64,000 nt of DNA from an uncultured Candidatus Saccharibacteria bacterium. Lineage in GTDB: Bacteria; Patescibacteriota; Minisyncoccia; Spechtbacterales; 2-12-FULL-38-22. A model generated the notes under the pieces. It was not told the DNA's origin. It ran no database searches and worked only from the letters and a program-made list of their open reading frames with translations. Positions within the stretch are counted from its first letter, which is position 1, and each line of letters starts with the position of its first letter. The translations under genes were made by a program, and so were the position numbers. The DNA lies in assembly GCA_964393575.1 (NCBI GenBank), contig CAYMUG010000002.1, positions 341 to 64,340 on the forward strand, given 5' to 3'. Shown here one piece after another: positions 1 through 64,000 of this stretch.

Positions 1-31
1 AAACATATACTGCGACCGCAGTATATGTTTC
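1..31. repeat. perfect 14-bp inverted repeat (aaacatatactgcg / cgcagtatatgttt)
   Basis: Read directly. It shares the core tatatactgcg with the hairpin at 49520-49543. Confidence 0.5.
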
Positions 32-63
32 AACGACAGTTTTAGGAGATTCTTGATGTATAC

Positions 64-145
64 AATAAAAAAGGGCCTCCGCTGCAACTAATCTGCCGCC
101 TGCCTGCCGACAGGCAGGTAGTAGAAAAAGTTGCGGCGGAGGCCC
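64..145 (-). terminator. long GC-rich stem-loop with a nested inner hairpin and a T-tract on the minus strand, downstream of the 175..798 gene
   Basis: The outer arms gggcctccgctgcaact (73-89) and agttgcggcggaggccc (129-145) differ by one mismatch. The inner hairpin is cctgcctgccgacaggcagg. A-run 66-72 gives T-run on minus. Confidence 0.6.
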
Positions 146-174
146 GGGGCCTCAATCGGCAAAGAGTTAGAGGT

Positions 175-798
175 TCACTTCCGAGTCCGAGCGGACGCCA
201 CACCGATGAAGTCGTCGCGAAGGTCGTCCCATAGGTGGCGGACGAGGAGATTCCACCCATCGAAGAAGCCGACGTTGAAGCGGCAGCCGACCAAGTGCAC
301 GGACGATGTCCTCACGTATACGTTCGGAACGAGACGGATACCCCGAACCTTGGCGTAGGTGGTTAAGAACCACGTTGCTTCGGCCGCGTTTGGAACGCGC
401 TCGTTGCCGTTGAGGAGAGCCTGCTGTTCATCCCACGTCTTGTTGATGGAATTGGGAGCAGGATCCTTGTGGACGACGAGCCACGTTGCCCCGACCGTGT
501 CGGAGCGAGCGAACGTCTGGCGATTGTCCGTGAACCACGGATCGTTCTTACGGTAGAAGAAATCCGTCGAGAGTTCGTGGATGTCCAGAAAGTTCATCTC
601 GTTCGGCGGGCCGGGAAGAACGGCGAAGCCGTTGTCGCGCGCCCACCGGAGCACTTTTTCTTCAGGAAGTGTCCATGCAAGCTCTTCGAGCTGCGTTGCG
701 GTGTACGGGGCGTCATACGCTTCTGCGACCTCCAGTGGTCTAATGAAGTCGTTACCAAGGATGTCGAAAGCTGGCTGAAACGTTGGAATGGTAGCCAT
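175..798 (-). CDS. hypothetical protein (207 aa) encoded in a GC-rich island
   Basis: It is a long ORF with AAGGAG 7 nt upstream of the ATG. Its GC content (~58%) is far above that of the rest of the window. I recognise no domain. Confidence 0.5.
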   Translation of the reverse strand: MATIPTFQPAFDILGNDFIRPLEVAEAYDAPYTATQLEELAWTLPEEKVLRWARDNGFAVLPGPPNEMNFLDIHELSTDFFYRKNDPWFTDNRQTFARSDTVGATWLVVHKDPAPNSINKTWDEQQALLNGNERVPNAAEATWFLTTYAKVRGIRLVPNVYVRTSSVHLVGCRFNVGFFDGWNLLVRHLWDDLRDDFIGVASARTRK

Positions 799-962
799 CG
801 TATTTCTCCTTCCTTTTCTTTGCCGCGTTTAGTTCAGTGCTCGGGTGGTACCGCCTGAGCTTCGGTCTTGTCCTCGCATGAGGCGAGAGATATAGGAACT
901 ATGCTTAATTCTCATATCACCCGCCTCATTTTGAAGTTTAAAGGAACTTTATTGTTTTCTAA

Positions 963-991
963 ATTATATAATATTAAGTCAAGTGTGTCAA
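963..991 (-). promoter_or_regulatory. sigma70 consensus promoter TTGACA-17-TATAAT oriented toward the 175..798 gene
   Basis: On the minus strand: TTGACA(991-986)-17 nt-TATAAT(968-963). Confidence 0.55.
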
Positions 992-1046
992 GCTTTAGAA
1001 ATTACAAAGACAACGCAGATCCGCCCCTCGTTGTCCCAATATCATA

Positions 1047-1084
1047 CAAAAAACTCGGCTCAACCATAGGTTGAGCCGAGTTTT
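1047..1084. terminator. bidirectional rho-independent terminator hairpin (actcggctcaacc-atag-ggttgagccgagt) with A/T flanks
   Basis: Stem-loop between an A-run and tttt. A near-identical copy lies at 23464-23500. Confidence 0.6.
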
Positions 1085-1138
1085 GGTTGTCTTAATGCCC
1101 GATTTATCAGCCATCGTTCATATGTAATCAGTCATATA

Positions 1139-1342
1139 TTATTCCTCTGCTTTATAATGATCTTTCAGGAGCTGGTTAAGCTCTTCTACGTGTTCTTCTT
1201 TATCTTTTTCCATCTTGTCCCAAAATTCCTTACATTGCGCGCAGTCACCGGCATCTTCTTTATAATGGTGTTTTATGCGCCACAAGCTTTTGCTTTCCAT
1301 TGTAAGCTGCTTCATTAGGTTGTAGAGGTGGTTGTGTAACAT
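1139..1342 (-). CDS. small hypothetical protein (67 aa, charged and helical, with a CAQC motif)
   Basis: ORF. The conserved 5' leader motif (tttgtgaggcggagccga...ATG) lies immediately upstream, as for rpmA and mraY. Confidence 0.45.
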   Translation of the reverse strand: MLHNHLYNLMKQLTMESKSLWRIKHHYKEDAGDCAQCKEFWDKMEKDKEEHVEELNQLLKDHYKAEE

Positions 1343-1365
1343 GGTTAGGTCGGCTCCGCCTCACA
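1343..1365 (-). promoter_or_regulatory. conserved 5' leader motif copy (GTGAGGCGGAGCCGA-N-ATG)
   Basis: It matches the leaders upstream of rpmA, mraY, rplI, sodN and sodX. Confidence 0.5.
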
Positions 1366-1427
1366 AAATACTTCAAACACTATAACTATGACTATGACAC
1401 AGCGCTCGTTGCGCGAGCGCATTAATT

Positions 1428-1467
1428 ATCGCGCTTTGCCTGCCGGCAGGCAAAGCGCGATAATGTC
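1428..1467. repeat. perfect 40-bp palindrome attatcgcgctttgcctgcc|ggcaggcaaagcgcgataat
   Basis: Read directly. It belongs to the GCCTGCC...GGCAGGC palindromic element family (also 93-116 and 56055-56100). Confidence 0.7.
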
Positions 1468-1539
1468 ATGGTTATGGTCATTATAATGGTGCGAGCGAAG
1501 CGAGTTGTTAATTATAATCCAATCTTATTATAAAGTTGT

Positions 1540-2523
1540 TTACCTCAGGCGTGAACCTATAATTTGTGGATGGCCTTTTAAAAATTCTTCGGATTTTACA
1601 GGATTTTTGCCCTCAAGTTGCACTTCTTCGGGGACAAAAATACCTTCTCCTGCCTGCACAGCGAATGAATTTTTGTATTTTTTAACAATACCCCGGGAAG
1701 AAGATTTTTTTTGACTTTCAGGGAATTCCGCGCGGCCGTTTAATATTTTAAGTTTTCTATTATTCCAATCAGTATAAATTCCGGGCCAAGGGGTAAAAGC
1801 GCGTAATTTCCTTTCTATAGTTAAGGCGGAACCTGTCCAATCAATTTTTCCGTGGTCACGCAAAATAACACCTGAATACGTAGCGTTTTGATGGTCCTGG
1901 TCCTGAGGGTCTATATTGCCGGAAACCCATTCGGGTATAGTTTCTATGAGCAATTCACCGCCTACGTGCGCTAATACATCACGTAATTCCGGAGCGGTAA
2001 TGTTATCCATTGTTTTATTTTTGTATTTTTGATGGTCGGCATTTGGTAATTCCAAAAGTTGTTGTGCAACTAGCGGTCCGTGGTCTATTTTTTCATCCAT
2101 TAAAATGATACTCACCCCCGTAACTTCATCTCCGTGCAGAATTGTATATTGAATGGGGGAAGGACCACGCCAACGAGGCAAGAGAGAGGGATGAACATTT
2201 AATGTTCCGTGTTCCGGGGCATCTAAAATTTTTTTGGGTAAAATTTTGCCATAATCAGCTACTATAAATAGTGAGTTGTGAGTAGCGATTAGTGAGTGAA
2301 AATCATCATCAAATTTCTCAGGTTGAGTTACTTTTATGCCTTCTTTTTCTGCCGTCAGTTTTACAGGAGGAGAAGTTAACTCCTTTTTTCTGCCGGTAGG
2401 TTTATCGGGCGTGGTCACAACCAAGCCCGGCTTATAACCGTTTTCTATGAGATGTTTTAGAATGATATCGGCAAATTCGGCGGTGCCGAAGAAGATAATG
2501 TTTATTTTATTCGTTTCACTCAT
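1540..2523 (-). CDS. fmt: methionyl-tRNA formyltransferase
   Basis: The N-terminal formyltransferase fold is present (IIFFGT, HPSLLPRWRG), followed by the C-terminal domain. It sits downstream of def. The start is taken at MSETNKIN (2523) rather than at the track's upstream M. Confidence 0.9.
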   Translation of the reverse strand: MSETNKINIIFFGTAEFADIILKHLIENGYKPGLVVTTPDKPTGRKKELTSPPVKLTAEKEGIKVTQPEKFDDDFHSLIATHNSLFIVADYGKILPKKILDAPEHGTLNVHPSLLPRWRGPSPIQYTILHGDEVTGVSIILMDEKIDHGPLVAQQLLELPNADHQKYKNKTMDNITAPELRDVLAHVGGELLIETIPEWVSGNIDPQDQDHQNATYSGVILRDHGKIDWTGSALTIERKLRAFTPWPGIYTDWNNRKLKILNGRAEFPESQKKSSSRGIVKKYKNSFAVQAGEGIFVPEEVQLEGKNPVKSEEFLKGHPQIIGSRLR

Positions 2524-2649
2524 AAAATAGTTACAAGTAACCTGTAACTCGTAACCAGTACAGGAAAGCACCTTCGGTGCTTTGATTTTAGTTCGTTACT
2601 TATTACTTGTTACAGATTACGATTAGAGAAGGGCCGAGGACGGGGTGGT

Positions 2650-3153
2650 TTAGATCCGCTCTGTAAACAGCACTCCGTTTAGATGGTCGGTTTCATGCTG
2701 AAATATACGAGCAAGGAGTCCCGTTGCCTCTACGGTAAATTTGCGTCCATCTTCATTTTGCGCTCTCAGGGTTACTTTATATGATCGGGGAGTAGGGTGA
2801 TATTTGCCTTTAATACTTAAACAACCTTCCTCTACTACCTCTTTATCTTCGCTGTATTCAATAATTTCCGGATTTATATAAACAGAAGGTTGTAGTGGTT
2901 TGAGTAATGATGCAGGAATAAAAATTGTCCTAACTTTAGGCGCGTATTCTTCGGGTATAACAAATACGCTTTTACTTACATTTATTTGAGGTGCAGCTAA
3001 GCCAGCCCCGTCTTCAGCACGCAGGGTTTTTCTCATTTCTTTTATTAAATTTTGAAGGTCAGGACTGTTAAAATCCGTTATTTTTTCTGCGGTTTTATGG
3101 AGAATGGGGTTGGGGTCCTGAACTACCTCCCTGATTTTATTCGTTTCGTTCAT
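2650..3153 (-). CDS. def: peptide deformylase
   Basis: The motifs GAGLAAPQ, EGCLS and HETDH are present. Confidence 0.92.
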   Translation of the reverse strand: MNETNKIREVVQDPNPILHKTAEKITDFNSPDLQNLIKEMRKTLRAEDGAGLAAPQINVSKSVFVIPEEYAPKVRTIFIPASLLKPLQPSVYINPEIIEYSEDKEVVEEGCLSIKGKYHPTPRSYKVTLRAQNEDGRKFTVEATGLLARIFQHETDHLNGVLFTERI

Positions 3154-3205
3154 AAAATAATTTTGAATCGAAAATTAATGAGTCACGCTAAACGTAGCGA
3201 ATTTA

Positions 3206-5134
3206 TTATACCGCATCTTCGGGATCCACGTCTATATCCCAGTCAGAGGGAATTACACGCAGCATCCCGTTTCTTAGTTTTAGGTTTTTATCTTTTCCGG
3301 GCCATTTAATAAGCATATACCAGCTATGTTTACTAGCGACAGTCGGAGAGGGACCCAGTATTTGAATTTTGTTATGCCTCGCGGTAGTTGAATTTTGAGC
3401 TTTCAACTGTTCTATTTGGGTTTCTATTTTTTTCCGCAGAACCTTTGCTTCGTTTTCGGCCTTTTCTGGATTTTTATGGGTGTAACTTAATTTTATAAGC
3501 TGGGAGTAAGGAGGATAATTAAGAGCTTTTCTCTTTTTCAATTCTTCGGAAAAGAATTTTTCAAAATCCTTTTCTTTTGCGTGTTTAAATACATCCATAT
3601 CGGGGTGATACGTTTGTATAATACAATTTTTCTTTGCGATATATTTAAGATGCCACAGTATATTAAATACTTGTTCTTCAGCGTTGTACATAGGAAGGGT
3701 GAGTATTGCATCCTGCATTACCGACGCAGTGATATCAACATCCGGAAGAAGTGAAGGTTTTAAGGCAATATGTGTTCCTATAAGCACGTCCGCCTCATTC
3801 TTAAATGCCCGGAATGCATTATCACGATCTTTTTGAGTGGGTGCAGAATCGGAATCAAGGCGCACTGTTTTTAATTCCGGCATCAGCTTATTTATTTCTT
3901 CAGCAATTTTTTGTGTACCCCCTCCTAATTGTTTAATTCTATAACCTTTACATTTTTCACATACCTGCGGAGGAGTTGTTTTTTTACCACAATGATGGCA
4001 AATAAGCACATGTCCTTTGTGTAATACTAATGCTTTTTCACACTCTGAACATTCTTTGACAAACCCGCAATCTCTGCATACCAAGGCAGACGCCAACCCC
4101 CGTCTGTTTATAAAAAGCAGGGCTTTTTCTCCTGTGTTCATTGTTTTAAGTTGGTTTTGTAGATCTATACTTAGTAAGGAGGTGTTCTTTTCTTTAAGTT
4201 CATTACTCATATCTATGACGCGGGGAGAAACAGTACGGGGCATTTCTTTGTGTATCTCCCATCTTTCTTCATGCGCTTTTTTATATAGTTCCAGAGTAGG
4301 TAAAATATCACCGGTTATAAAATCAGCACCCCTTTTTTCGGCAATTACTCTGCTCACGTATCTTGCATCTATTTTAGGGTGTTGAGTATCCGATTTGTGG
4401 GAAGAATTATTATTTTCATCAAGTATAACAGCACTTAATTTTCTCATAGGAGAGAATATTACCGAGCGTGTACCTGCTAAGTTATTTATTTCTCCTTTGT
4501 ATGATCCTTCCCATAAATTGCGCCACCGGTTGCGCCCGGCATTTTTAGGCAGGGTTTCTACATCTTTTAAAATATTTTTTGCGTTTTTCAGGTTGTAATA
4601 CTCCGGAAAAATTAATAAATTTCCGTCGTCCCCTATATATTTTTTGTAAAGTTTGTTTTTGTGCGGCGATATGATTAGACGTTTTTTAGAAGAGGTTTTA
4701 TTTGTTGCAAACACCGGCTCCGGCAAATCTTCTAACATTTTTAGAAGCGGTTTTGTGGGGGTAGAAAAAAATGGAGGTAACATTCTCTGCATCATAAGTC
4801 CTACCGGTGTATAATAATAGTCCGCCAGATGAACTGCTAAATCCAAAAATTCTTTGCAGAAGATAGGTTTTTTAACTACTGCACGATTAATCTTTTTTAG
4901 TGTAAAACCCGCTTTTCTTATCTCTTGCTTTGCATTTTCCGCCTCCTGCTCTCTGTATATTATACCTTGTATATTTCTTTTACCCACCGGAGCTTCAATA
5001 ATCTGACCTGTATAAAATTTATTCACACTGAAATATGTAAGCATCTGCATGTGGGGGCGCGGTAATTTTGTTAAAGGTATGATTTTATATATATACATAC
5101 GAGCAACGGTATTTCTGTGTTTATATCTTATCAT
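3206..5134 (-). CDS. priA: primosomal protein N' (PriA) homolog with degenerate ATPase motifs
   Basis: The N-terminal 3'-DNA-binding region and the Cys-rich zinc-binding region (CRDCGF..CSECE..CHHCG..CEKCKG) are present and colinear with PriA. Walker A is replaced by SPHKNKL and DEEH by DENN. Confidence 0.8.
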   Translation of the reverse strand: MIRYKHRNTVARMYIYKIIPLTKLPRPHMQMLTYFSVNKFYTGQIIEAPVGKRNIQGIIYREQEAENAKQEIRKAGFTLKKINRAVVKKPIFCKEFLDLAVHLADYYYTPVGLMMQRMLPPFFSTPTKPLLKMLEDLPEPVFATNKTSSKKRLIISPHKNKLYKKYIGDDGNLLIFPEYYNLKNAKNILKDVETLPKNAGRNRWRNLWEGSYKGEINNLAGTRSVIFSPMRKLSAVILDENNNSSHKSDTQHPKIDARYVSRVIAEKRGADFITGDILPTLELYKKAHEERWEIHKEMPRTVSPRVIDMSNELKEKNTSLLSIDLQNQLKTMNTGEKALLFINRRGLASALVCRDCGFVKECSECEKALVLHKGHVLICHHCGKKTTPPQVCEKCKGYRIKQLGGGTQKIAEEINKLMPELKTVRLDSDSAPTQKDRDNAFRAFKNEADVLIGTHIALKPSLLPDVDITASVMQDAILTLPMYNAEEQVFNILWHLKYIAKKNCIIQTYHPDMDVFKHAKEKDFEKFFSEELKKRKALNYPPYSQLIKLSYTHKNPEKAENEAKVLRKKIETQIEQLKAQNSTTARHNKIQILGPSPTVASKHSWYMLIKWPGKDKNLKLRNGMLRVIPSDWDIDVDPEDAV

Positions 5135-5276
5135 ATTTCCACATTGTATTTTGTATACGACATCCTAATATGCTATAATATATTTAAGGAATTACAATTA
5201 ATGTTTACAAGCTCGCTTTACTTGTAGTTTCAACAAGACATTTGCTATTCGGTATAGCGGGCTTACAAATTAATCT

Positions 5277-5507
5277 ATGAGTGTAGTATTTTGGGTACTA
5301 GTAGTCATACTTGTTCTTGCCGCCGGAGCTTATTGGTGGTTCTTCATGCGAAAAGGAGGCGGTAATAAAGAACGTGTAGATTTTAAGGAAGAAGGTAAGT
5401 CTTCTTCACAGGAAGGAAGCCAAAAACAGGACATGGGAGGAGAGAAGAGCTCAACTGATCAAGGAGGTGATGACAACAAACAACAGCCTGGTCAGCCGGG
5501 TATGTAA
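5277..5507 (+). CDS. small membrane protein (one TM followed by a Gly/Gln/Ser-rich tail)
   Basis: ORF with a hydrophobic N-terminus, followed by a terminator. Confidence 0.4.
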   Translation: MSVVFWVLVVILVLAAGAYWWFFMRKGGGNKERVDFKEEGKSSSQEGSQKQDMGGEKSSTDQGGDDNKQQPGQPGM

Positions 5508-5520
5508 TCAGAAATCTTAC

Positions 5521-5552
5521 AAAAAACCCCCGAGTACATCGGGGGTTTTTTG
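5521..5552 (+). terminator. rho-independent terminator (cccccgagtacatcggggg + T-tract)
   Basis: Hairpin followed by a T-run. Confidence 0.7.
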
Positions 5553-5577
5553 TTGGCAAAAAACGTAAAATGGTATA

Positions 5578-6531
5578 ATGTTATATATTATGCCTGATAT
5601 AGCCCCACAAGTTATAGTTGTTGTACTAAACTGGAATAACGCTGAAGATACTTTGCAATGTTTAGAGTCCTTGAAGCAAGTTGAATACCAAAGTTTTAAA
5701 GTTATAGTTGTGGACAACGGTTCTAATGATGATTCTCCTAAGGAAATAAAAAGTTTTCTCTACCAAACAAATGCTTATACTTCAGAATTTATCCAGAACT
5801 CCGAAAATTTAGGGTATGGCGGGGGAAATAATGAAGGGATAAGGATTGCTTTGAGAAAAGGGGCGGAATATGTTTTGATTTTAAATAACGATGTATCAGT
5901 TTCCCCCAGGTTTATCAATAAATTAGTAGAAGTAGCTGAGGCCAGAAAAAAAGCAGGGGTTTTGGCACCCTCTATATATTATAAGCGGGAACCTGAAATT
6001 TTGTGGTACGGAGGCCAAGCGCATATCAATTGGAAGAAGGTAGATAAAGAAATGATTAATATGTCTCTTGAAGGTAAAGAGCTTCCGGAGAATGCGCAGG
6101 TCAGGAGGACTGAATTTGTAACCGGAGCTTGTATGTTTGTAAGGAGAGCGGTTTTTGAAGAAGTAGGATTGTTTAGGGATGATTATTTTTTGTATTTTGA
6201 AGATGCTGATTTTTCTGAACGGGTAAAAAGTTCGGGGTGGAATTTGGTGTGGGTGCCCCATGCTAAAGTATGGCACAAGGTTTCGGCGACCAGTAGGGCG
6301 AGTTTGGGTGCGCCGAATATGAACTATTATAATACAAGAAACTCTATGTTGTTTGTGCGGAGGCATGGACCGGCTTGGGCAGGGTGGTATATACATTTGT
6401 GGGCTTACTTAAAATATATTAAACAAATAACTAAGCTTGTATTTTCCAGAAAATATAACCCGGAAACATCCAGGGCTGTATTAAGAGCAATAAAGGATTA
6501 CTATGGAAACAACTTAGGCAAATATAGTTAA
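5578..6531 (+). CDS. family 2 glycosyltransferase
   Basis: GT-A fold motifs are present (VVVLNWNN, VDNGSNDDS, a DxD-like motif). Confidence 0.8.
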   Translation: MLYIMPDIAPQVIVVVLNWNNAEDTLQCLESLKQVEYQSFKVIVVDNGSNDDSPKEIKSFLYQTNAYTSEFIQNSENLGYGGGNNEGIRIALRKGAEYVLILNNDVSVSPRFINKLVEVAEARKKAGVLAPSIYYKREPEILWYGGQAHINWKKVDKEMINMSLEGKELPENAQVRRTEFVTGACMFVRRAVFEEVGLFRDDYFLYFEDADFSERVKSSGWNLVWVPHAKVWHKVSATSRASLGAPNMNYYNTRNSMLFVRRHGPAWAGWYIHLWAYLKYIKQITKLVFSRKYNPETSRAVLRAIKDYYGNNLGKYS

Positions 6532-6654
6532 GCTCACTCCGTTCCGACTTAACGTAGGAACTCCGTTCACACTATTACAATAACCATAACCATTACATTA
6601 TTGCGCGAAGCGCAATAATTCACAATTCTTGATTCATGATTCTTAATTCTTTTT

Positions 6655-7815
6655 ATGAGCGCAGCGAATAAAATAAAAGTAGCCATAGATTGCCATAAAT
6701 TAGAAGATAAAACCGGAGCCCATAGAGCCGGTATAGGCAGACATCTATACCGTTTTCTTGAAGAGGCATCAAAACAAAAAGAACTTGAAGGCAAATTCAA
6801 ATTTTATTTGTATTTTAAAAGCGGAGTACCAAAAGACATACCTTTTTTGCAGGAGAAAATATTTGTTAACAAAGTAGCAAAACTACCTTTCTTTTTTCCG
6901 TTTTTCCGCCCCTCTTTTAATGTATTTTTTCATATAGCTATACCTATTTTAGCGTTAAAAGACAGAATAGACGTTGCGTTTTTCGCTTCGTTTATGCACC
7001 CCGCATTTTATATAGGCAAAACCGCAGTTGTTTTGACAAACGATATCTACTATGAATCCTCGCAACGCAGTCAACCGCTAAAATACCGCATAGGTTATAA
7101 ACTTTTTGCCACGTGGGCAGCCAAACGAGCTACAACCATAACCACGCAAACATATGCATCACGCAAAGAAATATCCAGATGTTATAATGTGCCTGAAGAT
7201 AAAATTATAGTTGTGCCTTTGGGGGCGGATTTTACAGAATTTACGCCGGAGGATAACGAAAAAGACAACTATATTTTATATGTGGGTCAAGCGTTCCCAC
7301 GTCGACATCTTCGCGAAACTATAAATGCGTTCAGGATTATTGCACCTGAATTTCCTCAACTGAAATTTATTGCAGTAGGATTAGATAAGTATAATCCTCC
7401 CATCATCGATGATTTGGCAAAAAAAACCAACAAAGAACTGGGGGAGGAAAGGGTGATAAGGAAAGAATCTGTTTCCGACGAAGAATTAAAGGAATTATAT
7501 AGAAAGGCACAAACATTTGTATATATTTCTTCTTCGGAAGCAATGGGCTTACCTCCACTTGAAGCCCTCGCTTCCGGCACTGTTCCTGTCGTTGCTGATA
7601 CACCCACTACCAATGAAATATTTGAAGATAAAGCGTTTTTTGTAGAGAATACAGAAAGCCCCCCAGCAATAGCGGAAAAAATAAAGAGATCAATTACAGA
7701 TAATGATAGAAGAAATTATATTCTGCAGAACAAAGATAAGATTTTACAAAAGTACACATGGAAAAAACACACCGATAAAATGTTGGAATTATTTAAGCAT
7801 ACCGTTCAAAAATAA
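6655..7815 (+). CDS. GT1/GT4-type glycosyltransferase
   Basis: The C-terminal EAMGLPPLEALASGTVPVV motif is typical of GT-B retaining transferases. Confidence 0.8.
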   Translation: MSAANKIKVAIDCHKLEDKTGAHRAGIGRHLYRFLEEASKQKELEGKFKFYLYFKSGVPKDIPFLQEKIFVNKVAKLPFFFPFFRPSFNVFFHIAIPILALKDRIDVAFFASFMHPAFYIGKTAVVLTNDIYYESSQRSQPLKYRIGYKLFATWAAKRATTITTQTYASRKEISRCYNVPEDKIIVVPLGADFTEFTPEDNEKDNYILYVGQAFPRRHLRETINAFRIIAPEFPQLKFIAVGLDKYNPPIIDDLAKKTNKELGEERVIRKESVSDEELKELYRKAQTFVYISSSEAMGLPPLEALASGTVPVVADTPTTNEIFEDKAFFVENTESPPAIAEKIKRSITDNDRRNYILQNKDKILQKYTWKKHTDKMLELFKHTVQK

Positions 7816-9413
7816 TGAAAAATCTTTTCACTAAACAAAACATTATATTTTCTGCATCATTAGCACTTGTTGTGTTAACAGGGTTAGGTATTATTCCCCG
7901 TTTTGCCGCGTTTTTAGTTTTAGGTTTGTATCTTTTTTACCTTGTTTTTGCCCCTCTAAACAGAGGAGTGGAAATATTTTTACGCTCAATCCCTATTTTT
8001 ATAGCTTTGCCAATAACCGAGTCCTTCGATAATTTTAATATGTGGCGCTTGCTTTTATTGGTGTTATTTTTGAAATGGGCTTGGGAGGTAAATATTTTTA
8101 GGATGTTGAGACGCGGACTGGATAAGCTTTTATACGGAGGTCTGAATATAAGAAAATATAGCATTGAGTTTTTCGGAATTTTATTTTTCGTATTTGCAGG
8201 TATTTCTGTTTTTGTAGCTTTGGACACAACAGCTGCTGTAAAACGCCTTATTTATCTTGCAAACGGGGCCTTCTTATTTATCATTACAGTTTCATTAATA
8301 AGAAGTAACAAAAATTATCTCAATGGTTTTCTCAAAAATTTTGCTTATTCGGGTATTCTGGTTGTTGTCATAGGGTTTGTACAATTTATTTCCGCTTACT
8401 TTACTCAGCCGTGGATTTTTCATTACTGGTGGGGGCAAGTCGTAAGCTTAAATTTATACGGCAGGGAATGGGCTGATATTGTTACATTTTTCGGAAATAC
8501 ATGGTTTAGTTATTCAGGGGACACTCTGCGTCTGCGAATGTTCAGTATTTTCCCGGACTCTCACTCTTTCCCGTTGTACGTAATTATGACAATACCCGGT
8601 CTTTTGTATATGGTTTCCCGCAAACTATCTGAATTTAAAAATTATATATCAAGCAAAAATTATAAATTTAAGCTCATACGTTTTTTCAAATCAAGGAGGA
8701 ATTTATTTTTTGTTTTCGGTTTTGCCTTGATGAATTTAGCCCTAATTTTATCCGGAACCCGGGGTATCTGGGTAAGCGGACCGTTAGCTGCGCTAACGTT
8801 TTTACTTTTTTGGAAATTTAAAACAGATAAACGCTTCACTAAAGTTGCCACCGCCTGGCTAACTGTGTTTTTAATTATGTTTGCGGCATATTTTCTAATA
8901 GTATCATTTCCGCAATTTCAGGATACGGAATTCAGCTCTTCAGCTACCGTATCCAGAATCAAAAGTATTACTGATTTCGGAGAGATATCCAATAAGGGGC
9001 GTATAAATATATGGCAAAAAACACTAAGCTTTACAGTGAAAAGCCCTGTATGGGGTACCGGTATAGGAAATTATCCGCTTGTTCTCTATGAGCCGCAGTC
9101 GGCTATGCAGGCGGGTGCCAGTGCCCATAATATATATTTGCATATAGCGTCCACTATTGGCATTTTTGGCTTGTTGGCGTTTTTGGGTTATATTTTTGAA
9201 ATTGTACGAAGGGGTATTATATATATAAAAAATAACCCACGCACGCAAGAAGGGTTGTATGCTGCCTTGACCCTTTTTGCGTTAGCGTGGGTGGGGGCAT
9301 ATCTTATGACTGACGCTACGCTTTATGACGGGCGGGCGCTACTTGCTTTTATGGCATTTACGGGCATAATTACAGGCCTCCTGTCTCAGCCCATTAAAAG
9401 AACTAACAACTAA
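7815..9413 (+). CDS. polytopic membrane protein, O-antigen ligase/polymerase-like (Wzy_C)
   Basis: About 12 TM segments and an LSGTRGIW loop motif. Confidence 0.6.
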   Translation: MKNLFTKQNIIFSASLALVVLTGLGIIPRFAAFLVLGLYLFYLVFAPLNRGVEIFLRSIPIFIALPITESFDNFNMWRLLLLVLFLKWAWEVNIFRMLRRGLDKLLYGGLNIRKYSIEFFGILFFVFAGISVFVALDTTAAVKRLIYLANGAFLFIITVSLIRSNKNYLNGFLKNFAYSGILVVVIGFVQFISAYFTQPWIFHYWWGQVVSLNLYGREWADIVTFFGNTWFSYSGDTLRLRMFSIFPDSHSFPLYVIMTIPGLLYMVSRKLSEFKNYISSKNYKFKLIRFFKSRRNLFFVFGFALMNLALILSGTRGIWVSGPLAALTFLLFWKFKTDKRFTKVATAWLTVFLIMFAAYFLIVSFPQFQDTEFSSSATVSRIKSITDFGEISNKGRINIWQKTLSFTVKSPVWGTGIGNYPLVLYEPQSAMQAGASAHNIYLHIASTIGIFGLLAFLGYIFEIVRRGIIYIKNNPRTQEGLYAALTLFALAWVGAYLMTDATLYDGRALLAFMAFTGIITGLLSQPIKRTNN

Positions 9414-9580
9414 TAACCGACAACCCACAACTAACAACTAACAACTAACAACAAATGACAAATGACAAAAGAACAGATTAACAGATTAACATAATAAAAA
9501 TCCTAAATTCTAATACCTAAATCCTAAACAAATTCAAAATTCAAATGTTCTAAATTCTAAACCGTTTTGAATTTTATATT
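9401..9580. repeat. low-complexity intergenic block of short tandem repeats (caactaa x3, caaatga x2, cagattaa x2, ctaaattctaa x2, aattcaaa x2)
   Basis: Read directly. Related short repeats occur at 2600-2625, 28036-28052, 60722-60745 and 60810-60835. Confidence 0.6.
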
Positions 9581-9689
9581 TTAGTCATTTGATATTGTTT
9601 AGAGTTTAGTGTCGTTTTGAAATTAGAATTTTGTGAAAGCAGTAAACCCTGCACCTGTTCCTTCGGAAAGGTGAGGGACAGATAAAATT

Positions 9690-10790
9690 ATGAAAAACCC
9701 GCGGGTTGATATACATCTAATAGTGCAAAACGGAGAGAAGTACATTAGAAAATGCCTGGAACATGTAAAAGTCCAGGGATATTCAAATACAAAGGTTAGA
9801 ATATTTGATAATAACTCCTCAGATAACTCAATAAAAATAGCCAACGAAGTTATACCGGATGCCGAGGTTATTAATTTTGATAGAAATTATAGTTTGGGCG
9901 GAGGTTTTAATCGCAGTTTATATTTTTCCGATGCTCCATATGTTGTTTTACTGAGCGTTGATATTTTTATGCACGGAAATTTTACGGAAAACGCAGTCAA
10001 TGTGATGGAAGGTAAAGATACTGTAGGCGCTCTGCAGGCAAAAATATTTAAGTATGACTGGGATAAAGGTGGTTTTTCGCAAAAACAAAACCCAGAACCC
10101 GTAAAAGATCCGGGTAGAACATCTGTTATTGATACAACGGGAATGCAGATTTTTAAATCAGGACGAGTTATCAATAGAGGGCATGGCGAAGAAGATAAGG
10201 GGCAATATAATACAGCGGGTGCCGTCTTTTGCTATGAAGGCGCTGTCCCTATTTTTCGCAGAAGGGCGCTGGAAGAGGTAAAAATGCAAAAATTCCCGCC
10301 TTTTTACGCTCCATATACTGATAAAAAAGATGCATCAAAATATCCTTATGAATATCTGGACGAAGATTTTGTGTGGTATGCGGATGAGGTTGACTTAGGA
10401 TGGCGAATACGTTTATATGGATGGGAATCCTATTATAGTCCTGATGTAATTGCATGGCACGACAGACAGACAACCAAAAAATTATCAGGAGGACGTATAA
10501 ATTTTATTAAACAACGCAAAACAATACCTATCCGCAAAAGGCGGTTAGATTTTCGCAATTTACGCCTTACGTTTGTTAAAAACGGATTTTGGAGCAACAC
10601 CTTATTAACTCTCCCTTATACATTAAAACGCGAGATAATGCTGTTTGTTTATATTTTATTTTGGGAGAGAGGCACGCTTCGTGCTTATGCGGGAATTTTA
10701 AAAATGATGCCGAAAATATTAAAAAAAAGGGGTGTTATAATGAACTCCAAAAAGATATCCGCTAAAGAAATCAGATATTGGTTTAAATGA
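9690..10790 (+). CDS. family 2 glycosyltransferase
   Basis: N-terminal GT-A motifs are present (DNNSSDNS, a DxD-like motif). Confidence 0.75.
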   Translation: MKNPRVDIHLIVQNGEKYIRKCLEHVKVQGYSNTKVRIFDNNSSDNSIKIANEVIPDAEVINFDRNYSLGGGFNRSLYFSDAPYVVLLSVDIFMHGNFTENAVNVMEGKDTVGALQAKIFKYDWDKGGFSQKQNPEPVKDPGRTSVIDTTGMQIFKSGRVINRGHGEEDKGQYNTAGAVFCYEGAVPIFRRRALEEVKMQKFPPFYAPYTDKKDASKYPYEYLDEDFVWYADEVDLGWRIRLYGWESYYSPDVIAWHDRQTTKKLSGGRINFIKQRKTIPIRKRRLDFRNLRLTFVKNGFWSNTLLTLPYTLKREIMLFVYILFWERGTLRAYAGILKMMPKILKKRGVIMNSKKISAKEIRYWFK

Positions 10791-11875
10791 GTAAAAAAAA
10801 GAAAATTACAATCTCTGCTGTGTTAGCTACTGTCTTACTTCTGGGAATGGGAGCACTGTTTTTACATAGCTCTTCTAATGTTGTGACAGTAAAAGGTAAT
10901 GCTGATGTAGGAAAATATGAGAATTTTAGTGTTGAACAAAAAGACGAGCGTGTTAACGTTCTTGTCTTGGGTATGAGAGGTGCGGGTAACGGCGAAAACG
11001 GAGCACTTTTAGCGGATAGTATTATGCTTTTTAGTTTCGATAAAGAAAAAGAGGAGGCAGCTATGATTTCTGTACCCAGAGATTTATATGTTAAAATTCC
11101 GGAACACCCTAATAAAGAAAAAATTAATTATGCGTATGCGCTGGGTGAACAAAGAAGTCCCGGCGGAGGCGGACTTAGCTTAACGAAAGAAGTTGTTCAA
11201 TATGTTACCGGTGTACATATAGACCATGCTGTAGTTGCTAATTTTGAGGGTTTTGAGGAGGTAGTTGATATAGTAGGCGGAGTGGAGGTTTATCGTGATA
11301 GGCCTTTTTATGAATCACAACAATGGCAGTTTGAAGGAAATCCCAATAGTCCTTATTGGTTTAAACAGCAGAATACTGCAACAAACGACACTTCTTCTTT
11401 GGAAGAAAATGCTACGGGTACATCTTCCGAAAATCCGCCGGAATATTGGGTGTTTCATGTTCCGGCAGGTCGCAGTGTGCTTGACGGAGAATCCGCTCTC
11501 TATTACGTGCGTTCCCGCTTTACGAGTAATGACTTTGAACGCATGGAAAGACAACAAGAGGTCATGAAATCTCTAAAATCAAAGATTTTTTCACTGGGCA
11601 TTTTAAGCAACCCTTCAAAAGTATTTCAGATTTTGGATAGCTTGGGCAGAAATGTTAGAACTGATATGAGTTTGGGAGAAATAAACGAAGTGATTTCTCT
11701 GGCACAACAGCACTCGGATATGGATATCAAATCGATAACGCTGGATACATCCGAAAACGGAATGCTGCGTTCAAAAACATCACCCCAAGGCGCTTACATT
11801 CTTGTGCCTAAAACAGGGGAATTTGATAAAATAAGGGAGGAAATTAAAAATATTTTTAATAACAATCAACAATGA
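10787..11875 (+). CDS. LytR-CpsA-Psr (LCP) family cell-wall polymer phosphotransferase
   Basis: N-terminal TM anchor. The LCP core is present (VLVLGMRG...SIMLFSF...ISVPRDLYV...GFEEVVDIVGGVEV). Confidence 0.8.
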   Translation: MSKKKKITISAVLATVLLLGMGALFLHSSSNVVTVKGNADVGKYENFSVEQKDERVNVLVLGMRGAGNGENGALLADSIMLFSFDKEKEEAAMISVPRDLYVKIPEHPNKEKINYAYALGEQRSPGGGGLSLTKEVVQYVTGVHIDHAVVANFEGFEEVVDIVGGVEVYRDRPFYESQQWQFEGNPNSPYWFKQQNTATNDTSSLEENATGTSSENPPEYWVFHVPAGRSVLDGESALYYVRSRFTSNDFERMERQQEVMKSLKSKIFSLGILSNPSKVFQILDSLGRNVRTDMSLGEINEVISLAQQHSDMDIKSITLDTSENGMLRSKTSPQGAYILVPKTGEFDKIREEIKNIFNNNQQ

Positions 11876-13086
11876 TTTCATCATCTAAAAAATCACGTTT
11901 TTTTCTCGGTTTTGCCGTTATTGTTTTTATACTTTTAGCTTTTGCCGGAGGTTTTCTGATAGGTCAACGACATCCTTCTGATAGTGACAAAAAAGAGCAG
12001 CTTGATTTGAGTAGTATTTTTAACAACGAAGAAGATGTCAAGTTTTCTCTGGTAAGAGATGCATGGGATATTATTCACAATAAATATGTGGACTCGGAAG
12101 AATTGGATGACAGAAAGTTAATTTTTGGTGCAATCAAGGGAATGGTTAAAGAGGTAGATGACCCTTTTACGGTATTCTTTAATAAAGAGGAAACCAAGCA
12201 GTTTGAAAGCAGTGTTAAAGGTAAATTTGGGGGTGTTGGTATAGAAATTACTATGAGAGAAGGCCAGCTCACTGTTGTATCTCCTATACGCGGCACTCCG
12301 GCGTTTGAAGCAGGGGTTGAAGCGGAAGACAAAATTATTAAAATAGATGGTGAAAATACTGAAGGAATAAAATTAGAAGAAGCTGTTTCAAAAATTAGAG
12401 GAGATGAAGGAACCACTGTTGTACTTACAGTAGAGCGCAGCGATGGAGAAGTTCTGGATATTCCTATTGAACGCGATATTATTAAGGTGCCCAACATTGA
12501 TTGGCAAATCCTGGAAGACGGAGTTGCTTATATAGAGATAAAACAGTTTTCCGAACCTACAGCACGTGATTTTAAAAAAGCAGCACAGAATGTACTTGAA
12601 TCAAATGCGGATAAAATTATTATAGATGTGCGCAATAACCCGGGCGGATTTTTGGACAGAGCTATAGATGTTTCAGGTTGGTTCATAGAAAAGGATAAAG
12701 TAGTTGTATATGAAAAAAGAGGTCCGAATAAAAAAATAACACACACCAGCTCAGGACCTAATTCATTTGAGGGTTTTAAAGTAGTGGTATTGCAAAACAA
12801 GGGTTCTGCCTCCGCTTCTGAGATTTTTGCCGGAGCATTACGCGACCATGAAAAAGCAACAATCATCGGGGAAAAAAGTTTCGGCAAAGGGTCTGTGCAA
12901 TCGTTTGAGAATTTAGCAGGAAATACCGGACTTAAAGTGACTATAGCAAAATGGTTTACGCCTTCTAATGAAATAATTAACGATAAAGGTATTACGCCGG
13001 ATATCAAAGTAGAATTGACACAAGAAGATGCTGAGGCAGGGAGAGACCCTCAGAAAAATAGAGCTATTGAATTTTTGAAGAATTAA
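11872..13086 (+). CDS. C-terminal processing peptidase (S41, CtpA-like) with a PDZ domain
   Basis: The motifs GVGIEI, IIDVRNNPGG and GSASASEIFAGAL are present. Confidence 0.85.
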   Translation: MISSSKKSRFFLGFAVIVFILLAFAGGFLIGQRHPSDSDKKEQLDLSSIFNNEEDVKFSLVRDAWDIIHNKYVDSEELDDRKLIFGAIKGMVKEVDDPFTVFFNKEETKQFESSVKGKFGGVGIEITMREGQLTVVSPIRGTPAFEAGVEAEDKIIKIDGENTEGIKLEEAVSKIRGDEGTTVVLTVERSDGEVLDIPIERDIIKVPNIDWQILEDGVAYIEIKQFSEPTARDFKKAAQNVLESNADKIIIDVRNNPGGFLDRAIDVSGWFIEKDKVVVYEKRGPNKKITHTSSGPNSFEGFKVVVLQNKGSASASEIFAGALRDHEKATIIGEKSFGKGSVQSFENLAGNTGLKVTIAKWFTPSNEIINDKGITPDIKVELTQEDAEAGRDPQKNRAIEFLKN

Positions 13087-13096
13087 TTTATCATGT

Positions 13097-14050
13097 TTGT
13101 ATATGAATTTTACCGAAATGTATAAAGAGGCAGTGCGCTTGGGCATGGAAGCGGATCCACGAGGCAGGGAAGCGCCTCAAAAAACACTGCAAGAAAATAA
13201 AAATAAATACGAAGGGTCTTCGGAAAAAGATAAAGAATTTTTTGATACAGAAGGTCTTGAAAATCCCTATCCGGATACAAGGATACTCTATCGCCCGGAA
13301 GAAGATCCTGATATTAAAAAAATAATAGCGGGTATTGATATAGATGCCGGAGAGTTACAGGTTGCAAAAGCTATGCAGGACATAGACGCTGTATTTTCTC
13401 ACCACCCCCGAGGAAAAGCATTGGCTTCTTTAGGCGAAGTTATGCCTATGCAGGCAGAGATATTGAATATGTATGGTGTACCCATAAATGTAGCCGAAGC
13501 TCTTCTTGAAAAAAGAATCTCGGAAGTATCGAGAGGTCTTTCTCCGGGAAACCATTTTCGTTCTGTAGATATTGCCCGTTTACTGCATATGCCTTTTGCA
13601 TGTACTCATACTGTAACGGACAATATGGCGTACCAATTCCTTAAAAAAGAAGTGGAAGATAAAGAACCTGAAAAAGTTGGAGATATTTTTGATATGCTTT
13701 TGGATGTCCCCGAATACAAAAAAGCTGAAAATATGGGTCTCGGTCCTAAATTATTTTCCGGCAAAAAAGAAAATAGAGCAGGCAAAATTGCGGTTACCGA
13801 AGTAACCGGAGGAACTGAAGGCGCTAAAGATATTTATGAAAAAATGGCAAATGCAGGCGTGGGAACAATTATAGCCATGCATCAGTCAGAACAACACAGA
13901 GAAAATGCGGAAAAAGCACACATTAATGTTATAATCTCGGGACATATGAGTTCCGATTCTATGGGTATGAATCAATTATTGGATTATTATGAAAGAAATG
14001 GTATAGGTGTGGTCCCTGCAGGTGGTTTAATAAGAGTATCGCGCAATTAA
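13097..14050 (+). CDS. Nif3-like dinuclear metal-centre protein (tentative)
   Basis: Motifs HHP, CTHTVTDN (AHTxxD-like) and a C-terminal ISGHMSSD (GHY-like) are present. The N-terminus is atypical. Confidence 0.45.
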   Translation: MYMNFTEMYKEAVRLGMEADPRGREAPQKTLQENKNKYEGSSEKDKEFFDTEGLENPYPDTRILYRPEEDPDIKKIIAGIDIDAGELQVAKAMQDIDAVFSHHPRGKALASLGEVMPMQAEILNMYGVPINVAEALLEKRISEVSRGLSPGNHFRSVDIARLLHMPFACTHTVTDNMAYQFLKKEVEDKEPEKVGDIFDMLLDVPEYKKAENMGLGPKLFSGKKENRAGKIAVTEVTGGTEGAKDIYEKMANAGVGTIIAMHQSEQHRENAEKAHINVIISGHMSSDSMGMNQLLDYYERNGIGVVPAGGLIRVSRN

Positions 14051-14135
14051 GCTCACCGCCACCGGCGGTTCGCACATTTGACCATTAACCATTGACAGAT
14101 ATACTTACACCGCAAGCATCAAAGGTCAAAGGTTA

Positions 14136-14165
14136 AATGTTTTTGTGAACGTAGCGAACAAAATT
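14136..14165 (+). promoter_or_regulatory. conserved 5' leader motif copy (GTGAACGTAGCGAACAAAATT-ATG)
   Basis: Same motif family as upstream of rpmA, mraY, sodN and sodX. Confidence 0.5.
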
Positions 14166-14615
14166 ATGAAAGTTATATTATTAAAAGACGTAAAAAATTT
14201 AGGAAAACAGGGTGATGTAAAAGAAGTAAAAAACGGTTACGCCCGCAATTTTCTCATTCCACAGGGTCTGGCCAAAGCTGCCACAAAGAGCGCATTAAAA
14301 CAACACGAAAACGAATTAAAGTTTCGTGAAGAAAAGGGCATGCAAGAACTTAAGGAAGTTGAGAAATTAGCGGAGCAACTGGAGGGTCATGAAGTTATGA
14401 TCAAAGAAAAAGCTAACGAAGAAGGTAAATTATACGCTGCAGTTGACGAGGAAAAGATAAAAGAGGTTCTTGGCAATGAAAACACTACGATAAAAGCGGA
14501 ATGGGTGAAGTTGGACAAAAAAATAAAAGAAACAGGGGAGTATGAGGTTAAATTAGAATTTGACCATGGCATTGAAGCAAATATCAAAGTTATAATAGAA
14601 AAAAAGGAAGAATAG
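14166..14615 (+). CDS. rplI: 50S ribosomal protein L9
   Basis: The N-terminus [32 protein letters not shown] matches L9. The start is taken at the second ATG on the basis of the leader-motif alignment. Confidence 0.85.
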
Positions 14616-14709
14616 AATATAAAATTATTCTCCACCATCCTCGTTAGGTGTGTTTATCTGTTATAATAAAAACACGAGCACGCTTACAATTTTTGAATTT
14701 TAATCATTT

Positions 14710-16353
14710 ATGAAATTTATTTTTGTAACGGGAGGTGTAATGAGCGGAGTAGGAAAAGGTGTTGCTACTTCCTCTATAGGCGCGCTTTTAAAGGCGCGCG
14801 GTTTTAATGTAACACTGGTTAAAATAGACCCTTATATTAATGTGGACGCAGGTACAATGAATCCTATTGAGCATGGCGAGGTTTTTGTGACAGATGATGG
14901 AGTAGAATGCGACCAGGATTTAGGTAATTATGAACGGTTTTTAAACATAAGTTTATCTTCTACTAATTATATGACGACAGGAAGGGTATATAATTCCGTT
15001 ATTAATAAAGAAAGGAACCTGGAATACGGAGGTAAGACAGTGGAAGTGGTGCCTCATATACCCGAAGAGGTTATAAAAAGAATTAAAAAAGCCGGAAAAG
15101 AAAAGAATGCAGATTTTGTTATGGTGGAAGTGGGAGGCACTATAGGAGAGTATCAGAACTTGCTTTTTCTTGAAGCGGCCAGAATGCTTCACCTGAGACA
15201 ACCTAAAGATGTACTTTATGCTTTGATCACCTATCTTCCCCGACCCAAAATGATAGGGGAAATGAAAACAAAACCCACTCAATATGCAGTACGAGCTTTG
15301 AATTCCGCGGGTATACAACCGGATATTATCGTCGCGAGAAGTGAAGAAGAATTAGATACACCCCGAAAGAAAAAAATTGCTACTTTCTGTAATATGGAAG
15401 ACCATGCTATTATTTCCGCGCCGGACATTAAGACCAGTATTTACGAAATTCCTTTAAACTTTGAAAAAGAGGATGTGGGAAAAATCATTTTGAACCGTTT
15501 CGGTATGCGTGAGCGGCCAACCGACCTTTCGGAGTGGCAGAAATTAGTCCGAAAAATTCATACATCCTTAGAAAAAAAGGAAAAAGGCGATACTATTAAT
15601 ATAGGGGTTGCGGGTAAATATTTTGAAACCGGAGAATTTATACTTTCCGACGCCTATCTTTCTGTGATAGAAGCAATTAAACACGCGGCCTGGGATCACA
15701 ATGTGGCTGTAAATATTGATTGGCTGAATGCAGAAGATTATGAGGTGACAAATAAAACCACTAACCTTAAGAAATTATCAAAATATAATGGCATAATAGT
15801 GCCCGGCGGATTCGGAAGTCGCGGCACGGAGGGAAAAATTAATGTGATAAAATATGCGCGGGAAAACAATATTCCGTTTTTGGGTCTGTGTTATGGCATG
15901 CAATTAGCCACCGTAGAATTTGCTCGTAATATTTGCGGTTTAGAGAAAGCGGATTCCACCGAAATAAAAAAAGACGCAAAACACCCTGTTATAGACGTAA
16001 TGCCGGAGCAAAAAGTAAATCTGCGAAAAAAATACTTTGGCGCAACAATGCGCCTCGGAGCTTATAATTGCAACCTAAAGCCGGGCACACTAACCTATAA
16101 AGCTTATCAAAATACTAACAGAGTATCGGAGCGTCATAGGCACAGATATGAATTTAACAATGAATATAAAGATGCCCTAGAGAAGGGAGGGCTTATTTCA
16201 AGCGGCATCAATCCCGAAAAAAATTTAGTGGAAGCTATAGAGGTGCCCGGCCACAAGTTTTTTGTGGGAACCCAGTTTCACCCCGAGTTTAAAAGCAGGC
16301 CGTTCACCCCACACCCTCTTTTTAAAGAGTTTATCAATGCAGCTAAGCGATAA
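14710..16353 (+). CDS. pyrG: CTP synthase
   Basis: An N-terminal synthetase domain and a C-terminal GATase (GLCYGMQ) are present over the full length. Confidence 0.95.
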   Translation: MKFIFVTGGVMSGVGKGVATSSIGALLKARGFNVTLVKIDPYINVDAGTMNPIEHGEVFVTDDGVECDQDLGNYERFLNISLSSTNYMTTGRVYNSVINKERNLEYGGKTVEVVPHIPEEVIKRIKKAGKEKNADFVMVEVGGTIGEYQNLLFLEAARMLHLRQPKDVLYALITYLPRPKMIGEMKTKPTQYAVRALNSAGIQPDIIVARSEEELDTPRKKKIATFCNMEDHAIISAPDIKTSIYEIPLNFEKEDVGKIILNRFGMRERPTDLSEWQKLVRKIHTSLEKKEKGDTINIGVAGKYFETGEFILSDAYLSVIEAIKHAAWDHNVAVNIDWLNAEDYEVTNKTTNLKKLSKYNGIIVPGGFGSRGTEGKINVIKYARENNIPFLGLCYGMQLATVEFARNICGLEKADSTEIKKDAKHPVIDVMPEQKVNLRKKYFGATMRLGAYNCNLKPGTLTYKAYQNTNRVSERHRHRYEFNNEYKDALEKGGLISSGINPEKNLVEAIEVPGHKFFVGTQFHPEFKSRPFTPHPLFKEFINAAKR

Positions 16354-16418
16354 ATTCTACTTACAAAACAAAAAATAACAAGTTGTCTTTGTTAGTCGGT
16401 TCTATTGTAACAACCACT

Positions 16419-16456
16419 AAAAAGGTCGGCTAAACCAATGGTTTAGCCGACCTTTG
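16419..16456. terminator. bidirectional terminator hairpin aggtcggctaaacc-aa-tggtttagccgacct
   Basis: It lies between convergent pyrG and rpmA. A paralogous copy is at 57081-57126. Confidence 0.65.
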
Positions 16457-16482
16457 TTCACCAAGAAAAGATGTAGAGATTG

Positions 16483-16755
16483 TTATAACACTTCTATAAC
16501 CGTTGCTTTTCTTTGAGTGCCGTCAAATTTTGTTTTCCGTATTTTTTTGAAGTGCACTACACCTTGACGCTTTGCATATAAGGTGTCGTCAGCACCTATG
16601 CGTACATTTTGCCCGGGTATATACTTTGTGCCTCTTTGACGCACAAGAATCATTCCTGCTTGTGCTTTTTGACCGCTAAATAATTTTACGCCCAAGCGCT
16701 TAGATGCTGAATCTCTTCCTAGTTTTGTTGATCCTGATGCTTTTGTTTTCGCCAT
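16483..16755 (-). CDS. rpmA: 50S ribosomal protein L27
   Basis: Conserved L27 core ([26 protein letters not shown]). Confidence 0.9.
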
Positions 16756-16885
16756 GATTATTTGTTCGGCTCCGCCTCACAAAAACATTTGACAATTGAC
16801 TTTTAACCTTTGACTGTGCTCGTTTTGCGAGCGCTCGGAAGATCGCGGGACGATTTTGTCAGGAGTCAGGTGTCGAATGTTAGAT
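16756..16885 (-). repeat. copy A of a ~130-bp intergenic leader/promoter element (leader motif + GCGCTCG-N-CGAGCGC palindrome + 4 heptad TGTCA-like repeats)
   Basis: It is about 88% identical to 36047-36172, which lies upstream of mraY. Confidence 0.7.
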
Positions 16886-16937
16886 GTGCTGGTAGAGTGA
16901 GCTTGCCGAAGGATTGTATTAATGCTATTTTATTCTC

Positions 16938-17273
16938 ATGAATTTTTTTGAGAATAATAAAAAAGAATTATTCAATGCGACCCTTATAGGATTAGGGATA
17001 ATTACGGTATTCTCTCTGGGGTATTTTACCGCGAATTTAATTAATGTGCAAAAATCCCCTATAGAAGTTGACCAGTTAGATTATACGGATAAAAACAATA
17101 AAAATCAAGTCCCTAAAGAAGGTAGGGTCGTAGGCAGCGTGAATTCTGATAAATATCATTATACTGACTGTCCCGGCGCCCAAATGATAAATAAAGAAAA
17201 TAAAATATTTTTCGCGAGCGTAAAAGAAGCACAAGACGCGGGATACCAACTTGCTGCAAATTGCAACAAATAA
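16938..17273 (+). CDS. membrane-anchored small protein with a C-terminal YHYTDCP...GYQLAANC metal-binding-like module
   Basis: ORF with an N-terminal TM segment. The Cys/His spacing resembles small Zn-ribbon-like secreted domains. Confidence 0.45.
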   Translation: MNFFENNKKELFNATLIGLGIITVFSLGYFTANLINVQKSPIEVDQLDYTDKNNKNQVPKEGRVVGSVNSDKYHYTDCPGAQMINKENKIFFASVKEAQDAGYQLAANCNK

Positions 17274-17319
17274 TAATCAATAACTAATAATCGCTAACAT
17301 TATAATTTCCAATTGATTG

Positions 17320-17383
17320 AGGGGGTTTTTTATTTTTTGATTTAAATAAAAAACCCCCCGCTTTTTTTGCAGAAAAGCGGGGA
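17320..17383. terminator. tandem bidirectional terminators (ggggg-T/A-ccccc and ccccgc-T7-gcagaaaa-gcgggg)
   Basis: Two stem-loops lie between the convergent genes. Confidence 0.65.
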
Positions 17384-17400
17384 GTGTGAAAAGAACAAAA

Positions 17401-18552
17401 TCAGTCGTAGCACTCTTTTATTTCTTCCTCCGCGGGTTTATTCAAAGGAGTGAAGGTCGCATCTTCTTCAGGATTTGGAGGAGACCAGATATTTGCAGCC
17501 CACCAGTATATACCGTCTATGTATGGCTTCCAGGCATCACAAGATGCCTTATAAAACTTTCTCTGTGCTTCTAAGCTAATCGGTGTTCCGTGGTCCCATC
17601 TCCAGCTATACTGCCACGAACCTCTTTGAGAGGTAGTGCCCATTTCTGATATCACCAGAGGCTTGTTCAGTGCTTGTGCCCTCTCTATCTGCCTCTGTAC
17701 TATTTGGCTCCATTCTTGTCTTATCTTTTGCGGCGAAGACCCTATAGGCGCGTTAAGTTGAAAAAAAGCATCCATAGAGATAAAATCTAAGTCGTTCCAC
17801 GGCATTCCATTCTCTATGTTTCTGTTGACGGAATAAGTCAACTGTCCGCTGAATTTATTTCTTGCGTTTTCAATAAATTCACGCCAGCGGTCTGTATATT
17901 TTTCCATAGATACCAGCTCTGCACCTATGGTGAATATATCCGCGTTTGTTTGTTCGCCGAGTTGGGCGTACTCAAGTAAAAGTTCTTGGTAGTTACCAAA
18001 CCAGTCGTCTATATCTGCAGGTTCAATGGTGCCGCGCCATTCGCCCGTGCCTTCTATGTTTTCTTCATCAATTATAGGACGCAAATTAACTGTGAAGTTT
18101 CTTTCTTTCGCTTTAGTGATAAAAAGTTTTATCGCATTAGTTGAAGGCGTCTTTTCATTGTGCTTCCAAAACTCTGTTCCGTGTAATCCGTCCTGAAACA
18201 CGGGCCAGTTTAAGCTCAAGCTGTTTATTTCCAAGCTTATCAATCTGTCAAAAAGACGGTTCAGTTTTCTATTCAACTCATCCATACCAGAATAGTCCGT
18301 TCCATATAACAATACCGCGATACCTGCGTGGAAGTCACTCTCTTTCTCGCGCGGATCTTTAACTTTTTTTATCGGGATAGAAGTAGGCGTAGGTGTAGGT
18401 GTGGGCGCGATTTTTATACGACCCTTTTTCTCTTCTGTAGATTGTTGCTCGTCGTTTTGCTCGAATTGGCTTTGGCTTCCATCGTCTCTTACCAGAAATA
18501 TTCCACCTACAATGAAAACAACAGCTATAGCTACTAATGCGACTGTTTTCAT
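17401..18552 (-). CDS. membrane-anchored TIM-barrel glycoside hydrolase (GH5/GH26/GH113-like)
   Basis: N-terminal TM followed by a PTPTPTPT linker. A catalytic-Glu-like VISEMG and a WAANIW motif are present. Confidence 0.55.
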   Translation of the reverse strand: MKTVALVAIAVVFIVGGIFLVRDDGSQSQFEQNDEQQSTEEKKGRIKIAPTPTPTPTSIPIKKVKDPREKESDFHAGIAVLLYGTDYSGMDELNRKLNRLFDRLISLEINSLSLNWPVFQDGLHGTEFWKHNEKTPSTNAIKLFITKAKERNFTVNLRPIIDEENIEGTGEWRGTIEPADIDDWFGNYQELLLEYAQLGEQTNADIFTIGAELVSMEKYTDRWREFIENARNKFSGQLTYSVNRNIENGMPWNDLDFISMDAFFQLNAPIGSSPQKIRQEWSQIVQRQIERAQALNKPLVISEMGTTSQRGSWQYSWRWDHGTPISLEAQRKFYKASCDAWKPYIDGIYWWAANIWSPPNPEEDATFTPLNKPAEEEIKECYD

Positions 18553-18561
18553 CTTTTCTCC

Positions 18562-20115
18562 TTACTTGGTTTTGTTGATAACTTCAAAGGAATAGTTTTT
18601 CTTTAAAAAACGCCATATTCCCAAAAAAGCTGAAAATGCCTCCACCGCTGTAAACGCGTAAACGAGCGGAGCCATTATTAAGGTGTCTGTCAGGTTCTTT
18701 AACTTGTGGCTTCTATTACAAATAAGACCCCCGAAGAGCAAAGTCCCTAATCCGAACTTTTTTCTTCTGGTAAATTTCGATACACTTCTGTTGATGCGCA
18801 GTCCCTCGCTGTATGCCCATATAAAATAGGCGAGCGTAAAACTCCAAATTAAAACTACCCAGTTAGATACAGGGGAGGTGTTTCCTATGCCCGTAAAATG
18901 TGATACGAGCAGCACAACTCCCACAAACTGAAACGGACCCAGAGCCCAAGTGATCACGGTGTACATAAGCGGAGCCCGTGTCTTGAAGGGTAGGTCACGT
19001 TTAAAAATAAGGTCTATCAGGCCCGCTGCCCATCGCCTTCTCTGACGGACAAAATCTCTAATAGTGTCAGGAGAAGCTCCGTAAGAAAATGAATTTAGCG
19101 CTTTAGACTTTCCCGGATATTTCCGGGAAAACTCAAGTCCAAAATAAGCATCTTCTACGAGGGTACTACCGAAATCCCATCCGATTTCTTCTTCTATGTC
19201 TGCTCTAATCAGAAGATGCTCTCCGTGTAAACCCGCAAGAGGGGTGCCAAAATCTTCAGTAAACAAACCGAATCGGCTTTTGTCATCCATCGGCCGCACG
19301 CTATCAGCCATGCGACAAAATCTTGATGCAGAAAGTTCTTTGGGAAAAGTCAGAATTCCCTGAGCCAAGTACTTTAATCCGTGGTACTTATCTATGAACT
19401 CTGCTATGGACGCGACTGTATCTGCGCCTACATGTGTATCATCATCCAGATGATACACATATGTGTCCTTTGTATGAAGGTTGAGTTCACGCCTAATAAG
19501 TATCCCGAAATGAGAAGCTCGAGCTTTAGCATTTGTATTTCGGGGAGTTTTATAGTCATGGGGAATAGTAATAACACGGATATTTTCAGAAAAGTGTAGA
19601 GAAGCAATCCATATTTTTAGTTCCTCTCTATACTCCGCTTTTTCTTCAACAAGGATATGAACTTCCCAATCATTTATATTGTTGGGAGCATGTTTTACAA
19701 CAGATTCGACCACTCTTTGAAGAGCGGGAAAAGTGTCTTTTCGGCAAACAGTCGGCACTAAGAATATAACCCTTTTTTCAGTTACTCCGCTATACGAAGA
19801 TACCTCAACATCATCATTTCTTGCCACCCTTATAAAACCTATCAAAGCGACAGGGCAATACAGCGACCAAACGAAAGTAAGGTACCAGTTCAAAAACGTG
19901 TTTTCCGGAGTTGCGATGTAAAATGAAATCGCTACTGCGATTAGGTATAAAATCAGAAACTTATATACATTTAAGCCTAAAACACGTTGGTTATCCTGTA
20001 TATCTGAAGCGGGTATTGCCGGATTCGCTGCTTGAGCCACGCTACGCCTCCTTATTTTTGCTGGGAAAGTCGGAAGGTTTGCGTTGTTAATGTGCAGACA
20101 ATGACGATAACACAT
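18562..20115 (-). CDS. processive family 2 glycosyltransferase (cellulose/chitin-synthase-like, multi-TM)
   Basis: D,D,D motifs and QRRRW (QxxRW) are present, flanked by TM segments. The true start may lie internal to the track ORF. Confidence 0.75.
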   Translation of the reverse strand: MCYRHCLHINNANLPTFPAKIRRRSVAQAANPAIPASDIQDNQRVLGLNVYKFLILYLIAVAISFYIATPENTFLNWYLTFVWSLYCPVALIGFIRVARNDDVEVSSYSGVTEKRVIFLVPTVCRKDTFPALQRVVESVVKHAPNNINDWEVHILVEEKAEYREELKIWIASLHFSENIRVITIPHDYKTPRNTNAKARASHFGILIRRELNLHTKDTYVYHLDDDTHVGADTVASIAEFIDKYHGLKYLAQGILTFPKELSASRFCRMADSVRPMDDKSRFGLFTEDFGTPLAGLHGEHLLIRADIEEEIGWDFGSTLVEDAYFGLEFSRKYPGKSKALNSFSYGASPDTIRDFVRQRRRWAAGLIDLIFKRDLPFKTRAPLMYTVITWALGPFQFVGVVLLVSHFTGIGNTSPVSNWVVLIWSFTLAYFIWAYSEGLRINRSVSKFTRRKKFGLGTLLFGGLICNRSHKLKNLTDTLIMAPLVYAFTAVEAFSAFLGIWRFLKKNYSFEVINKTK

Positions 20116-20146
20116 CTAATGTATAAAGTCAAATATGTACACATTG

Positions 20147-20175
20147 TTGACATTATTAATCGTAGGGTATATAAT
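20147..20175 (+). promoter_or_regulatory. sigma70 consensus promoter TTGACA-17-TATAAT upstream of the adhesin gene
   Basis: TTGACA 20147-52 and TATAAT 20170-75. Confidence 0.55.
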
Positions 20176-20229
20176 TAAGTGTCTTTAACAGTGCACGTTT
20201 AGTATTAAAAGTTAAAATTAAAGTAAAAT

Positions 20230-22617
20230 ATGTTTAATATGTTTAATAAGAATCGCAACCAAGTTTCAAATAGTGTTTTTTCTATTCCTTCTTCGGGATA
20301 TGAGGAAAAACGCGCACAAGGAATTAGAAAATTAAAAAACATTCCGGCAAAATCTTACCTAGCATTCGCTTTCAGTATTTTGTTTGTAGGAATTTCATTT
20401 ATGCCCGCGGTAAGCGGACTTACTGTATTTGCTGAAAATACACATACAATATCCGGAACTGTCTTTGAAAAGACGGATTCAGGTGACTTAGAAGGACTTG
20501 AGGATTGGACCGTAAAACTAATAGGTTATAACGAGGTGCGTGAAGCTGTGACCGGAAGTAATGGCGGTTATAGTTTTGCAGGTCTAACAGAGGGGGATTA
20601 TAAGGTTTGCCAAGTAAGAAAAATGGGTTGGCAAAAGATTGACTTTGATTCAACCGCTCCGGACCTCGGAAATTGTCATAATGTTACTATACACAGCAAA
20701 AACAAAACTGATGCTAACTTCTTTAATGAGTCCACCGATGCTGATAGTTTTAGTAACGCCCGCTTAACGGTAATAACTCATGTTGTTAATGATAGCGGAG
20801 GACAGAATGAGGCCTCTGATTTTACTACACAAATCGTGGGTAATCCCGGAACAAACAAAGCTATTGACGGTGCATCTGTGCCCGGCACAGAAATTACTGT
20901 TGAACCGGGGGAATACCACATAGATTCAACCTCAAATAATAATTACACCAAATTTTTGTTTGGCTGCTCCGAGAGAGAGCTCGGAGAAGGTGAGCACGGA
21001 ATGTGTGTTATCATTCAAAACGACATAGATACTGTATGTCCTCTGGAAAACAAGGAGAATAGAACCATAATTGGGTTTCCCGAAAGTTGGCATTTTAGTC
21101 ACCTTAATGCACGACATCCTGAAAATAATTCCAGAGGCCCGCTTGACCTTTTCAATCGACCTGAAAATGGTCTGTATGATGTAACAATGGTTTCCTTTGA
21201 CAACCACGATGAGAAGTCCGGACAACACCAACCTGAAGAACAATGGTTTTTCAAGGCATTTGATAAAAATGGAAATTCTGTGTTTACCTCTGATTCAATA
21301 GATGATCTTCCTGAAAACCAAAATCGGCTTACACAACAGGTCCACACTGATGTAGAGATTACCTCTGAAGTTCATTCTGTTTCTGTGCATCATAAACTTC
21401 CCGTTGATTCCGGCAATAATATAAACAGCATCAGTCCGCTTTGTATTGCCTTTGATAAAACAGATAGTACAGAGGAAGAACCTGAGGAAGAACCTGAGGA
21501 AGATGCCCACCTTACTCTTCACAAAACGGTAGTAAATGATGATGAAGGAGAAGCTACAGCGGATGACTTCCAATTATTTATTGACGGTGATTCCGCAGAC
21601 AGTGGCGAAGCGGTGGAGCTTGAGCCCGGAACATACACCGCAAGCGAAAACAGTGTAGAAGGTTACGCAGCTTCAGGCTGGACAGGAGATTGTTCTACAA
21701 ACGGAACGGTTACTCTCTCTGAGGGTGAGAATGCTCACTGTAGCATAACGAATAACGATATTCCCTCTGACAGCCCTCCCGCTGTAACCGGCTCTCCTAA
21801 CCTCACCCTTAATAAGAATGTTGTGCCGACAAGTACCAGCGCAGGAGAGGAAATTGAATTTACTATAACGATTGAAAATGAAGGTAACTCTGAAGCCGAG
21901 AACGCGATTCTTGAAGACACACTTCCGGAAGGGTTTACATTTCAGGAAACAGGGAGTGATTCAAGAGAATGGACACTCGGAGATATAGCTGCCGGCGGAG
22001 GTACGCGCGTAATTAACGCCGATGTCAGGATTGCAGAAGATGTAAATGCGGGGAATTACACTAACAATGCCAGTGTTGATGCTGATAATCATGCTGCGAT
22101 TGAAGATACAGCAGAAGTTAGTGTTACCTCTTCTTCCGAAGGAGAAGTTTTAGGTGAAGAGGCATCTCCTGTATTGGAAATCGTAAAAAGCGCGAACAAA
22201 GATTTTGTTAATCCCGGAGGCACCATTACGTTTACCGTGGCTGTTACAAACAGCGGTGAAGCTCCGGCCGAAAATCTGGTAGCAGGGGACACTCTTCCCG
22301 ACGGATTCCGTGATGCGAACGGAAATAAAGTTATAACTTTTGAAAAAGACCGACTTGATCCCGGAGAAACTTTCCAAGAGTCGTTTGTGGTAAGTGTGTC
22401 CGCAGACGCTGAAGCGGGTGAACAAACCAATGAAGCTTCCGCAGAAGCGGATAACCACGACACGGTTAAAACCACCGAAGATATTACCGTAAGGAAAGGA
22501 GCTGTGTTGGGCAAAACAGGAGTTTCTCCTATTGCTCTTACTTTATGGGTTGCAGCTTCTCTCTCATTAGTGTTCGGTGTATTTCAGGTACGAAGAACTC
22601 TTGCATCTGTAGCGTAA
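20230..22617 (+). CDS. large cell-surface adhesin-like protein (Cna-B/SdrD-like domain, paired-Cys beta-sandwich repeats, DUF11-like repeats) with a C-terminal sorting signal LGKTG-TM-RRT
   Basis: The N-terminus is signal/TM-like. ISGTVFEKTDSGDLEGLEDWTVKL matches Cna-B. LTLNKNVVPTSTSAGEEIEFTITIENEG matches DUF11. The tail reads VLGKTGVSPIALTLWVAASLSLVFGVFQVRRT. Confidence 0.75.
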   Translation: MFNMFNKNRNQVSNSVFSIPSSGYEEKRAQGIRKLKNIPAKSYLAFAFSILFVGISFMPAVSGLTVFAENTHTISGTVFEKTDSGDLEGLEDWTVKLIGYNEVREAVTGSNGGYSFAGLTEGDYKVCQVRKMGWQKIDFDSTAPDLGNCHNVTIHSKNKTDANFFNESTDADSFSNARLTVITHVVNDSGGQNEASDFTTQIVGNPGTNKAIDGASVPGTEITVEPGEYHIDSTSNNNYTKFLFGCSERELGEGEHGMCVIIQNDIDTVCPLENKENRTIIGFPESWHFSHLNARHPENNSRGPLDLFNRPENGLYDVTMVSFDNHDEKSGQHQPEEQWFFKAFDKNGNSVFTSDSIDDLPENQNRLTQQVHTDVEITSEVHSVSVHHKLPVDSGNNINSISPLCIAFDKTDSTEEEPEEEPEEDAHLTLHKTVVNDDEGEATADDFQLFIDGDSADSGEAVELEPGTYTASENSVEGYAASGWTGDCSTNGTVTLSEGENAHCSITNNDIPSDSPPAVTGSPNLTLNKNVVPTSTSAGEEIEFTITIENEGNSEAENAILEDTLPEGFTFQETGSDSREWTLGDIAAGGGTRVINADVRIAEDVNAGNYTNNASVDADNHAAIEDTAEVSVTSSSEGEVLGEEASPVLEIVKSANKDFVNPGGTITFTVAVTNSGEAPAENLVAGDTLPDGFRDANGNKVITFEKDRLDPGETFQESFVVSVSADAEAGEQTNEASAEADNHDTVKTTEDITVRKGAVLGKTGVSPIALTLWVAASLSLVFGVFQVRRTLASVA

Positions 22618-22679
22618 AATAACTTCTCACTTTAGTTCAGGAGCAGGAAAAATTGATTCTACTCTCCTGAATTTTCCCT

Positions 22680-23432
22680 ATGGACTTAATACCGATTGAC
22701 TTCGCTCCTTCTTATGAGGCGGGGTTGGATACAAAAAAGATTTTATATCTAAAATCACACAGATATAAACCCAACAAAAAACGGGTGAAGCTTTCGGTGT
22801 GGCTAGGAGTTATTTTGGTTACATTAAGCGCCGCTGCTTATCCGGTTATGCCTATGGTTATGTACAAAATTAACCCGCCTGAAGTTTCAGAAACAGAAAC
22901 TTTGCCCGCCACATACACAGCAAATGACGGAGAAAATAGTGTAAACACGAGTAGGGCAGAGGAGACCGGCAGCAGTAACCGCACACCCGAAAGTCGTAAT
23001 ACTGCCTCTGCCGCAACCACTCAAGAGAGAACCAATCGTCTTGTAATTCCTAAAATAGATGTAGATATAGAAATTATAGGGGGCAATAATGCCGAATATG
23101 CATGGAGCAAAGGAGCATGGCATCAACCGGGAACTTCTTCTCCGGACAATGGCGGTAATATGGCGTTAAGTGCTCACAGGTTTCGTTATCAACCCCCTCA
23201 CACAGAAACTTTTTATCTCTTGGATAAACTGGAGACAGGCGACCACTTTTTCATTTATTGGGAAGGAAAAGTTTATAAATATAAGGTTAAAAAAGAAGAG
23301 GTGGTAAGCCCTTACGCAACTGAAATTCTTGAACCCACAGAAGAACCTGTTGCAACCCTTTATACGTGCGCCCCTCTTTTTTCCACTGAAAACCGCCTGT
23401 ACGTACGGGGAGAGTTGATGAGTATTAATTAA
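22680..23432 (+). CDS. sortase family transpeptidase
   Basis: N-terminal TM. The His motif GNMALSAHR, the catalytic TLYTCAP (TLxTC) and a downstream Arg (RLYVRGEL) are present. Confidence 0.8.
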   Translation: MDLIPIDFAPSYEAGLDTKKILYLKSHRYKPNKKRVKLSVWLGVILVTLSAAAYPVMPMVMYKINPPEVSETETLPATYTANDGENSVNTSRAEETGSSNRTPESRNTASAATTQERTNRLVIPKIDVDIEIIGGNNAEYAWSKGAWHQPGTSSPDNGGNMALSAHRFRYQPPHTETFYLLDKLETGDHFFIYWEGKVYKYKVKKEEVVSPYATEILEPTEEPVATLYTCAPLFSTENRLYVRGELMSIN

Positions 23433-23463
23433 ATCCGCGACTTTTGTAATACATTTAGTACTC

Positions 23464-23500
23464 AAAAACTCGGTTCAATCTATAGGTTGAGCCGAGTTTT
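23464..23500. terminator. terminator hairpin actcggttcaatc-tata-ggttgagccgagt (paralog of 1047-1084)
   Basis: The stem is nearly identical to the copy at 1053-1081. Confidence 0.6.
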
Positions 23501-23587
23501 GTGTTTATATATAACACTCATATAAAACTATGGCTGATGCAATTAAATATGTAGACACAGGAAAAAATTTGTGTTATTATAAATACA

Positions 23588-24601
23588 ATGAAGGGGTTTA
23601 AAAAATTTTTAAGTAAAGCGTTTATACCGGGGGCGGAAAATAATTTTACACCTTCCGCGTTTAGTATAAACGCTTTTATTGTTTACGGGATTCTTGTAAT
23701 GCTGACTATGGGTGTTTTGACGCAGGGTTTATTTATAGATTCTTTTTTAGCTAATATTACGCGCAACCTTGTCGTCCAAGAAGTTAATCCCGTAAGAAAT
23801 AATTTAGACCTCCCGGAACTACAGGAAAACCCCGCTCTTTCCAGGGCGGCACAAATGAAAGCTGAAGATATGATACGCCGCGATTACTTTTCGCACACAG
23901 GTCCGGCAGGGGAGGAGCCCTGGGTGTGGTATGAGAAAACCGGTTATGATTTTTCTTTAGCGGGGGAAAATTTAGCTATAGATTTCAATGACCCCTCTCT
24001 TTTAATGGATGCATGGCTTGATTCACCGAGCCACGCGCGTAATATTTTAAACAGTTATTTTGAAGATATAGGTATAGGGGTAGCAAGAGGGGAGTTCAGG
24101 GGTAGAAACACAACGGTGGTTGTGATGTTCTTAGGTAAAGAAGTAGGCAGCACCCGAACCGCCTCTGCCGAAGAGGAAACCGCACCCGAAGAAAATAGTC
24201 CTCCTGAAAATAACGAGGATATAGCGGGTGAAACCTCTAACGAAGAGCCTCAACAAAGTGAAACCGAAGTGACCCCTGTCACAAAAGACCCGCAAATTGT
24301 GCCGGCTGAAGAGTTGGTTATAGCCAAAAAAGCGGATTCCAAAGTATTACAGACCGGCAAAGAAACCTTAGTAGGAGAGGAAGTACAAAAATTACAAAAG
24401 CGCCTGGAGAATCCCGAAAAAAGTGCTAAAAATGAAATAATATCCGGAACCCCGGAAACAGTTAGAGCAATCTTCTCCGTTTTCTTTACAGGGCTGTTTT
24501 TCTGGTTGATTGCTGCCGCATTTATATACAAAACAAGCACATACTTTTACTTACCCCGCATTCTTCTTTTAGCTGCTATGACAATTGTTTTGTGGATATA
24601 A
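23588..24601 (+). CDS. CAP/SCP/PR-1 domain protein with N- and C-terminal TM segments
   Basis: The CAP core is present (FSHTGP...GENLA...DAWLDSPSHARNIL...IGIGVA). Confidence 0.75.
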   Translation: MKGFKKFLSKAFIPGAENNFTPSAFSINAFIVYGILVMLTMGVLTQGLFIDSFLANITRNLVVQEVNPVRNNLDLPELQENPALSRAAQMKAEDMIRRDYFSHTGPAGEEPWVWYEKTGYDFSLAGENLAIDFNDPSLLMDAWLDSPSHARNILNSYFEDIGIGVARGEFRGRNTTVVVMFLGKEVGSTRTASAEEETAPEENSPPENNEDIAGETSNEEPQQSETEVTPVTKDPQIVPAEELVIAKKADSKVLQTGKETLVGEEVQKLQKRLENPEKSAKNEIISGTPETVRAIFSVFFTGLFFWLIAAAFIYKTSTYFYLPRILLLAAMTIVLWI

Positions 24602-24627
24602 ATATGACAAATTTTTAATATAATTTT

Positions 24628-24656
24628 AAACCCGCGCTGTTTCGCGCGGGTTTTTT
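24628..24656. terminator. terminator hairpin aaacccgcgc-tgtttc-gcgcgggttt + T6
   Basis: A near-identical copy at 25094-25121 points to local duplication. Confidence 0.6.
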
Positions 24657-25005
24657 AGGAACCTTTATATTTACCTCTTAATTTGTTTATAATTTTTCTT
24701 AGTTTTTCTGTTGTTTTGTAATATAGTTCTTTTATGGCTTGTGCTATAATCACACACAGCCCACCGAGAATAACCGCAACCAGTCCGGCAGCAAACAAAA
24801 TGCCTGAGGTATTATAGCTTATCTCCTCGCCATTGATAAGCGTAATCACGCCTGCAACTAACACGCTAAGTAAAGTATCATCGCTTATCTCTACCCCCAA
24901 GAATAGCATGGATAAATAAGTTAACTCTTTCCATACCTCAAAAAATAACAGTATATAAATCAGAAGAAGTACCACAATTATTAATCTGCACATCCACCGA
25001 ACCAT
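24655..25005 (-). CDS. small membrane protein, divergent member of the tandem two-TM paralog array
   Basis: Hydrophobic helices and a C-terminal IxELYxK-like motif are shared with the neighbours. Confidence 0.5.
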   Translation of the reverse strand: MVRWMCRLIIVVLLLIYILLFFEVWKELTYLSMLFLGVEISDDTLLSVLVAGVITLINGEEISYNTSGILFAAGLVAVILGGLCVIIAQAIKELYYKTTEKLRKIINKLRGKYKGS

Positions 25006-25093
25006 CCAACCTCCTTTTGTAGAAGAACTAATTATATGATATCAACTATATTGTCACTTTGCCATACAGACAGACCACCTTTTAAAAAATTTT

Positions 25094-25121
25094 AAACCCG
25101 CACTGTTTCGCGCGGGTTTTT
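25094..25121. terminator. duplicate of the aaacccgcrc-tgtttc-gcgcgggttt hairpin
   Basis: It differs from 24628-24653 at one position. Confidence 0.55.
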
Positions 25122-25149
25122 AAGAGCGTTTAGTTTATTTATTAGTTTT

Positions 25150-25416
25150 TCAGCGTTCCAGTTTCTCTCTTATTTTGCTGTATATTGTTTTTGCCGTAAA
25201 CGCTATGCCTGCAATCATCGCAAACAGCATAACAGCGGCAGTAAAAGCCATTACTATTGCTACAGTGACACTCATAGCATCATGTACTTCTGTGGGTCTA
25301 TAATATACGAAAATGTAACTCAGCGCTCCCCAGGTGCCGAGAAATAACATTATAAAGAACAAGGTGAATCCGGTGGCTATGAGGGCGCTGCCTATCGATT
25401 CATACGTTTTACGCAT
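25150..25416 (-). CDS. small two-TM membrane protein (paralog array member C)
   Basis: The motifs LGTWGALSYI and MIAGIAFTAKTIYSKI are shared with 25409..25921. Confidence 0.55.
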   Translation of the reverse strand: MRKTYESIGSALIATGFTLFFIMLFLGTWGALSYIFVYYRPTEVHDAMSVTVAIVMAFTAAVMLFAMIAGIAFTAKTIYSKIREKLER

Positions 25417-25921
25417 CTAATCTCCTCTCTATCGTGTTATAGATTGCTTTTGCTACTGCTACTATAATTACAAACAGCACAATAGTCGTAAAACCAGTTA
25501 CACCTATGGCTAACATTATACCTGAAAAACCACCACTTATATCTATACCCAAGGATAAGAAGTAACCCCAGACGCTGAAAAACAATATTATGGGAATCAA
25601 AGTCAATACAGCAGCTATCACTCTGCGCATTCGATAGGGCATCCAAACATTAAGTTCCGGCACTCTTCTAATTTCTTCCATGATAAAGCTATATATTACC
25701 TCTGCCGTGAACGCAATACCCGCAATTAACCCAATCAGCACAGCAATAGCAGCCAACCCCATTCCTATTGAGAAGATTACCCCCACAGCATCATATACCT
25801 CTACGGGTCCGTGCGATGCAAGAATATAAGTCAGCGCTCCCCATAGGCCGAGGAGTAAAAATACGATGAGCGCAGTGAGTGCCGTAGCTGTCAGCTTGCG
25901 CTTGAGTATACCCACATACAT
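25409..25921 (-). CDS. membrane protein made of two tandem copies of the two-TM module
   Basis: Internal repeat: LGLWGALTYI...LIAGIAFTAEVIYSFI, then SVWGYFLSL...VAVAKAIYNTIERR. Confidence 0.55.
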   Translation of the reverse strand: MYVGILKRKLTATALTALIVFLLLGLWGALTYILASHGPVEVYDAVGVIFSIGMGLAAIAVLIGLIAGIAFTAEVIYSFIMEEIRRVPELNVWMPYRMRRVIAAVLTLIPIILFFSVWGYFLSLGIDISGGFSGIMLAIGVTGFTTIVLFVIIVAVAKAIYNTIERRLDA

Positions 25922-25954
25922 CTACATTCTCCTTTTTGTTGAAGAACGTGTTTC

Positions 25955-26191
25955 TTACTCCCCGAAATAAATTGCCTCATAGAGTTCTTTTGTTAATCTT
26001 GCTGCAACATAAACCAAAAGAGACAACATAATAGTGACAATCAAACTCAATACAATCGCAACGAAAATGACCGCGAAAGTATACGCTTCTCCTTCGAAAT
26101 ACATGTAAATGTTATAAGCGAGTACTCCCCAGATACCCAAAAATGACAGTGCAGACATAAGGGCGAGTGCAGCGGATACCTTTTTGCGCAT
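25955..26191 (-). CDS. small two-TM membrane protein (paralog array member A, first gene of the operon)
   Basis: The motif LGIWGVLAYNIY is present. AAGGAG lies 6 nt upstream. Confidence 0.55.
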   Translation of the reverse strand: MRKKVSAALALMSALSFLGIWGVLAYNIYMYFEGEAYTFAVIFVAIVLSLIVTIMLSLLVYVAARLTKELYEAIYFGE

Positions 26192-26227
26192 CCCGTCTCC
26201 TTTTCTGTTGGCAAACTAACTGGAATG

Positions 26228-26256
26228 ATTATAATCACTTTCAAGTGTACTGTCAA
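26228..26256 (-). promoter_or_regulatory. perfect sigma70 consensus promoter TTGACA-17-TATAAT driving the small-membrane-protein array
   Basis: On the minus strand: TTGACA (26256-26251)-17 nt-TATAAT (26233-26228). Confidence 0.6.
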
Positions 26257-26259
26257 ATT

Positions 26260-27210
26260 TTATTCTTCTCCGTTTTCACCGTGGAGTTTTTTGTGTATTT
26301 CTTTCAGGCGCTTGTTGGTTACGTGGGTGTAAACCTGGGTTGTAGCTATATTTTTATGACCCAAAAATTCCTGTACTGTTCGCAGGTCAGCCCCTTTAGA
26401 GAGTAGGTCGGTGGCAAATGTGTGGCGCAGAACATGCGGGGTAACATTAACCGGCAGAGCTGCCATTTTAGCGTAACGATTAATCGCGTTTTGTATGTAA
26501 CGCGGAGACAGGCGCTTGTCTTTGTTTTTAGAGCGATAGTTTATAAATAGCGGTTTTTCCATATCCGTGCGGGTGTTGTCATATTCTTTCATCCATTTTA
26601 AAGCTCTGGGTGAAAAGAACACCGTACGGGGTCTCTCGCCCTTGCCGGTTATATTAAGCTCCAGTGTATTTTCAACCTGCCTCAAGTTAATTTGTTCCCG
26701 GTCCAAATTCACAAGTTCCGCAATACGCATTCCCGTAGAAAACAACACTTCCATAATAGCACGATCCCGCAGGCCTGCGCGTGTATTGGTGTCCGGCATT
26801 GAAAGAAGCTTTTCTACTTGCTCCCCGGTTAAAAATTTAACGGAATCTTTGTCCGTTCCCTTGGGCAGCTTTATTTTAGTTGAGGGGAGGGAGTTTATAT
26901 CACGGTCGGCAAAATAATCCAAAAGGGCTCTTAGCGATACAAGATAGTAATTCTGTGTTTTTCGGGAGAGATTTTGATTGTCCCGTGTTTTATATTTGCG
27001 CGCAAGGAACAACCTATAATTCCATACCTCCTCTGCCGTTAGCTGGTGGGGGAGTAAATCTTCTTTTTTCTCGTCCCGCAGCCATTTTTTAAAAGTTTCC
27101 AGGTATCTTTGATAGTTTTCCTGGGTTTTATTACTCAAACCTTTTTCTATTTCACAGTAATCCAGAAAATCAGGTATATGTTGCATAATTGTTTTTTTTG
27201 ATTTTTGCAT
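26260..27210 (-). CDS. tyrosine recombinase, XerC/XerD family
   Basis: An N-terminal core-binding region is present, together with R...HVLRHTFAT...LGHKNIATTQVYTHV catalytic motifs. The start is taken at MQKSKK. Confidence 0.8.
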   Translation of the reverse strand: MQKSKKTIMQHIPDFLDYCEIEKGLSNKTQENYQRYLETFKKWLRDEKKEDLLPHQLTAEEVWNYRLFLARKYKTRDNQNLSRKTQNYYLVSLRALLDYFADRDINSLPSTKIKLPKGTDKDSVKFLTGEQVEKLLSMPDTNTRAGLRDRAIMEVLFSTGMRIAELVNLDREQINLRQVENTLELNITGKGERPRTVFFSPRALKWMKEYDNTRTDMEKPLFINYRSKNKDKRLSPRYIQNAINRYAKMAALPVNVTPHVLRHTFATDLLSKGADLRTVQEFLGHKNIATTQVYTHVTNKRLKEIHKKLHGENGEE

Positions 27211-27355
27211 AAGGGGAGTAGAAGAATTAGTTATATGAATAGGTTCGCACAATATAGGTAAAGCGAATTATGTACTTCTTTTTATTATATATACACACTT
27301 TTTTATAGTCAAACCCTATTTATCCTTAAATATATTTATAGATAATATAATAATT

Positions 27356-27499
27356 CGCTTTACCTATGCGCAGGTTTTGCGCAACTTTCCTATTAAAGGT
27401 TCGCAAGAATCTGCGCTTCGTTATTCATTCTGTGCCTATTCTATTAACATTTTTAAAGAAACGCTTTACCTGACGCAAATTGCGCAATTTTCCTATTTA
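27356..27499. repeat. two ~40-bp direct repeats (cgctttacct..gcgca..ttgcgcaaYtttcctatt), each containing the palindrome TTGCGCAA, upstream of the recombinase gene
   Basis: Copies at 27356-27395 and 27462-27499. Confidence 0.55.
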
Positions 27500-27541
27500 T
27501 TACGGGGTATGTATCCTATATTTGCCATTTTAAGCGTCTTT

Positions 27542-27865
27542 TTAGCCGTCTTCGCCCCATAGGCGCTCCCAGGCATTAACTAAGTCATGAAAGGCATTAT
27601 ATCGCGCCTCCAGGGTGTTTTTTACTGCTTCAACCTTATGGATGGCCTGCAGGTACTTGTTTTTGGCGAAATTTGTAGTTTTGTGAAATATATCTTTACC
27701 AAATTGAAAAATATATGAAAACTTTTGACGTGTCCAGTTTTTAAATTTGTTTATCTTTAACAAGCCAACTTTATCGGTTACATTTTCAGTTGTTTTGCCG
27801 GGCAAAACTAAAAATATAATCAACGCAATCAGAGCCAATGCAATAATTTTATTTAAAATAGCCAT
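27542..27865 (-). CDS. small membrane-anchored hypothetical protein
   Basis: ORF with an N-terminal TM segment. Confidence 0.4.
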   Translation of the reverse strand: MAILNKIIALALIALIIFLVLPGKTTENVTDKVGLLKINKFKNWTRQKFSYIFQFGKDIFHKTTNFAKNKYLQAIHKVEAVKNTLEARYNAFHDLVNAWERLWGEDG

Positions 27866-27950
27866 TACCTACCCTATTAAATTTAAACCTTGACAAATTA
27901 TAAATTATGTTATTTTGTAAAAACACCCCGTTTCTTTTTTACATTATAAC

Positions 27951-27980
27951 AAAAAACCGGCGCAATATGCGCGGTTTTTT
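27951..27980 (-). terminator. terminator hairpin aaccggcgcaatatgcgcggtt flanked by A/T runs
   Basis: It lies downstream of the M23 peptidase gene. Confidence 0.55.
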
Positions 27981-28066
27981 GTATTTTTAAGTATTATATT
28001 TGAATTTAGAATTTCGGGTTTGTTTGCGTCCTTGGGGTTACCGATTACCGATTACTTGTTTCTTAC

Positions 28067-29365
28067 TTAAGGAAGATAATTACCCGGATTAAGTGTTGCA
28101 CCTATGGGCAAAATTCCTTCAATACTACTCTGTTGAGTCCTGAAAGTATCTGCGGCGTATACCATAAAATGCAGGTGTGGGCCGGTACTCAATCCGCTGC
28201 TCCCCATATAACCTACAACATCCCCTTCTTCAACCTGTTCTCCGCGGCCTGTTACGGCTATATCCGCCATATGAGTATATGCAGTAATCAACCCGTTAGG
28301 ATGTTCTATGGCTACCCAATTTCCGTAAGCATAGGGCGCCTCCCCTGTTGCCTTCACAACTCCACTATCTGCAGCACGCAAGGCGGTTCCATAGGGAGCT
28401 CCCATATCAATACCATTATGAAATCCTCCCGCGCCATCGTTGCATGAAGGATAGTATTTTCGCGCAAAAGAGCTTGTGTTACATCCGTATCCTTGAGTTA
28501 GATACCACTGATTCTCTATAGGCCATTTCAGAAGTCCAGGTCTTGCTTCAGGTATTGCGCTGGGATCAAGTGCAAATCTGAGTTGTTGCTCTAACTCAAA
28601 GATCTCCTGGCGTATTTGTTTTTGTTTCCTCTGAGCTTCTGTTAGAAGTTCTTTATATTCGGATGCTTCTCTTCTGGTTTGTGCCAATAAACTTCTATGC
28701 GAAAGACGCCGCCTCTCCAAAACAATTTTTTGATTCCGAAGTGTGTTCTGCTCTTCTTCAAGTTGTGCTTGTTCTTTTTCCAATCGCTTTTTAGCTTGCT
28801 CAAGTTCGACCTTAAGCTTTTTGAGATTGAGGAGTTCTTTATGAACCGTTTCCTGAATGTTCTTGCTTGCCTGTACTTGGTTGAAGAAATTTGAAAAATC
28901 CTCATACTTAAATACGAGTTCAATCACGCTCTGGTCATCTGTGCGGTAAATTTGTTGTAATAGAGTTTCTATCTGAAGCTTCTTTTTTTCAACTTCTTTA
29001 GTTTTTTCTTCTATTTTTAAATTTACTTTTCTTATAGCCAATCGTGTTGATTGCATTTTCTCCTTTTTTACAGCTATTTGTGACTCCATCACTGCAACAT
29101 CCTGATTAAACTGTTCCACTTTTTCTTCCAATGAGCTGGCGCGATGACGGGTTTGATTATAATTTTCTCTTTGCTTTTTAGCTTCTTTTTTCAACTGTTC
29201 AAGGCGTTCTTCCTGTTGTTTTATTTTTTCCTCAAGATCATCAACGGTGTTTGTCTCTTTATGTTCACTCGCTGAAACCAACCCTCCGAATATCAGAAAG
29301 ATGGTTGCGGCCATAGCCGATAATGCTAACGTGAATGTTTTATTTTTTGTGATTAATTTAGTCAT
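28067..29365 (-). CDS. M23/LytM-family peptidase with an N-terminal coiled coil (EnvC-like murein hydrolase activator)
   Basis: A long coiled coil is followed by HNGIDMGAPYGT...HLHFMVY. Confidence 0.85.
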   Translation of the reverse strand: MTKLITKNKTFTLALSAMAATIFLIFGGLVSASEHKETNTVDDLEEKIKQQEERLEQLKKEAKKQRENYNQTRHRASSLEEKVEQFNQDVAVMESQIAVKKEKMQSTRLAIRKVNLKIEEKTKEVEKKKLQIETLLQQIYRTDDQSVIELVFKYEDFSNFFNQVQASKNIQETVHKELLNLKKLKVELEQAKKRLEKEQAQLEEEQNTLRNQKIVLERRRLSHRSLLAQTRREASEYKELLTEAQRKQKQIRQEIFELEQQLRFALDPSAIPEARPGLLKWPIENQWYLTQGYGCNTSSFARKYYPSCNDGAGGFHNGIDMGAPYGTALRAADSGVVKATGEAPYAYGNWVAIEHPNGLITAYTHMADIAVTGRGEQVEEGDVVGYMGSSGLSTGPHLHFMVYAADTFRTQQSSIEGILPIGATLNPGNYLP

Positions 29366-30912
29366 ATATTTTTTTCAGCTTTTTCCCCGGCGAGACGAAG
29401 ACGATCAAGAGTTTCCTCTTTACCTATAACTGCCATAATTTCAAAAGGACCCGGGGAAGCCTTCCTGCCGGTAAGCGCGGCACGGAGAGGCCAGAGAAGC
29501 TTACCCCTGTCCCCTGCTTCATTAGCGTGTTCCATTAATACTTCTTCAATGTGTTCTGTTTTTTCCCATTTTTCTTCAGGCATCTCTTTTATTATAACAT
29601 TTAAATTATCCAGCACCTCACGTAATTCCTCAACACTCGTATCCTTCCAGAAGAGAAGGTTTGCTTCATAGTCGGGCTTCTTAAATACAAACTCAACTGC
29701 CTCAGGCACTTCAGATAAAGTTTGTACCCTTTCTTGTTCCATGCTTACAACTTTTTTTAGCCACTCAAAATTCTTTTCTCCATATATTTCCGTTTGGAAT
29801 TTGTCATTTGTAAGATGAATAAGACCTGCATCTGCTAAATAAGGCAAAGACATCGCAGTGAAATCAGATAGCTCTAAATTCCTAATATAGTTCCCATTCA
29901 TCCAGTTAAGTTTTTTAATATCAAATACAGCTCCGGTTTGTTGGATATCTTCAACTGCGAATTCTTCTATAGTTTCTTCGCGCTCCATCAATTCTTTTTG
30001 GTCGTCTTTCGGATGCCATCCCAGCAAAGCGAGGAAATTAAACATAGCATCGGGAAGATACCCCCCATTCCGATATTCGGACACTGATGTCGCTCCATGG
30101 CGCTTGGAGAGCTTGCTTTTGTCGGGACCTAATATGAGGGGAATGTGCATATATTCGGGGATAACAACATTTTCCCGGCTGTCGGGTACTTCAATCCATT
30201 TAGACATCTCTTCTTCTGCTTGTTCCAAACGGGAAACCCCCATCGCCTCTCGTACCAGCATTTGTTTCGGTGTATTTGAAATATGGTCTTCTCCCCTAAT
30301 AATATGTGTAATATTTTGTTTATAATCATCAACCGCTACTGCAAAATTATATAAAGGCCTATCTAAGCTTTTTGCGATAGAAAAGTCACCAAGCAATTTC
30401 GAGTCAAAATCAATCCATCCTCGCACCCGGTCATAAAAGGATATAGTTTCTGTAAAATCGTTTTTCAACCTGATAATTGAACGTGTTACTTTGTCCTCAT
30501 CCCCTCTTACATCCTCGTCACGGTACTCGCATATGTGGTGTGGTGATTCTTTTCTCTCCATTTGCTTTTCTTTCTCTTTATACAATTCATCCTGTGTATG
30601 CCAGCAGTAAAAAGCGTTTCCCTTTTCCAGCATTTCCTGAAGAAAACTTTTATACATATCTATATGATCACTTTGCCGCAAAATATCCCCGTCCCACTCC
30701 AGGCCTAGCCACTTAAATCCTTCTAAAATATCTTCCTCCCACCGTTTTTCTGAACGTTCTGTGTCAGTATCTTCAATACGCACCAAAAACTCAGCTCCGT
30801 ATTTTTTCGCAAAAATATAGTTGAATAACGCGGTTCTTGCGGTACCCACATGAAGCGGGCCTGTGGGTGAAGGCGCCATGCGCACTTTTGATTTTAAGTT
30901 TTTTTCTGTCAT
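29362..30912 (-). CDS. gltX: glutamyl-tRNA synthetase
   Basis: The class I motifs HVGTART (HIGH-like) and KLSKRHG (KMSKS) are present. Confidence 0.92.
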   Translation of the reverse strand: MTEKNLKSKVRMAPSPTGPLHVGTARTALFNYIFAKKYGAEFLVRIEDTDTERSEKRWEEDILEGFKWLGLEWDGDILRQSDHIDMYKSFLQEMLEKGNAFYCWHTQDELYKEKEKQMERKESPHHICEYRDEDVRGDEDKVTRSIIRLKNDFTETISFYDRVRGWIDFDSKLLGDFSIAKSLDRPLYNFAVAVDDYKQNITHIIRGEDHISNTPKQMLVREAMGVSRLEQAEEEMSKWIEVPDSRENVVIPEYMHIPLILGPDKSKLSKRHGATSVSEYRNGGYLPDAMFNFLALLGWHPKDDQKELMEREETIEEFAVEDIQQTGAVFDIKKLNWMNGNYIRNLELSDFTAMSLPYLADAGLIHLTNDKFQTEIYGEKNFEWLKKVVSMEQERVQTLSEVPEAVEFVFKKPDYEANLLFWKDTSVEELREVLDNLNVIIKEMPEEKWEKTEHIEEVLMEHANEAGDRGKLLWPLRAALTGRKASPGPFEIMAVIGKEETLDRLRLAGEKAEKNI

Positions 30913-30920
30913 AGTATTTT

Positions 30921-32030
30921 CTATTTTATATTCTTCAGTATCACCTCCGCAATCTTAAATGCGGACTGCGGGGTTGCAAACCTTTGTGCTGCTTTGGACA
31001 TTTCTTCAAGTTTTTCGGTATTGTCGGTTAGTTTTTTAATTTCTTGTAAAAATATATTTGTTGAAAGATTAGATGTACTTAGCGTTATACACGCTCCTGC
31101 ATTTTGATACGTTTGTGCATTTTTTTCCTGGTGTCCGCCAGCGGAACTTTCTAAAGGCAGTATTATAGAGGGTTTGCCTGCTGATGCAATTTCATATATA
31201 CTGCCGGCGCCCGCTCTACTTATGACGATATCGGAAAGTGCAAAAATGTTTTTGAGATCTTCTTCTTCAAAAAATGGTTGGATGTGCCAACTTGCCGCCT
31301 CTTGTTTACTAAGCTTATCTTCGCCTGCTTTTTTAATTTTTGAATAATGTTTTTCCCCTGTCTGATGAAATATTTCGTAGCGGTTAGTTAATTCTTTAAG
31401 CGTTGCAAATATAAGCGAATTTATCGGTGTAGCACCCTGGCTTCCGCCCAGCACGAGTACTGTTTTTTTGTTTGATTTTACATTATACTTTTCCCTTACT
31501 TTTGCAGCCGAACCTCCGGACATATTTCTTACAGGATTACCCAAGTATTCTGTTTTTTCAGACGGAAATTCCGGATAAGACCCCGGGAAAGATACTACAA
31601 CCACACGGGCAAATTTTGCAAGTATCGTATTTGTCATACCGGCTTTGCTGTCGGATTCATGTAATATAATTGGAATTCCAAAAAGTCGCGCTACCATTAC
31701 TGTGGGAAAGCTACCATATCCGCCTTTAGAAAATATTATATCGGGCCTGATCTGAACCAGGTATATATATGCCTGAAAAAACCCGAATAGTGTTTTAAGC
31801 GCGTCCGGTATATTTTTGATCGAAAAATATCTTCTTATTTTACCTGTGATTAAATTCTTTATATTTATACCCTCAATTTTTAACTTGCTATTATGAGGGT
31901 TGCGCGGTCCTATAAATATTAGTTCAACATTGGCTTCTTTTTTTAATTCGCGGGCCACTGCAATCAAAGGAAATATATGACCTCCCGTACCCCCTCCTGC
32001 GAATACTATTTTTAATGGTTTGTTTTTCAT
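30921..32030 (-). CDS. murG: undecaprenyldiphospho-muramoylpentapeptide beta-N-acetylglucosaminyltransferase
   Basis: Contains FAGGGTGGHIFP, a GT28 fold and dcw cluster context. Confidence 0.9.
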   Translation of the reverse strand: MKNKPLKIVFAGGGTGGHIFPLIAVARELKKEANVELIFIGPRNPHNSKLKIEGINIKNLITGKIRRYFSIKNIPDALKTLFGFFQAYIYLVQIRPDIIFSKGGYGSFPTVMVARLFGIPIILHESDSKAGMTNTILAKFARVVVVSFPGSYPEFPSEKTEYLGNPVRNMSGGSAAKVREKYNVKSNKKTVLVLGGSQGATPINSLIFATLKELTNRYEIFHQTGEKHYSKIKKAGEDKLSKQEAASWHIQPFFEEEDLKNIFALSDIVISRAGAGSIYEIASAGKPSIILPLESSAGGHQEKNAQTYQNAGACITLSTSNLSTNIFLQEIKKLTDNTEKLEEMSKAAQRFATPQSAFKIAEVILKNIK

Positions 32031-32069
32031 ATTTATAGCGAATTACATGATGCGGGTATATTTTATATA

Positions 32070-33158
32070 TTAACGTGATTTAGAAAGCTGCAGAAGAAAT
32101 CCTGAAGCTGCAAGCATAATAGCAAGTGAAGAACTTCCGTAGCTTATAAAAGGCAGTGTTACTCCCGTTAAAGGAAATAGGCCTATAGTTGAGGCAATAT
32201 TTATAAACGCCTGTAAAAAAATCCATGTAACTATTCCTGTTGCTGCAAATCTGGCGAAATTATCTTTAGCCGAGAGTGATATCTTTATTCCCCGCCAAGC
32301 TATTATAATATACAGTAGAATTACTATTAATGCTCCTATAAAACCGGTTTCTTCAGCGAGTATAGCAAAAATGGAATCATTCATAGCAAGGGGTATAAAT
32401 TCTTTTTGTGTTCCCATAAACGGACCAACCCCGAAAATTTGGCCGGATCCTACAGCGATCAAAACTTGATTTATTTGGTAACCCAATCCCAATGGATCGC
32501 TTTCCGGCTTTAAAAAAGCCAGTATTCTATTCATTCTGTATGATGAACCCTGTACAACAACAAAGAAACCGCCCACCCCCAACATTACGAGAGAAGATAT
32601 ATACTTCAAAGAAGCACCTGCTGTAAAGTACATAATTCCTCCTATGATAACAATAATACCGAGAGCGCTGACATTGGGCTGCAATAAAAGTAACATACTT
32701 AAAATACCCATAAATATCAGAACAGACACAAAAGATTCTTTGTTTTTCAGATTTTTTTCTCTTGAAGCCAGCCATGCTGCCATATAAACAATGAAGGTAA
32801 ACTTTACTAATTCTGACGGCTGGAAAGTCGCAAAATGTAAATCTATCCATCTTTGTGCGCCGCTGGTTTGCACGCCTAATCCCGGGACAAACACAATCAC
32901 TAAAAATATTAAAGAAATAAAAAATATAAAAGGCGCTAATTTTTGTATCTTTTTGTATGGTATTAAATATAACGCAAGCGCACCCACACCTCCTAATAGA
33001 AACCCAAAAAAAGCTTGGTGCATGAAATACCCGTATATGTTACCAAAATCCTCTTTGCTCTGTGGTATAGAAGCGGAAAGCAAAGTAATAGCGCCTATCA
33101 ATATTAGCGCCCCCAGGACAATTGCTAAAATTTTATCCGGTTTTTGCTTTTTTGGCAT
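32070..33158 (-). CDS. ftsW: SEDS-family peptidoglycan glycosyltransferase (FtsW/RodA)
   Basis: A 10-TM SEDS fold, adjacent to murG. Confidence 0.8.
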   Translation of the reverse strand: MPKKQKPDKILAIVLGALILIGAITLLSASIPQSKEDFGNIYGYFMHQAFFGFLLGGVGALALYLIPYKKIQKLAPFIFFISLIFLVIVFVPGLGVQTSGAQRWIDLHFATFQPSELVKFTFIVYMAAWLASREKNLKNKESFVSVLIFMGILSMLLLLQPNVSALGIIVIIGGIMYFTAGASLKYISSLVMLGVGGFFVVVQGSSYRMNRILAFLKPESDPLGLGYQINQVLIAVGSGQIFGVGPFMGTQKEFIPLAMNDSIFAILAEETGFIGALIVILLYIIIAWRGIKISLSAKDNFARFAATGIVTWIFLQAFINIASTIGLFPLTGVTLPFISYGSSSLAIMLAASGFLLQLSKSR

Positions 33159-33321
33159 ACCGATTTCTAAAGAGTGCGACAGTTGATTGAAAAATCAAGC
33201 ACTCTGATTCGACGGAGAATGTTTACACTAAATATGACCTTCAATAAAAAACAAGGCGTTTTTATGCCGCCTACTTATATGCCCTACTCCGCCGGTTGAT
33301 TTTTTTATAATTAAAATCCAT

Positions 33322-34875
33322 CTACGTTCTTTTAAGTACCTGACCTGCCATATTTTTTATCTCTTCGTTGCGAACAGCAATTTTACCGTTGACGATAACG
33401 TGCTTTATGCCTTCGGGGTATTGATACGGATTTTCAAAATTTGCTTTATCCTGCAGTGTATCAGGGCTGAAAATAACAAGATCAGCGTAGTTCCCTTCCT
33501 TTATTATGCCCCGATTTTTTAATTTAATTTTTTCGGCAGGCTTGCCTGTAATTTTTGCTATAGCATCTTCCCAGCCAAGAAGCTCTTTTTCTTTGACGTA
33601 TTCTCGTAAAAATTTAGGCATAGCGCCGAAATATCGGGGATGTACAGACATATCTTTTAATTGTGATTTGGGTTTAATACCTACACTATCAGAGCTAACA
33701 AATGAATCACTGTGTCTAATTCCCTCCTCTACGTTTTCCTCGCTTAAGTTAGGAGTAAATACTATTATACGATTTTCAGAAGCTAAAATTAATTCTATGG
33801 CGATTTGCTCAGGGGACTTCTCCTGATTAGATGCAATTTCTTTTAAAGTTTTTCCGGAATAAGTATTATCTATATCCCCCATAGCAACTATCATATCTCC
33901 TATAGAATAAGGGCTTTCCTGCATTTCTTCTACTATTCTCTTTTGATGTTTTTCATTGCGCAGATATTTAAATATACTCTTATTGCCTTCTTCTGCTACC
34001 CAAGCGGGAAGAAATCTATATAAAACAGAGGCGGTTATAGAATAAGGATAGAGGTCAAAATTAACATTATACTTTCCTGATATAGCGCCTATTACATCTT
34101 CATATTCGTGCCAATAGTTTTTTCCGGCTACCTTCAGGTGCGAAAGTTGCATATTAACACTCGATTTTTCCGCTACCTCAAGTTGTTCGTTTGCAGCGCT
34201 CTTAAACGAATCCGACTCATTTCTTATGTGGCAGGAATAAAGGGCATTGTATTTTGAGACAAGCTCTGCTATTTTTTCCAGCTCATTGCGGTCTGCCGGT
34301 CGTCCGTGTGCGTATCCCAATCCCAAAGAAACACCGAAAGCCCCTTCTTCAAGAGCGCGCTCCATCATTAAAAGCATTTTTTTTGTTTCAACATCGGTAA
34401 GGATACGATGCTCGTCTCCTGCAAAAGCTCTGCGTATTGTAGAATGACCGGCCAACGTAGCTAAATTTATACCGAAAGAGTGTTGTTCTAATTCCTGAAG
34501 ATATTCTTCTAAAGAATTCCAGTTTACGTTTATTTTTTGCGGGTTTCCCCACTTTTGTATAGAATTTACAAAAACTCCGTCCACAAGCGGAGCCAGCGAA
34601 GAGCCGCAATTACCCATTAATGCTGTAGTGATACCCTGCCTCAGTAAATTTTCCTGTGCGGGATTATCAAAAATAGTTATAAAAGCATCAGAATGGTTTA
34701 AAATATCAACAAAACCCGGAGAAACAATACAGTTTTCCGCATCAATTATCTCTTCGTTGGATCTTTCGCGTAAATTGCCTATGTTTATTATCTTACTTCC
34801 CTCTATGCGTAAATCCGCCTGATATTTTTCCTTGCTTCCGCTACCATCTATAATTGTTCCTTTTTTGATAAGCAT
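33322..34875 (-). CDS. amidohydrolase family protein (N-acyl-D-amino-acid deacylase-like)
   Basis: The metal-binding SPGFVDILNHSD motif and the Amidohydro_3 architecture are present. Confidence 0.65.
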   Translation of the reverse strand: MLIKKGTIIDGSGSKEKYQADLRIEGSKIINIGNLRERSNEEIIDAENCIVSPGFVDILNHSDAFITIFDNPAQENLLRQGITTALMGNCGSSLAPLVDGVFVNSIQKWGNPQKINVNWNSLEEYLQELEQHSFGINLATLAGHSTIRRAFAGDEHRILTDVETKKMLLMMERALEEGAFGVSLGLGYAHGRPADRNELEKIAELVSKYNALYSCHIRNESDSFKSAANEQLEVAEKSSVNMQLSHLKVAGKNYWHEYEDVIGAISGKYNVNFDLYPYSITASVLYRFLPAWVAEEGNKSIFKYLRNEKHQKRIVEEMQESPYSIGDMIVAMGDIDNTYSGKTLKEIASNQEKSPEQIAIELILASENRIIVFTPNLSEENVEEGIRHSDSFVSSDSVGIKPKSQLKDMSVHPRYFGAMPKFLREYVKEKELLGWEDAIAKITGKPAEKIKLKNRGIIKEGNYADLVIFSPDTLQDKANFENPYQYPEGIKHVIVNGKIAVRNEEIKNMAGQVLKRT

Positions 34876-34940
34876 TACATCTAAAAAGATTAATTATTTT
34901 TATTATACCAAACTTTATACATTCTACCCAATGCTGTAGA

Positions 34941-34980
34941 TAAAATAAACGACCCTCCGACTTGAGTCGGAGGGTCTGTA
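34941..34980 (-). terminator. terminator hairpin gaccctccgac-ttga-gtcggagggtc
   Basis: It lies downstream of mraY. Confidence 0.6.
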
Positions 34981-35002
34981 TTTATGACACAATAGTTATT
35001 AT

Positions 35003-36046
35003 TTAACCTACAAGACCTATTATAATACCAAGTCCTGCGAATACTGCCGATATCACCCAAAAACGCATTACTATTTTGGGTTCACTCCATCCTATGGCCT
35101 GGAAATGATGATGTATGGGCGTGCTCTTAAATAATTTTTTATTAAATACTTTTCTCCAAAATATTTGCAGTATTACAGATGCCGATTCTAAGACCAAAAC
35201 AAATCCGATAAGCGGAAGTACAAATACCTGGTTGGTTAACATAGCAATAACTCCTAATGTTACACCTAAAGACATACTTCCTGTATCTCCCATAAAAAAT
35301 CGTGCCGGGGGTATATTAAACCAAAGAAATGCTAAGAGTGCACCTGCGACAACTATTGTAAAAGCGGCTAATTGGAACATCCCTGCTGCAAATGCAAGGA
35401 TGCCGTAACTTGCAAAAGCAATCATAAGCACACCGCCTGAAAGGCCGTCCAGCCCGTCTGTTTCATTGGTTGAAAAACTGGTTGCGAAAATTATAAATAT
35501 AAAGAAAGGTATATACCAGATACCTATACTAAAGTCTCCTGCAAACGGTATGTGTATTATATCCCAATCAAGTTTAGCCCAGAACCACCATGCCCCCACG
35601 CCGGCAATCAGAGTATATAAGAGCGCCCTTTGTTTCATGCTTATCCCCCCTCCTACCGGACCAAGTTTAAAAATACCCAATAAATCGTCAGCGAGACCTA
35701 CAATTGCAGCAGCAAAAAGTGCGGTTAATGGCAAATATGTTTCTCCTCTATCCAGAAAATTAAACTCTGCCAGGGCGGACCCAGGAAATACTTTATTAAT
35801 TAACCAGAATATTAATACGAGTATACCTACGGTGCCCCATATTAAAATACCACCCATTGTGGGTGTACCTGCTTTGTGTTTGTGCAACTTAGCAAATATA
35901 GGCGCATTAACGCTTTGTCTGATCTGTTTTCCCAGGTTGTATTTATATAGAAAATGCGTTAGTAGAGGAGTAGAAAAAAGAGCAACTACGAACGCAATGG
36001 TCCCCAGCCCGAACATTCGGGCTAATTCAACAATTTGAAGCTCCAT
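35003..36046 (-). CDS. mraY: phospho-N-acetylmuramoyl-pentapeptide transferase
   Basis: MraY TM topology with GLADDLLG. The start is placed at MELQIVE on the basis of the leader-motif alignment. Confidence 0.9.
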   Translation of the reverse strand: MELQIVELARMFGLGTIAFVVALFSTPLLTHFLYKYNLGKQIRQSVNAPIFAKLHKHKAGTPTMGGILIWGTVGILVLIFWLINKVFPGSALAEFNFLDRGETYLPLTALFAAAIVGLADDLLGIFKLGPVGGGISMKQRALLYTLIAGVGAWWFWAKLDWDIIHIPFAGDFSIGIWYIPFFIFIIFATSFSTNETDGLDGLSGGVLMIAFASYGILAFAAGMFQLAAFTIVVAGALLAFLWFNIPPARFFMGDTGSMSLGVTLGVIAMLTNQVFVLPLIGFVLVLESASVILQIFWRKVFNKKLFKSTPIHHHFQAIGWSEPKIVMRFWVISAVFAGLGIIIGLVG

Positions 36047-36172
36047 AGATTTGTTCGGCTTCGCCTCCAAAAACATTTAACAATTGACTTTTAACTTTTG
36101 ACTGCGCTCGCTTTGCGAGCGCCCGGAAAATCGCAAAACGATTTTGTCAGGAGTCAGATGTCAAATGTCAGC
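36047..36172 (-). repeat. copy B of the ~130-bp leader/promoter element
   Basis: It matches 16756-16885, sharing the leader motif, the GCGCTCGCTTTGCGAGCGC palindrome and the heptads TGTCAGG/AGTCAGA/TGTCAAA/TGTCAGC. Confidence 0.7.
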
Positions 36173-36187
36173 TGGGCGGAGCGAGCT

Positions 36188-37369
36188 TTATTCTTTCCAG
36201 ATATACGCCTTTTTTACCCAGTTTAAAAGATTTCGTGTGGCTTCCACTCTATCCTTAGCGTTAAGCGTGGCTACTACCAAGTACTTTTGTTTATTGGGGG
36301 TTTCAGAAAGTACAGTCATAGAAGGACCAGCTTCTTCCGTAAATCCTGTTTTTCCGGCAACTACACCATCGTAAGCATCCAATAGTGCGTTTAAGTTTAT
36401 CCAATAGTGCGTAATATCTTTATTGCTTACTTCCACCGTGGCGTTGGGTTGATTTAAAATCTCCCGTAGCACCTCGTTCTCCCATGCGGCGTACATAATC
36501 TGTGCCACCTCATGGGCTGTAGATATATTTTTTTCGTTTAAACCGGTAGGATCTTCAAAGGAGGTGTTCGTGAGGTTTAACTCTCCTGCTTTTCTGTTCA
36601 TTAATTCTACAAAAGACGGACCTCCTCCGGAGTTATTATTTTCGTCATAATAAGTTTGGAGGGCAACACCGGCATCATTACTGCTTTCAAGGAGTAATGC
36701 TTGCAAAAGTTGTTTTGTGGTCAGCTTTTCACCCTCTATTAACCCCGCTGAATTTCCTCTTGTTTCTATTGCCTCTTCCTGTACTGTTATTTGTTCGTTA
36801 AGATCTAAATTATCCACTACTACCATTGCCGTTACAAGCTTAGAGATGCTGGCAATAGGTCTTGGTTCAGAAATATTTTTACCATACAAAATTCTTTTAG
36901 AGGGAACATCCATGGCAATTGCTGATTCTGCATTTATATCTTTAAACTTTACCCCCCAATTTCTTGCCGGTAAAAGTTCGGGCCGTGAATTAGCTCTTAT
37001 AAAACCCGTAAGAGAAGTTCTGATTTCAGTTGTTTGAGGTAAAAATGCCGGTTTTGTTTTGTATTGTTCCAGGAACTTTTCTCTTTCAGTAAGGCGCAGA
37101 CCTGATAAATGCACCTTCTCTCCTTCCGATTGTTTTTCTCCCGCCCCTTCTTCTGCCTGAGGAGCAACCCTAAGAGATGCAGCCCAATCTTTAACTGTTT
37201 GGTTGCCGTAATACAAAAACCCTAATAACAAAAGCGGAAAAATAACAGCAACAGTAATAATGCTGGCCTTTTTTCTGTGCCTTTTTATGATGTTTGTACT
37301 TTCTCTTACACGGCTTTTTACGAATCTGGCCCGTGCATCAGCTGAATATTTAAGTTTTTTTGTGTCCAT
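36188..37369 (-). CDS. D-alanyl-D-alanine carboxypeptidase (S11, PBP5/6-like)
   Basis: SISKL (SxxK), SGN-like and KTG motifs, with an N-terminal TM. Confidence 0.8.
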   Translation of the reverse strand: MDTKKLKYSADARARFVKSRVRESTNIIKRHRKKASIITVAVIFPLLLLGFLYYGNQTVKDWAASLRVAPQAEEGAGEKQSEGEKVHLSGLRLTEREKFLEQYKTKPAFLPQTTEIRTSLTGFIRANSRPELLPARNWGVKFKDINAESAIAMDVPSKRILYGKNISEPRPIASISKLVTAMVVVDNLDLNEQITVQEEAIETRGNSAGLIEGEKLTTKQLLQALLLESSNDAGVALQTYYDENNNSGGGPSFVELMNRKAGELNLTNTSFEDPTGLNEKNISTAHEVAQIMYAAWENEVLREILNQPNATVEVSNKDITHYWINLNALLDAYDGVVAGKTGFTEEAGPSMTVLSETPNKQKYLVVATLNAKDRVEATRNLLNWVKKAYIWKE

Positions 37370-38774
37370 TGTTATTTTTATCTTTTACTATTTTAAGCCC
37401 CAATTCTCTTAATTGTTCCGTGCTAACTTCATCGGGAGCATCCATAACCGAAGTTTTAGCAGCTCCTGTCGTGGGAAATGGAACAACCTCTCTAATGCTT
37501 GCCTCTCCCATCATAGCCATCAACCATCGGTCACTAGCGGCAATTCCTCCGTGAGGAGGTACACCGTACTTAAATGCCTCAAGTAAATGTCCGAATTTTT
37601 CCAGGGTTTCCTCTTTGGTGTGCCCCAAAACTTCAAAAACCTTATGAAGAATCTCGGGCTTGTGCGTCCTTACGCTTCCGCCGAACACCTCAGATCCATT
37701 TAGTACAAGGTCATATTGTTCGGCTTTAATATTTAAAATATCCTCTTCATTATCGGAATCTAATTTATTTATATCACTTTTATTGATTCCCGTAAACGGA
37801 TGATGTGTGGAGCTAATTGAACCATCATCAAGTTTTTCAAACATAGGAAAATCCGTGATCCACACATAAGCAAGAGGGTCGTTATCTGCGGAACTTTTTC
37901 TTAAATCAGGAGAATCGGTGCCGTACTTTTCCATTGCCTCTGTATATGTAAGTCGCGGGAAAGGTTTTTCAGCTATTTTTTTACCTATTATCTCTTCTGA
38001 GACAAAGATAACAAGTTCTTCCGTTAACTGTAAAATTTCCTCCTGACTATAAAAAGCAACCTCAATATCAAGCTGCTCAAATTCAAGTAATCTATCCTGC
38101 CGCAGGTCTTCATCGCGGAAATTTCGTGCGAATTGAAAATACTTCTCTACCCCCGCAATCATCAACAGCTGTTTATATTGCTGGGGTGACTGCGGAAGCG
38201 CGTAAAACTCCCCGGGGTAATGCCTGCTCGGTACTAAAAAATCACGCGCGCCCTCCGGTGTGGATTTAGTTAATATAGGTGTATCCACATAGGTAAAACC
38301 TCTCTCGCGCAAAAATTCAGAAACCCCCGCCTTATATTCCTGACGAAGACGCAGCATTTCCCGAAGACGAGGACGGCGTAAATCCAAATATCTGTACTTT
38401 AGCCGCTTTTCTTCTTCTATATCGTAACCGTCTGTATCTAAAGGAAAAGGCGGGGTTTCCGCTTCATTGATAACTTCTAAGTCCTCTACGTTTATCTCAT
38501 ACTCTCCTGTTTTAATGTCTTTATTTACCATATTTTCAGGCCTCTTTTTTACCTCGCCTTGTACTCTTACAACCCACTCCTCGCGTATTGAATCAGCGGC
38601 CTCGTATGCATTATCTTCTTTGGGGGTTACAACAAGCTGCGCCATGCCTTCTTTATCGCGCAGATCAAGAAAAATAAGCTTGCCATGATCACGACGGGAA
38701 TCCACCCATCCCGCAAGCGTAACTTTCTCGCCTTCCCGTTCTGTAATTTGGTTTGTATATATACGGTTCTCCAT
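37350..38774 (-). CDS. aspS: aspartyl-tRNA synthetase, bacterial-type but lacking the GAD insertion domain
   Basis: An OB anticodon domain and the class II motifs FRDEDLRQDR and GGIAASDRWLM are present. HHPFT follows motif 2 after only about 60 residues. Confidence 0.9.
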   Translation of the reverse strand: MENRIYTNQITEREGEKVTLAGWVDSRRDHGKLIFLDLRDKEGMAQLVVTPKEDNAYEAADSIREEWVVRVQGEVKKRPENMVNKDIKTGEYEINVEDLEVINEAETPPFPLDTDGYDIEEEKRLKYRYLDLRRPRLREMLRLRQEYKAGVSEFLRERGFTYVDTPILTKSTPEGARDFLVPSRHYPGEFYALPQSPQQYKQLLMIAGVEKYFQFARNFRDEDLRQDRLLEFEQLDIEVAFYSQEEILQLTEELVIFVSEEIIGKKIAEKPFPRLTYTEAMEKYGTDSPDLRKSSADNDPLAYVWITDFPMFEKLDDGSISSTHHPFTGINKSDINKLDSDNEEDILNIKAEQYDLVLNGSEVFGGSVRTHKPEILHKVFEVLGHTKEETLEKFGHLLEAFKYGVPPHGGIAASDRWLMAMMGEASIREVVPFPTTGAAKTSVMDAPDEVSTEQLRELGLKIVKDKNNNGHKKT

Positions 38775-38800
38775 TATTATTTGTCATTAGTCATTTATTA

Positions 38801-40375
38801 TTAGTTATCGGTTGTCTCCTCATTATGCGGTTGTTTTTCCGGAATTTCAATGATGATCGTGGTTCCTTCTCCCTTTCCCTCACTTTCCGCTTGTATTGTG
38901 CCGTTATGACCTTCTATTAACATTTTAGCAACATACATTCCCAAGCCGGTTCCGCTGGCTTGTTTTTCTTCTCCTCTGCCCCGCTGAAAACTTTCAAAAA
39001 GATTTTCTTTATCTTCCTTAGTAAGCCCTATTCCTGTATCCTGTACATAGATTTGCACGGTATTTTTAAATTCATCTCTCTTAATGCGCAGTGACACCCC
39101 TCCTTCCTCAGTGTATTTTATAGAGTTGTCCACTAAATTGCCTACCACCTGCTCTATTTTTTCACTGTCCACCTCTACTTCCACCGGTTCCTCCGGCTTG
39201 TTCCAGGTGAAGCTAAGCCCTTTTTCTTCTGCAGGTTTTTTCATTTCACCGACTACAGTATCTATAATTGCGCGTAAGTCCTGTTTTTTAAAGTTAAACT
39301 TAAGTGTGCCCTTCTCGGCACGGGACAAGTTCAAAAAATCTTCCACAAGACGTTGCATATTTTCATTGGAGTGGTACATATTATTTACGACACGCAACTG
39401 CTCTTTGCTTAGCTTTCCGAAGTCGCCCTCGCGAAGCATTGAAATGTATCCCTTCAATACCGTAATCGGGGAACGTAGTTGATGAGAAGCAATAGATAAA
39501 AATTCGGATTTCTTTTCGGATACTTCCTGTAGAGCATTTATTTCTCTTAATGTGCTTCTTACAAGTAAAATACTGATAATAATTACCAATATAAAGAGTC
39601 CTCCGTCAACCAAATATTCTCTGGGTGTATCAGCCAACAGCGCGTTAATGAGAAACACAATAATAAGAAGTGCTGCAAATAACTCTGTAGCTATAACTTT
39701 TATATTGAATAACTGATGTTTGAATATCGCATAAGCAATAGAGGCAACAAATATTAAAACGGATACATTAGCCACCCAATTCAATTCAAAAAAGCCGAAA
39801 TGCGGAGGATATAGGTTGGTAAAAACGGACACCAGAATTGCCAGTGTTGTTCCCACCAAAACATATAAAGCCTGGAGTTTTTTTATACCGGAACTCCGGG
39901 TGTAATATTTATATAAAATCAAAATCCCGGCAGGAAAAAATGTTGAAAAATATAATATATATATCCACGAACCCCAGCCGAAATTTATTATATTTTGTCC
40001 ATTTTCTATATATTCCCCTCCCCTGATTAATACATCCGGCCATATGAATATTACAAGCAGAGGTAAAAAAATAAGAGTTAAAAATATTTTTTGTTTTTTA
40101 GAAATCTTTTCTTTGGTAAATGAAAGGGTGAAATATACATATAATATCGGGATAAGCGAAGCGGTTGTATACAAAATGTGAGCCCAATAAGCTACTGCTT
40201 GGCCTGAATCAGCCGATTGGAAAAACAGCATACTCACAGACCAAGCTATAATAAACAAATCCATTACAAAAAAAACTCTTGCTGATTCTTCTTTTCTGTT
40301 TTTTATAAATGTAACAACTGCCAAAACTGCAATCGCAAAAGTTGCTACACTGATTGTAATGTTAATCAAACTCAT
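38801..40375 (-). CDS. sensor histidine kinase with an N-terminal multi-TM sensor domain
   Basis: About 8 TM segments, followed by an H-box (SIASHQLRSP) and an HATPase (GTGLGMYVAK). Confidence 0.85.
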   Translation of the reverse strand: MSLINITISVATFAIAVLAVVTFIKNRKEESARVFFVMDLFIIAWSVSMLFFQSADSGQAVAYWAHILYTTASLIPILYVYFTLSFTKEKISKKQKIFLTLIFLPLLVIFIWPDVLIRGGEYIENGQNIINFGWGSWIYILYFSTFFPAGILILYKYYTRSSGIKKLQALYVLVGTTLAILVSVFTNLYPPHFGFFELNWVANVSVLIFVASIAYAIFKHQLFNIKVIATELFAALLIIVFLINALLADTPREYLVDGGLFILVIIISILLVRSTLREINALQEVSEKKSEFLSIASHQLRSPITVLKGYISMLREGDFGKLSKEQLRVVNNMYHSNENMQRLVEDFLNLSRAEKGTLKFNFKKQDLRAIIDTVVGEMKKPAEEKGLSFTWNKPEEPVEVEVDSEKIEQVVGNLVDNSIKYTEEGGVSLRIKRDEFKNTVQIYVQDTGIGLTKEDKENLFESFQRGRGEEKQASGTGLGMYVAKMLIEGHNGTIQAESEGKGEGTTIIIEIPEKQPHNEETTDN

Positions 40376-41525
40376 ATCTGTGTTGTATTAACCGAAAAAC
40401 ATTTTCCAGAGTTTTATTTTTTATTACACCTGTATAATTCTGGTATTCTCCTATTTGAAAATCAGAATTTTTAAATAATTTATCTAATTCCTCTATCTTT
40501 GAAAAATCGAGACGACCCAGAGAAAAATGTTTGTCGGTTTTTTGATTGATGGTTAGCAAGACAACTTCGGCAAGACATGAAAAAAGATCGTGTTCGCCGG
40601 CAAGTTCTATATTTGGCTTTACAGTAGTGTTGGGAGAATAAATTATCCCTGCCTCTGTTACAACAATGTCTTTTCTTTGGTTAATTACATCGGGATCAAC
40701 ATCAGAAGGTTGGGCATCGTCCACAACTATTGTGCCCGAACTTAAATTTTCTTTATGCAAAACAAATTTCTCCGCATTAGTAGCTGTAATGATAATATGT
40801 GCTTCTTTTATTTTATTAATATCAAAATGCGTGCTGATTTTTGTTCCCGGGTTTTGTTTTTTTAAACTATCTCTAAGTGCTTTGACTGTTTTTTCTTTAC
40901 GTTTTACGTCAAACAGCATCAACCGATTGAATTTATAATTTGCCAAGAATCTTGAAACATTATTACCCACAGAACCTGCAGCACCAACCACCGCCACATT
41001 AAGCTTTTCTTTCTTTAATTCTCCGCGTTGAATTAAAGAAAGCGTTGTTTCTGCGACCGCCTTAACAGTGGCCGGGTACCCGTTTGTCAGTGAAACAGGA
41101 GATTTCTTTTTTAACGCGGATCCTCCTTTTGTAACCGAGGGAGTAAGAGCGCCTAACCCCGCAATTCTTGCTTCCATCTTAGACCCCAAACGTAATGCCC
41201 TGTGTATCTTTCTCGTAGCAAGGCGGCGGTTTTTTAATATCTGTTCAGGCAAAAGCATAATACCAACGGTCCATCCTGTATATATTGTGTCATTATAGTA
41301 AGCTTTGATTCTATGAACTCTAATCGGCCACATTAACCTGGCTAAAAAATGCAGGAGAAAATCAGGAAATGTTTTAAGCATAGGAAAATGTTTTTCAATA
41401 TCTTTTCTGTGCCTCGGATGGATTATAAAGATAAAATCCGCGCGTTTTGATGGCGCCCGTTTTAACCCATACTCTATAAATAAATCCTCTAAGTTGGTTT
41501 TGAAAAATTTAATAATCTGTTTCAT
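40362..41525 (-). CDS. acyl-ACP/acyl-CoA reductase-like (AAR family) Rossmann-fold oxidoreductase
   Basis: It is colinear with cyanobacterial AAR. VGAAGSVGNNVSRFL provides the NAD(P) site. The conserved Cys sits in FSCLAEVVLL. Confidence 0.5.
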   Translation of the reverse strand: MKQIIKFFKTNLEDLFIEYGLKRAPSKRADFIFIIHPRHRKDIEKHFPMLKTFPDFLLHFLARLMWPIRVHRIKAYYNDTIYTGWTVGIMLLPEQILKNRRLATRKIHRALRLGSKMEARIAGLGALTPSVTKGGSALKKKSPVSLTNGYPATVKAVAETTLSLIQRGELKKEKLNVAVVGAAGSVGNNVSRFLANYKFNRLMLFDVKRKEKTVKALRDSLKKQNPGTKISTHFDINKIKEAHIIITATNAEKFVLHKENLSSGTIVVDDAQPSDVDPDVINQRKDIVVTEAGIIYSPNTTVKPNIELAGEHDLFSCLAEVVLLTINQKTDKHFSLGRLDFSKIEELDKLFKNSDFQIGEYQNYTGVIKNKTLENVFRLIQHRYEFD

Positions 41526-42203
41526 CTATATATTTGATAATTCTTCCACGCTTTTCCATACTTGAGCGCTGATTTGCTTGTAATCTTCTTCAGAAGAGTG
41601 AGTATATTTGAAAGGTACTCCGACCTTTATTGTAATATTCCTTTTTCGGAAAATTACTTCCTTCAACCTCATATTGATTCCGCCTTGAATATAAACAGGG
41701 ATAACTAAAGGATTGCTATGTTTAATAAGATAACCAACACCTCGTCTTGCCTTTCGTTTGCGCCCACGATTAGTTTTTGTTCTGCGTCCTTGCGGAAACA
41801 TACCCACCACGCCGTTGTTATGTAAAATTTGCAGCGATTCCTGCAATGCACTCTCTATGCCTATTCTCTTATCTAATTTTAAACTTCCATATATCCATAT
41901 TATTTGACCCTTAACAGGCACTCTAAACAATTTATCGTGAGCAAGATGCCTAACAGGAAATAGGTTCGGAAAAGCAACACTCAGCATAAAAGGGTCCGCC
42001 CAGCTTACATGGTTTGATATTATAAGTACAGGTTGCCTGCCCTCTTTTAACTTTTTAGTTGTGGACTCATCTTCGTATACCGCTTTCCAGTTTAAAAAAA
42101 ATCGAAAAATTCCCCGCGAGATCCTCCAGGTGGTTTTATACATAAATTTTGCTATCCAATATCTCATCTTTCGCAAACCTATTATTTTCTTACATTTTAC
42201 CAC
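41526..42203 (-). CDS. plsC: 1-acyl-sn-glycerol-3-phosphate acyltransferase family protein
   Basis: The NHVSWAD (HxxxxD) and FPQGRRT motifs are present. Confidence 0.8.
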   Translation of the reverse strand: MVKCKKIIGLRKMRYWIAKFMYKTTWRISRGIFRFFLNWKAVYEDESTTKKLKEGRQPVLIISNHVSWADPFMLSVAFPNLFPVRHLAHDKLFRVPVKGQIIWIYGSLKLDKRIGIESALQESLQILHNNGVVGMFPQGRRTKTNRGRKRKARRGVGYLIKHSNPLVIPVYIQGGINMRLKEVIFRKRNITIKVGVPFKYTHSSEEDYKQISAQVWKSVEELSNI

Positions 42204-42450
42204 AAACTATCCTAAAATTTTATCTGAAAATAGGGTTTTTGTTTGAAGTAAATTGTTTATCGTATGAATAGTTCCTCTATATTCCTCCTATATTAGTACT
42301 GCCTGTCAGATATTTTCATATTGATATATATAAATACCTTCTTAGTGGCATCTTTAACAAGCTATTGAGCTATTACGAGTATATTGACAAATATCTCTCG
42401 TTACCATTAAGATGATGGGGTGCCCTGTATGCGGACCTTAGGAGCGTGTC

Positions 42451-42606
42451 ATGAGCGAAAACACCGCACACGAGACCGGTTCTACGGAGAACACCCTTCC
42501 TATTCTTTTCAACGTTGCCGAAAGGGCGACTGATGTTTCCGTAGAATCTAAGCGTTTCGGAAGCGAAAAAGACACATTCTTAAACGGCAGCAGCGATACG
42601 GTGTAG
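42451..42606 (+). CDS. candidate graspetide (microviridin-like RiPP) precursor peptide, 51 aa; not in the supplied ORF track
   Basis: ATG preceded by AGGAG at a 6-nt spacing. The leader-like stretch TLPILFNVAERA is followed by a Thr/Ser/Asp/Glu/Lys-rich tail (TDVSVESKRFGSEKDTFLNGSSDTV). It sits immediately upstream of the ATP-grasp ligase. Confidence 0.5.
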   Translation: MSENTAHETGSTENTLPILFNVAERATDVSVESKRFGSEKDTFLNGSSDTV

Positions 42607-42709
42607 TAAACACTTAAGTACCTTTAAATAACGTGACATAGGAGGGGGTGCGGTAAATGCCGCGCCCCCAATATATGTACGGCAACCGAATGCGGAAAGG
42701 AGGGTACAG

Positions 42710-43693
42710 ATTATACTTATTATTTCTCACCACGAAGACACACATACTCTTCATGTATGCGAATTATTAGATAGTATTTACGGCGTCGAATACTGCGTAC
42801 TGGATTACAAGGAATATCCCGCTAACTTAAATATATCTTATGTTTTTGGGGCAAATAACAAAAACCTTCTCATTGAAATAGACCAAAATCGCACAATTGA
42901 ATTAAAGGATATTCGTTCTGTGTGGTTTAGAAGGCCTACATCCCCCCTCGCCTCTAACAAGGTTGAAGATAGAAATATACGTCAATATATAGAACAAGAA
43001 TCGAATGTTATGCTGTCTAATTTGATTCACGCAATACCCGGACAAAGATGGATTAGCAACCCAATCAATATGGAGCAGGCAGCGTATAAACCATATAACA
43101 TCAGAGTGGCTCAAGAGATTGGTTTTGAAATTCCTGAAACAATTATTTCCAATTCTCCGGAAGGTGTAGAGAAATTTATGCACAACCTGAACTTAGAATA
43201 TGTTGCACTAAAACCCGTGGAAACACCCTGGATTAAGTCAACTGACAATTCCTTTTTATTTTTTACAAAAAAAATACATAAAAACCGGATTTCGGAATGG
43301 CGAAAACAAATACAAGTTTGTCCGGTTATACTACAGGAATATATAGAAAAAAGCGTGGAGTTGCGCATTACTGTAATAGACAACCAGGTTTTTCCATGCG
43401 CGATACACTCTCAACGATCAGAACTCACCAAAGAAGACTGGCGAAAATATGACATTGACAACACGCCGCACGAAACATTCCAACTTCCGGAAGATATAAA
43501 ACAAAAATGCGTCGCCTTGCTAAAAAATCTCGGGATTAGGTTTGGATGTATTGATATGATTTTAACCCCTGAGAATCGATATGTGTTTTTGGAGATAAAT
43601 CCCGCCGGACAATGGCTTTGGATTGAAGAATTAACCGGTCTTTCCATTTCTAAAACTCTTACACACGCATTGGTTTATCCAACTGAAGCGTAA
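42710..43693 (+). CDS. ATP-grasp ribosomal-peptide maturase (MdnC/MvdD microviridin-ligase family) with a non-ATG start
   Basis: A pre-ATP-grasp domain (ILIISHHEDTHTLHV...SVWFRRP) is followed by the ATP-grasp fold. The reading frame is open from 42632. A strong AGGAGG is followed 6 nt later by ATT at 42710. No ATG, GTG or TTG occurs in frame before the GTG at 42920. Confidence 0.75.
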   Translation: MILIISHHEDTHTLHVCELLDSIYGVEYCVLDYKEYPANLNISYVFGANNKNLLIEIDQNRTIELKDIRSVWFRRPTSPLASNKVEDRNIRQYIEQESNVMLSNLIHAIPGQRWISNPINMEQAAYKPYNIRVAQEIGFEIPETIISNSPEGVEKFMHNLNLEYVALKPVETPWIKSTDNSFLFFTKKIHKNRISEWRKQIQVCPVILQEYIEKSVELRITVIDNQVFPCAIHSQRSELTKEDWRKYDIDNTPHETFQLPEDIKQKCVALLKNLGIRFGCIDMILTPENRYVFLEINPAGQWLWIEELTGLSISKTLTHALVYPTEA

Positions 43694-43698
43694 AGTGC

Positions 43699-43727
43699 CT
43701 AACCTGTCTCATCGACAGGTTTTTTAT
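43699..43727. terminator. terminator aacctgtc-tcatc-gacaggtt + T6
   Basis: It lies between convergent genes. Confidence 0.7.
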
Positions 43728-44254
43728 TATTGTTTATTTTTTATCTCTTTAATGTATTCATCTAATGAATTGAAGCCCATTTTTTTACGGCGAACATCAA
43801 CATTCTCTTTGTCTTCAATGGGAAGAGGTTTTACCTCTCCGTCCTCTGTTTTTGTAAATTGCGTGCCATAGAGTTGCCTATCCCCGGAATTGACACGTAC
43901 TCTATCTTCCAAATATGCAATTAGTTTTTGCTCTACCTCATCTTTGGGTTCTTTTTTCATTAAATTTAGAGCTTTCTTTTGAAACCTTACATCATCAGCG
44001 TGCTGAGTTAATAGCCAGGCATTTGTAGACGCTTCTTTGCCCACTTTAGATATTGTAGGCCACTCAATTTGGTTAATAATTTCCTTTACTTTTTTGGTGT
44101 GTTCTCGCGCAATATTTTGTATTTTTTTCATACATTCTTCAGTCATGCCTTTTTCTCTGCATTCCGCACGCATATTTTGATCTTTTTCAGCCATATTGTT
44201 TAATTGTTTAGCGATTTTTTGATACTCCATACGAATAACAGAACTTTGCAACAA
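43727..44254 (-). CDS. hypothetical cytoplasmic protein (175 aa)
   Basis: ORF. I recognise no domain. Confidence 0.45.
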   Translation of the reverse strand: MLQSSVIRMEYQKIAKQLNNMAEKDQNMRAECREKGMTEECMKKIQNIAREHTKKVKEIINQIEWPTISKVGKEASTNAWLLTQHADDVRFQKKALNLMKKEPKDEVEQKLIAYLEDRVRVNSGDRQLYGTQFTKTEDGEVKPLPIEDKENVDVRRKKMGFNSLDEYIKEIKNKQ

Positions 44255-44315
44255 AAATTTTAATTACGAATTCATTTTATGTATATCTGACGATATTTTC
44301 AATGTTTAATACGGA

Positions 44316-44341
44316 AAATCGCCCGCATTTGCGGGCGATTT
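44316..44341 (-). terminator. terminator aaatcgcccgc-attt-gcgggcgattt
   Basis: It lies downstream of the MMPL gene. Confidence 0.6.
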
Positions 44342-44348
44342 ATAATTA

Positions 44349-46640
44349 TTATTTAGTTGAAGTTAAAGGAGCGGTTAAAATGGAAGCACAAAATGAAAAC
44401 GCAATAATTGCCATACCAAGAATACCATAAGTTGCAAAAAGCGGCATAGGTGCCGTGGCAAGAACAGCGAATCCTATAATGCTTGAAATTGCCGCAGCAA
44501 GTGAAGCAAGCCCTGTTCCTTTACCGACAACCTCAAAAAGTGCATTATTCCTGTATCCCTTTTCACGGGATCGTTTAAAACTATAAGTAATATGCAGCGA
44601 GTAATCCACGCCAATGCCAAGTCCAACAGCAGCGATGGTCGCGGTGATGAAATTCAAATCAAAACCGAACCAGCCCATAAACCCGTATGTCCAAACAACA
44701 ACAAGAACCATCGGAATAAGTGTTTTAACGCTGAATCTGAACGATCCTGATACAGTCCAAAGCAGGAAAAGGATAATTCCTACCGCGAGAGCACCTGTTT
44801 TGATAGGTTCATTGGTTACCGCATTCAAACTCGCCTCACGGGTAAACGGCGGACCTGTAATTCCGTAATCAATAGTAACGCGACGAAGCGGCCTCAGATC
44901 CCGCTCAAGTTGTTTCCGGGCAGCGGTTACATTCTTGAGTTCTTTTGTGTCCAAAATTTCAATGCCAATACGCATTGCTTCGTTTCCATCCTCTACTTCC
45001 GTAATATCAGGTTTTCCGTACGGCATCACCAGGTTTTCATTGCTATCACGACCTAAAAACGGATTTTCTTTAAGATTATCAAGAGTAGCACCAATAGCAT
45101 TTTGTGATTCCTTGCGGCGGAGATCTTTGCCGTAGGCGTAGATAAAGGCCTCTTCGCCGCGTCTATCTCCCAGATGATCATCCACCAAATCCAAACTTTG
45201 TACAAAATTGGAATCCTGCATTAAGAAGTCGCTGGGACCAATGCTGCGTTCAACACGCGAAATACCGAAAACACTTACAACCGTTAATCCCGCTAAGGCG
45301 AGGATAACGATAAAACGAAAACGATAAATAGTTTTAAAAACAGGAGCAATCGAAAGAGCTGTCAGTTGCTTACGGGGTCGCTCTTTTTGCTTATCGCGAA
45401 TAACAAGAATAATCGGCATAACTATACCCATAATAAAAAATGCCGCAAATGCGGAAAAGATACCCGTAAAAGCGAAGGAGCGAATTGCCTCAACATTTGA
45501 AATACCGTTAGCACCGAAGGCAACAGCATCGGTTACAGCAGCAAGTAAAAGTATTGCGCCTATATCAATAAAAGCACGGCGGAGCGCTGCTCTATCTCGC
45601 AACAACAAAGAGCGTTCCTGTTCATACCGACGAATCACATACAGGTAAGAATCAATACCGAGCGCCATAAAAGCCATTGGTAAAATAACCTTTGTTGTGA
45701 TTGATGGTTTTATGAGGCCTGCGGTAATTCCGGGAAAACCCATAATCCAAACAAGCAATGCAGATAGTCCGACAAATGCTATAAATCCGATTCGCAGAGA
45801 ACGCATTAAGAGGCCGGTCAGCACGGCAAGAGCCGCCAATAAACCTACATTTCTGAGAAGGATCGGGGTTGAAAAGCCCTCTTCTTCAGCTTCAAGGTTT
45901 AGGTCTATACCTACGCCCAAGAGATTATACTCTTCTCCGTATAGATGTTTTTCAATCTCGCGGTTAAACTTTTCTTTTTGCAAAATATCTTCGGTGCCTC
46001 CGAGGGTTCTCCGGAAATAACCGCCGCCAAGCTTATTACTATCCGCCCGGATAAAAAATTCATATAACGGCGAAACCCACTTCTCATCAGTTTTATATGC
46101 CTGTGAAGAAAGCCGGAGATGAAAAAAGTCCGCATGAGCGTTATCGGCATTCAGAATACTTCCAATAACTTGTTCCACCTTCGCGGGAGATGCGGACTCA
46201 AGAGATGTGCCTTGGCGGTGCAATTTCGCATCAACCGCATCCGCTATAGTGTAAAAACCCAGGGTACCGGTTTTTCCGATTTGAGGGTCACGGAACGGAA
46301 CTAAAAACTCTTGCCCCAGCTCAGAATTACGCAAAGCATCCAGTTTATCTTTAAGTTCCGCTAAGGTTTTTTTCGTAAGAACATTTCCCTCTTTTTCGTT
46401 AAAAAGCTCATACGGAACCGCGTAAATCTCGGGAGGAAATTGCTTATCAACTTTTTCCTGCAAGTCAAAAACACGTCCCGGAGGATCCGTTGATGCTTCT
46501 TCTTGGTTACCGCTAATGCCTAATAATGCACCATAACCAAACAGTACAGTTAGTCCGAAAAATATTGCTATAATAAACTTACGGAGTCTCCATATTTTTC
46601 GCATGTATCCCCCGTTTCTTGTTTGTAAAAGAGCGTCCAT
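44349..46640 (-). CDS. MMPL/RND-superfamily membrane transporter
   Basis: Two 6-TM bundles with large extracytoplasmic loops and an SSD-like region. Confidence 0.8.
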   Translation of the reverse strand: MDALLQTRNGGYMRKIWRLRKFIIAIFFGLTVLFGYGALLGISGNQEEASTDPPGRVFDLQEKVDKQFPPEIYAVPYELFNEKEGNVLTKKTLAELKDKLDALRNSELGQEFLVPFRDPQIGKTGTLGFYTIADAVDAKLHRQGTSLESASPAKVEQVIGSILNADNAHADFFHLRLSSQAYKTDEKWVSPLYEFFIRADSNKLGGGYFRRTLGGTEDILQKEKFNREIEKHLYGEEYNLLGVGIDLNLEAEEEGFSTPILLRNVGLLAALAVLTGLLMRSLRIGFIAFVGLSALLVWIMGFPGITAGLIKPSITTKVILPMAFMALGIDSYLYVIRRYEQERSLLLRDRAALRRAFIDIGAILLLAAVTDAVAFGANGISNVEAIRSFAFTGIFSAFAAFFIMGIVMPIILVIRDKQKERPRKQLTALSIAPVFKTIYRFRFIVILALAGLTVVSVFGISRVERSIGPSDFLMQDSNFVQSLDLVDDHLGDRRGEEAFIYAYGKDLRRKESQNAIGATLDNLKENPFLGRDSNENLVMPYGKPDITEVEDGNEAMRIGIEILDTKELKNVTAARKQLERDLRPLRRVTIDYGITGPPFTREASLNAVTNEPIKTGALAVGIILFLLWTVSGSFRFSVKTLIPMVLVVVWTYGFMGWFGFDLNFITATIAAVGLGIGVDYSLHITYSFKRSREKGYRNNALFEVVGKGTGLASLAAAISSIIGFAVLATAPMPLFATYGILGMAIIAFSFCASILTAPLTSTK

Positions 46641-46780
46641 ATCATACCAAAATTAAACAAAAAATCAACAAAACAGCACTGCTTATCTAAGGGGTTGCAT
46701 ATAATACACTCATCTCATTAAAAAACAAATTGAATAACATTATTTACAACCTCCCTTGTCGCTTATTATATACACCTACA

Positions 46781-46808
46781 TTGACATTGTATATATATAG
46801 GGTATAAT
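46781..46808 (+). promoter_or_regulatory. sigma70-like promoter TTGACA-16-TATAAT
   Basis: TTGACA 46781-86 and TATAAT 46803-08. Confidence 0.5.
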
Positions 46809-46854
46809 AAAAAAAGTAACATACACCACCACAGCAAACTAAGGAGGTAAGACA

Positions 46855-47292
46855 GTGAATGATCCACCGAAAGCAGATCCCAAATCCTCTTATGATCATG
46901 GTTTTTTGAAAATTGCAGCTGTAATCCTTAACAACCATCCTCTTCCGTGGACAATTGAACGTGATTGGACTTGTGAAGTACATGCATCTGATGGTGCGAT
47001 AGTAGCAAAATGCGACAGAAATAAAGAAGAAAAAGCGGAGAATATCATCAGTTGTGCTAAAAGATTATCCAATAACCAGACTATACCTATAAGTCTGATA
47101 CACAGTTTGGACGATTTAGTTTTTGAGGTTTTCATACATCATAAACCACCATGGGAATATGATTCTGAAACGGGAAATTTGTTCGCGTCAGACGGGGTTC
47201 TAATAGCAGCTAATCTATCCGATGGTTGCGCAAGAGCTCTTTGTTACTGGGCTCAAGAGATGCAATATAAGTTAAGCAATTTTAATACATAA
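46855..47292 (+). CDS. hypothetical protein (145 aa)
   Basis: ORF preceded by AAGGAGG, with a GTG start. Confidence 0.45.
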   Translation: MNDPPKADPKSSYDHGFLKIAAVILNNHPLPWTIERDWTCEVHASDGAIVAKCDRNKEEKAENIISCAKRLSNNQTIPISLIHSLDDLVFEVFIHHKPPWEYDSETGNLFASDGVLIAANLSDGCARALCYWAQEMQYKLSNFNT

Positions 47293-47318
47293 GAGACGAC
47301 ATCCTAAAGTTGGTGGTT

Positions 47319-47355
47319 AACACCCTCACAACATTCGTTGTGAGGGTTGTTTTTG
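47319..47355 (+). terminator. terminator caccctcacaac-attc-gttgtgagggtt + T-tract
   Basis: Hairpin followed by a T-run. Confidence 0.65.
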
Positions 47356-47385
47356 TCTATAATTTCAATAAGCAACTAAAAACTA

Positions 47386-47414
47386 TTGACAAATTATTTT
47401 TAATATATTATAAT
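47386..47414 (+). promoter_or_regulatory. perfect sigma70 promoter TTGACA-17-TATAAT upstream of GC-rich island 2
   Basis: TTGACA 47386-91 and TATAAT 47409-14. Confidence 0.55.
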
Positions 47415-47456
47415 TAGGTAACTCAGTTGGTACGTTGACAAAAGAAAGGAGCAGGG

Positions 47457-48416
47457 TTGCCTAAAGTTCCCGCTCCCGTTGTTGTGGCGATCGTTATTTC
47501 AATTCTCGCGCTATGCGGTGCGGGATTTGTTGTTTTTAAGAAGAACGCTGAAGCCGAACAAGCTCGACTTCAGAATCAGCTTGAGCATTCGCAATCTCGA
47601 GCTGATACTTTGAAAAGCACTGTTGACGATATCTCCCCAAAGGTGAAGTCACTAAAAACCCGCGCCGAAGAGGCCGAAGAGTTAGAAAAAGAGAACTCCC
47701 GACTAAGGAAGGAGCTTAACAAAGAGAGAACAACCACGGAAACAACACAAACCAGAACGGAAGAAGAAGAGGAGAAGGAAGAGGAAGAGGTTTCTGAAAC
47801 ACCTTCCTCTTCATCGCCCAACCCCTCGCCTACACCGGAACCCAATCGGGTTCGCGGTCATGGCGAAAAGATGGTTTTGACGTTTGATGATGGAGGTGCG
47901 CCAAATAAAGTCACGGCCATTCTGAACATTCTGAACAATAAAAATGTTCAAGCTGTGATGTTCCTGAACGGAAGATGGGCACACGCCCATCCCGACTTAG
48001 TTCGCCGTATGCGAGCCGAGGGACATATCGTAGCAAACCATACTTGGTCTCACGCGAAGCTCACCGAACTTCCCGATGAGGAAGTTCGGAGGGAAATCCG
48101 GCGTGGCGCGCAGGAAGGTTCGGATCTGTTCCGCCCTCCGTACGGAGCCATTGATGCCCGTGTTCGCGGCATTGTGCAAAGCATGGGTCTTCGGACTATG
48201 CTCTGGGACATTGACACCCGCGACTGGGACAACACCTCGGCAGACGAGATTACCCGGATCACACTGAATAACGCCCGGCCGGGAGCTGTAGTGCTTCTGC
48301 ATCTCCACGGAGAACATACCGCAGAAGCGTTGCCGCGCATGATCGACGGTCTGCGCAATCAGGGCTATACATTTGGCCTTCCCGCCCCCGAGAAGGAGGA
48401 AAGTAATGCTACGTAA
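47457..48416 (+). CDS. polysaccharide deacetylase (CE4/NodB) with N-terminal TM, coiled coil and an acidic/Pro-rich linker
   Basis: The NodB motifs TFDDG, HTWSH and RPPYG are present. The gene is GC-rich. Confidence 0.8.
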   Translation: MPKVPAPVVVAIVISILALCGAGFVVFKKNAEAEQARLQNQLEHSQSRADTLKSTVDDISPKVKSLKTRAEEAEELEKENSRLRKELNKERTTTETTQTRTEEEEEKEEEEVSETPSSSSPNPSPTPEPNRVRGHGEKMVLTFDDGGAPNKVTAILNILNNKNVQAVMFLNGRWAHAHPDLVRRMRAEGHIVANHTWSHAKLTELPDEEVRREIRRGAQEGSDLFRPPYGAIDARVRGIVQSMGLRTMLWDIDTRDWDNTSADEITRITLNNARPGAVVLLHLHGEHTAEALPRMIDGLRNQGYTFGLPAPEKEESNAT

Positions 48417-48696
48417 AAAGTTGGTAGCTGCCATACTGATGGCCGTACTCGCAACAGCGAGTGCTGCCTCAGCAGCCCATGAGGTAATTGAGGCAAGCGA
48501 CCTCCGGGAAGAGAATACTCAACTTCAGGATGAAGTTGAATCACTTTCCGAGGAGCGTGAAACCCTTGAACGCTTCGCTCGGCTCCAAGAAAAACACGAA
48601 GAGCTGAGCGGGAAAGCGAAGAAAACCGACCAGAAAGTGCGAGATCTGAAAGAGAAAAAAACAGGGCTTACGCGAGCATTGGAGGAGCACCGATGA
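48406..48696 (+). CDS. small membrane-anchored coiled-coil protein
   Basis: ORF with a TM segment and heptad repeats. GC-rich. Confidence 0.45.
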   Translation: MLRKKLVAAILMAVLATASAASAAHEVIEASDLREENTQLQDEVESLSEERETLERFARLQEKHEELSGKAKKTDQKVRDLKEKKTGLTRALEEHR

Positions 48697-49442
48697 GAAA
48701 CGAATTTTTCGCTAGAGTCAATTTCTTCGTTGGCTTTACTGCAATCACGGCGATCATTGTCGCCGTTAGTGCCGCTTTGCTCCTCGTCACGAACGTCGAG
48801 GAGCCCCAACAGGCCAATGCTCAGCTAAAAGAGCAGAAGGCCGAGCTCTCTAGCAGCGTCAGCGAGATGCGCGAAAAGCATAAGGTGAGCGGGAAGCCTT
48901 CCCTCTCTCCTCAGGTTTCTGAACTCGAGGAGGGGGTTCAGAGACTTCGCTCGGAGGTCGGTACTCTTTCGGGGAAAAAGAAAAACCTCGAAAAAGAGGT
49001 TGCCGGACTTCGTGAGAATGTGCGCGAAGCCCGGGAAGCCCGGGAAGCCAGAGAAGCCGAAGAGAGGCAATCCCAATCCCGCCAGAGTCAGAGCGCTCAT
49101 AGCGGTCGCACTCCGGCAAGTGCGCGGGCACTCGGCCGCCAGATGGCCGCCCAACGAGGTTGGGCAGGCCGTCAGTGGCCATGCCTGAATGAGCTCTGGA
49201 GACGGGAAAGTGGATGGCGCTATAACATCCAAAACCATACCCACCGGCGCCAAGGTCGAGCTATAGAAAACTCGGCCTACGGAATCCCGCAGGCGTTACC
49301 TGGCAGGAAAATGGCCAGCCACGGCGGCGACTGGCGCACCAACCCACGTACACAGATAGCGTGGGGGTTGGACTACATCGCCGACCGTTATGGAACGCCG
49401 TGCAACGCACTGGCATTCCATAACCGAAAAAACTGGTACTGA
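48693..49442 (+). CDS. membrane-anchored coiled-coil protein with a C-terminal lysozyme-like (SLT/GH23-like) transglycosylase domain
   Basis: C-terminal W.CL..LW.RESGW...N......SAYGIPQA...WGLDYI..RYG.PC resembles actinobacterial SLT-type domains. Encodes REAREAREA in its coiled-coil region. GC-rich. Confidence 0.5.
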   Translation: MRNEFFARVNFFVGFTAITAIIVAVSAALLLVTNVEEPQQANAQLKEQKAELSSSVSEMREKHKVSGKPSLSPQVSELEEGVQRLRSEVGTLSGKKKNLEKEVAGLRENVREAREAREAREAEERQSQSRQSQSAHSGRTPASARALGRQMAAQRGWAGRQWPCLNELWRRESGWRYNIQNHTHRRQGRAIENSAYGIPQALPGRKMASHGGDWRTNPRTQIAWGLDYIADRYGTPCNALAFHNRKNWY

Positions 49443-49452
49443 CGCTCCAGAA

Positions 49453-49549
49453 GAGAGGGGGAGTCGGTACTCAGGTGAGTACCGACTCCCCCTCTCGACC
49501 TGTTCTTTAGTAAAAAGGTCCCCGCAAGTTATATACTGCGGGGTTTTTT
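49453..49549 (+). terminator. strong 19-bp-stem GC hairpin (49453-49494) followed by the terminator ccccgc-aagttatatact-gcgggg + T6
   Basis: Read directly. Confidence 0.6.
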
Positions 49550-49666
49550 ATTTTGTAATAGTCATCGTCATAGTGATTTTATGTCAGTGTCAGTGTTGGT
49601 GCCTGCCATCTGCCATTGGTCATAATGGTTTTACGTCATCGTCATAGTCACAGTCATAGTGGTTTC

Positions 49667-50746
49667 TCACATCCCTCTCTTCCAGATCCTGTACTTGTCT
49701 ACCGCCCAACTCAACCAATATTTATAATTTAATTTATAATCCCGCGCGTGAAGGTAGTCAGTTCTAAACCCGCCGAATCCTTTTTTGAACAAAGTAAGAC
49801 CGTACCAGGGATGGCTTTTATTTTCCTCGTCTTTTGCAATACCCCAAAAGTTATAATATTGTTTACCTTTATTTTTAGCGTCCGTAATCGCACTCCACTG
49901 CACAAGGTGTGAGGCGGGAATTTTTTTATATTTTTCGTTTGTTGTATTCGCGCCATGGTGGTAATAAGCGCTGTGCCCGTAAAAAACAATAATAGCAGAT
50001 GCAACGGGGGTATCATTGTAATAACCTATATAAATCCCTATACCCTCTTCACCGAAATGATTGATTTGCGCTCTTATAAACTTTTCCGAAAATGGCGTAA
50101 ACCCGTGTTTATGCGCGGTTTCGTTGTATAATTTTAGAAAATCTTTAATCAAATCATCTGAAGTACCGCTTTTTACTTCCACCCCCTCTTTTTTAGCGCG
50201 TCTTACAAGGTTTCGCGTATTCTTGCGCATTTCCGCCATAAGTCCGTCTTCGGACTTAGATAAATCTATTGTCCAGGTAGTTTCAGCATGCATATAAATG
50301 GGTGCTGAACGATATCCCAATTCTTCAAATATCTCTCTGTTTTCTTCCGTATCTTTCAATAAAGGGCTTACTCTTATAAAACTTGTGTTTTCAGATTTTC
50401 CTAATTGTATAAAATAATCCGTAACTGTTTTTAGAATTTGAAATTTGTAATTTGAAATTTGTTTGTTACTTGTTATTTGGGATTTGAAATTTCCGTGTTC
50501 GCTTTGGGCGAACACGGGCCCGTGTGGAACAAATAAAAAATTACCGCGCCGCGCGTGCACTTTTACAACCATAGCAGCCGCTATAAGTTCTTCGTTTTTG
50601 TAAATACCTAAACGCCACACCTTATCCCCTAACCCGTGATTTAACTCTCCCCACGCCCACGAGTGTAGAAAAGAATGTTGCGTGCAGGATGTAATAAAAC
50701 CATCCCATCGTTCTTTATTTTCTATTTCTTTTATCTCCAAATCCAT
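49667..50746 (-). CDS. FemAB-family peptidoglycan interpeptide-bridge aminoacyltransferase
   Basis: FemABX fold signatures are present (SFLHSWAWGEL, FLFVPHGPV, a C-terminal GNAT-like half). Confidence 0.75.
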   Translation of the reverse strand: MDLEIKEIENKERWDGFITSCTQHSFLHSWAWGELNHGLGDKVWRLGIYKNEELIAAAMVVKVHARRGNFLFVPHGPVFAQSEHGNFKSQITSNKQISNYKFQILKTVTDYFIQLGKSENTSFIRVSPLLKDTEENREIFEELGYRSAPIYMHAETTWTIDLSKSEDGLMAEMRKNTRNLVRRAKKEGVEVKSGTSDDLIKDFLKLYNETAHKHGFTPFSEKFIRAQINHFGEEGIGIYIGYYNDTPVASAIIVFYGHSAYYHHGANTTNEKYKKIPASHLVQWSAITDAKNKGKQYYNFWGIAKDEENKSHPWYGLTLFKKGFGGFRTDYLHARDYKLNYKYWLSWAVDKYRIWKRGM

Positions 50747-50753
50747 TAAAATT

Positions 50754-51995
50754 TTAAAAATTTGAAAGTAATAATTTAACCAACCTGCCCGCGTCTTTTT
50801 CTTTTGTTCTTATATTTGTCGGCAGATTTAATATTTCGGATGCCGAGCGCTCTGCGTTCTCGGTGTTGCCTTTATAGTTTACCGCCTGTTTTTCCGTTCC
50901 CTCGGGCGCGATAACCTCTTTATACCAATCCCCTAAAATAAACCCTTTTTCTTTCGCGAGTTCTTTAATTTTTTCGGGATTCTTATGCATTACGGGATAC
51001 CTTAGAAATATACTTCCTTTGCTATAATATTCCGGAATCTTAAAACCTTTTTTGTCTTTCAGGGCATCTTCATAAATACGGGCAAGTTTTTTTCGGTGAG
51101 AATTCAATTTATCCAGCTTATGAAACTGGTTCAGAGCAAGACAGGAAAGTGCATTCGGCATTTTGGCGGGGAAATAACTTGGTTTCTCCGCGCTTTTTTC
51201 CTGTTTGCTTACCGCAACACTTAACAACCGTAGTTTTTGAAGTGCAAAGAGTAAGTATTTGCCCAAAAAATTATATGTAGCCAGGATAAAGGGCGAGAGA
51301 ATAGGATGAAGCACTTGTTGTATTGTCCACAACATCGCGGGATAACTTAATTTTGCGAATTCGTCGTCCAATTCATTCTGTATTTCGCTTTTATTTGCTA
51401 TAACCGCCCCGCCATACACAGAGGAAATAACTTTGTCCCGGCCGAAACTAAAAAAAGCGGCATCCCCCATTGTTCCGACTTTTTTACTTTTATTTTCACT
51501 GTCCGCAGGCACATACTCCGCCCCGAGGGCGTGCGCACAATCCTCTATTACGGGCACCCCGTGAGCGTGTGCTATAGAGAGAATTTTTTCCATTTGAGCC
51601 GGGATACCGAAGGTGTGCTGTACAATAATTGCTTTTGTGTTATCCGTTATCTTTTTCTCAATGTCCTCGGGAAGAATGTTAAAACTCTTATCTATATCCG
51701 CGTAAACCGGTTTAGCTCCCGCCCACACAATCGGGTTTGCAACAGCGTTACATGTAAATGACTGAAGTATAACTTCATCGTCATCACCTATCTTCATCGC
51801 GCGCAAGAGTACATATAACGCGCTGCGCCCGCTATTGAAAAGCCATACTTTTTCCGTATTAAAATATGCAGCAAAACTATTTTTTAATCTTTCAGAGCAA
51901 CTCCCCTTATTCCAAGCGAATGGAGATGAAAAAATTTTTAATGCCTCAGCGACATCATCTTTTTCAATATTAGGTGAGAGAGAAATGTGAACCAT
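50754..51995 (-). CDS. DegT/DnrJ/EryC1/StrS-family PLP-dependent aminotransferase
   Basis: Family motifs are present (SGRSAL, IIVQHTFG, SFGRDKVIS). Confidence 0.85.
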   Translation of the reverse strand: MVHISLSPNIEKDDVAEALKIFSSPFAWNKGSCSERLKNSFAAYFNTEKVWLFNSGRSALYVLLRAMKIGDDDEVILQSFTCNAVANPIVWAGAKPVYADIDKSFNILPEDIEKKITDNTKAIIVQHTFGIPAQMEKILSIAHAHGVPVIEDCAHALGAEYVPADSENKSKKVGTMGDAAFFSFGRDKVISSVYGGAVIANKSEIQNELDDEFAKLSYPAMLWTIQQVLHPILSPFILATYNFLGKYLLFALQKLRLLSVAVSKQEKSAEKPSYFPAKMPNALSCLALNQFHKLDKLNSHRKKLARIYEDALKDKKGFKIPEYYSKGSIFLRYPVMHKNPEKIKELAKEKGFILGDWYKEVIAPEGTEKQAVNYKGNTENAERSASEILNLPTNIRTKEKDAGRLVKLLLSNF

Positions 51996-52004
51996 AATTT
52001 GAGA

Positions 52005-53630
52005 TTAATCAAGCGTGAGCCCGTTTACTATATTTTGCGGCACGCGATTCTCTATGAGTATGATATCACCCTTATCAGTTAGTTCCTGTGCCTTTCTCAG
52101 GGCTTTATGCGCGTCGGGTATCGCAAAAATAGATCCTTTATCCATACCTACATCTATAGCTTCTTTATACATAACTTTAAAGTAATCAGTAGAAGTTAGA
52201 ATAAAATAATCGCATATTGATGCAACCTCAGAGGCAATTCGTTTATGCACTCTCTCAGCTGCATCTCCTAGTTCTATAAGTGGACGTAAAATACATATTT
52301 TGTTATTGCCATTCATTGTGCGCAACACAGAAAGCGCTGACAGAACTCCGTGCATATTAGCGGTATAAGAATCGTCCAGTACGGTTGACTCTTTAATACC
52401 CTTTCTGGTGCGTAAAGCGTGCCGGCGGGGTTTAAACTCGGCTAATTTTTTCTGTATCTCATCAAAGGGCACGTCCAGCTCACGCGCTACGGTAACCGCT
52501 CCCATAATATTTATTGCGTTATGCTCTCCCAAGAGTGAGCTTTTTAGGGTGTATTCACGGCTATCCCCTTTTTCTTTTACTTTAATTTCAAGTCCCTGCG
52601 CAGTAGACGTGACTTTTTCAGCAAGAACTTTTTGTTTCGAGATGTCTATCGTAGGGTCTGTAGTATATACCCGCTTGGGAGTATTACATTGCCGAAAAAG
52701 AGACAAAGTATATTTATTATTGCCGTTAAATACAGCTAAGCCCTTCTCCGGAAGCGCCTCTATAAGTTCATATTTTCCTTCTTGTATATTTTTAAAATTA
52801 CCGAACAGAGAAATATGCTGATTGCCAATACCGGTAAGAACACCTATTTGGGGTTGTGCGGTTTCCGCGCTTTTTTTAATTTCCCCTTTTTTATAAGCGC
52901 CCATTTCCGCTATAAATACCTCGTGCTCCTGTTTTAAATTTTTTAATATTACTTTTGCTATACCTATCTCGGCATTTACATTTTCCGGGGTTTTTATAGT
53001 TTTAAACTGCCCACTGAGTAAAGAATATAGCAGATCTTTCATTGTACTTTTCCCGTAGCTTCCGGTTATGCCTATAACAAGCAAATTTTTCATTTTTCCC
53101 CTTTTTTCTGCAGCACGTTTTAATGTGCGGTTTTTGAGAAGCGCGGCAAGCGGATGTGTTGCCAGGACTGCCAATGACACCCCCGCGAATAAAAGGATAT
53201 CCGCCGCTATAAACCACACAAGAAGAAATTCTTGGGCGTATATAAAAACAGCAGCAGTACCTCCGGCATACAACAAAATAACTCCTGCGAAAACCAATAT
53301 CGCCCGAAAAGTAAACTTCGGTATTTTTATTTTCTTTTTTTGTAGTGCCTGCAGTGTGCGTACACCAAAAAAACTATAAAAAAAGAGAATGACAGCAAGA
53401 GCAGCTGATTGGGCAACACTAAAAGGGAGAGATGCTAAAATCAGCATTCCGAGAAGCCAGGTAAGTCGTTTGTTCAAAATAAGTTTTTTAGAAGAAGGTT
53501 CCTGAAAATGAACACGCATTCTATCCGCACGGTATTCCTTAACCTGCCATAAATATATCCAAAAAAGAGCGTTTCTTAGCAGGACAACACTCCAGAGTAG
53601 AAATATTATAAAAAGTATAATAAATGACAT
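52005..53630 (-). CDS. murF: UDP-MurNAc-tripeptide--D-Ala-D-Ala ligase-like Mur ligase fused to an N-terminal ~150-aa multi-TM domain
   Basis: The GITGSYGKST P-loop and a C-terminal DDSYTAN are present. The N-terminus carries 4-5 TM helices. Confidence 0.75.
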   Translation of the reverse strand: MSFIILFIIFLLWSVVLLRNALFWIYLWQVKEYRADRMRVHFQEPSSKKLILNKRLTWLLGMLILASLPFSVAQSAALAVILFFYSFFGVRTLQALQKKKIKIPKFTFRAILVFAGVILLYAGGTAAVFIYAQEFLLVWFIAADILLFAGVSLAVLATHPLAALLKNRTLKRAAEKRGKMKNLLVIGITGSYGKSTMKDLLYSLLSGQFKTIKTPENVNAEIGIAKVILKNLKQEHEVFIAEMGAYKKGEIKKSAETAQPQIGVLTGIGNQHISLFGNFKNIQEGKYELIEALPEKGLAVFNGNNKYTLSLFRQCNTPKRVYTTDPTIDISKQKVLAEKVTSTAQGLEIKVKEKGDSREYTLKSSLLGEHNAINIMGAVTVARELDVPFDEIQKKLAEFKPRRHALRTRKGIKESTVLDDSYTANMHGVLSALSVLRTMNGNNKICILRPLIELGDAAERVHKRIASEVASICDYFILTSTDYFKVMYKEAIDVGMDKGSIFAIPDAHKALRKAQELTDKGDIILIENRVPQNIVNGLTLD

Positions 53631-54406
53631 TATTTTTCCCCTTTAATAAACAAAGAAATTTGTTTGGCAATTTCTTTCGGCGCCTTCAGGTTAATAGCAT
53701 GAGGCATATCAGGAAACACGTGCATATGGGATAAAGGTATAGTTTGGTGTAACAAAAAACCATCCGAAACCGGAGTAAGTACGTCCTTATCCCCCCATAA
53801 AATAAGTGTATGTGTTTTTATATGGGGTAAGTACGCTTTTAATTCTTCCGCTATAACCCTCTTTAGTATTTCTTTCATTTTAGGGCTCGCTTTTTTGTAA
53901 TCCTTTCGTGATGCAAACCGATGCCATATTTTTTTTACCGGTTCTTTGAATACAGAAAGCCCGGGCTTTGAAAACACCCAATCCCCCATTTTAGTCAAAG
54001 CTATAAAAAGCCGTGTTTTTACGTCTTTATGTCTTATTACTCCTGCCGCACTCATAAGCACTAAAGCGCGCAATTCTCTTGCGTTTTTTTGGGCGTATTT
54101 TATTGCTATTCTGCCCCCGAAAGAGTGCCCTGCCAGAACAAATTGATGTAAGTTAAGCGCTTTGGCAAAATTTCGGACAAACTCCATATAATCAGAAAGA
54201 TTCCATATGTCTTCGGGTTCATCTGTTTGTCCGAAACCGGGCAAGTCGGGCACTATAACTCTGAATCCTCTATCAACCAGATGTTTCTGAGTTTCTCTCC
54301 AGGATTCCGTGGAGGCAGACCAGCCGTGTAGTATTAAAATAGGCACGCCTTCACCTTCTTCAACATAAAATACGTTTAATCCCTGTATCTCTTGGTTTTT
54401 TTCCAT
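53630..54406 (-). CDS. alpha/beta-hydrolase fold protein
   Basis: The HGWS oxyanion motif, the GHSFGG nucleophile elbow and a C-terminal His are present. Confidence 0.75.
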   Translation of the reverse strand: MEKNQEIQGLNVFYVEEGEGVPILILHGWSASTESWRETQKHLVDRGFRVIVPDLPGFGQTDEPEDIWNLSDYMEFVRNFAKALNLHQFVLAGHSFGGRIAIKYAQKNARELRALVLMSAAGVIRHKDVKTRLFIALTKMGDWVFSKPGLSVFKEPVKKIWHRFASRKDYKKASPKMKEILKRVIAEELKAYLPHIKTHTLILWGDKDVLTPVSDGFLLHQTIPLSHMHVFPDMPHAINLKAPKEIAKQISLFIKGEK

Positions 54407-54555
54407 CTACTGTATTTTAAACCAAGCCCACACAAAGTACAAGGAGTGATTCACAAACTGCCATATTGCCATATTGATGCCCGCCGCCCGCTTCGCCGAA
54501 CGAGGCGAACAGGCGCGCTGAGGTAATTTAATAATATAGCAATGTGGTAATTTAT

Positions 54556-55098
54556 TTAGCTATGCCATTTTTCTTCCGCCCTGCCTTCTTTGTGGTTCAG
54601 ATAACGCGCGAGAGTAAAAAAGACATCGGAAAGCCGGTTTACATATGACTGCACCATTTGTTGTTGAAGATCCAAAGAAACGATTCTCCTCTCTGCACCC
54701 CTCGCCTTAGTACGGCACAAATGTATAAGTGAGGCGGCTTTGGTGCCTCCGGGTAAAATAAAATTTGTCAGCTCCGGTAAATCTTTTTCAAATTGCTTGA
54801 TAGTTTTTTCCAAAAATTCAACACGGTCTTCTGTTAGTTCGGGGGCGGGACTTGAATCTTCTGAGTCAGGTGCAACCCCTAAGCTGCTTTGTGCGGTAAA
54901 AATATCGCGTTGTATTTCTTTCAAAGTTTCATTTACTTCGGAATATTGAATAAAAGAATTAGCAACTCCTAAAAAACTGTTTAGTTCATCTAAAGCACCA
55001 AGCGCATGAAAACGCTCGGAATTTTTAGAGAACTTTTTTCCCATAGCTCCGAATAAATTGGTCTTCCCGTTATCACCTTGTCCGATATTTGGTTTCAT
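54556..55098 (-). CDS. PduO-type ATP:cob(I)alamin adenosyltransferase family protein
   Basis: MKPNIGQGDNGKTNLFGA...DELNSFLG matches the MMAB/PduO family. The start is taken at MKPNIG. Confidence 0.75.
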   Translation of the reverse strand: MKPNIGQGDNGKTNLFGAMGKKFSKNSERFHALGALDELNSFLGVANSFIQYSEVNETLKEIQRDIFTAQSSLGVAPDSEDSSPAPELTEDRVEFLEKTIKQFEKDLPELTNFILPGGTKAASLIHLCRTKARGAERRIVSLDLQQQMVQSYVNRLSDVFFTLARYLNHKEGRAEEKWHS

Positions 55099-55123
55099 AA
55101 TTACAACGAATCGGTTTTTCTTG

Positions 55124-55435
55124 TTACTTATTACTATCAATTACCTTCCCCACAATATCAAGACGGGTTACGGGGCCAAAGTGCCTGCTGTCAGTGCTGT
55201 TTTTGTAATTATCTCCTTCTACAAAATACTGTGATCCGCTTTTACGAACTATCCTTTTCATCATTCGAATAGTTTTATTTCCGGGATGTTTAATTACAAC
55301 TACATCGCCTACGTCGGGTTTTGTAAATAAATAAGCAAGGCGACTTACTAACACTTCATCCCCCTGCTTATATTCGGGTTCCATACTTTTACCCTTAACC
55401 GTATAACGAAAGATTGGAGAAAATTTAGAGGCCAT
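55124..55435 (-). CDS. sodX: S26 signal-peptidase-like NiSOD maturation protease
   Basis: GKSMEP (Ser), a KR motif and GDNYKNSTDSRHFG are present. It lies immediately downstream of sodN. The start is placed at MASKFS (55435), which is preceded by the leader motif. Confidence 0.65.
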   Translation of the reverse strand: MASKFSPIFRYTVKGKSMEPEYKQGDEVLVSRLAYLFTKPDVGDVVVIKHPGNKTIRMMKRIVRKSGSQYFVEGDNYKNSTDSRHFGPVTRLDIVGKVIDSNK

Positions 55436-55466
55436 TGTTTTGTTCACTGCGTTCACAAAATCGTAA
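55436..55466 (-). promoter_or_regulatory. conserved 5' leader motif copy (GTGAACGCAGTGAACAAAACA-ATG)
   Basis: Leader motif family. Confidence 0.45.
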
Positions 55467-55499
55467 CCCGTATTACTTATTACGGCGAGCGTAGTAAAC

Positions 55500-55955
55500 T
55501 TATTTAGCTTGATTCTCCATATTTTTACGGACCGCATCGTAATCATATCCTTCTTTTGTGCGTGCAAATGCTTCACCTACTTCATCCACACACTCAAGAA
55601 GATGTTGCGCATCTTTTTCTTCTACCGTTTTTTTTGCCTGGCCGGCGGCCTTTGTAGCCCTCCAGAATAAATCGTGAATATCGGTTCCCCCCGCTTCTTC
55701 CAGATGATGCGGTTTAAAGTAATCCGTCCAAAGAACCCACAAGTGATGCTTAACGTATTCTGCTCTTTCCTCTTTAATTAAAAGCGCGCGTTGCTTTTCT
55801 ACATCACTTTCAGAATTATGATAAATTTTAACCGCATTATAGACGCTTTGCGCTTCAATGCGTGCCTGTGCGGGATCATATACTCCACAGAAAAGGTCGC
55901 AATGAGCATACACATCTCCTGCGTCTATTAGTTTTGAGATAAGATTCTTAAACAT
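55500..55955 (-). CDS. sodN: nickel superoxide dismutase precursor (leader + HCDLFCGVY Ni-hook)
   Basis: HCDLFCGVYDPAQARIEAQSV...HHLWVLWTDYFKP aligns along NiSOD. The leader peptide precedes His1. Confidence 0.85.
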   Translation of the reverse strand: MFKNLISKLIDAGDVYAHCDLFCGVYDPAQARIEAQSVYNAVKIYHNSESDVEKQRALLIKEERAEYVKHHLWVLWTDYFKPHHLEEAGGTDIHDLFWRATKAAGQAKKTVEEKDAQHLLECVDEVGEAFARTKEGYDYDAVRKNMENQAK

Positions 55956-55985
55956 AATTTTGTTCACTGCGCTCACAAAGTAATA
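55956..55985 (-). promoter_or_regulatory. conserved 5' leader motif copy (GTGAGCGCAGTGAACAAAATT-ATG)
   Basis: Leader motif family. It is nearly identical to the rplI leader. Confidence 0.45.
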
Positions 55986-56150
55986 ATGCGAATGATGCTA
56001 ATTTTTATGCGAATGATACGAATTGTTTTTGGTTTAATTCGCGGCATTCGCATGCCTGCCTGCAAAAGCGAGGCGGCGGGCAGGCATTCGTGTCATACAA
56101 TTCATGATATTCGCATTATTATAAAGCGAGCGAAGCAAGTATTAATTATA
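55986..56150. repeat. composite palindromic intergenic element (outer IR taataatgcgaat.../...attcgcattatta; inner GCCTGCC...GGCAGGC palindrome; 3' block related to 1470-1515)
   Basis: Read directly. Confidence 0.55.
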
Positions 56151-56166
56151 AAAATTGAGGTATAGT

Positions 56167-56400
56167 TTATGACTCAAGTAAATCTTCTAAGGCCTCTTTA
56201 TCAAAACCAATGAGGACTTTTTCTCCGACCTGAATAACGGGAACTCCCATTTGACCTGATTTATCTATCATCTCCTGTCGCGCTTCCTGATCCTGAGTTA
56301 CATCCTTCTCATTATACTCAATTTCGTTTTCTTTAAAGTACTCTTTTGCCATTTTGCAGTAATGGCATGTTGGTGTAGTGTATATGGTAACTTGTGACAT
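56167..56400 (-). CDS. glutaredoxin-like thioredoxin-fold protein (CHYC active site)
   Basis: YTTPTCHYCKMAK...GVPVI is present. Confidence 0.7.
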   Translation of the reverse strand: MSQVTIYTTPTCHYCKMAKEYFKENEIEYNEKDVTQDQEARQEMIDKSGQMGVPVIQVGEKVLIGFDKEALEDLLES

Positions 56401-56555
56401 TTTAATGTTTGTTAATTATAAGCTTTTTCAATTCTAACACATCTTTAATTTTAACGTAACAGCAGTTGAAAACTTATTCAAATATCAAACAACAGAATAA
56501 CCCGTTTTTGTTAATCTGTTCTTTTGTTATTACTATTTTCTAATTTCTGCAAGCC

Positions 56556-57047
56556 TTGGCAATGTCGCAAAAAGGAGTTATAATTAAAAGCACTATGGTA
56601 CAACTTACAAAAGAGGGATACAAAAAATTAAAACAGGAATTAAAACAATTACAGAATGAAGAAAAACCCAAAGTTGCAAAAGCTCTTGAAGAAGCAATAG
56701 CAGAAGGTGATTTATCGGAAAATGCTGCCTATGAAGAGGCTAAAGAAAAACAAGCAAAGCTTGAGGCAAAAATAAGCGAATTGAAACAAAAATTATCCAC
56801 GGCTGAAATAGTGGAAGAAGAAACAGGTGGCACAGCCGGCGTAGGAAGCACAATAAGAGTAAAAGACGAAAATGGCTCTGAGAAAACGTTTAAGATAACC
56901 GACAGCGAAGAAAGTAATCCTATGGAAGGAAAAATTTCTTACGATTCACCGTTAGGAAAAGCGTTTATAGGGCACCAAGAAGGAGAAAAAGTTAAGGCAA
57001 ATACCCCCGGCGGTGAAAAGCAGTTTGAAGTTCTGGAAGTGAAATAA
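56556..57047 (+). CDS. greA: transcription elongation factor GreA
   Basis: An N-terminal coiled coil and a C-terminal FKBP-like domain are present. The start may be the internal M at 56595. Confidence 0.85.
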   Translation: MAMSQKGVIIKSTMVQLTKEGYKKLKQELKQLQNEEKPKVAKALEEAIAEGDLSENAAYEEAKEKQAKLEAKISELKQKLSTAEIVEEETGGTAGVGSTIRVKDENGSEKTFKITDSEESNPMEGKISYDSPLGKAFIGHQEGEKVKANTPGGEKQFEVLEVK

Positions 57048-57080
57048 GTGTAAGAGATTTAAATTTTGGGATATTACCTA

Positions 57081-57126
57081 AAAAAGGTCGGCTAAATCAT
57101 AGATTTAGCCGACCTTTTTTATTTTT
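57081..57126. terminator. bidirectional terminator aggtcggctaaatc-atag-atttagccgacct + T-tract (paralog of 16419-16456)
   Basis: Read directly. Confidence 0.65.
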
Positions 57127-57157
57127 AGTTGAGTGCCGGCAACCTCACAAACCAAAG

Positions 57158-57478
57158 TTATATGCCTAATATCTCTTTAACTTCGGATAAAATTTCTTCG
57201 GGCACCGGCTCCTTTTCCGGCGCCTTTCCGGGATAACGCCATGCTGTAATTATTCTACATCGCCGATTTTTTGTAAGCTGATACATCACCCATATTTCCT
57301 GATATTTTTTTGATTGAGCGGGACGCATCACGGCAATTGTATTTGCAACAATACCCTGTTCCGTCCGCTTAGGAAAACGAATGACACGCTTTATCAGCTG
57401 CGGAGAAAGTCGGTAGTAGCGCATTTTGTATTGAGCATGATTTGTCCACTGGTATTTTGAAGGTAACTTTGAAGGCAT
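57158..57478 (-). CDS. hypothetical protein (106 aa)
   Basis: ORF. Confidence 0.4.
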   Translation of the reverse strand: MPSKLPSKYQWTNHAQYKMRYYRLSPQLIKRVIRFPKRTEQGIVANTIAVMRPAQSKKYQEIWVMYQLTKNRRCRIITAWRYPGKAPEKEPVPEEILSEVKEILGI

Positions 57479-57479
57479 A

Positions 57480-57737
57480 TTATATAACGTTTCCGCGCTC
57501 TTTGTTTAAAAGTTGCATTTTCCGGTTTAATCCCCTGTTGTAACCTCCGACACTACCGTCGGAACGAATAACCCTGTGACAGGGAATGCGCGGGTTGGTG
57601 TTTTTATTTAAAATATTTCCCACAACCCGGAATGCTTTGGGGTTCCCCGCCCGCCTCGCAACTTCTTTATATGTTAAAACCTCTCCTTTGGGTATCCCGG
57701 AAACTACTTGTAAAACTTTGTGACTAAACGAAGGCAT
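57480..57737 (-). CDS. methylated-DNA--protein-cysteine methyltransferase, DNA-binding/catalytic domain only (85 aa)
   Basis: The PCHRV active-site motif is present. Confidence 0.75.
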   Translation of the reverse strand: MPSFSHKVLQVVSGIPKGEVLTYKEVARRAGNPKAFRVVGNILNKNTNPRIPCHRVIRSDGSVGGYNRGLNRKMQLLNKERGNVI

Positions 57738-57745
57738 ATAACTAT

Positions 57746-58540
57746 TTATATGAACGCTGCGCTTATTGCAAGCAATCCGAAAAACAAAACAAAATAAGCA
57801 AAGTTTATTTTTTGAGCCAGTTTTAACAGCGCATGAATTGTTAAAAGCCCGAAGAGAAACGAGGATCCAAGAGCTACAAACACGGGTAATGTAAATTTAA
57901 ATTCGGAAAAATTTAATATTATATTCCCCGCAAGGACCACGGGTAAGCTCATAAGAAAACTTAAACGCAAAGAAAGAACTTCGTTTACCCTGCTTAATAA
58001 CAGGGCTGAAGTAGTCATACCCGACCTGGATATGCCGGGCAATACAGAAAAACCCTGAGCAATGCCCGTAAAAATCCAATCCTTCGCATTAATATTGTCT
58101 TTCCCGCGCAACCCCTTCTTTTTTGATACAAATTGAATGAAGGCGGTAAATAAAAGTGCAATTCCGACCAACAACATTATAGAATTACCTGTAAAAGCAA
58201 ACTCTCTTTCTGCGACACTTATTCCCCATAAAATGATACTCGCAATAATTCCTGTAACAATAGTTCCTCCTATTAAAAATCTGAGTACAGCTTTTGTTTC
58301 CGGATCCGCATGTTTAAACATAAAAAGAGATCGCGTAAGACGCCATACTTCTCTGCGAAAGTATACCAAAGCTGAAAAAAATGTTCCCATATGTAAAAAC
58401 AGTGCAACTCTTATTGCCTCCTCAAGTGATATAGGTTTGTTAAACAACTTGACCCGAATCAACGTTAAAATACCCTCCGAACTAATAGGAAGCCATTCTG
58501 TAATACCCTGAACTATGCCAAGAATTAACTGTTCCAACAT
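57746..58540 (-). CDS. uppP: undecaprenyl-diphosphatase
   Basis: BacA/UppP motifs and 8 TM segments. Confidence 0.9.
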   Translation of the reverse strand: MLEQLILGIVQGITEWLPISSEGILTLIRVKLFNKPISLEEAIRVALFLHMGTFFSALVYFRREVWRLTRSLFMFKHADPETKAVLRFLIGGTIVTGIIASIILWGISVAEREFAFTGNSIMLLVGIALLFTAFIQFVSKKKGLRGKDNINAKDWIFTGIAQGFSVLPGISRSGMTTSALLLSRVNEVLSLRLSFLMSLPVVLAGNIILNFSEFKFTLPVFVALGSSFLFGLLTIHALLKLAQKINFAYFVLFFGLLAISAAFI

Positions 58541-58546
58541 ACTTGC

Positions 58547-59104
58547 TTATTCCTGCTCTTGTTTGAGATTAAATTTATCAATCATATTATAAACAGCGCC
58601 TTCAGGAGTTAAGTCGGAAGACCACAACTCAAATGACTGAATTTTAAAGTTATATCCTTCGGGGGTTTTGCTTTTAAACTTAAACCGGGACGCAATTCCG
58701 GGATCCTTAAATCTGGCTATGGTTGCATGCGGAATTATACTTTTGTGTGTATTCAAATTTTGCGGAATAAACTGACTCAGGCGATCGCCGGAAAGGTTTA
58801 CCAAATTTTTAAACTCCTCGGGCGCAGAAAATACAGTCCAAATCATACTCGGTGGACGATTCGGAGGAGCATATATTATCTCTCGCAGTTCAAGAGTAAA
58901 TTCATTAATACCGGAAGCTACATCCGCGAGGGTATTTTTTATTCCATCTATTTTTTCATATTCTACATCTCCTAAAAACTGTAACGTTATATGCAGGTTT
59001 TTGTCGGAAGTCCATCGTATATTGTAATTTTCTCCCTCCTTTTTGAATTCCGATATATAGTTTTTTATCTCTTCCGGTATTGGTATGGCTGTAAATAATC
59101 TCAT
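58547..59104 (-). CDS. RNA 2',3'-cyclic phosphodiesterase (2H phosphoesterase, LigT/ThpR)
   Basis: Two H-x-T/S-x motifs are present (HITLQF, HATIAR). Confidence 0.8.
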   Translation of the reverse strand: MRLFTAIPIPEEIKNYISEFKKEGENYNIRWTSDKNLHITLQFLGDVEYEKIDGIKNTLADVASGINEFTLELREIIYAPPNRPPSMIWTVFSAPEEFKNLVNLSGDRLSQFIPQNLNTHKSIIPHATIARFKDPGIASRFKFKSKTPEGYNFKIQSFELWSSDLTPEGAVYNMIDKFNLKQEQE

Positions 59105-59156
59105 GCCATAGTTCTCGGCGAGGCGTTGAGTGTAACGAAACGCCGAGACTTTAGAA

Positions 59157-59354
59157 TTATGAGCACCCTGAGGAGCGCAGCGACGAAGGATTGCATTCTC
59201 CTTCTATAGGCAAAGCGCGGTCTTCATATGCATCTTCTTTGTCTTCGGGGCGAACAAAATCGGCACGATCCGTATTTTCAAACGCATCAATTATACGTTG
59301 GTTTTTTAAATGCCCCGCATCAACTAACGACTGCACCATCTCCTTATTGCTCAT
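59157..59354 (-). pseudogene. N-terminal remnant of protein-L-isoaspartate O-methyltransferase (pcm)
   Basis: FVRPEDKEDAYEDRALPIEGE matches the Pcm N-terminus. The ORF stops before the SAM-binding motif. Only about 50 bp separate it from the next gene. Confidence 0.45.
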
Positions 59355-59899
59355 TTTTTCTTATATAACCTCTCCGGCTCAGCTGCCCTGAAACGAAGAG
59401 GTTTATCCGCCCACTCACCTGCATAGTCTATTCCTACTCTGGCCAAACGTTCAATATTATTTTTTTCCGCTTCCGCGCTTCCCTCTTCAAACCATACCCC
59501 TATTTCTTTGCTTGCGGGTTTTCCGTTAATACTTTTATCTATATTAAAGTGTTTTGTGAGTTTCCCGGGGCCGTTATATTCCTCTATACCTCTTATTAAA
59601 ACCGCAGATGGATACTCTATTTTATCCGTAACTACATTAAGCATCCAATGCACTCCGTAAATCAGATATACATAAAAATTACCCGGATTTCCGAACATAA
59701 CTTCTGTACGTTCGGTTCTTCCGCGCGAGGCATGAGAAGCCTTGTCCTCCGGGCCGACATATGCTTCGGTTTCGGTAATAATTCCGCGTAATTCTTCCGG
59801 GTCTTGTTTTTTTACTAAATATTTTCCTATTAAATCGTGGGCCACCGCTTCAGCGGGTCGTGCGAAAAACGAAGATTTTAAAATGTTCTCGGTATTCAT
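59351..59899 (-). CDS. DNA-3-methyladenine glycosylase (AAG/MPG family)
   Basis: LIGKYLV...ITETEAYVGPEDKASHA...YGVHWMLNVV is present. Confidence 0.85.
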   Translation of the reverse strand: MNTENILKSSFFARPAEAVAHDLIGKYLVKKQDPEELRGIITETEAYVGPEDKASHASRGRTERTEVMFGNPGNFYVYLIYGVHWMLNVVTDKIEYPSAVLIRGIEEYNGPGKLTKHFNIDKSINGKPASKEIGVWFEEGSAEAEKNNIERLARVGIDYAGEWADKPLRFRAAEPERLYKKK

Positions 59900-60181
59900 T
59901 TAGTATTCTATACTAAACTCTTCAAACTCTTTAACCTTTCCTTCATCAAAAGAAATATTTTCCACCTTTGCAAGACGGGACCCTTCTTTTGCCCATTCAA
60001 GAAGACGATTTAACTCCTCTTCTTTTCCCTCAGCTTCAATATATACAGAACCGTCTTCTTGATTGCTCACATAACCCGTTATCCCCAAACGTTCAGCCTG
60101 TTTTTGGGTTTCGGCACGGAAAAACACGCCTTGCACCTTTCCATAAACACTTATGTTGTAATGTTTTTTATTTTCTTGCAT
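59900..60181 (-). CDS. acylphosphatase
   Basis: VQGVFFR and GYVSNQEDGSV are present. Confidence 0.85.
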   Translation of the reverse strand: MQENKKHYNISVYGKVQGVFFRAETQKQAERLGITGYVSNQEDGSVYIEAEGKEEELNRLLEWAKEGSRLAKVENISFDEGKVKEFEEFSIEY

Positions 60182-60218
60182 AAGTTGACATCTCCGTTTT
60201 TTTAGATTATCCGCTTAT

Positions 60219-60734
60219 TTACTTTGGATGAGATAAATTAAATACCGCCACACCAAAAGCAACGCTGACGTTTAATGACTTTTTTTCGCCCTTCATCGGT
60301 ATTTCCAGCACCTTGTCCGCTCTCTTTAAAATTCCCGGGGTCAACCCTTTAACTTCATGACCCACAACAAGAGCGATTTTTTTAAGTTCTTCGCGGGTAG
60401 GTTTGACTTTAAAATACGGAACAGAGTTTTTACTTGTCTCTAACGCATAAATACGGAAACCCTCTTTTTTGAGATTATCAAGGAGTATATGGGTTTTTGC
60501 TCCACGGGGAGAGCTTGTTGAGCTGCCCCGCTCCCATTCTACGTAATTTTCAGCCCCCAGAGAAACTTTGGTAAACCTGATGCGGGGTTTGCCTAGTTCA
60601 TCGTAAGGGGCGGGTGTGTGTCCGCACAAGTATATTTTTTCTACGCCGGCTCCGTCAGCAGTGCGAAAAATTGAACCCGTGTTATGCATACTTCTTAAAT
60701 TGTGTAATACCACAATCATACTTACAAATGACAA
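60219..60734 (-). CDS. SpoU/TrmH-family RNA 2'-O-methyltransferase
   Basis: SPOUT motifs are present (NTGSIFRTA, LVVGHEVKG, N.SVA.G). Confidence 0.8.
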   Translation of the reverse strand: MSFVSMIVVLHNLRSMHNTGSIFRTADGAGVEKIYLCGHTPAPYDELGKPRIRFTKVSLGAENYVEWERGSSTSSPRGAKTHILLDNLKKEGFRIYALETSKNSVPYFKVKPTREELKKIALVVGHEVKGLTPGILKRADKVLEIPMKGEKKSLNVSVAFGVAVFNLSHPK

Positions 60735-60926
60735 ATGACTTATGACAAGCTACCATAAACTGTAATGCGTAATATGTAACAAGACCGAAGCGCCGAAGGC
60801 GCTTCCCGTACGGATTACTAGTTACAGATTACAGATTACGATTTTGTTTGATTATTCTCTTATTTTATATACTAACATATAAAACGAAAGCGGCCCGAAG
60901 AAGATCGGACCGCGTAAGTACTTGGA

Positions 60927-61721
60927 CTAATTAAGCTTTTCATTGAACTCATAAAGCTTTTTGTTGAACACTGTATTTTTAAAACGTTCACCTTCGCCTT
61001 GAGTTTCAAAAACAGATACGCCGCAATTTACCGGTTTTTGTGATTTATTGCTAACATACTCCAAAAACGTAGTTTCATCCCACCATTCCAAAACCGCTCG
61101 TACGGCAAGTATTACAGTAAAATGTGAGATAACTAAAATGTTTTTACCGGCAAATTCTCGATTTATACGTTCAAGGAACATTTGCACCCTGTCAAGCAAT
61201 TCGGGAACGTTTTCTCCGCGGGGAAATTTATAATAATACATTCCATCCCTCTCCCGTCTTAGCCGCTCTTCAGGATTAAGGGCAAAAAACACCCTGAATG
61301 CACCGAATGTGCCGTACTCATGAGCGTCGCCCGTACTCTGTTCACGCATAGCTTGAGCGGGTAGATAGGGTGCAGATTCTGACCCTAAAAGAGGCCAGAA
61401 TGTTTGCATAACCGCAAAAGTTTGGCAAGCCCGCACATAAGGAGATACAAATACTACCTCCGGAGGTTCAATTATTTCTTGTAACACCACACCTGTTTTT
61501 TGCGCCTGTCGCTTTCCTTCAGGGGTAAGGTGTATTTTTTGATCTGCAACGTTTGTTCCGTACACTTTCTTTAGTTCTGCAGCCTTTTTTCTTGTGGATT
61601 TAGAATCCGGATCGGCCTCATATTCTCTTACAAATTTCTGATATAAGTCGGAATTAGTAGCTATTCTATCTGTGAAGTTAAGGTACGATTCAGCATGCCG
61701 AATTAACGTTAGTTGCGACAT
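60927..61721 (-). CDS. histidine phosphatase superfamily protein (phosphoglycerate-mutase-like)
   Basis: An N-terminal LIRHAES (RHG-type) motif is present. Confidence 0.7.
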   Translation of the reverse strand: MSQLTLIRHAESYLNFTDRIATNSDLYQKFVREYEADPDSKSTRKKAAELKKVYGTNVADQKIHLTPEGKRQAQKTGVVLQEIIEPPEVVFVSPYVRACQTFAVMQTFWPLLGSESAPYLPAQAMREQSTGDAHEYGTFGAFRVFFALNPEERLRRERDGMYYYKFPRGENVPELLDRVQMFLERINREFAGKNILVISHFTVILAVRAVLEWWDETTFLEYVSNKSQKPVNCGVSVFETQGEGERFKNTVFNKKLYEFNEKLN

Positions 61722-61835
61722 TATACCTCCTTCGGTCGGCAGGTTAATTGTATAATTTATAACACAAAGCGAACAAAAATTCCAGATTTGCCGTACTATT
61801 TTAATTTAGCGAAAAATATAGTAAAAAGAAAGAAT

Positions 61836-63809
61836 ATGTCTGAACAAAAAAAATCCGAAAAATCAAATAAACACCCTCCTCATATAGTTGAAGGAATACT
61901 TACAGTTGCCCAAAACGGCGTGGGGTATGTGGACACAGGAGAAGAGGAAAAGGAAGATATTCAAATTCAACCACACCTATTAAACACAGCTTTAAACCAA
62001 GATGAGGTGCGTGTTGCTATACTGCCAAAAAGTGAGGATGATACCAGAACTCAGGGAGAGGTTATAAAAGTGTTAAAACGCGCAAAAGATGAATTTATAG
62101 GCACTATAGATAAGAAAAATCCTGAAAAAAATTTTGCCTTTGTTGTACCCGATAACCCTCGTATGCAAACGGATATTTTTATTCCTGACGCGCGCTCCGA
62201 AGAGATAAAGCACAACCACAAAGCACTGGTAAAAATTACCGACTGGGGGTCCCCTAAAAAAAATCTTTCCGGAGAAATAGTAAAAGTTCTCGGCAAAAAA
62301 GGACGGCATGAGGTAGAAATGCAGGCCATTCTTTTGGGAAGCGGCTATCCTGCTGACTTTTCCGAAGAAGCTACCAAAGAGGCGAAAATAATACAAAAAG
62401 AGGCCAAACCTATTTCTCAAAAAGAAAAGGATCTGCGTACAAACCTTACTGATTTAACTATTTTTAGTATAGACCCGGAAGACGCCAAAGACCTTGATGA
62501 TGCCCTTTCGGTTAAAAAAATAGAGGATAATCTGTTTGAAGTTGGAATACATATAGCTGATGTAACTCATTATGTAAAAGAAGGCACTGCTATTGATGTA
62601 AACGCCAAGGATAAAGGCAACTCTGTATACTTAGTGGACAGGACAGTGCATATGCTGCCCGAAGAACTTTCTGCGGATGTATGCAGCTTAAATCCGGGTG
62701 AAGAAAAATTGGCTTTTTCCGCAATATTTAAAGTTGACAAACAAGGCCACATTAAAAACAGATGGTTCGGCAAATCCGTTATAAATTCTAAGGCAAGATT
62801 TTCTTATGAAGAAGCGCAAAAAGCCATAGATACAGGCAAAGGAAAATACGCCGAAGAATTGCGGATCTTAAATGAAATAAGCAAAAATCTGCAAAAACAA
62901 AAAGAAGAACGCGGGGCACTAACCTTTGAACAGCCGGAAATAAAATTTGAATTTGATTCTAAGGGCAAGCCAATCCGTGTTTTGGAGAAAAAACTTCTCC
63001 CGGCACACAAATTAATTGAAGAATTTATGGTTATGGCTAACCGCGAAGTAGCTAAATATATTTATCAACAAGCTAAGAATAAAAGGAGTTTGGGTTTATA
63101 TCGTATTCACGAACCTCCGGAGAAAAAGAATGTAATTGAGCTTATCGGTTTTCTGAACGCTTTAGGCTACGATTTTCAACCCCCAAAAAGCGAAAATATA
63201 TCTTCAAAAAAACTAAATGAATTGTTTAAAGCGGTAGAGGGAAAAAGTGAAGAGTACCTGGTGGAAACTATGGCTATGCGGGATATGGAAAAGGCGGTGT
63301 ACTCCCTTGAGGCAAAAGGACATTACGGCCTGGCGTTGGAGCATTATACGCATTTTACTTCCCCAATACGCAGATACGCGGATATGATGGTACATAGGAT
63401 TTTACATGGTTACCTGGAAGAAAAACCCGTAAGCGCCAAGAAAGCTAAAGATTATAAAAAAATTACGGAAAACCTAAATCGAAAAGAAGCCAATGCACAA
63501 GAGGCAGAACGGGACTCTATAAAGTACAAACAAGTGGAATATATGCTTCAACATAAAGGGGAAACATTTAAAGGAGTTGTAGCCGGAGTATTTAAGTGGG
63601 GTATATTTGTACAGGAAAATACCACCAAAGCCAGCGGCCTCGTTAAAATTTACGACATGGAGGATGATTACTATGTTCTGGACAAAGAAAATTATGCGCT
63701 TCGGGGCACACACACCAATAAAAAATACACTATAGGAGATGAGATTAAAATAAAAGTTGTAGGCGGAGATACGGAGCAGAAAATATTAGATTACAAAATT
63801 GTTTCATAA
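61836..63809 (+). CDS. rnr: ribonuclease R (RNB family)
   Basis: Cold-shock-like domains are followed by an RNB domain (DPEDAKDLDDALS) and a C-terminal S1. The start is taken at MSEQKK. Confidence 0.9.
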   Translation: MSEQKKSEKSNKHPPHIVEGILTVAQNGVGYVDTGEEEKEDIQIQPHLLNTALNQDEVRVAILPKSEDDTRTQGEVIKVLKRAKDEFIGTIDKKNPEKNFAFVVPDNPRMQTDIFIPDARSEEIKHNHKALVKITDWGSPKKNLSGEIVKVLGKKGRHEVEMQAILLGSGYPADFSEEATKEAKIIQKEAKPISQKEKDLRTNLTDLTIFSIDPEDAKDLDDALSVKKIEDNLFEVGIHIADVTHYVKEGTAIDVNAKDKGNSVYLVDRTVHMLPEELSADVCSLNPGEEKLAFSAIFKVDKQGHIKNRWFGKSVINSKARFSYEEAQKAIDTGKGKYAEELRILNEISKNLQKQKEERGALTFEQPEIKFEFDSKGKPIRVLEKKLLPAHKLIEEFMVMANREVAKYIYQQAKNKRSLGLYRIHEPPEKKNVIELIGFLNALGYDFQPPKSENISSKKLNELFKAVEGKSEEYLVETMAMRDMEKAVYSLEAKGHYGLALEHYTHFTSPIRRYADMMVHRILHGYLEEKPVSAKKAKDYKKITENLNRKEANAQEAERDSIKYKQVEYMLQHKGETFKGVVAGVFKWGIFVQENTTKASGLVKIYDMEDDYYVLDKENYALRGTHTNKKYTIGDEIKIKVVGGDTEQKILDYKIVS

Positions 63810-64000
63810 TCCGCCTAAAACCCAACCCGCATTCGGTTTTTTGATGACCTGTATTACTTTACCGTTAATTATAAAATTATCGTCCGGGTGTAGGTATATA
63901 GGCGCATAGTTTTGCGTGCTTTCCGAAACAAGAATAACGCGGCGCTCTTCTTTTATAACTCTCTTAATTGCAGCTACTTCATCCACCGCAGCTACCACAT
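63804..64000 (-). CDS. C-terminal end of an unidentified protein that continues beyond the window
   Basis: The open frame runs to the window edge. Confidence 0.3.
   Translation of the reverse strand, partial: VVAAVDEVAAIKRVIKEERRVILVSESTQNYAPIYLHPDDNFIINGKVIQVIKKPNAGWVLGGL

Follow-up and report, generated by a model that had tools for sequence, protein, structure and literature searches.

The 64,000-nt stretch of DNA analysed here (the window) contains, at 47.39-49.55 kb, a GC-rich island consisting of a 2.1-kb three-gene operon. We think it probable that this segment is a horizontally acquired, self-contained peptidoglycan-remodelling operon in a Ca. Spechtbacteria-like Patescibacterium. 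The same reading includes the likely donor: an Actinomycetota-like Gram-positive of higher GC content, or a phage of such a bacterium. A foreign origin is proposed because the GC content at synonymous sites (GC3) of the island genes is 4.3-7.5 SD above the background of the window's genes, the genes are absent in relatives and the named matches point to Actinomycetota. The foreign GC3 and the absence in relatives, together with a complete CE4 domain in the first protein (P1) and a lysozyme-like domain in the third (P3), support the initial annotation of the segment as a horizontally acquired peptidoglycan module. Overall, the island is a clean, fairly ordinary example of horizontal transfer and not a new kind of system. 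Its features are as follows.

47386..47414, + strand: sigma-70-type promoter (TTGACA-17 nt-TATAAT) that matches the consensus at 12/12 positions and lies in AT-rich sequence of native composition; a consensus match only.
47457..48416, + strand: P1 gene (319 aa), start TTG 47457, with GGAG 5 nt upstream.
48406..48696, + strand: P2 gene (96 aa), N-terminus MLRKKLVAAILMAVLATASAASA signal-peptide-like, followed by a predicted coiled coil of ~70 residues.
48693..49442, + strand: P3 gene (249 aa), transmembrane (TM) segment at residues 9-33, helical stalk at residues 39-65 and 73-135, then a C-terminal domain.
49026..49058, + strand: 9-bp tandem repeat GAAGCCCGG in the P3 stalk, 3.7 copies, encoding REAREAREA (TRF score 52, 91% matches).
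49453..49496, no strand assigned: perfect GC-rich inverted repeat with 21-nt arms (49453-49473 and 49476-49496), 100% complementary, 2 nt between them.
49520..49549, no strand assigned: intrinsic-terminator hairpin CCCCGCA...TGCGGGG with T-runs on both strands.

The compositional contrast is evident at every scale. In 1-kb intervals, the GC content is 0.544 at 48001-49000 and 0.506 at 49001-50000, compared with ~0.36-0.44 in the rest of the window, and 200-nt intervals inside the island reach 0.58-0.655. For P1, P2 and P3, respectively, GC is 0.522, 0.519 and 0.573, and GC3 is 0.514, 0.505 and 0.618, whereas the 48 other ORFs of the window have a GC of 0.395±0.022 and a GC3 of 0.349±0.036. P2 (codon-position GC 0.66/0.39/0.50) resembles its neighbouring genes in this respect. 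The initially described GC-rich, co-directional trio at 47457-49442 is thus confirmed. Two explanations that dispense with a true insertion, an assembly chimera with a higher-GC fragment and native ancestral genes that are GC-rich through their amino-acid composition, are together very improbable in our view. A purely amino-acid cause is ruled out because third codon positions are raised too, not just positions 1 and 2. Points in favour of a chimera are the metagenome-assembled source contig and the protein collection, in which P1 and FemAB have exact entries and P2 and P3 do not. However, it would require two junctions, each exactly intergenic, and would have to leave a promoter and ribosome-binding site of native composition abutting the first GC-rich gene, as well as a terminator common with the convergent FemAB gene.

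The three ORFs (47457-48416, 48373/48406-48696 and 48693-49442) all run in the same direction. The more likely start of P2 is ATG 48406, because AAGGAGG is located 5 nt upstream. With this start, P2 shares its first 11 nt with the end of P1, and the P2 stop in turn overlaps the ATG of P3 (ATGA). The source annotation places the P1 start at GTG 47484 (P0121). Judged by the overlapping stop and start codons, the Shine-Dalgarno sequences and the presence of a single promoter and a single terminator, P1-P2-P3 is an operon. The promoter is positioned 43 nt 5' of the P1 start and 3' of the terminator of the upstream ORF (47322-47347). It had been called perfect from the outset, which agrees with the match at all positions; another perfect site occurs at 46781-46808, and the region does not contain more such sites in all than expected from shuffling. 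At the other end, the inverted repeat, which occurs once in the window, starts 11 nt past the P3 stop. It folds into a stem of 20 bp closed by a loop of 4 nt and is followed by a second stem (49520-49543) with a U-run; the minimum free energy is -64.5 kcal/mol (z = -9.97). A hairpin plus terminator had been predicted here, and both are present, although the stem comprises 20-21 bp rather than 19. The terminator is probably bidirectional and common to the convergent FemAB gene. An Rfam search of the hairpins returned no family at or above the gathering score. The 9-bp repeat reported earlier was likewise recovered. As a separate observation, an unusual hexamer-repeat element adjoins both GC-rich segments of the window.

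The nearest relatives of the host are only 55-58% identical at the amino acid level (closest, 57-58%, in FemAB). They keep the MurF-DegT-FemAB-AspS-MraY backbone without the island and without ~9 kb beside it. The gene order common to the window and the relatives is GreA...abhydrolase-MurF-DegT-FemAB-(HK)-AspS-S11-MraY-...-FtsW-MurG, and in the two closest lineages (four contigs, L019-L022) nothing separates FemAB from (HisKA)-AspS-S11-MraY. Island genes are present in none of the 16 Patescibacterial loci compared (12 genome loci and these four contigs), all from relatives at most 58% identical. An orthologous block at similar GC in all relatives was the finding named beforehand as contradicting acquisition, and no relative examined has one. 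At such distances, loss of the island from the relatives, or an early acquisition, is conceivable. Both flanks of the island are syntenic with Spechtbacteria; this synteny and the absence in relatives also argue against a chimera or ancestral genes. The proposed insertion next to the FemAB/DegT/MurF cluster holds in so far as the island is missing where relatives keep that block, but the site is not otherwise collinear: the island is the edge of a larger lineage-specific segment of ~9-11 kb. No integrase or transposase is encoded among the neighbouring genes, no direct repeats or att-like duplications were detected at the island borders, and no tRNA is present in the window. PADLOC reported only coiled-coil JetC noise. 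The P1-P2-P3 trio was not found elsewhere in the loci compared.

The three proteins share a common plan: each has one N-terminal hydrophobic segment followed by a charged region rich in Glu, Lys and Arg. In P1, the hydrophobic anchor (residues 8-26, the only hydrophobic peak by Kyte-Doolittle hydropathy) is followed by a Glu/Lys-rich helical region (residues ~30-95), a linker that is Glu-rich and Ser/Pro-rich and contains SSSSPNPSPTPEP (residues 96-131), and a CE4/NodB deacetylase domain (residues 135-307, 47859-48377). Its membrane topology is ambiguous under the positive-inside rule. The domain matches Pfam PF01522 (E = 3.8e-31, 108.1 bits against a cut-off of 23.1, residues 135-247). All five CE4 motifs, a set that comprises the Asp-His-His metal triad as well as the catalytic Asp and His, are present (TFDDG142, HTWSH195, RPPY226, DTRDW253 and LLH280) and can be aligned with those of S. 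pneumoniae PgdA (2c1g), the closest solved structure (9.9e-32). P1 is thus a complete CE4 enzyme, a predicted metal-dependent de-N-acetylase closest to peptidoglycan GlcNAc deacetylases, and its first description as a TM-anchored coiled-coil NodB deacetylase with a linker stands. Because all NCBIfam equivalog scores are below their cut-offs (PdaB 144/237, PdaA 119/298 and PgdA 113/800 bits), the substrate may be GlcNAc, MurNAc or another polysaccharide. The whole architecture recurs in P0135, which is 41% identical to P1 across residues 34-308 and 52% identical within the CE4 domain. The highest similarity of the CE4 domain (51-55%) is to proteins of high-GC composition.

P3 carries a C-terminal lysozyme-like domain of the 'Apf C-terminal-like' type (residues 141-249, 49113-49439). 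It matches NCBIfam NF052397 over the full 80-position profile (108.4 bits against a cut-off of 40, residues 161-249), also falls in PHROG 12661 'transglycosylase' and is 52-66% identical to Apf family members. A terminal 'GWY' has been described (PMC3017865) for this family, which takes in the 'putative transglycosylases' found in lactic acid bacteria; the C-terminus of P3 reads NWY. P3 keeps every family-invariant residue, both at 19 columns (68 sequences) and at 21 columns (47 sequences), P3 itself being a member of both sets. Its match to the SLT family (PF01464) is below the gathering threshold (13.3 vs 21.3 bits, E = 0.061), and four homologues 54-60% identical to its domain do pass (24.3-24.8 bits). 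By superposition, the predicted model has the lysozyme-like fold of lytic transglycosylases and lysozymes, and its stalk contains one unbroken 63-residue helix. A Foldseek search of the PDB with P3 gave 0 matches, and sequence- and profile-based searches there yielded coiled-coil noise and one weak match to lysozyme C (E = 0.29).

In this weak profile alignment to human lysozyme (1di4), the Glu of the family-invariant E172-S173 pair is opposite the Glu of W-E-S-G-Y, and the family S-G-A-Y-G-I-P-Q is opposite lysozyme S-T-D-Y-G-I-F-Q. In lysozyme, this Glu is the catalytic Glu35, and the Asp opposite an invariant Ala of the Apf family is Asp53. The predicted catalytic Glu172 of P3 is encoded at 49206-49208, and an insertion of ~9 residues, a loop modelled with low confidence, separates the E-S motif from AYGIPQ. 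The P3 head is most likely a compact GH23-like domain of ~105 residues, a putative lytic transglycosylase cleaving the MurNAc-GlcNAc bond. This chemistry is favoured because there appears to be a single catalytic Glu, in the E-S motif, and the family, in the weak alignment, has Ala in place of the second carboxylate of c-type lysozyme. For the same reason, the label 'muramidase-like' given at first is not established. The parallel SLT-like assignment fares better: NF052397, PHROG 12661, the model superposition and the homologues that pass the SLT profile speak for it, although P3 itself is below the PF01464 threshold. In the literature consulted on the Apf C-terminal-like domain we found no direct biochemical activity assay. 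Motif 3 of the mycobacteriophage TM4 tape-measure protein has been demonstrated to hydrolyse peptidoglycan (PMC1796659). A relation of this motif to the P3 domain was considered and rejected, as BLASTP against TM4 gp17 revealed no similarity.

P2 is an orphan. Its coiled coil is rich in Glu, Lys, Arg and Leu, and a catalytic domain is absent. Pfam, NCBIfam and PHROG gave no family match apart from coiled-coil noise, and a homologue search among 1.84 billion representatives returned one weak match to a repetitive coiled coil (E = 1.9e-4) and nothing real. P2 aligns with the P3 stalk at 28% identity over 92 aa (pairwise E = 0.005). The earlier view of P2 as a small TM coiled-coil protein is correct as to the coiled coil, but the N-terminus resembles a signal peptide and not a plain TM anchor.

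The named closest homologues of P1 and P3 belong to Actinomycetota, or to phages that infect Actinomycetota or Lactobacillus, and the named top matches of the two proteins include nothing Patescibacterial. The P3 domain occurs in 207 GenBank phage records (196/207 actinophages), annotated as endolysin, transglycosylase or tape measure, and in at least 586 IMG/VR contigs. No single donor clade is picked out, because equally similar domains are frequent in low-GC phage contigs: mean identity is 56.0% to low-GC-type and 56.6% to high-GC-type sequences. In a neighbour-joining tree of 209 domain sequences, P3 is paired with a viral contig of 71% GC, and most members of the surrounding clade are viral contigs of ~40% GC. 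The 'actinobacterial flavour' noted originally is therefore borne out by the named best matches but not by the P3 domain as such. Conserved chromosomal TM-coiled-coil-Apf genes are located between PIN-PhoH and fumarase in two actinobacterial loci of ~70-75% GC. In M. tuberculosis, the CE4 deacetylase Rv1096 presumably lies between phoH2 and fum, the position at which loci L003 and L026 carry the TM-coiled-coil-Apf gene; no CE4 gene was found in L003 and L026. A 63% GC contig encodes a TM-coiled-coil-CE4 protein, an adjacent TM-coiled-coil-only protein and also an LPxTG protein. CE4 and Apf do not co-occur in any of the 83 viral loci, 3 actinobacterial/high-GC loci and 2 phage-like contigs.

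The abundance of the P3 domain in phages raises the question of whether the island is a remnant prophage cassette for lysis or virion wall degradation, with an endolysin-like enzyme, TM-coiled-coil spanin- or holin-like proteins and no present cellular role. The two best-scoring P3 homologues with readable context (P0001 and P0002) and a full-length homologue (P0020) are on phage-like contigs, and PHROG 'Rz-like spanin' is weakly matched by the N-terminal portions of P1 (5.4e-6) and P2 (3e-4). We rejected a spanin assignment and regard these matches as generic, because they cover only TM and coiled coil. Moreover, the neighbourhood of the island (MMPL, DUF6624, ATP-grasp and FemAB) includes no phage structural, replication, integrase or holin gene, and among 83 viral loci with the P3 domain none has, within 6 kb, a CE4 gene, a P2-like gene or one resembling the P1 or P3 stalk. 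No catalytic or family-invariant residue has been lost, translation of the three genes is coupled and the operon has a consensus promoter. All of this makes a prophage remnant highly unlikely.

Within the preferred reading of an acquired operon, the function is most likely stalk-mounted extracytoplasmic peptidoglycan remodelling, as far as sequence can tell. The AT-rich consensus promoter would drive the operon and the strong terminator would close it. P1, P2 and P3 would each be exported or anchored by their one N-terminal hydrophobic segment and display a long charged α-helical stalk, P2 being a stalk without a head. The stalks may place both catalytic heads ~10-15 nm from the membrane, inside the wall layer, and we infer that those of P1, P3 and P2 probably associate by coiled-coil contacts. 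De-N-acetylation alters susceptibility to lysozyme-type enzymes. Glycan-strand cleavage by P3 could be coupled in this way to local de-N-acetylation by P1, and the outcome would be controlled peptidoglycan remodelling beside the cell's own MurF-DegT-FemAB wall-synthesis cluster.

The same enzymes might instead serve as an episymbiotic or predatory weapon, in which the CE4 and lysozyme-like activities open, or 'mark then cut', the wall of a Gram-positive host at the contact site, with genes derived from the host lineage or a phage of the host. Every Patescibacterium cultivated so far is an obligate episymbiont, and host walls have been proposed as the target of peptidoglycan hydrolases or lytic transglycosylases that CPR bacteria secrete (PMC11623550; PMC8080830). 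A route for such transfer is offered by a phage of an actinobacterial host that can attach to a CPR cell and replicate inside it (PMC13578794). The closest named homologues are indeed found in Gram-positive bacteria and their phages, and long stalks could carry the enzymes past the cell's own wall. However, all three proteins look membrane-tethered or short-range rather than freely secreted, the operon adjoins genes for synthesis of the cell's own wall and not any secretion-system or pilus gene, and the TM-coiled-coil-Apf protein of Actinomycetota looks like a housekeeping chromosomal gene. By analogy with the prey-wall deacetylases of Bdellovibrio and its deacetylation-specific lysozyme DslA the idea is conceivable, yet we regard it as unlikely. 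Its more specific form, a tripartite coiled-coil complex including P2 that was captured from an Actinomycetota-like host or its phage and would deacetylate and cut the host wall at the attachment site, appears slightly more doubtful.

Genes imported by Patescibacteria are informative about lifestyle because the genomes are minimal and the cells depend on other cells. Here, two well-known classes of wall enzymes (CE4 and GH23-like 'Apf') come jointly and ready to express beside the cell's own peptidoglycan-synthesis genes; the Apf domain is widespread among Gram-positive bacteria and the phages that infect them. If P1-P3 act together, they provide a tractable case for the enzymology of the Apf C-terminal domain and for asking if glycan cleavage in a monoderm wall is guided by the state of acetylation. 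If a host wall is the target, the operon hints at the host (range) of an uncultured lineage.

Among known systems, the prey-wall deacetylases and DslA lysozyme of Bdellovibrio (PMC7511926) are a functional analogy only: they are secreted into prey, whereas P1 and P3 are predicted to share a transcript and to stay tethered to the membrane on their stalks. S. pneumoniae PcsB (coiled coil plus CHAP) likewise presents an extracytoplasmic head on a long coiled coil. The resemblance is architectural and not homologous: PcsB NCBIfam matches are weak and confined to coiled-coil parts (E = 3e-4 to 0.04), the catalytic domains differ, and no FtsEX partner was seen near the island. P1 shares with the CE4 deacetylases PgdA (2C1G), Bacillus PdaA/PdaB/PdaC and M. 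tuberculosis Rv1096 (PMC4087242) the NodB domain, the motifs TFDD, H[ST]xxH, RxPY, DxxDW and LxH and a predicted extracytoplasmic location. PgdA has its own N-terminal domains, in place of which P1 has a TM anchor, a coiled-coil stalk and a Glu/Ser/Pro linker, an architecture common only to a few uncharacterised proteins such as P0135. Compared with the GH23/SLT enzymes (Slt, MltF, MltC/E, EtgA, phiKZ gp144 and the N-domain of phi29 gp13), the P3 domain is shorter than classical SLT. Its closest counterparts are the NF052397 proteins (Lactobacillus Apf and the actinobacterial DUF348-G5-Apf and TM-coiled-coil-Apf proteins), which likewise have a C-terminal domain of ~105 residues ending in (G/N)WY. 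The Apf domain is also part of 'transglycosylase/endolysin/tape measure' segments of Streptomyces, Gordonia, Mycobacterium and Lactobacillus phages. The layout of TM segment, coiled coil and domain is that of the ~220-aa actinobacterial and phage proteins P0042, P0103 and P0020. P3 differs from other NF052397 proteins in coming from a Patescibacterium, in its operon partners, a CE4 protein and an orphan coiled-coil protein, and in its ~9-residue insertion.

The window has a mean GC content of ~39%, whereas values of 0.50-0.655 (200-nt windows) are found between 47.7 and 49.5 kb, a stretch occupied by three ORFs on the + strand. We refer to them as P1 (CE4 deacetylase), P2 (small coiled-coil protein) and P3 (stalked lysozyme-like protein). 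The unit consists of the following features:

47386-47414, + strand: promoter TTGACA-17-TATAAT, 12/12 consensus match
47457-48416, + strand: P1, ORF of 319 aa
ATG 48406 (TTG 48373 in the ORF listing), + strand: start of P2, 96 aa, with AAGGAGG 5 nt upstream of the ATG
48693-49442, + strand: P3, ORF of 249 aa
49026-49058, inside P3: 9-bp tandem repeat, 3.7 copies
49453-49496: perfect inverted repeat with 21-nt arms; next comes a terminator hairpin and its U-run

The three co-directional GC-rich genes, the perfect sigma70-type promoter and the 9-bp repeat reported in the initial annotation were thus all recovered; the GC hairpin and the terminator are also both present, with arms of 21 nt rather than 19. 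For P2, the ATG is more plausibly the start than the upstream TTG. P1 and P2 overlap at stop and start codon, as do P2 and P3 (ATGA), so that all three genes are translationally coupled. Their GC3 values (0.514, 0.505 and 0.618 for P1, P2 and P3, respectively) are well above the background of the 48 other ORFs in the window (GC3 0.349±0.036, GC 0.395±0.022); therefore, the excess resides at synonymous sites and is not a by-product of amino acid content. As promoter-like sites are no more numerous in the region than expected from shuffled sequence, the promoter at 47386-47414 remains a consensus match. The inverted repeat together with the terminator hairpin is predicted to fold with an MFE of -64.5 kcal/mol (z = -9.97); the repeat occurs once in the window, and a search of it against Rfam matched no family. 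Overall, this layout shows P1-P2-P3 as a single predicted transcription unit of coupled genes. Directly upstream of its promoter there is another unit (46781-47347), comprising an orphan ORF of native GC (46855-47292, 145 aa) with its own terminator (47322-47347) and a second perfect promoter-like site (TTGACA-16-TATAAT, 46781-46808). The orphan ORF matched no family in four libraries.

P1 consists of a single hydrophobic segment (residues 8-26), a Glu/Lys-rich helical region, the linker TEEEEEKEEEEVSETPSSSSPNPSPTPEP and a CE4/NodB domain. The proposed NodB deacetylase assignment is borne out by the match to Pfam PF01522 (E = 3.8e-31), by all five CE4 motifs being intact and by pneumococcal PgdA as the best solved relative (2c1g, 9.9e-32). 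Judged from its sequence, P1 is a CE4 member with an intact active site, its subfamily not being fixed by NCBIfam cut-offs. Since P1 reaches none of the NCBIfam equivalog cut-offs, its substrate may be suggested rather than assigned.

In the model of P3, a TM helix (9-33) and two further helices (39-65, 73-135) precede a globular domain at the C-terminus. The score of this domain, 108 bits (cut-off 40), places P3 in the 'aggregation-promoting factor C-terminal-like' (Apf) family, NCBIfam NF052397, and the Apf/GH23-like domain is intact. The SLT-like character ascribed to this domain stands in part: it matches PHROG 12661 'transglycosylase' (2e-36), and Foldseek matched SLT/LT_GEWL viral proteins, but the Pfam SLT score of 13.3 bits is below the gathering score of 21.3. 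Four homologues (54-60% identical to the P3 domain) exceed that score. Foldseek against PDB returned zero matches. E172-S173 of P3 is an E-S pair invariant across the family. A profile alignment to human lysozyme, weak at E = 0.29, puts its Glu opposite the Glu of the W-E-S-G-Y segment (the catalytic Glu35) and an invariant Ala of the family opposite the lysozyme Asp (Asp53). In GH23 enzymes, a lone Glu with no Asp speaks for lytic-transglycosylase chemistry. The single Glu would point to this chemistry in P3, and we infer a likeness to GH23 lytic transglycosylases in fold and working, even though P3 is below the Pfam SLT threshold. Kinship with the TM4 tape-measure hydrolase motif was tested with a negative result.

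P2, labeled previously as a small TM coiled-coil protein, does have ~70 residues of charged helix; they follow, however, a signal-peptide-like N-terminus. It matched no family in Pfam, NCBIfam or PHROG, and a search of 1.84 billion representatives brought up essentially no homologue. With 28% identity over 92 aa (pairwise E = 0.005), it weakly resembles the stalk of P3. No entry identical to P2 or P3 is present in a collection of 15 billion proteins, which does contain P1 (P0121, from GTG 47484) and the neighboring FemAB (P0241), both from one 71,140-bp NCBI contig. Probably, the source annotation left P2 and P3 uncalled or marked them as pseudogenes, even though P3 is intact.

FemAB, encoded by the right-hand neighbor of the island, has only Patescibacterial relatives. 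The closest among 5.8 billion proteins are from Ca. Spechtbacteria (55-58% identity), and the databases hold none closer. The abhydrolase-MurF-DegT-FemAB block is kept in 11 loci, none of which has homologues of P1, P2 or P3. The two closest lineages (loci L019/L020 and L021/L022) share the gene order of the window on both sides of the FemAB junction: GreA, glutaredoxin, SodN, S26, abhydrolase, MurF, DegT and FemAB on one side, and (histidine kinase), AspS, S11 peptidase, MraY, amidohydrolase, MurD, FtsW and MurG on the other. In these loci the kinase or AspS directly follows FemAB, whereas in the window they are separated by ~9-11 kb (38.8/40.4-49.6 kb). This segment codes for a PigE/acyl-ACP-reductase-like protein, an acyltransferase, a RimK-like ATP-grasp protein, DUF6624, an MMPL/HAE3 RND transporter, the orphan ORF and the GC-rich operon, and only the operon has aberrant composition. 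The island is therefore lineage-specific and lies at the end of a variable segment nearest to FemAB. The synteny comparison and the synonymous-site GC excess thus agree with the earlier proposal of foreign acquisition beside FemAB/DegT/MurF. An assembly chimera is unlikely, as it would require two exactly intergenic junctions with syntenic host DNA on both flanks. The remainder of the segment between the conserved AspS and FemAB (38801-47292) is lineage-specific as well, but of native GC; its histidine kinase is partly common to L021, and its acyltransferase is 40% identical to one located 3' of FemAB in another locus, L004. In this clade, the position 3' of FemAB seems to be a hot spot of variation.

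The P3 domain is 52-66% identical to >2,000 proteins. Named homologues belong to Micrococcales and other Actinomycetota, with DUF348-G5-Apf or TM-coiled-coil-Apf architectures. The full P3 layout is found as a chromosomal gene between PIN-PhoH and fumarase in two loci of 70-75% GC and also on phage-like contigs. The domain occurs in 207 GenBank phage records (196 of them actinophages; top match Streptomyces phage Warpy gp42, 58.9%) and in at least 586 IMG/VR contigs, with 53 of the 83 fetched loci having GC <0.5. High-GC-type and low-GC-type sources are on average equally close to it (56.6% vs 56.0% identity), and a distance tree resolved no donor. The CE4 domain of P1 is most similar (51-55%) to proteins with high-GC composition, the named matches being from Actinomycetota. 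The whole TM-coiled-coil-linker-CE4 architecture recurs in a protein (P0135) on a metagenome contig of 63% GC (L025). Together with the GC of the island, the homologues favor as donor a Gram-positive bacterium of higher GC, or a phage of it. The actinobacterial flavor noted initially holds for the named homologues; with low-GC sources equally similar to the P3 domain, it remains a flavor and not a demonstrated origin. Integrase, tRNA and flanking repeat were looked for as marks of transfer, and none was found. The P1-P2-P3 combination was seen nowhere else in the loci examined, including 83 viral ones. That the island is a prophage remnant is a weak reading, because its surroundings contain no phage genes and none of these viral loci has CE4 next to the Apf domain.

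Two gene neighborhoods deserve mention. The TM-coiled-coil-Apf gene has the same context (prenyltransferase, PIN-PhoH, Apf gene, fumarase) in two high-GC actinobacterial loci, L003 (4476-5204) and L026 (8001-8690); in M. tuberculosis, the CE4 peptidoglycan deacetylase Rv1096 is located between phoH2 and fum, and the two types of enzyme may be linked at this locus. L025 (2-2431) encodes, in order, a TM-coiled-coil-only protein, P0135, an LPITG-anchored (LPxTG) surface protein and an ECF-type sigma factor, and is the only other place where we saw a headless stalk protein adjoining a stalked CE4.

The window has another GC-rich segment (175-798, - strand; flanks 60-1000), a single 207-aa ORF (GC 0.579, GC3 0.715) with no match in Pfam, NCBIfam, PHROG or PADLOC. 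Like the island, it has an AT-rich promoter-like region 5' and a long GC-rich hairpin with a T-run 3'. A composite motif, hexamer GTCATN runs flanking a TGCCTGCC..GGCA core, adjoins only these two segments (101-116, 1379-1490 and 49555-49660). There are seven matches to GTCATAGTCATAGT (<=2 mismatches; 0.12 expected) and six to TGCCTGCCNNCNGSCA (0.05 expected). The copy at 1370-1500 has a very stable predicted fold (-66.5 kcal/mol, z = -9.6), and the one at 49550-49668 has no such fold. None of the 106 fetched loci contains the motif. Candidate identities are an intergenic repeat of the host, a MITE-like element and the remnant of an integration site; with two sites only, its association with GC-rich segments is tentative. 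Elsewhere, one intergenic region (9401-9561) is packed with heptamer tandem repeats: AACTAAC x7.4, ACAAATG x2.7, AACAGATT x2.5 and AAATTCT x9.4.

In each of P1, P2 and P3, a single hydrophobic segment at the N-terminus is combined with a long, charged helical region; the proteins would be either N-in/C-out or secreted. Their stalks (~70-100 helical residues x 0.15 nm) could set the catalytic heads ~10-15 nm off the membrane, in the wall layer, and the stalks may bind one another and P2. P3 would then cut glycan strands while P1 de-N-acetylates sugars nearby, which might alter how susceptible the wall is to enzymes of lysozyme type, perhaps P3 among them. The simplest role is remodeling of the cell's own wall, next to its MurF-DegT-FemAB genes. 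Action on the wall of a host is an unsupported alternative. CPR bacteria are episymbionts, and it has been proposed that the hydrolases they secrete attack hosts (PMC8080830); a CPR cell can be infected by a prophage of its host (PMC13578794). By analogy, Bdellovibrio deacetylates the wall of its prey and also has a GH23-type lysozyme specific for deacetylated wall (PMC7511926). The initial annotation is supported in both description and inference, with the qualifications given here. Compared with known systems, these are known enzyme families in an unusual host and arrangement, a combination that is well-defined, plausible and experimentally approachable rather than surprising.

Follow-up and report, generated by a model that had tools for sequence, protein, structure and literature searches.

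Organization of the sodN–sodX locus

The locus lies in a 64-kb stretch of DNA, referred to here as the window, and comprises sodN, coding for a nickel superoxide dismutase (NiSOD) precursor, and sodX, which begins 64 nt downstream and codes for a maturation protease (Table 1). sodN is preceded by the glutaredoxin gene grx, while sodX is followed by a homolog of PduO-type adenosyltransferase genes. The order grx–sodN–sodX–pduO–hydrolase–murF is identical in Candidatus Spechtbacterales HN14.bin.41. On the minus strand, sodN opens with the ATG at 55955 and closes with the stop codon at 55502–55500, and sodX extends from the ATG at 55435 to the stop codon at 55126–55124. The GTG starts at 55976 (sodN) and 55576 (sodX) given in a mechanical list of open reading frames were rejected, as the leaders of homologs favour the ATG codons.

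Table 1. Features of the sodN–sodX region and copies of the leader motif elsewhere in the window
Feature	Position	Strand	Basis
Homolog of PduO-type cob(I)yrinic acid a,c-diamide adenosyltransferases, 3' of sodX	54556..55098	-	TIGR00636, 164 bits vs 108
sodX, NiSOD maturation protease, minimal S26 Ser/Lys peptidase, 103 aa	55124..55435	-	PF10502, TIGR02754, motifs
Intercistronic insert sodN/sodX, 64 nt, leader motif at its end	55436..55499	-	sequence reading
Leader motif copy TTTGTGAACGCAGTGAACAAA, 3 nt from sodX ATG	55439..55459	-	sequence reading, motif search
sodN, NiSOD precursor, 151 aa + stop	55500..55955	-	Pfam, NCBIfam, PDB, AF2/Foldseek matches
C-terminal extension of SodN, ca. 16 aa, GYDYDAVRKNMENQAK	55503..55550	-	PDB alignment stops at query residue 135
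Ni-hook segment HCDLFCGVY	55878..55904	-	sequence reading
Codon 5 of mature SodN, TTC = Phe (canonical residue Pro)	55890..55892	-	sequence reading
Leader peptide, 17 residues, MFKNLISKLIDAGDVYA	55905..55955	-	sequence reading; SodX removal before His1 predicted
Palindromic insert between grx and sodN, ca. 185 nt	55956..56140	-	3' end = leader motif
Leader motif copy TTTGTGAGCGCAGTGAACAAA, 3 nt from sodN ATG	55959..55979	-	sequence reading, motif search
grx, glutaredoxin, upstream of sodN	56167..56400	-	PF00462, E=1.4e-20
Small ORF with motif upstream	1343		
Small ORF with motif upstream	5277		
GT4 glycosyltransferase gene with motif upstream	6655		
rplI with motif upstream	14166		
rpmA with motif upstream	16755		
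mraY-like gene with motif upstream	36046		

The first-pass annotation regarded NiSOD as an enzyme mainly of Actinobacteria, cyanobacteria, and marine lineages, a list that omits Patescibacteria, for which NiSOD is already reported by Sutherland et al. (2021, preprint) and Starr et al. (2018, T. rhizospherense). Database records from Spechtbacteria and Saccharibacteria are likewise annotated as 'superoxide dismutase, Ni'. The locus contributes a further NiSOD/SodX pair from a phylum with known NiSOD, and the consequences for the gene itself are small; its presence indicates an investment of this CPR lineage in oxygen defence. No Ni transporter or importer, Nur-like regulator, or second SOD is found among the ORFs annotated in the 64-kb window, which include most of those of at least 60 aa; the window is a small part of the genome.

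The SodN precursor

SodN matches the Pfam family Sod_Ni (PF09055) with E=6.5e-34 and 117.7 bits vs 25, profile positions 3–127 of 127 being covered, and the NCBIfam sodN equivalog TIGR02753 with 117.3 bits at a curated cut-off of 90. Its residues 18–135 align with residues 1–116 of the crystallised S. coelicolor and S. seoulensis NiSOD chains (phmmer against PDB, E=2.5e-25), confirming the initial view of this ORF as aligning end to end with NiSOD. The AF2 model (pLDDT 92.7, pTM 0.86) has the fold of a four-helix bundle, and the top 16 Foldseek matches to it are all NiSOD, with a TM(target) of 0.89–0.90 for 1t6u. Residues 1–10 of the model have a mean pLDDT of 62 and residues 1–3 are below 50; owing to this low confidence the geometry of the hook is beyond the reach of the model. 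In the C-terminal extension AF2 predicts an extra helix, H122–132.

The leader peptide of SodN ends with V-Y-A directly before His. Leaders of homologs are 8–44 aa long and end with x-x-A directly before HCD, the Ala at position −1 being nearly invariant in the alignment. Cleavage is therefore predicted to occur before this His, which would make it residue 1 of the mature protein. The hook that follows is encoded by CAT (55904–55902, His1), TGC (Cys2), GAC (Asp3), CTT (Leu4), TTC (55892–55890, Phe5), TGT (Cys6), GGA (Gly7), GTA (Val8), and TAT (Tyr9), the reading of codon 5 as TTC agreeing with that reported earlier. By homology, the predicted Ni ligands are the N-terminus and imidazole of His1, the amide and thiolate of Cys2, and the thiolate of Cys6.

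His1, Cys2, Cys6, and Tyr9 are invariant among 268 homologs, and Asp3 and Gly7 nearly so. All the second-sphere residues, Asp3, Tyr9, Glu17, Arg47, Asp61, Tyr62, and Lys64 in S. coelicolor numbering, are present in SodN, and Asp3, Gly7, Glu17, Arg47, Asp61, Tyr62 (or Phe), and Lys64 are conserved both in SodN and in the 173 homologs without Pro5.

The SodX maturation protease

SodX is a member of the Peptidase_S26 family (PF10502, E=4.4e-22) and scores 75.8 bits with the 'nickel-type superoxide dismutase maturation protease' equivalog TIGR02754 (cut-off 63.25, profile positions 3–88 of 90). With TIGR02227, the generic model for signal peptidase I, it likewise scores above the cut-off (83 bits vs 47), but its best stretch covers only profile positions 21–79 of 162. 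The protein carries the motifs GKSMEP, KRIV, and GDNYKNSTDSRHFG; from what is known of the S26 family, we take the Ser of GKSMEP and the Lys of KRIV to be the catalytic dyad. In 67 of 79 loci sodN has a SodX homolog within 1 kb, and 35 of these loci have a hook with Phe or Met. Both genes exceed the NCBIfam curated cut-offs and are adjacent; the region is a sodN–sodX module with a downstream S26-type peptidase that is SodX, as the first-pass annotation proposed.

Residue 5 of the Ni-hook

SodN fits the published hook consensus, H-C-x-x-P-C-G-x-Y, at eight of nine positions, Pro5 being replaced by Phe. The same residue is missing from 173 of the 268 homologs sampled, so the published consensus is too narrow and gives no ground to exclude SodN from the NiSODs. 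At position 5 of the 120 nearest database homologs there are 80 Met, 38 Phe, one Ala, and a single Pro. Of 79 genome loci gathered with a search pattern that itself contains Phe (YAHCDLFC), 46 encode a hook with Phe or Met; these loci come from Spechtbacterales, Saccharibacteria, Acidimicrobiia, Nitriliruptoria, and a single MAG with the label Myxococcota. In a set of 112 sequences, each representing a cluster at 50% identity, Pro prevails (99), followed by Tyr (7), Phe (3), and Met (3). P0129, a protein of 4827 aa in which 47 stretches were matched, lacks a hook, and this database match was discarded as spurious.

Phe5 is thus the normal state of a large NiSOD branch and not peculiar to this organism. 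Its initial description as a notable organism-specific variant is contradicted by the nearest homologs and by the MAGs of Acidimicrobiia and Nitriliruptoria; variability at position 5 had been named along with that description as grounds for its refutation, and among natural homologs the position does vary, since 119 of the 120 nearest have a residue other than Pro, nearly always Met or Phe. In a neighbour-joining tree, quickly built from a sample biased towards relatives of the query, the non-Pro5 hooks fall in one derived clade of ca. 166 sequences with only two Pro, the midpoint root is reconstructed as Pro, and Met, Phe, and Tyr replace one another repeatedly within the clade.

This distribution bears on whether the module works at all. 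Phe5 departs from the published consensus and the organism has a reduced genome, which would fit a disabling substitution, a sequencing or assembly error, or a decaying gene. Yet 38 of the 120 nearest, independent proteins share the HCDLFCGVY hook exactly, as do dozens of genome loci; the ORF is full-length, the protease next to it and all other functional residues are intact, and the gene order is conserved with the relative. Judged from the homologs, a disabled gene is effectively refuted and very improbable; the enzyme is probably functional, as predicted in the first-pass annotation.

No biochemical characterisation of NiSODs with Met, Phe, or Tyr at position 5, no mention of HCDLFCG or HCDLMCG hooks, and no full-text mention of P5A together with NiSOD were found in the literature searched; a word search of the two reports on Patescibacteria returned no passage on the hook motif. 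The Met/Phe/Tyr5 enzymes appear to form a natural subfamily so far undescribed and uncharacterised. A non-prolyl residue strongly disfavours a cis peptide bond, so the geometry or kinetics of the hook could differ with Phe5, the former as the first-pass annotation suggested. The subfamily might then be mechanistically distinct, with a trans 4–5 bond and a different hook backbone, and with a bulky polarisable side chain that caps the Ni–thiolate site, altering how substrate gains access, how the redox potential is tuned, how the thiolates are protected, or how fast Ni is loaded. The bond between residues 4 and 5 of Streptomyces NiSOD is cis-prolyl according to the title of Tietze et al. (2010). 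Moreover, in the 173 non-Pro5 sequences position 5 switches between Met, Phe, and Tyr, with a single Ala as the exception; Leu and Ile, the one-step codon intermediates, are never seen, a pattern suggestive of selection for a particular type of side chain and not of tolerance alone. The clade also differs at positions 24 (I/M to A/S/T), 35 (N/D/E to V/I), and 22 (K to Y/L/F), and most of its members have C-terminal extensions.

Against such a distinct mechanism stand the unchanged ligands and second-sphere residues and the title of Basak, Zambelli, Cabelli, Ciurli, and Maroney (J Inorg Biochem 2022;234:111858), the only experimental lead found, which states that Pro5 is not essential and the Ni-hook still forms. 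The covarying columns are inseparable from shared ancestry, given that the sequences without Pro make up what is essentially a single clade. The C-terminal extension is kept within the CPR branch and is not strictly coupled to residue 5: Nitriliruptoria sequences with Met5 (e.g. L016) are devoid of a conserved extension, while P0072, a Pro5 revertant, has one. A mechanistically distinct subfamily is therefore considered unlikely, if far from negligible.

The leader motif and palindromic inserts

The 18-mer GTGARCGCAGTGAACAAA is found on the minus strand at 55959–55976 and 55439–55456, in each case 3 nt before an ATG. With up to three mismatches allowed it has four matches in the window, against 0.06 expected from shuffles. 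The motif corresponds to a predicted hairpin of 21–24 nt, with a UUUGU/ACAAA stem, a GA/GA internal loop, 2–3 bp, and a GNA triloop, and it has one covarying base pair. Eight copies are present in the window, each ending a palindromic insert before a gene start. The inserts are imperfect palindromes of 55–190 nt with inverted-repeat ends, multi-copy and intergenic, located in likely transcribed spacers beside gene starts. In the insert of ca. 185 nt between grx and sodN the 5' box, GCTTCGCTCGC, is complementary to the leader motif, and RNAfold gives the insert an MFE of −65.8 kcal/mol (z=−6.15 vs shuffles). A promoter-like TTAATA-16-TATAAT, recognised by its match to the consensus only, lies at 56145–56118 upstream of sodN.

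The nearly identical 21-mers before both ATGs, together with the strong structure upstream of sodN, would suit a sod-specific cis-regulatory site, for example an operator or an RNA element responding to Ni or oxidative stress and co-regulating sodN and sodX. But the same motif and architecture precede rplI, rpmA, the mraY-like and GT4 genes, and two small ORFs. In the syntenic Spechtbacterales relative the grx–sodN and sodN–sodX spacers are 20 and 4 nt long and lack the motif, which is also absent from 80 other sodN loci (558 kb). Outside sod loci, 62 metagenome contigs that are unrelated, with G+C contents of 23–67%, carry the motif. The conserved leader noted by the first-pass annotation is indeed present before both genes, and the motif is real but not sod-specific; its role as a sod signal is very improbable.

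Rfam 15 has no match in the whole window at gathering thresholds and none overlapping the motif at E≤1 in eight motif-bearing loci. A plasmid BLAST search with the motif gave only chance 17–20-mers, and the literature matches to a 15-mer of it are a coincidence in the pSC101 backbone. Likenesses by eye to lacO1, a CRP site, the inverted repeats of Tn3 and IS5, the hammerhead core, and type I-F CRISPR repeats are partial and were dismissed. A reading of the motif as an N-terminal coding extension, with a GTG in frame with the ATG in three 21-nt copies, was also rejected, since the 23–24-nt copies and those on other contigs are out of frame; read as coding, the substitutions among copies are mostly non-synonymous.

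In their small size, multi-copy intergenic location, palindromic structure, inverted-repeat ends, and lineage-specific occurrence, the inserts resemble the Correia elements of Neisseria, enterobacterial ERIC, and REP/BIME, a likeness of architecture and not of established sequence similarity. The leader hairpin spans contigs of 23–67% G+C, atypical of species-specific REP or MITE families. The hairpin, with its tandem G·A internal loop, 2–3 GC pairs, and GNA triloop, may belong to the GCGNAGC mini-hairpin type, and the elements, lying directly 5' of start codons including those of sodN and sodX, could act as a gate on translation or on the processing or stability of the mRNA.

Proposed role of the module

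The locus is best explained, with a probability of roughly 85%, as an ordinary NiSOD/SodX module of Patescibacteria (CPR), with a clade-typical Phe5 and a leader motif unrelated to SOD function. It would be a functional two-gene oxidative-stress module of a CPR bacterium, Candidatus Spechtbacterales-like to judge from homolog names and synteny, in which cytoplasmic SodX cuts the 17-residue leader of SodN after ...VYA and exposes His1. The His1 amine and imidazole, the Cys2 amide and thiolate, and the Cys6 thiolate would then bind Ni in an N-terminal hook on the four-helix bundle. Phe5 would belong to a set of bulky, mutually exchangeable residues, with Met and Tyr as the other two, that replaced Pro5 in a large derived subfamily common to Patescibacteria, Acidimicrobiia, and some Nitriliruptoria, and the hook is still expected to form. 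The leader motif, for its part, would be the hairpin at the 3' end of short palindromes, MITE-like in character, that are inserted directly upstream of several start codons.

A bolder joint reading holds the leader to be a widespread unnamed structured single-strand motif (RNA or ssDNA) travelling on small palindromic elements, and regards the Met/Phe/Tyr5 NiSODs as a subclass whose hook naturally lacks proline and has a different geometry. It is put forward tentatively, as something possible that we would not expect to hold.

For bioinorganic chemists the useful point is that the textbook Ni-hook consensus is too narrow. Met, Phe, or Tyr occupies position 5 in a large natural clade, which keeps all ligands, the second-sphere residues, and the SodX partner. 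This clade is a ready natural test of the contribution of cis-Pro5, beside the engineered P5A mutant, and motif-based NiSOD screens that require Pro5 call for caution. The leader motif, if truly functional, would be a new cross-phylum structured motif meriting a study of its own.

Comparison with known NiSOD systems

SodN is ca. 43% identical to the S. coelicolor and S. seoulensis NiSODs (1T6U, 1Q0D) across the whole mature domain. It has in common with them the His1-Cys2...Cys6 ligand set, Asp3, Gly7, Tyr9, Glu17, Arg47, His53, and Asp61-Tyr62-x-Lys64, the four-helix bundle, and a cleavable leader ending in Ala (cleavage being predicted for SodN). They differ at residue 5, cis-Pro in the Streptomyces enzymes and Phe in SodN, and in the C-terminal extension of ca. 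16 residues, a predicted fifth helix absent from Streptomyces NiSOD; the SodN leader has 17 aa. sodX lies downstream of sodN on the same strand, whereas in the actinobacterial loci compared it is on the opposite one. SodX shares with the TIGR02754/S26 family the Ser and Lys dyad motifs, the GDNxxxSxDSR box, and adjacency to sodN, but it is very small, and a repeat insert of 64 nt, absent from the closest syntenic relative, lies between its gene and sodN. P5A-NiSOD, the mutant of Basak et al. (2022) engineered in the S. coelicolor enzyme, likewise lacks Pro at hook position 5; there, however, a laboratory Ala stands in a Pro5-adapted background, while in SodN a bulky Phe, with Met or Tyr in its relatives, is naturally fixed clade-wide.

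Identity of SodN and SodX

SodN matches the Pfam family Sod_Ni over the entire profile (E=6.5e-34), scores 117.3 bits with the NCBIfam equivalog TIGR02753 (above the cut-off of 90), and aligns with the crystallised Streptomyces NiSODs from His1 through to the end (E=2.5e-25). The AlphaFold2 model of mature SodN, built from an input alignment of 51 sequences, has a mean pLDDT of 92.7 and comprises four long helices, a short helix between the second and the third, and an additional C-terminal helix. The best 16 Foldseek matches of this model in the PDB are all NiSODs (target-normalised TM-score of 0.89–0.90 for 1t6u). Model confidence is low at the hook (residues 1–10), which is to be expected of a metal-free prediction, and the model is therefore uninformative on Phe5. 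The downstream gene codes for a protein matching Peptidase_S26 and, with 75.8 bits against a cut-off of 63.25, TIGR02754, "nickel-type superoxide dismutase maturation protease". Owing to these family, fold and equivalog matches, the sodN–sodX module proposed in the first-pass annotation is a sound assignment.

The minus-strand reading gives a SodN product with the N-terminus MFKNLISKLIDAGDVYA, followed by HCDLFCGVYDPAQARIEAQSV; codon 5 counted from His is TTC (55892–55890), in agreement with the annotated Phe at hook position 5. The sodN stop and the sodX ATG are separated by 64 nt. A mechanical ORF list starts both ORFs at upstream GTG codons, but the ATG starts are preferred, since the leaders of homologs (8–44 aa, with an x-x-A end preceding HCD) fit them. 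The G+C content of the window is 40%.

Coordinates of the genes, motif copies and other features (window positions unless a contig is named)
Feature	Position	Strand	Start	Remarks
sodN ORF	stop 55502–55500	minus	ATG 55955	151 codons; read from sequence; frame reading 55955–55976
sodX ORF	stop 55126–55124	minus	ATG 55435	103 codons; GKSMEP, KRIV and GDNYKNSTDSRHFG within; frame reading 55435–55456
Motif before 67-aa ORF	1345–1368	minus	1343
Motif before 76-aa ORF	5209–5276	plus	5277
Motif at GT4 glycosyltransferase gene	6652–6672	plus	6655	frame reading 6655–6675
Motif before rplI	14142–14162	plus	ATG 14166	frame reading 14145–14168
Motif before rpmA	16761–16784	minus	16755
Motif before mraY-like gene	36050–36073	minus	36046
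Motif before sodX	55439–55459	minus
Motif before sodN	55959–55979	minus
Insert before rpmA	16780–16889
Insert before mraY-like gene	36068–36177
Folded stretch ending just beyond sodN ATG	55950–56140			191 nt
Glutaredoxin–sodN–sodX–adenosyltransferase string	54556–56400	minus		L001 3651–5301
Small-gene cluster	24655–27252	minus		recombinase/integrase gene 26260–27252
Other motif-bearing contigs	L081–L147			e.g. L081 6562–6582, L103 7709–7729, L133 5619–5639
Motif array on L131 (= L146)	1682–2263	minus

Hook position 5 across the NiSOD family

The canonical hook, H-C-x-x-P-C-G-x-Y, has Pro at position 5, and its replacement by Phe had been regarded as a notable variant. When position 5 was compared across homologs, Pro was found in 1 of the best 120 database matches (HCDLPCAVY), while HCDLMCGVY (80) and HCDLFCGVY (38) predominate and HCDLACGIY occurs once. 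Phe5 is, on these sequences, not unusual within its NiSOD branch; it is the usual condition in a large NiSOD subfamily with a wide environmental distribution.

A genome scan of one-genome-per-species contigs gave 79 loci, with a bias towards Phe as the query patterns included a Phe-containing one. Within this Phe-biased set, Phe5 and Met5 hooks are found in Spechtbacterales, Saccharibacteria, many Acidimicrobiia (complete chromosomes included), Nitriliruptoria and one MAG labelled Myxococcota, and Pro5 hooks in other actinobacteria, cyanobacteria and proteobacteria. Of the 79 loci, 67 have a SodX homolog no more than 1 kb from sodN, and 35 of these are of the Phe/Met type. In an unindexed search of 50%-identity cluster representatives, a hook was recognisable in 112 of the best 150, with Pro in 99, Tyr in 7, Phe in 3 and Met in 3.

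In a midpoint-rooted neighbour-joining tree of 268 distinct mature SodN sequences, nearly all non-Pro sequences group together, in a single clade whose 166 members comprise 83 Met, 75 Phe, 5 Tyr, 1 Ala and 2 Pro. Pro is assigned to the root by Fitch parsimony, which has Met, Phe and Tyr interchanging repeatedly inside this clade, never with Leu or Ile. The clade and the query keep His1, Cys2, Asp3, Cys6, Gly7, Tyr9, Glu17, Arg47, Asp61, Tyr62 (or Phe) and Lys64. Most simply read, the Met/Phe/Tyr5 proteins would be working NiSODs with position 5 filled by a large hydrophobic residue. Among individual homologs, P0059 has the sole Ala5 hook, P0072 has Pro5 with Gly7 replaced by Ala, and the Tyr5 hook HCDLYCGVY (e.g., P0127, P0141, P0171) occurs in a sub-branch beside the Phe5 sequences of the Acidimicrobiia type.

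The aligned Pro5 and non-Pro5 sets differ strongly at columns 22–24 and 35 and in a C-terminal extension, of about 16 aa in the CPR branch and replaced by a different tail in Acidimicrobiia. As the non-Pro sequences are essentially one clade, these differences may merely reflect shared ancestry. A firm coupling of position 5 to compensating features is not supported; counter-examples are locus L016 (Met5 without the extension) and P0072 (Pro5 with it).

The element preceding sodN and sodX

The conserved leader reported before both ATGs is real but not sod-specific, six other window genes having it as well. The eight copies in 64 kb each lie 3–7 nt upstream of a start codon; an 18-mer search allowing up to 3 mismatches gives 4 matches in the window versus 0.06 expected by chance. 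The copies end palindromic inserts of 55–190 nt which, in gene orientation, comprise a 5' box complementary to the motif (AAGCTCRC or GCTTCGCTCGC), a variable, internally palindromic stretch of 40–160 nt, and TTTGTGAG...GAACAAA, followed after 3–7 nt by ATG. The stretch preceding sodN folds with −65.8 kcal/mol (z=−6.15 versus shuffles). Over 110 nt, the insert before rpmA shows 87% identity to that before the mraY-like gene, which marks the two as recent copies of a single element. The motif's A-rich tail is in keeping with the rest of the window, where most genes have A/T-rich leaders devoid of a Shine-Dalgarno sequence.

In the three 21-nt copies before an ATG the motif GTG is in frame with it and would add M-[SN]-[AV]-[AV]-N-K-[IT]; in the GT4 gene, whose ORF has no other available start, the first motif codon is itself ATG. 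The motif is probably not a coding feature, the 23–24-nt copies being out of frame.

The motif is predicted to form a 5-bp UUUGU/ACAAA stem followed by a GA/GA internal loop and by 2–3 G-C pairs capped with a GNA triloop; in the 23-nt window variants (GGC-GRA-GCC) the same stem is longer. Covariation is seen between R8 and Y14, its two free positions (counts with duplicates removed: G..C 40, A..T 12, G..T 5, A..C 1; p ~1e-7 by Fisher's exact test, uncorrected for relatedness), the lone A..C being a DnaE coding coincidence. Tolerance of G·T but not of A·C suggests that the motif functions as a single strand of given polarity.

In L001, the syntenic locus of a Spechtbacterales MAG, spacers of only 20 and 4 nt stand in place of the window's spacers of about 190 and 64 nt, and both motif and inserts are absent; nor does the motif have a match with up to 3 mismatches in 558 kb of other sodN loci. 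By this distribution, the window elements look like lineage-specific, MITE-like palindromic insertions. The exact pattern TTTGTGARCGYAGYGAAYAAA is present in 62 metagenome contigs of 23–67% GC, with a rough chance expectation of a handful, and in 5 viral-collection contigs, one of which carries six copies in tandem at an 83-nt period. These copies are mostly intergenic, and many cap a stem of variable, complementary flanks; in a high-GC soil family the motif lies within CCCTCCCC...GGGGAGGG repeats directly after genes, in the form CCACCCTCCCCTTGAGGGAGGGTCGAtAA[motif]TTTCGGGGAGGGG, and some copies are in or next to tRNA-like arrays. Given its occurrence at unrelated genes and elsewhere, the leader is no evidence for co-regulation of sodN and sodX.

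Of the individual contigs, L131, also present in the viral collection, carries six copies, five at the 83-nt period, and the 2.4-kb L094 has 14 relaxed matches. Each array unit in L093, L097 and L127 contains, ahead of the motif, the 5' half of a tRNA-like sequence; in L141 the motif lies 5 nt upstream of a tRNA gene. No Rfam family matches the motif, and its sequence was not found in the plasmid records or literature searched, aside from a coincidence with a vector.

Genomic context

Candidatus Spechtbacteria/Spechtbacterales and Saccharibacteria MAGs are the source of the nearest SodN homologs (60–78% identity), of which several already carry the annotation "superoxide dismutase, Ni". L001 is collinear with the window over a stretch that has greA at one end and a murF-like gene at the other, with glutaredoxin, sodN, sodX, a PduO-type ATP:cob(I)alamin adenosyltransferase homolog and an alpha/beta hydrolase between them. 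The string from glutaredoxin to the adenosyltransferase homolog is kept in Spechtbacterales; the latter gene is unexpected beside sodX, the lineage not being known for cobalamin metabolism. Elsewhere in the window the content is CPR-typical, with cell-wall and glycosyltransferase genes, a sortase, ribosomal proteins and tRNA synthetases. Neither a Ni importer nor a second SOD is among the annotated ORFs of the 64-kb window, and an Rfam scan of it at gathering thresholds yields no RNA genes at all, tRNA genes included. A small-gene cluster with strong AAGGAGG-type Shine-Dalgarno sites, adjoining a tyrosine recombinase/integrase gene, may be an integrated foreign element.

Comparison with known NiSODs

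The Leu4–Pro5 bond is cis in the NiSOD holo-enzyme, and with Phe, Met or Tyr at position 5 a trans bond is normally favoured. The Met/Phe/Tyr5 hook may therefore depart from the cis form of the holo-enzyme, and a structure different from that of the Pro5 hook is possible. Members of the subfamily routinely bear NiSOD annotation. The strings HCDLFCG and HCDLMCG were not found in the literature searched, nor did word searches of Sutherland et al. and Starr et al. 2018 return a passage on the hook motif; within this scope, a natural subfamily with Met, Phe or Tyr at position 5 appears not to have been described. When Pro5 is replaced by engineering, the hook still forms, according to the title of Basak et al. 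2022. NiSOD has been reported from Patescibacteria before: Sutherland et al. place patescibacterial sequences inside a Chloroflexota-rich NiSOD clade, and a rhizosphere Saccharibacterium has a NiSOD according to Starr et al. 2018.
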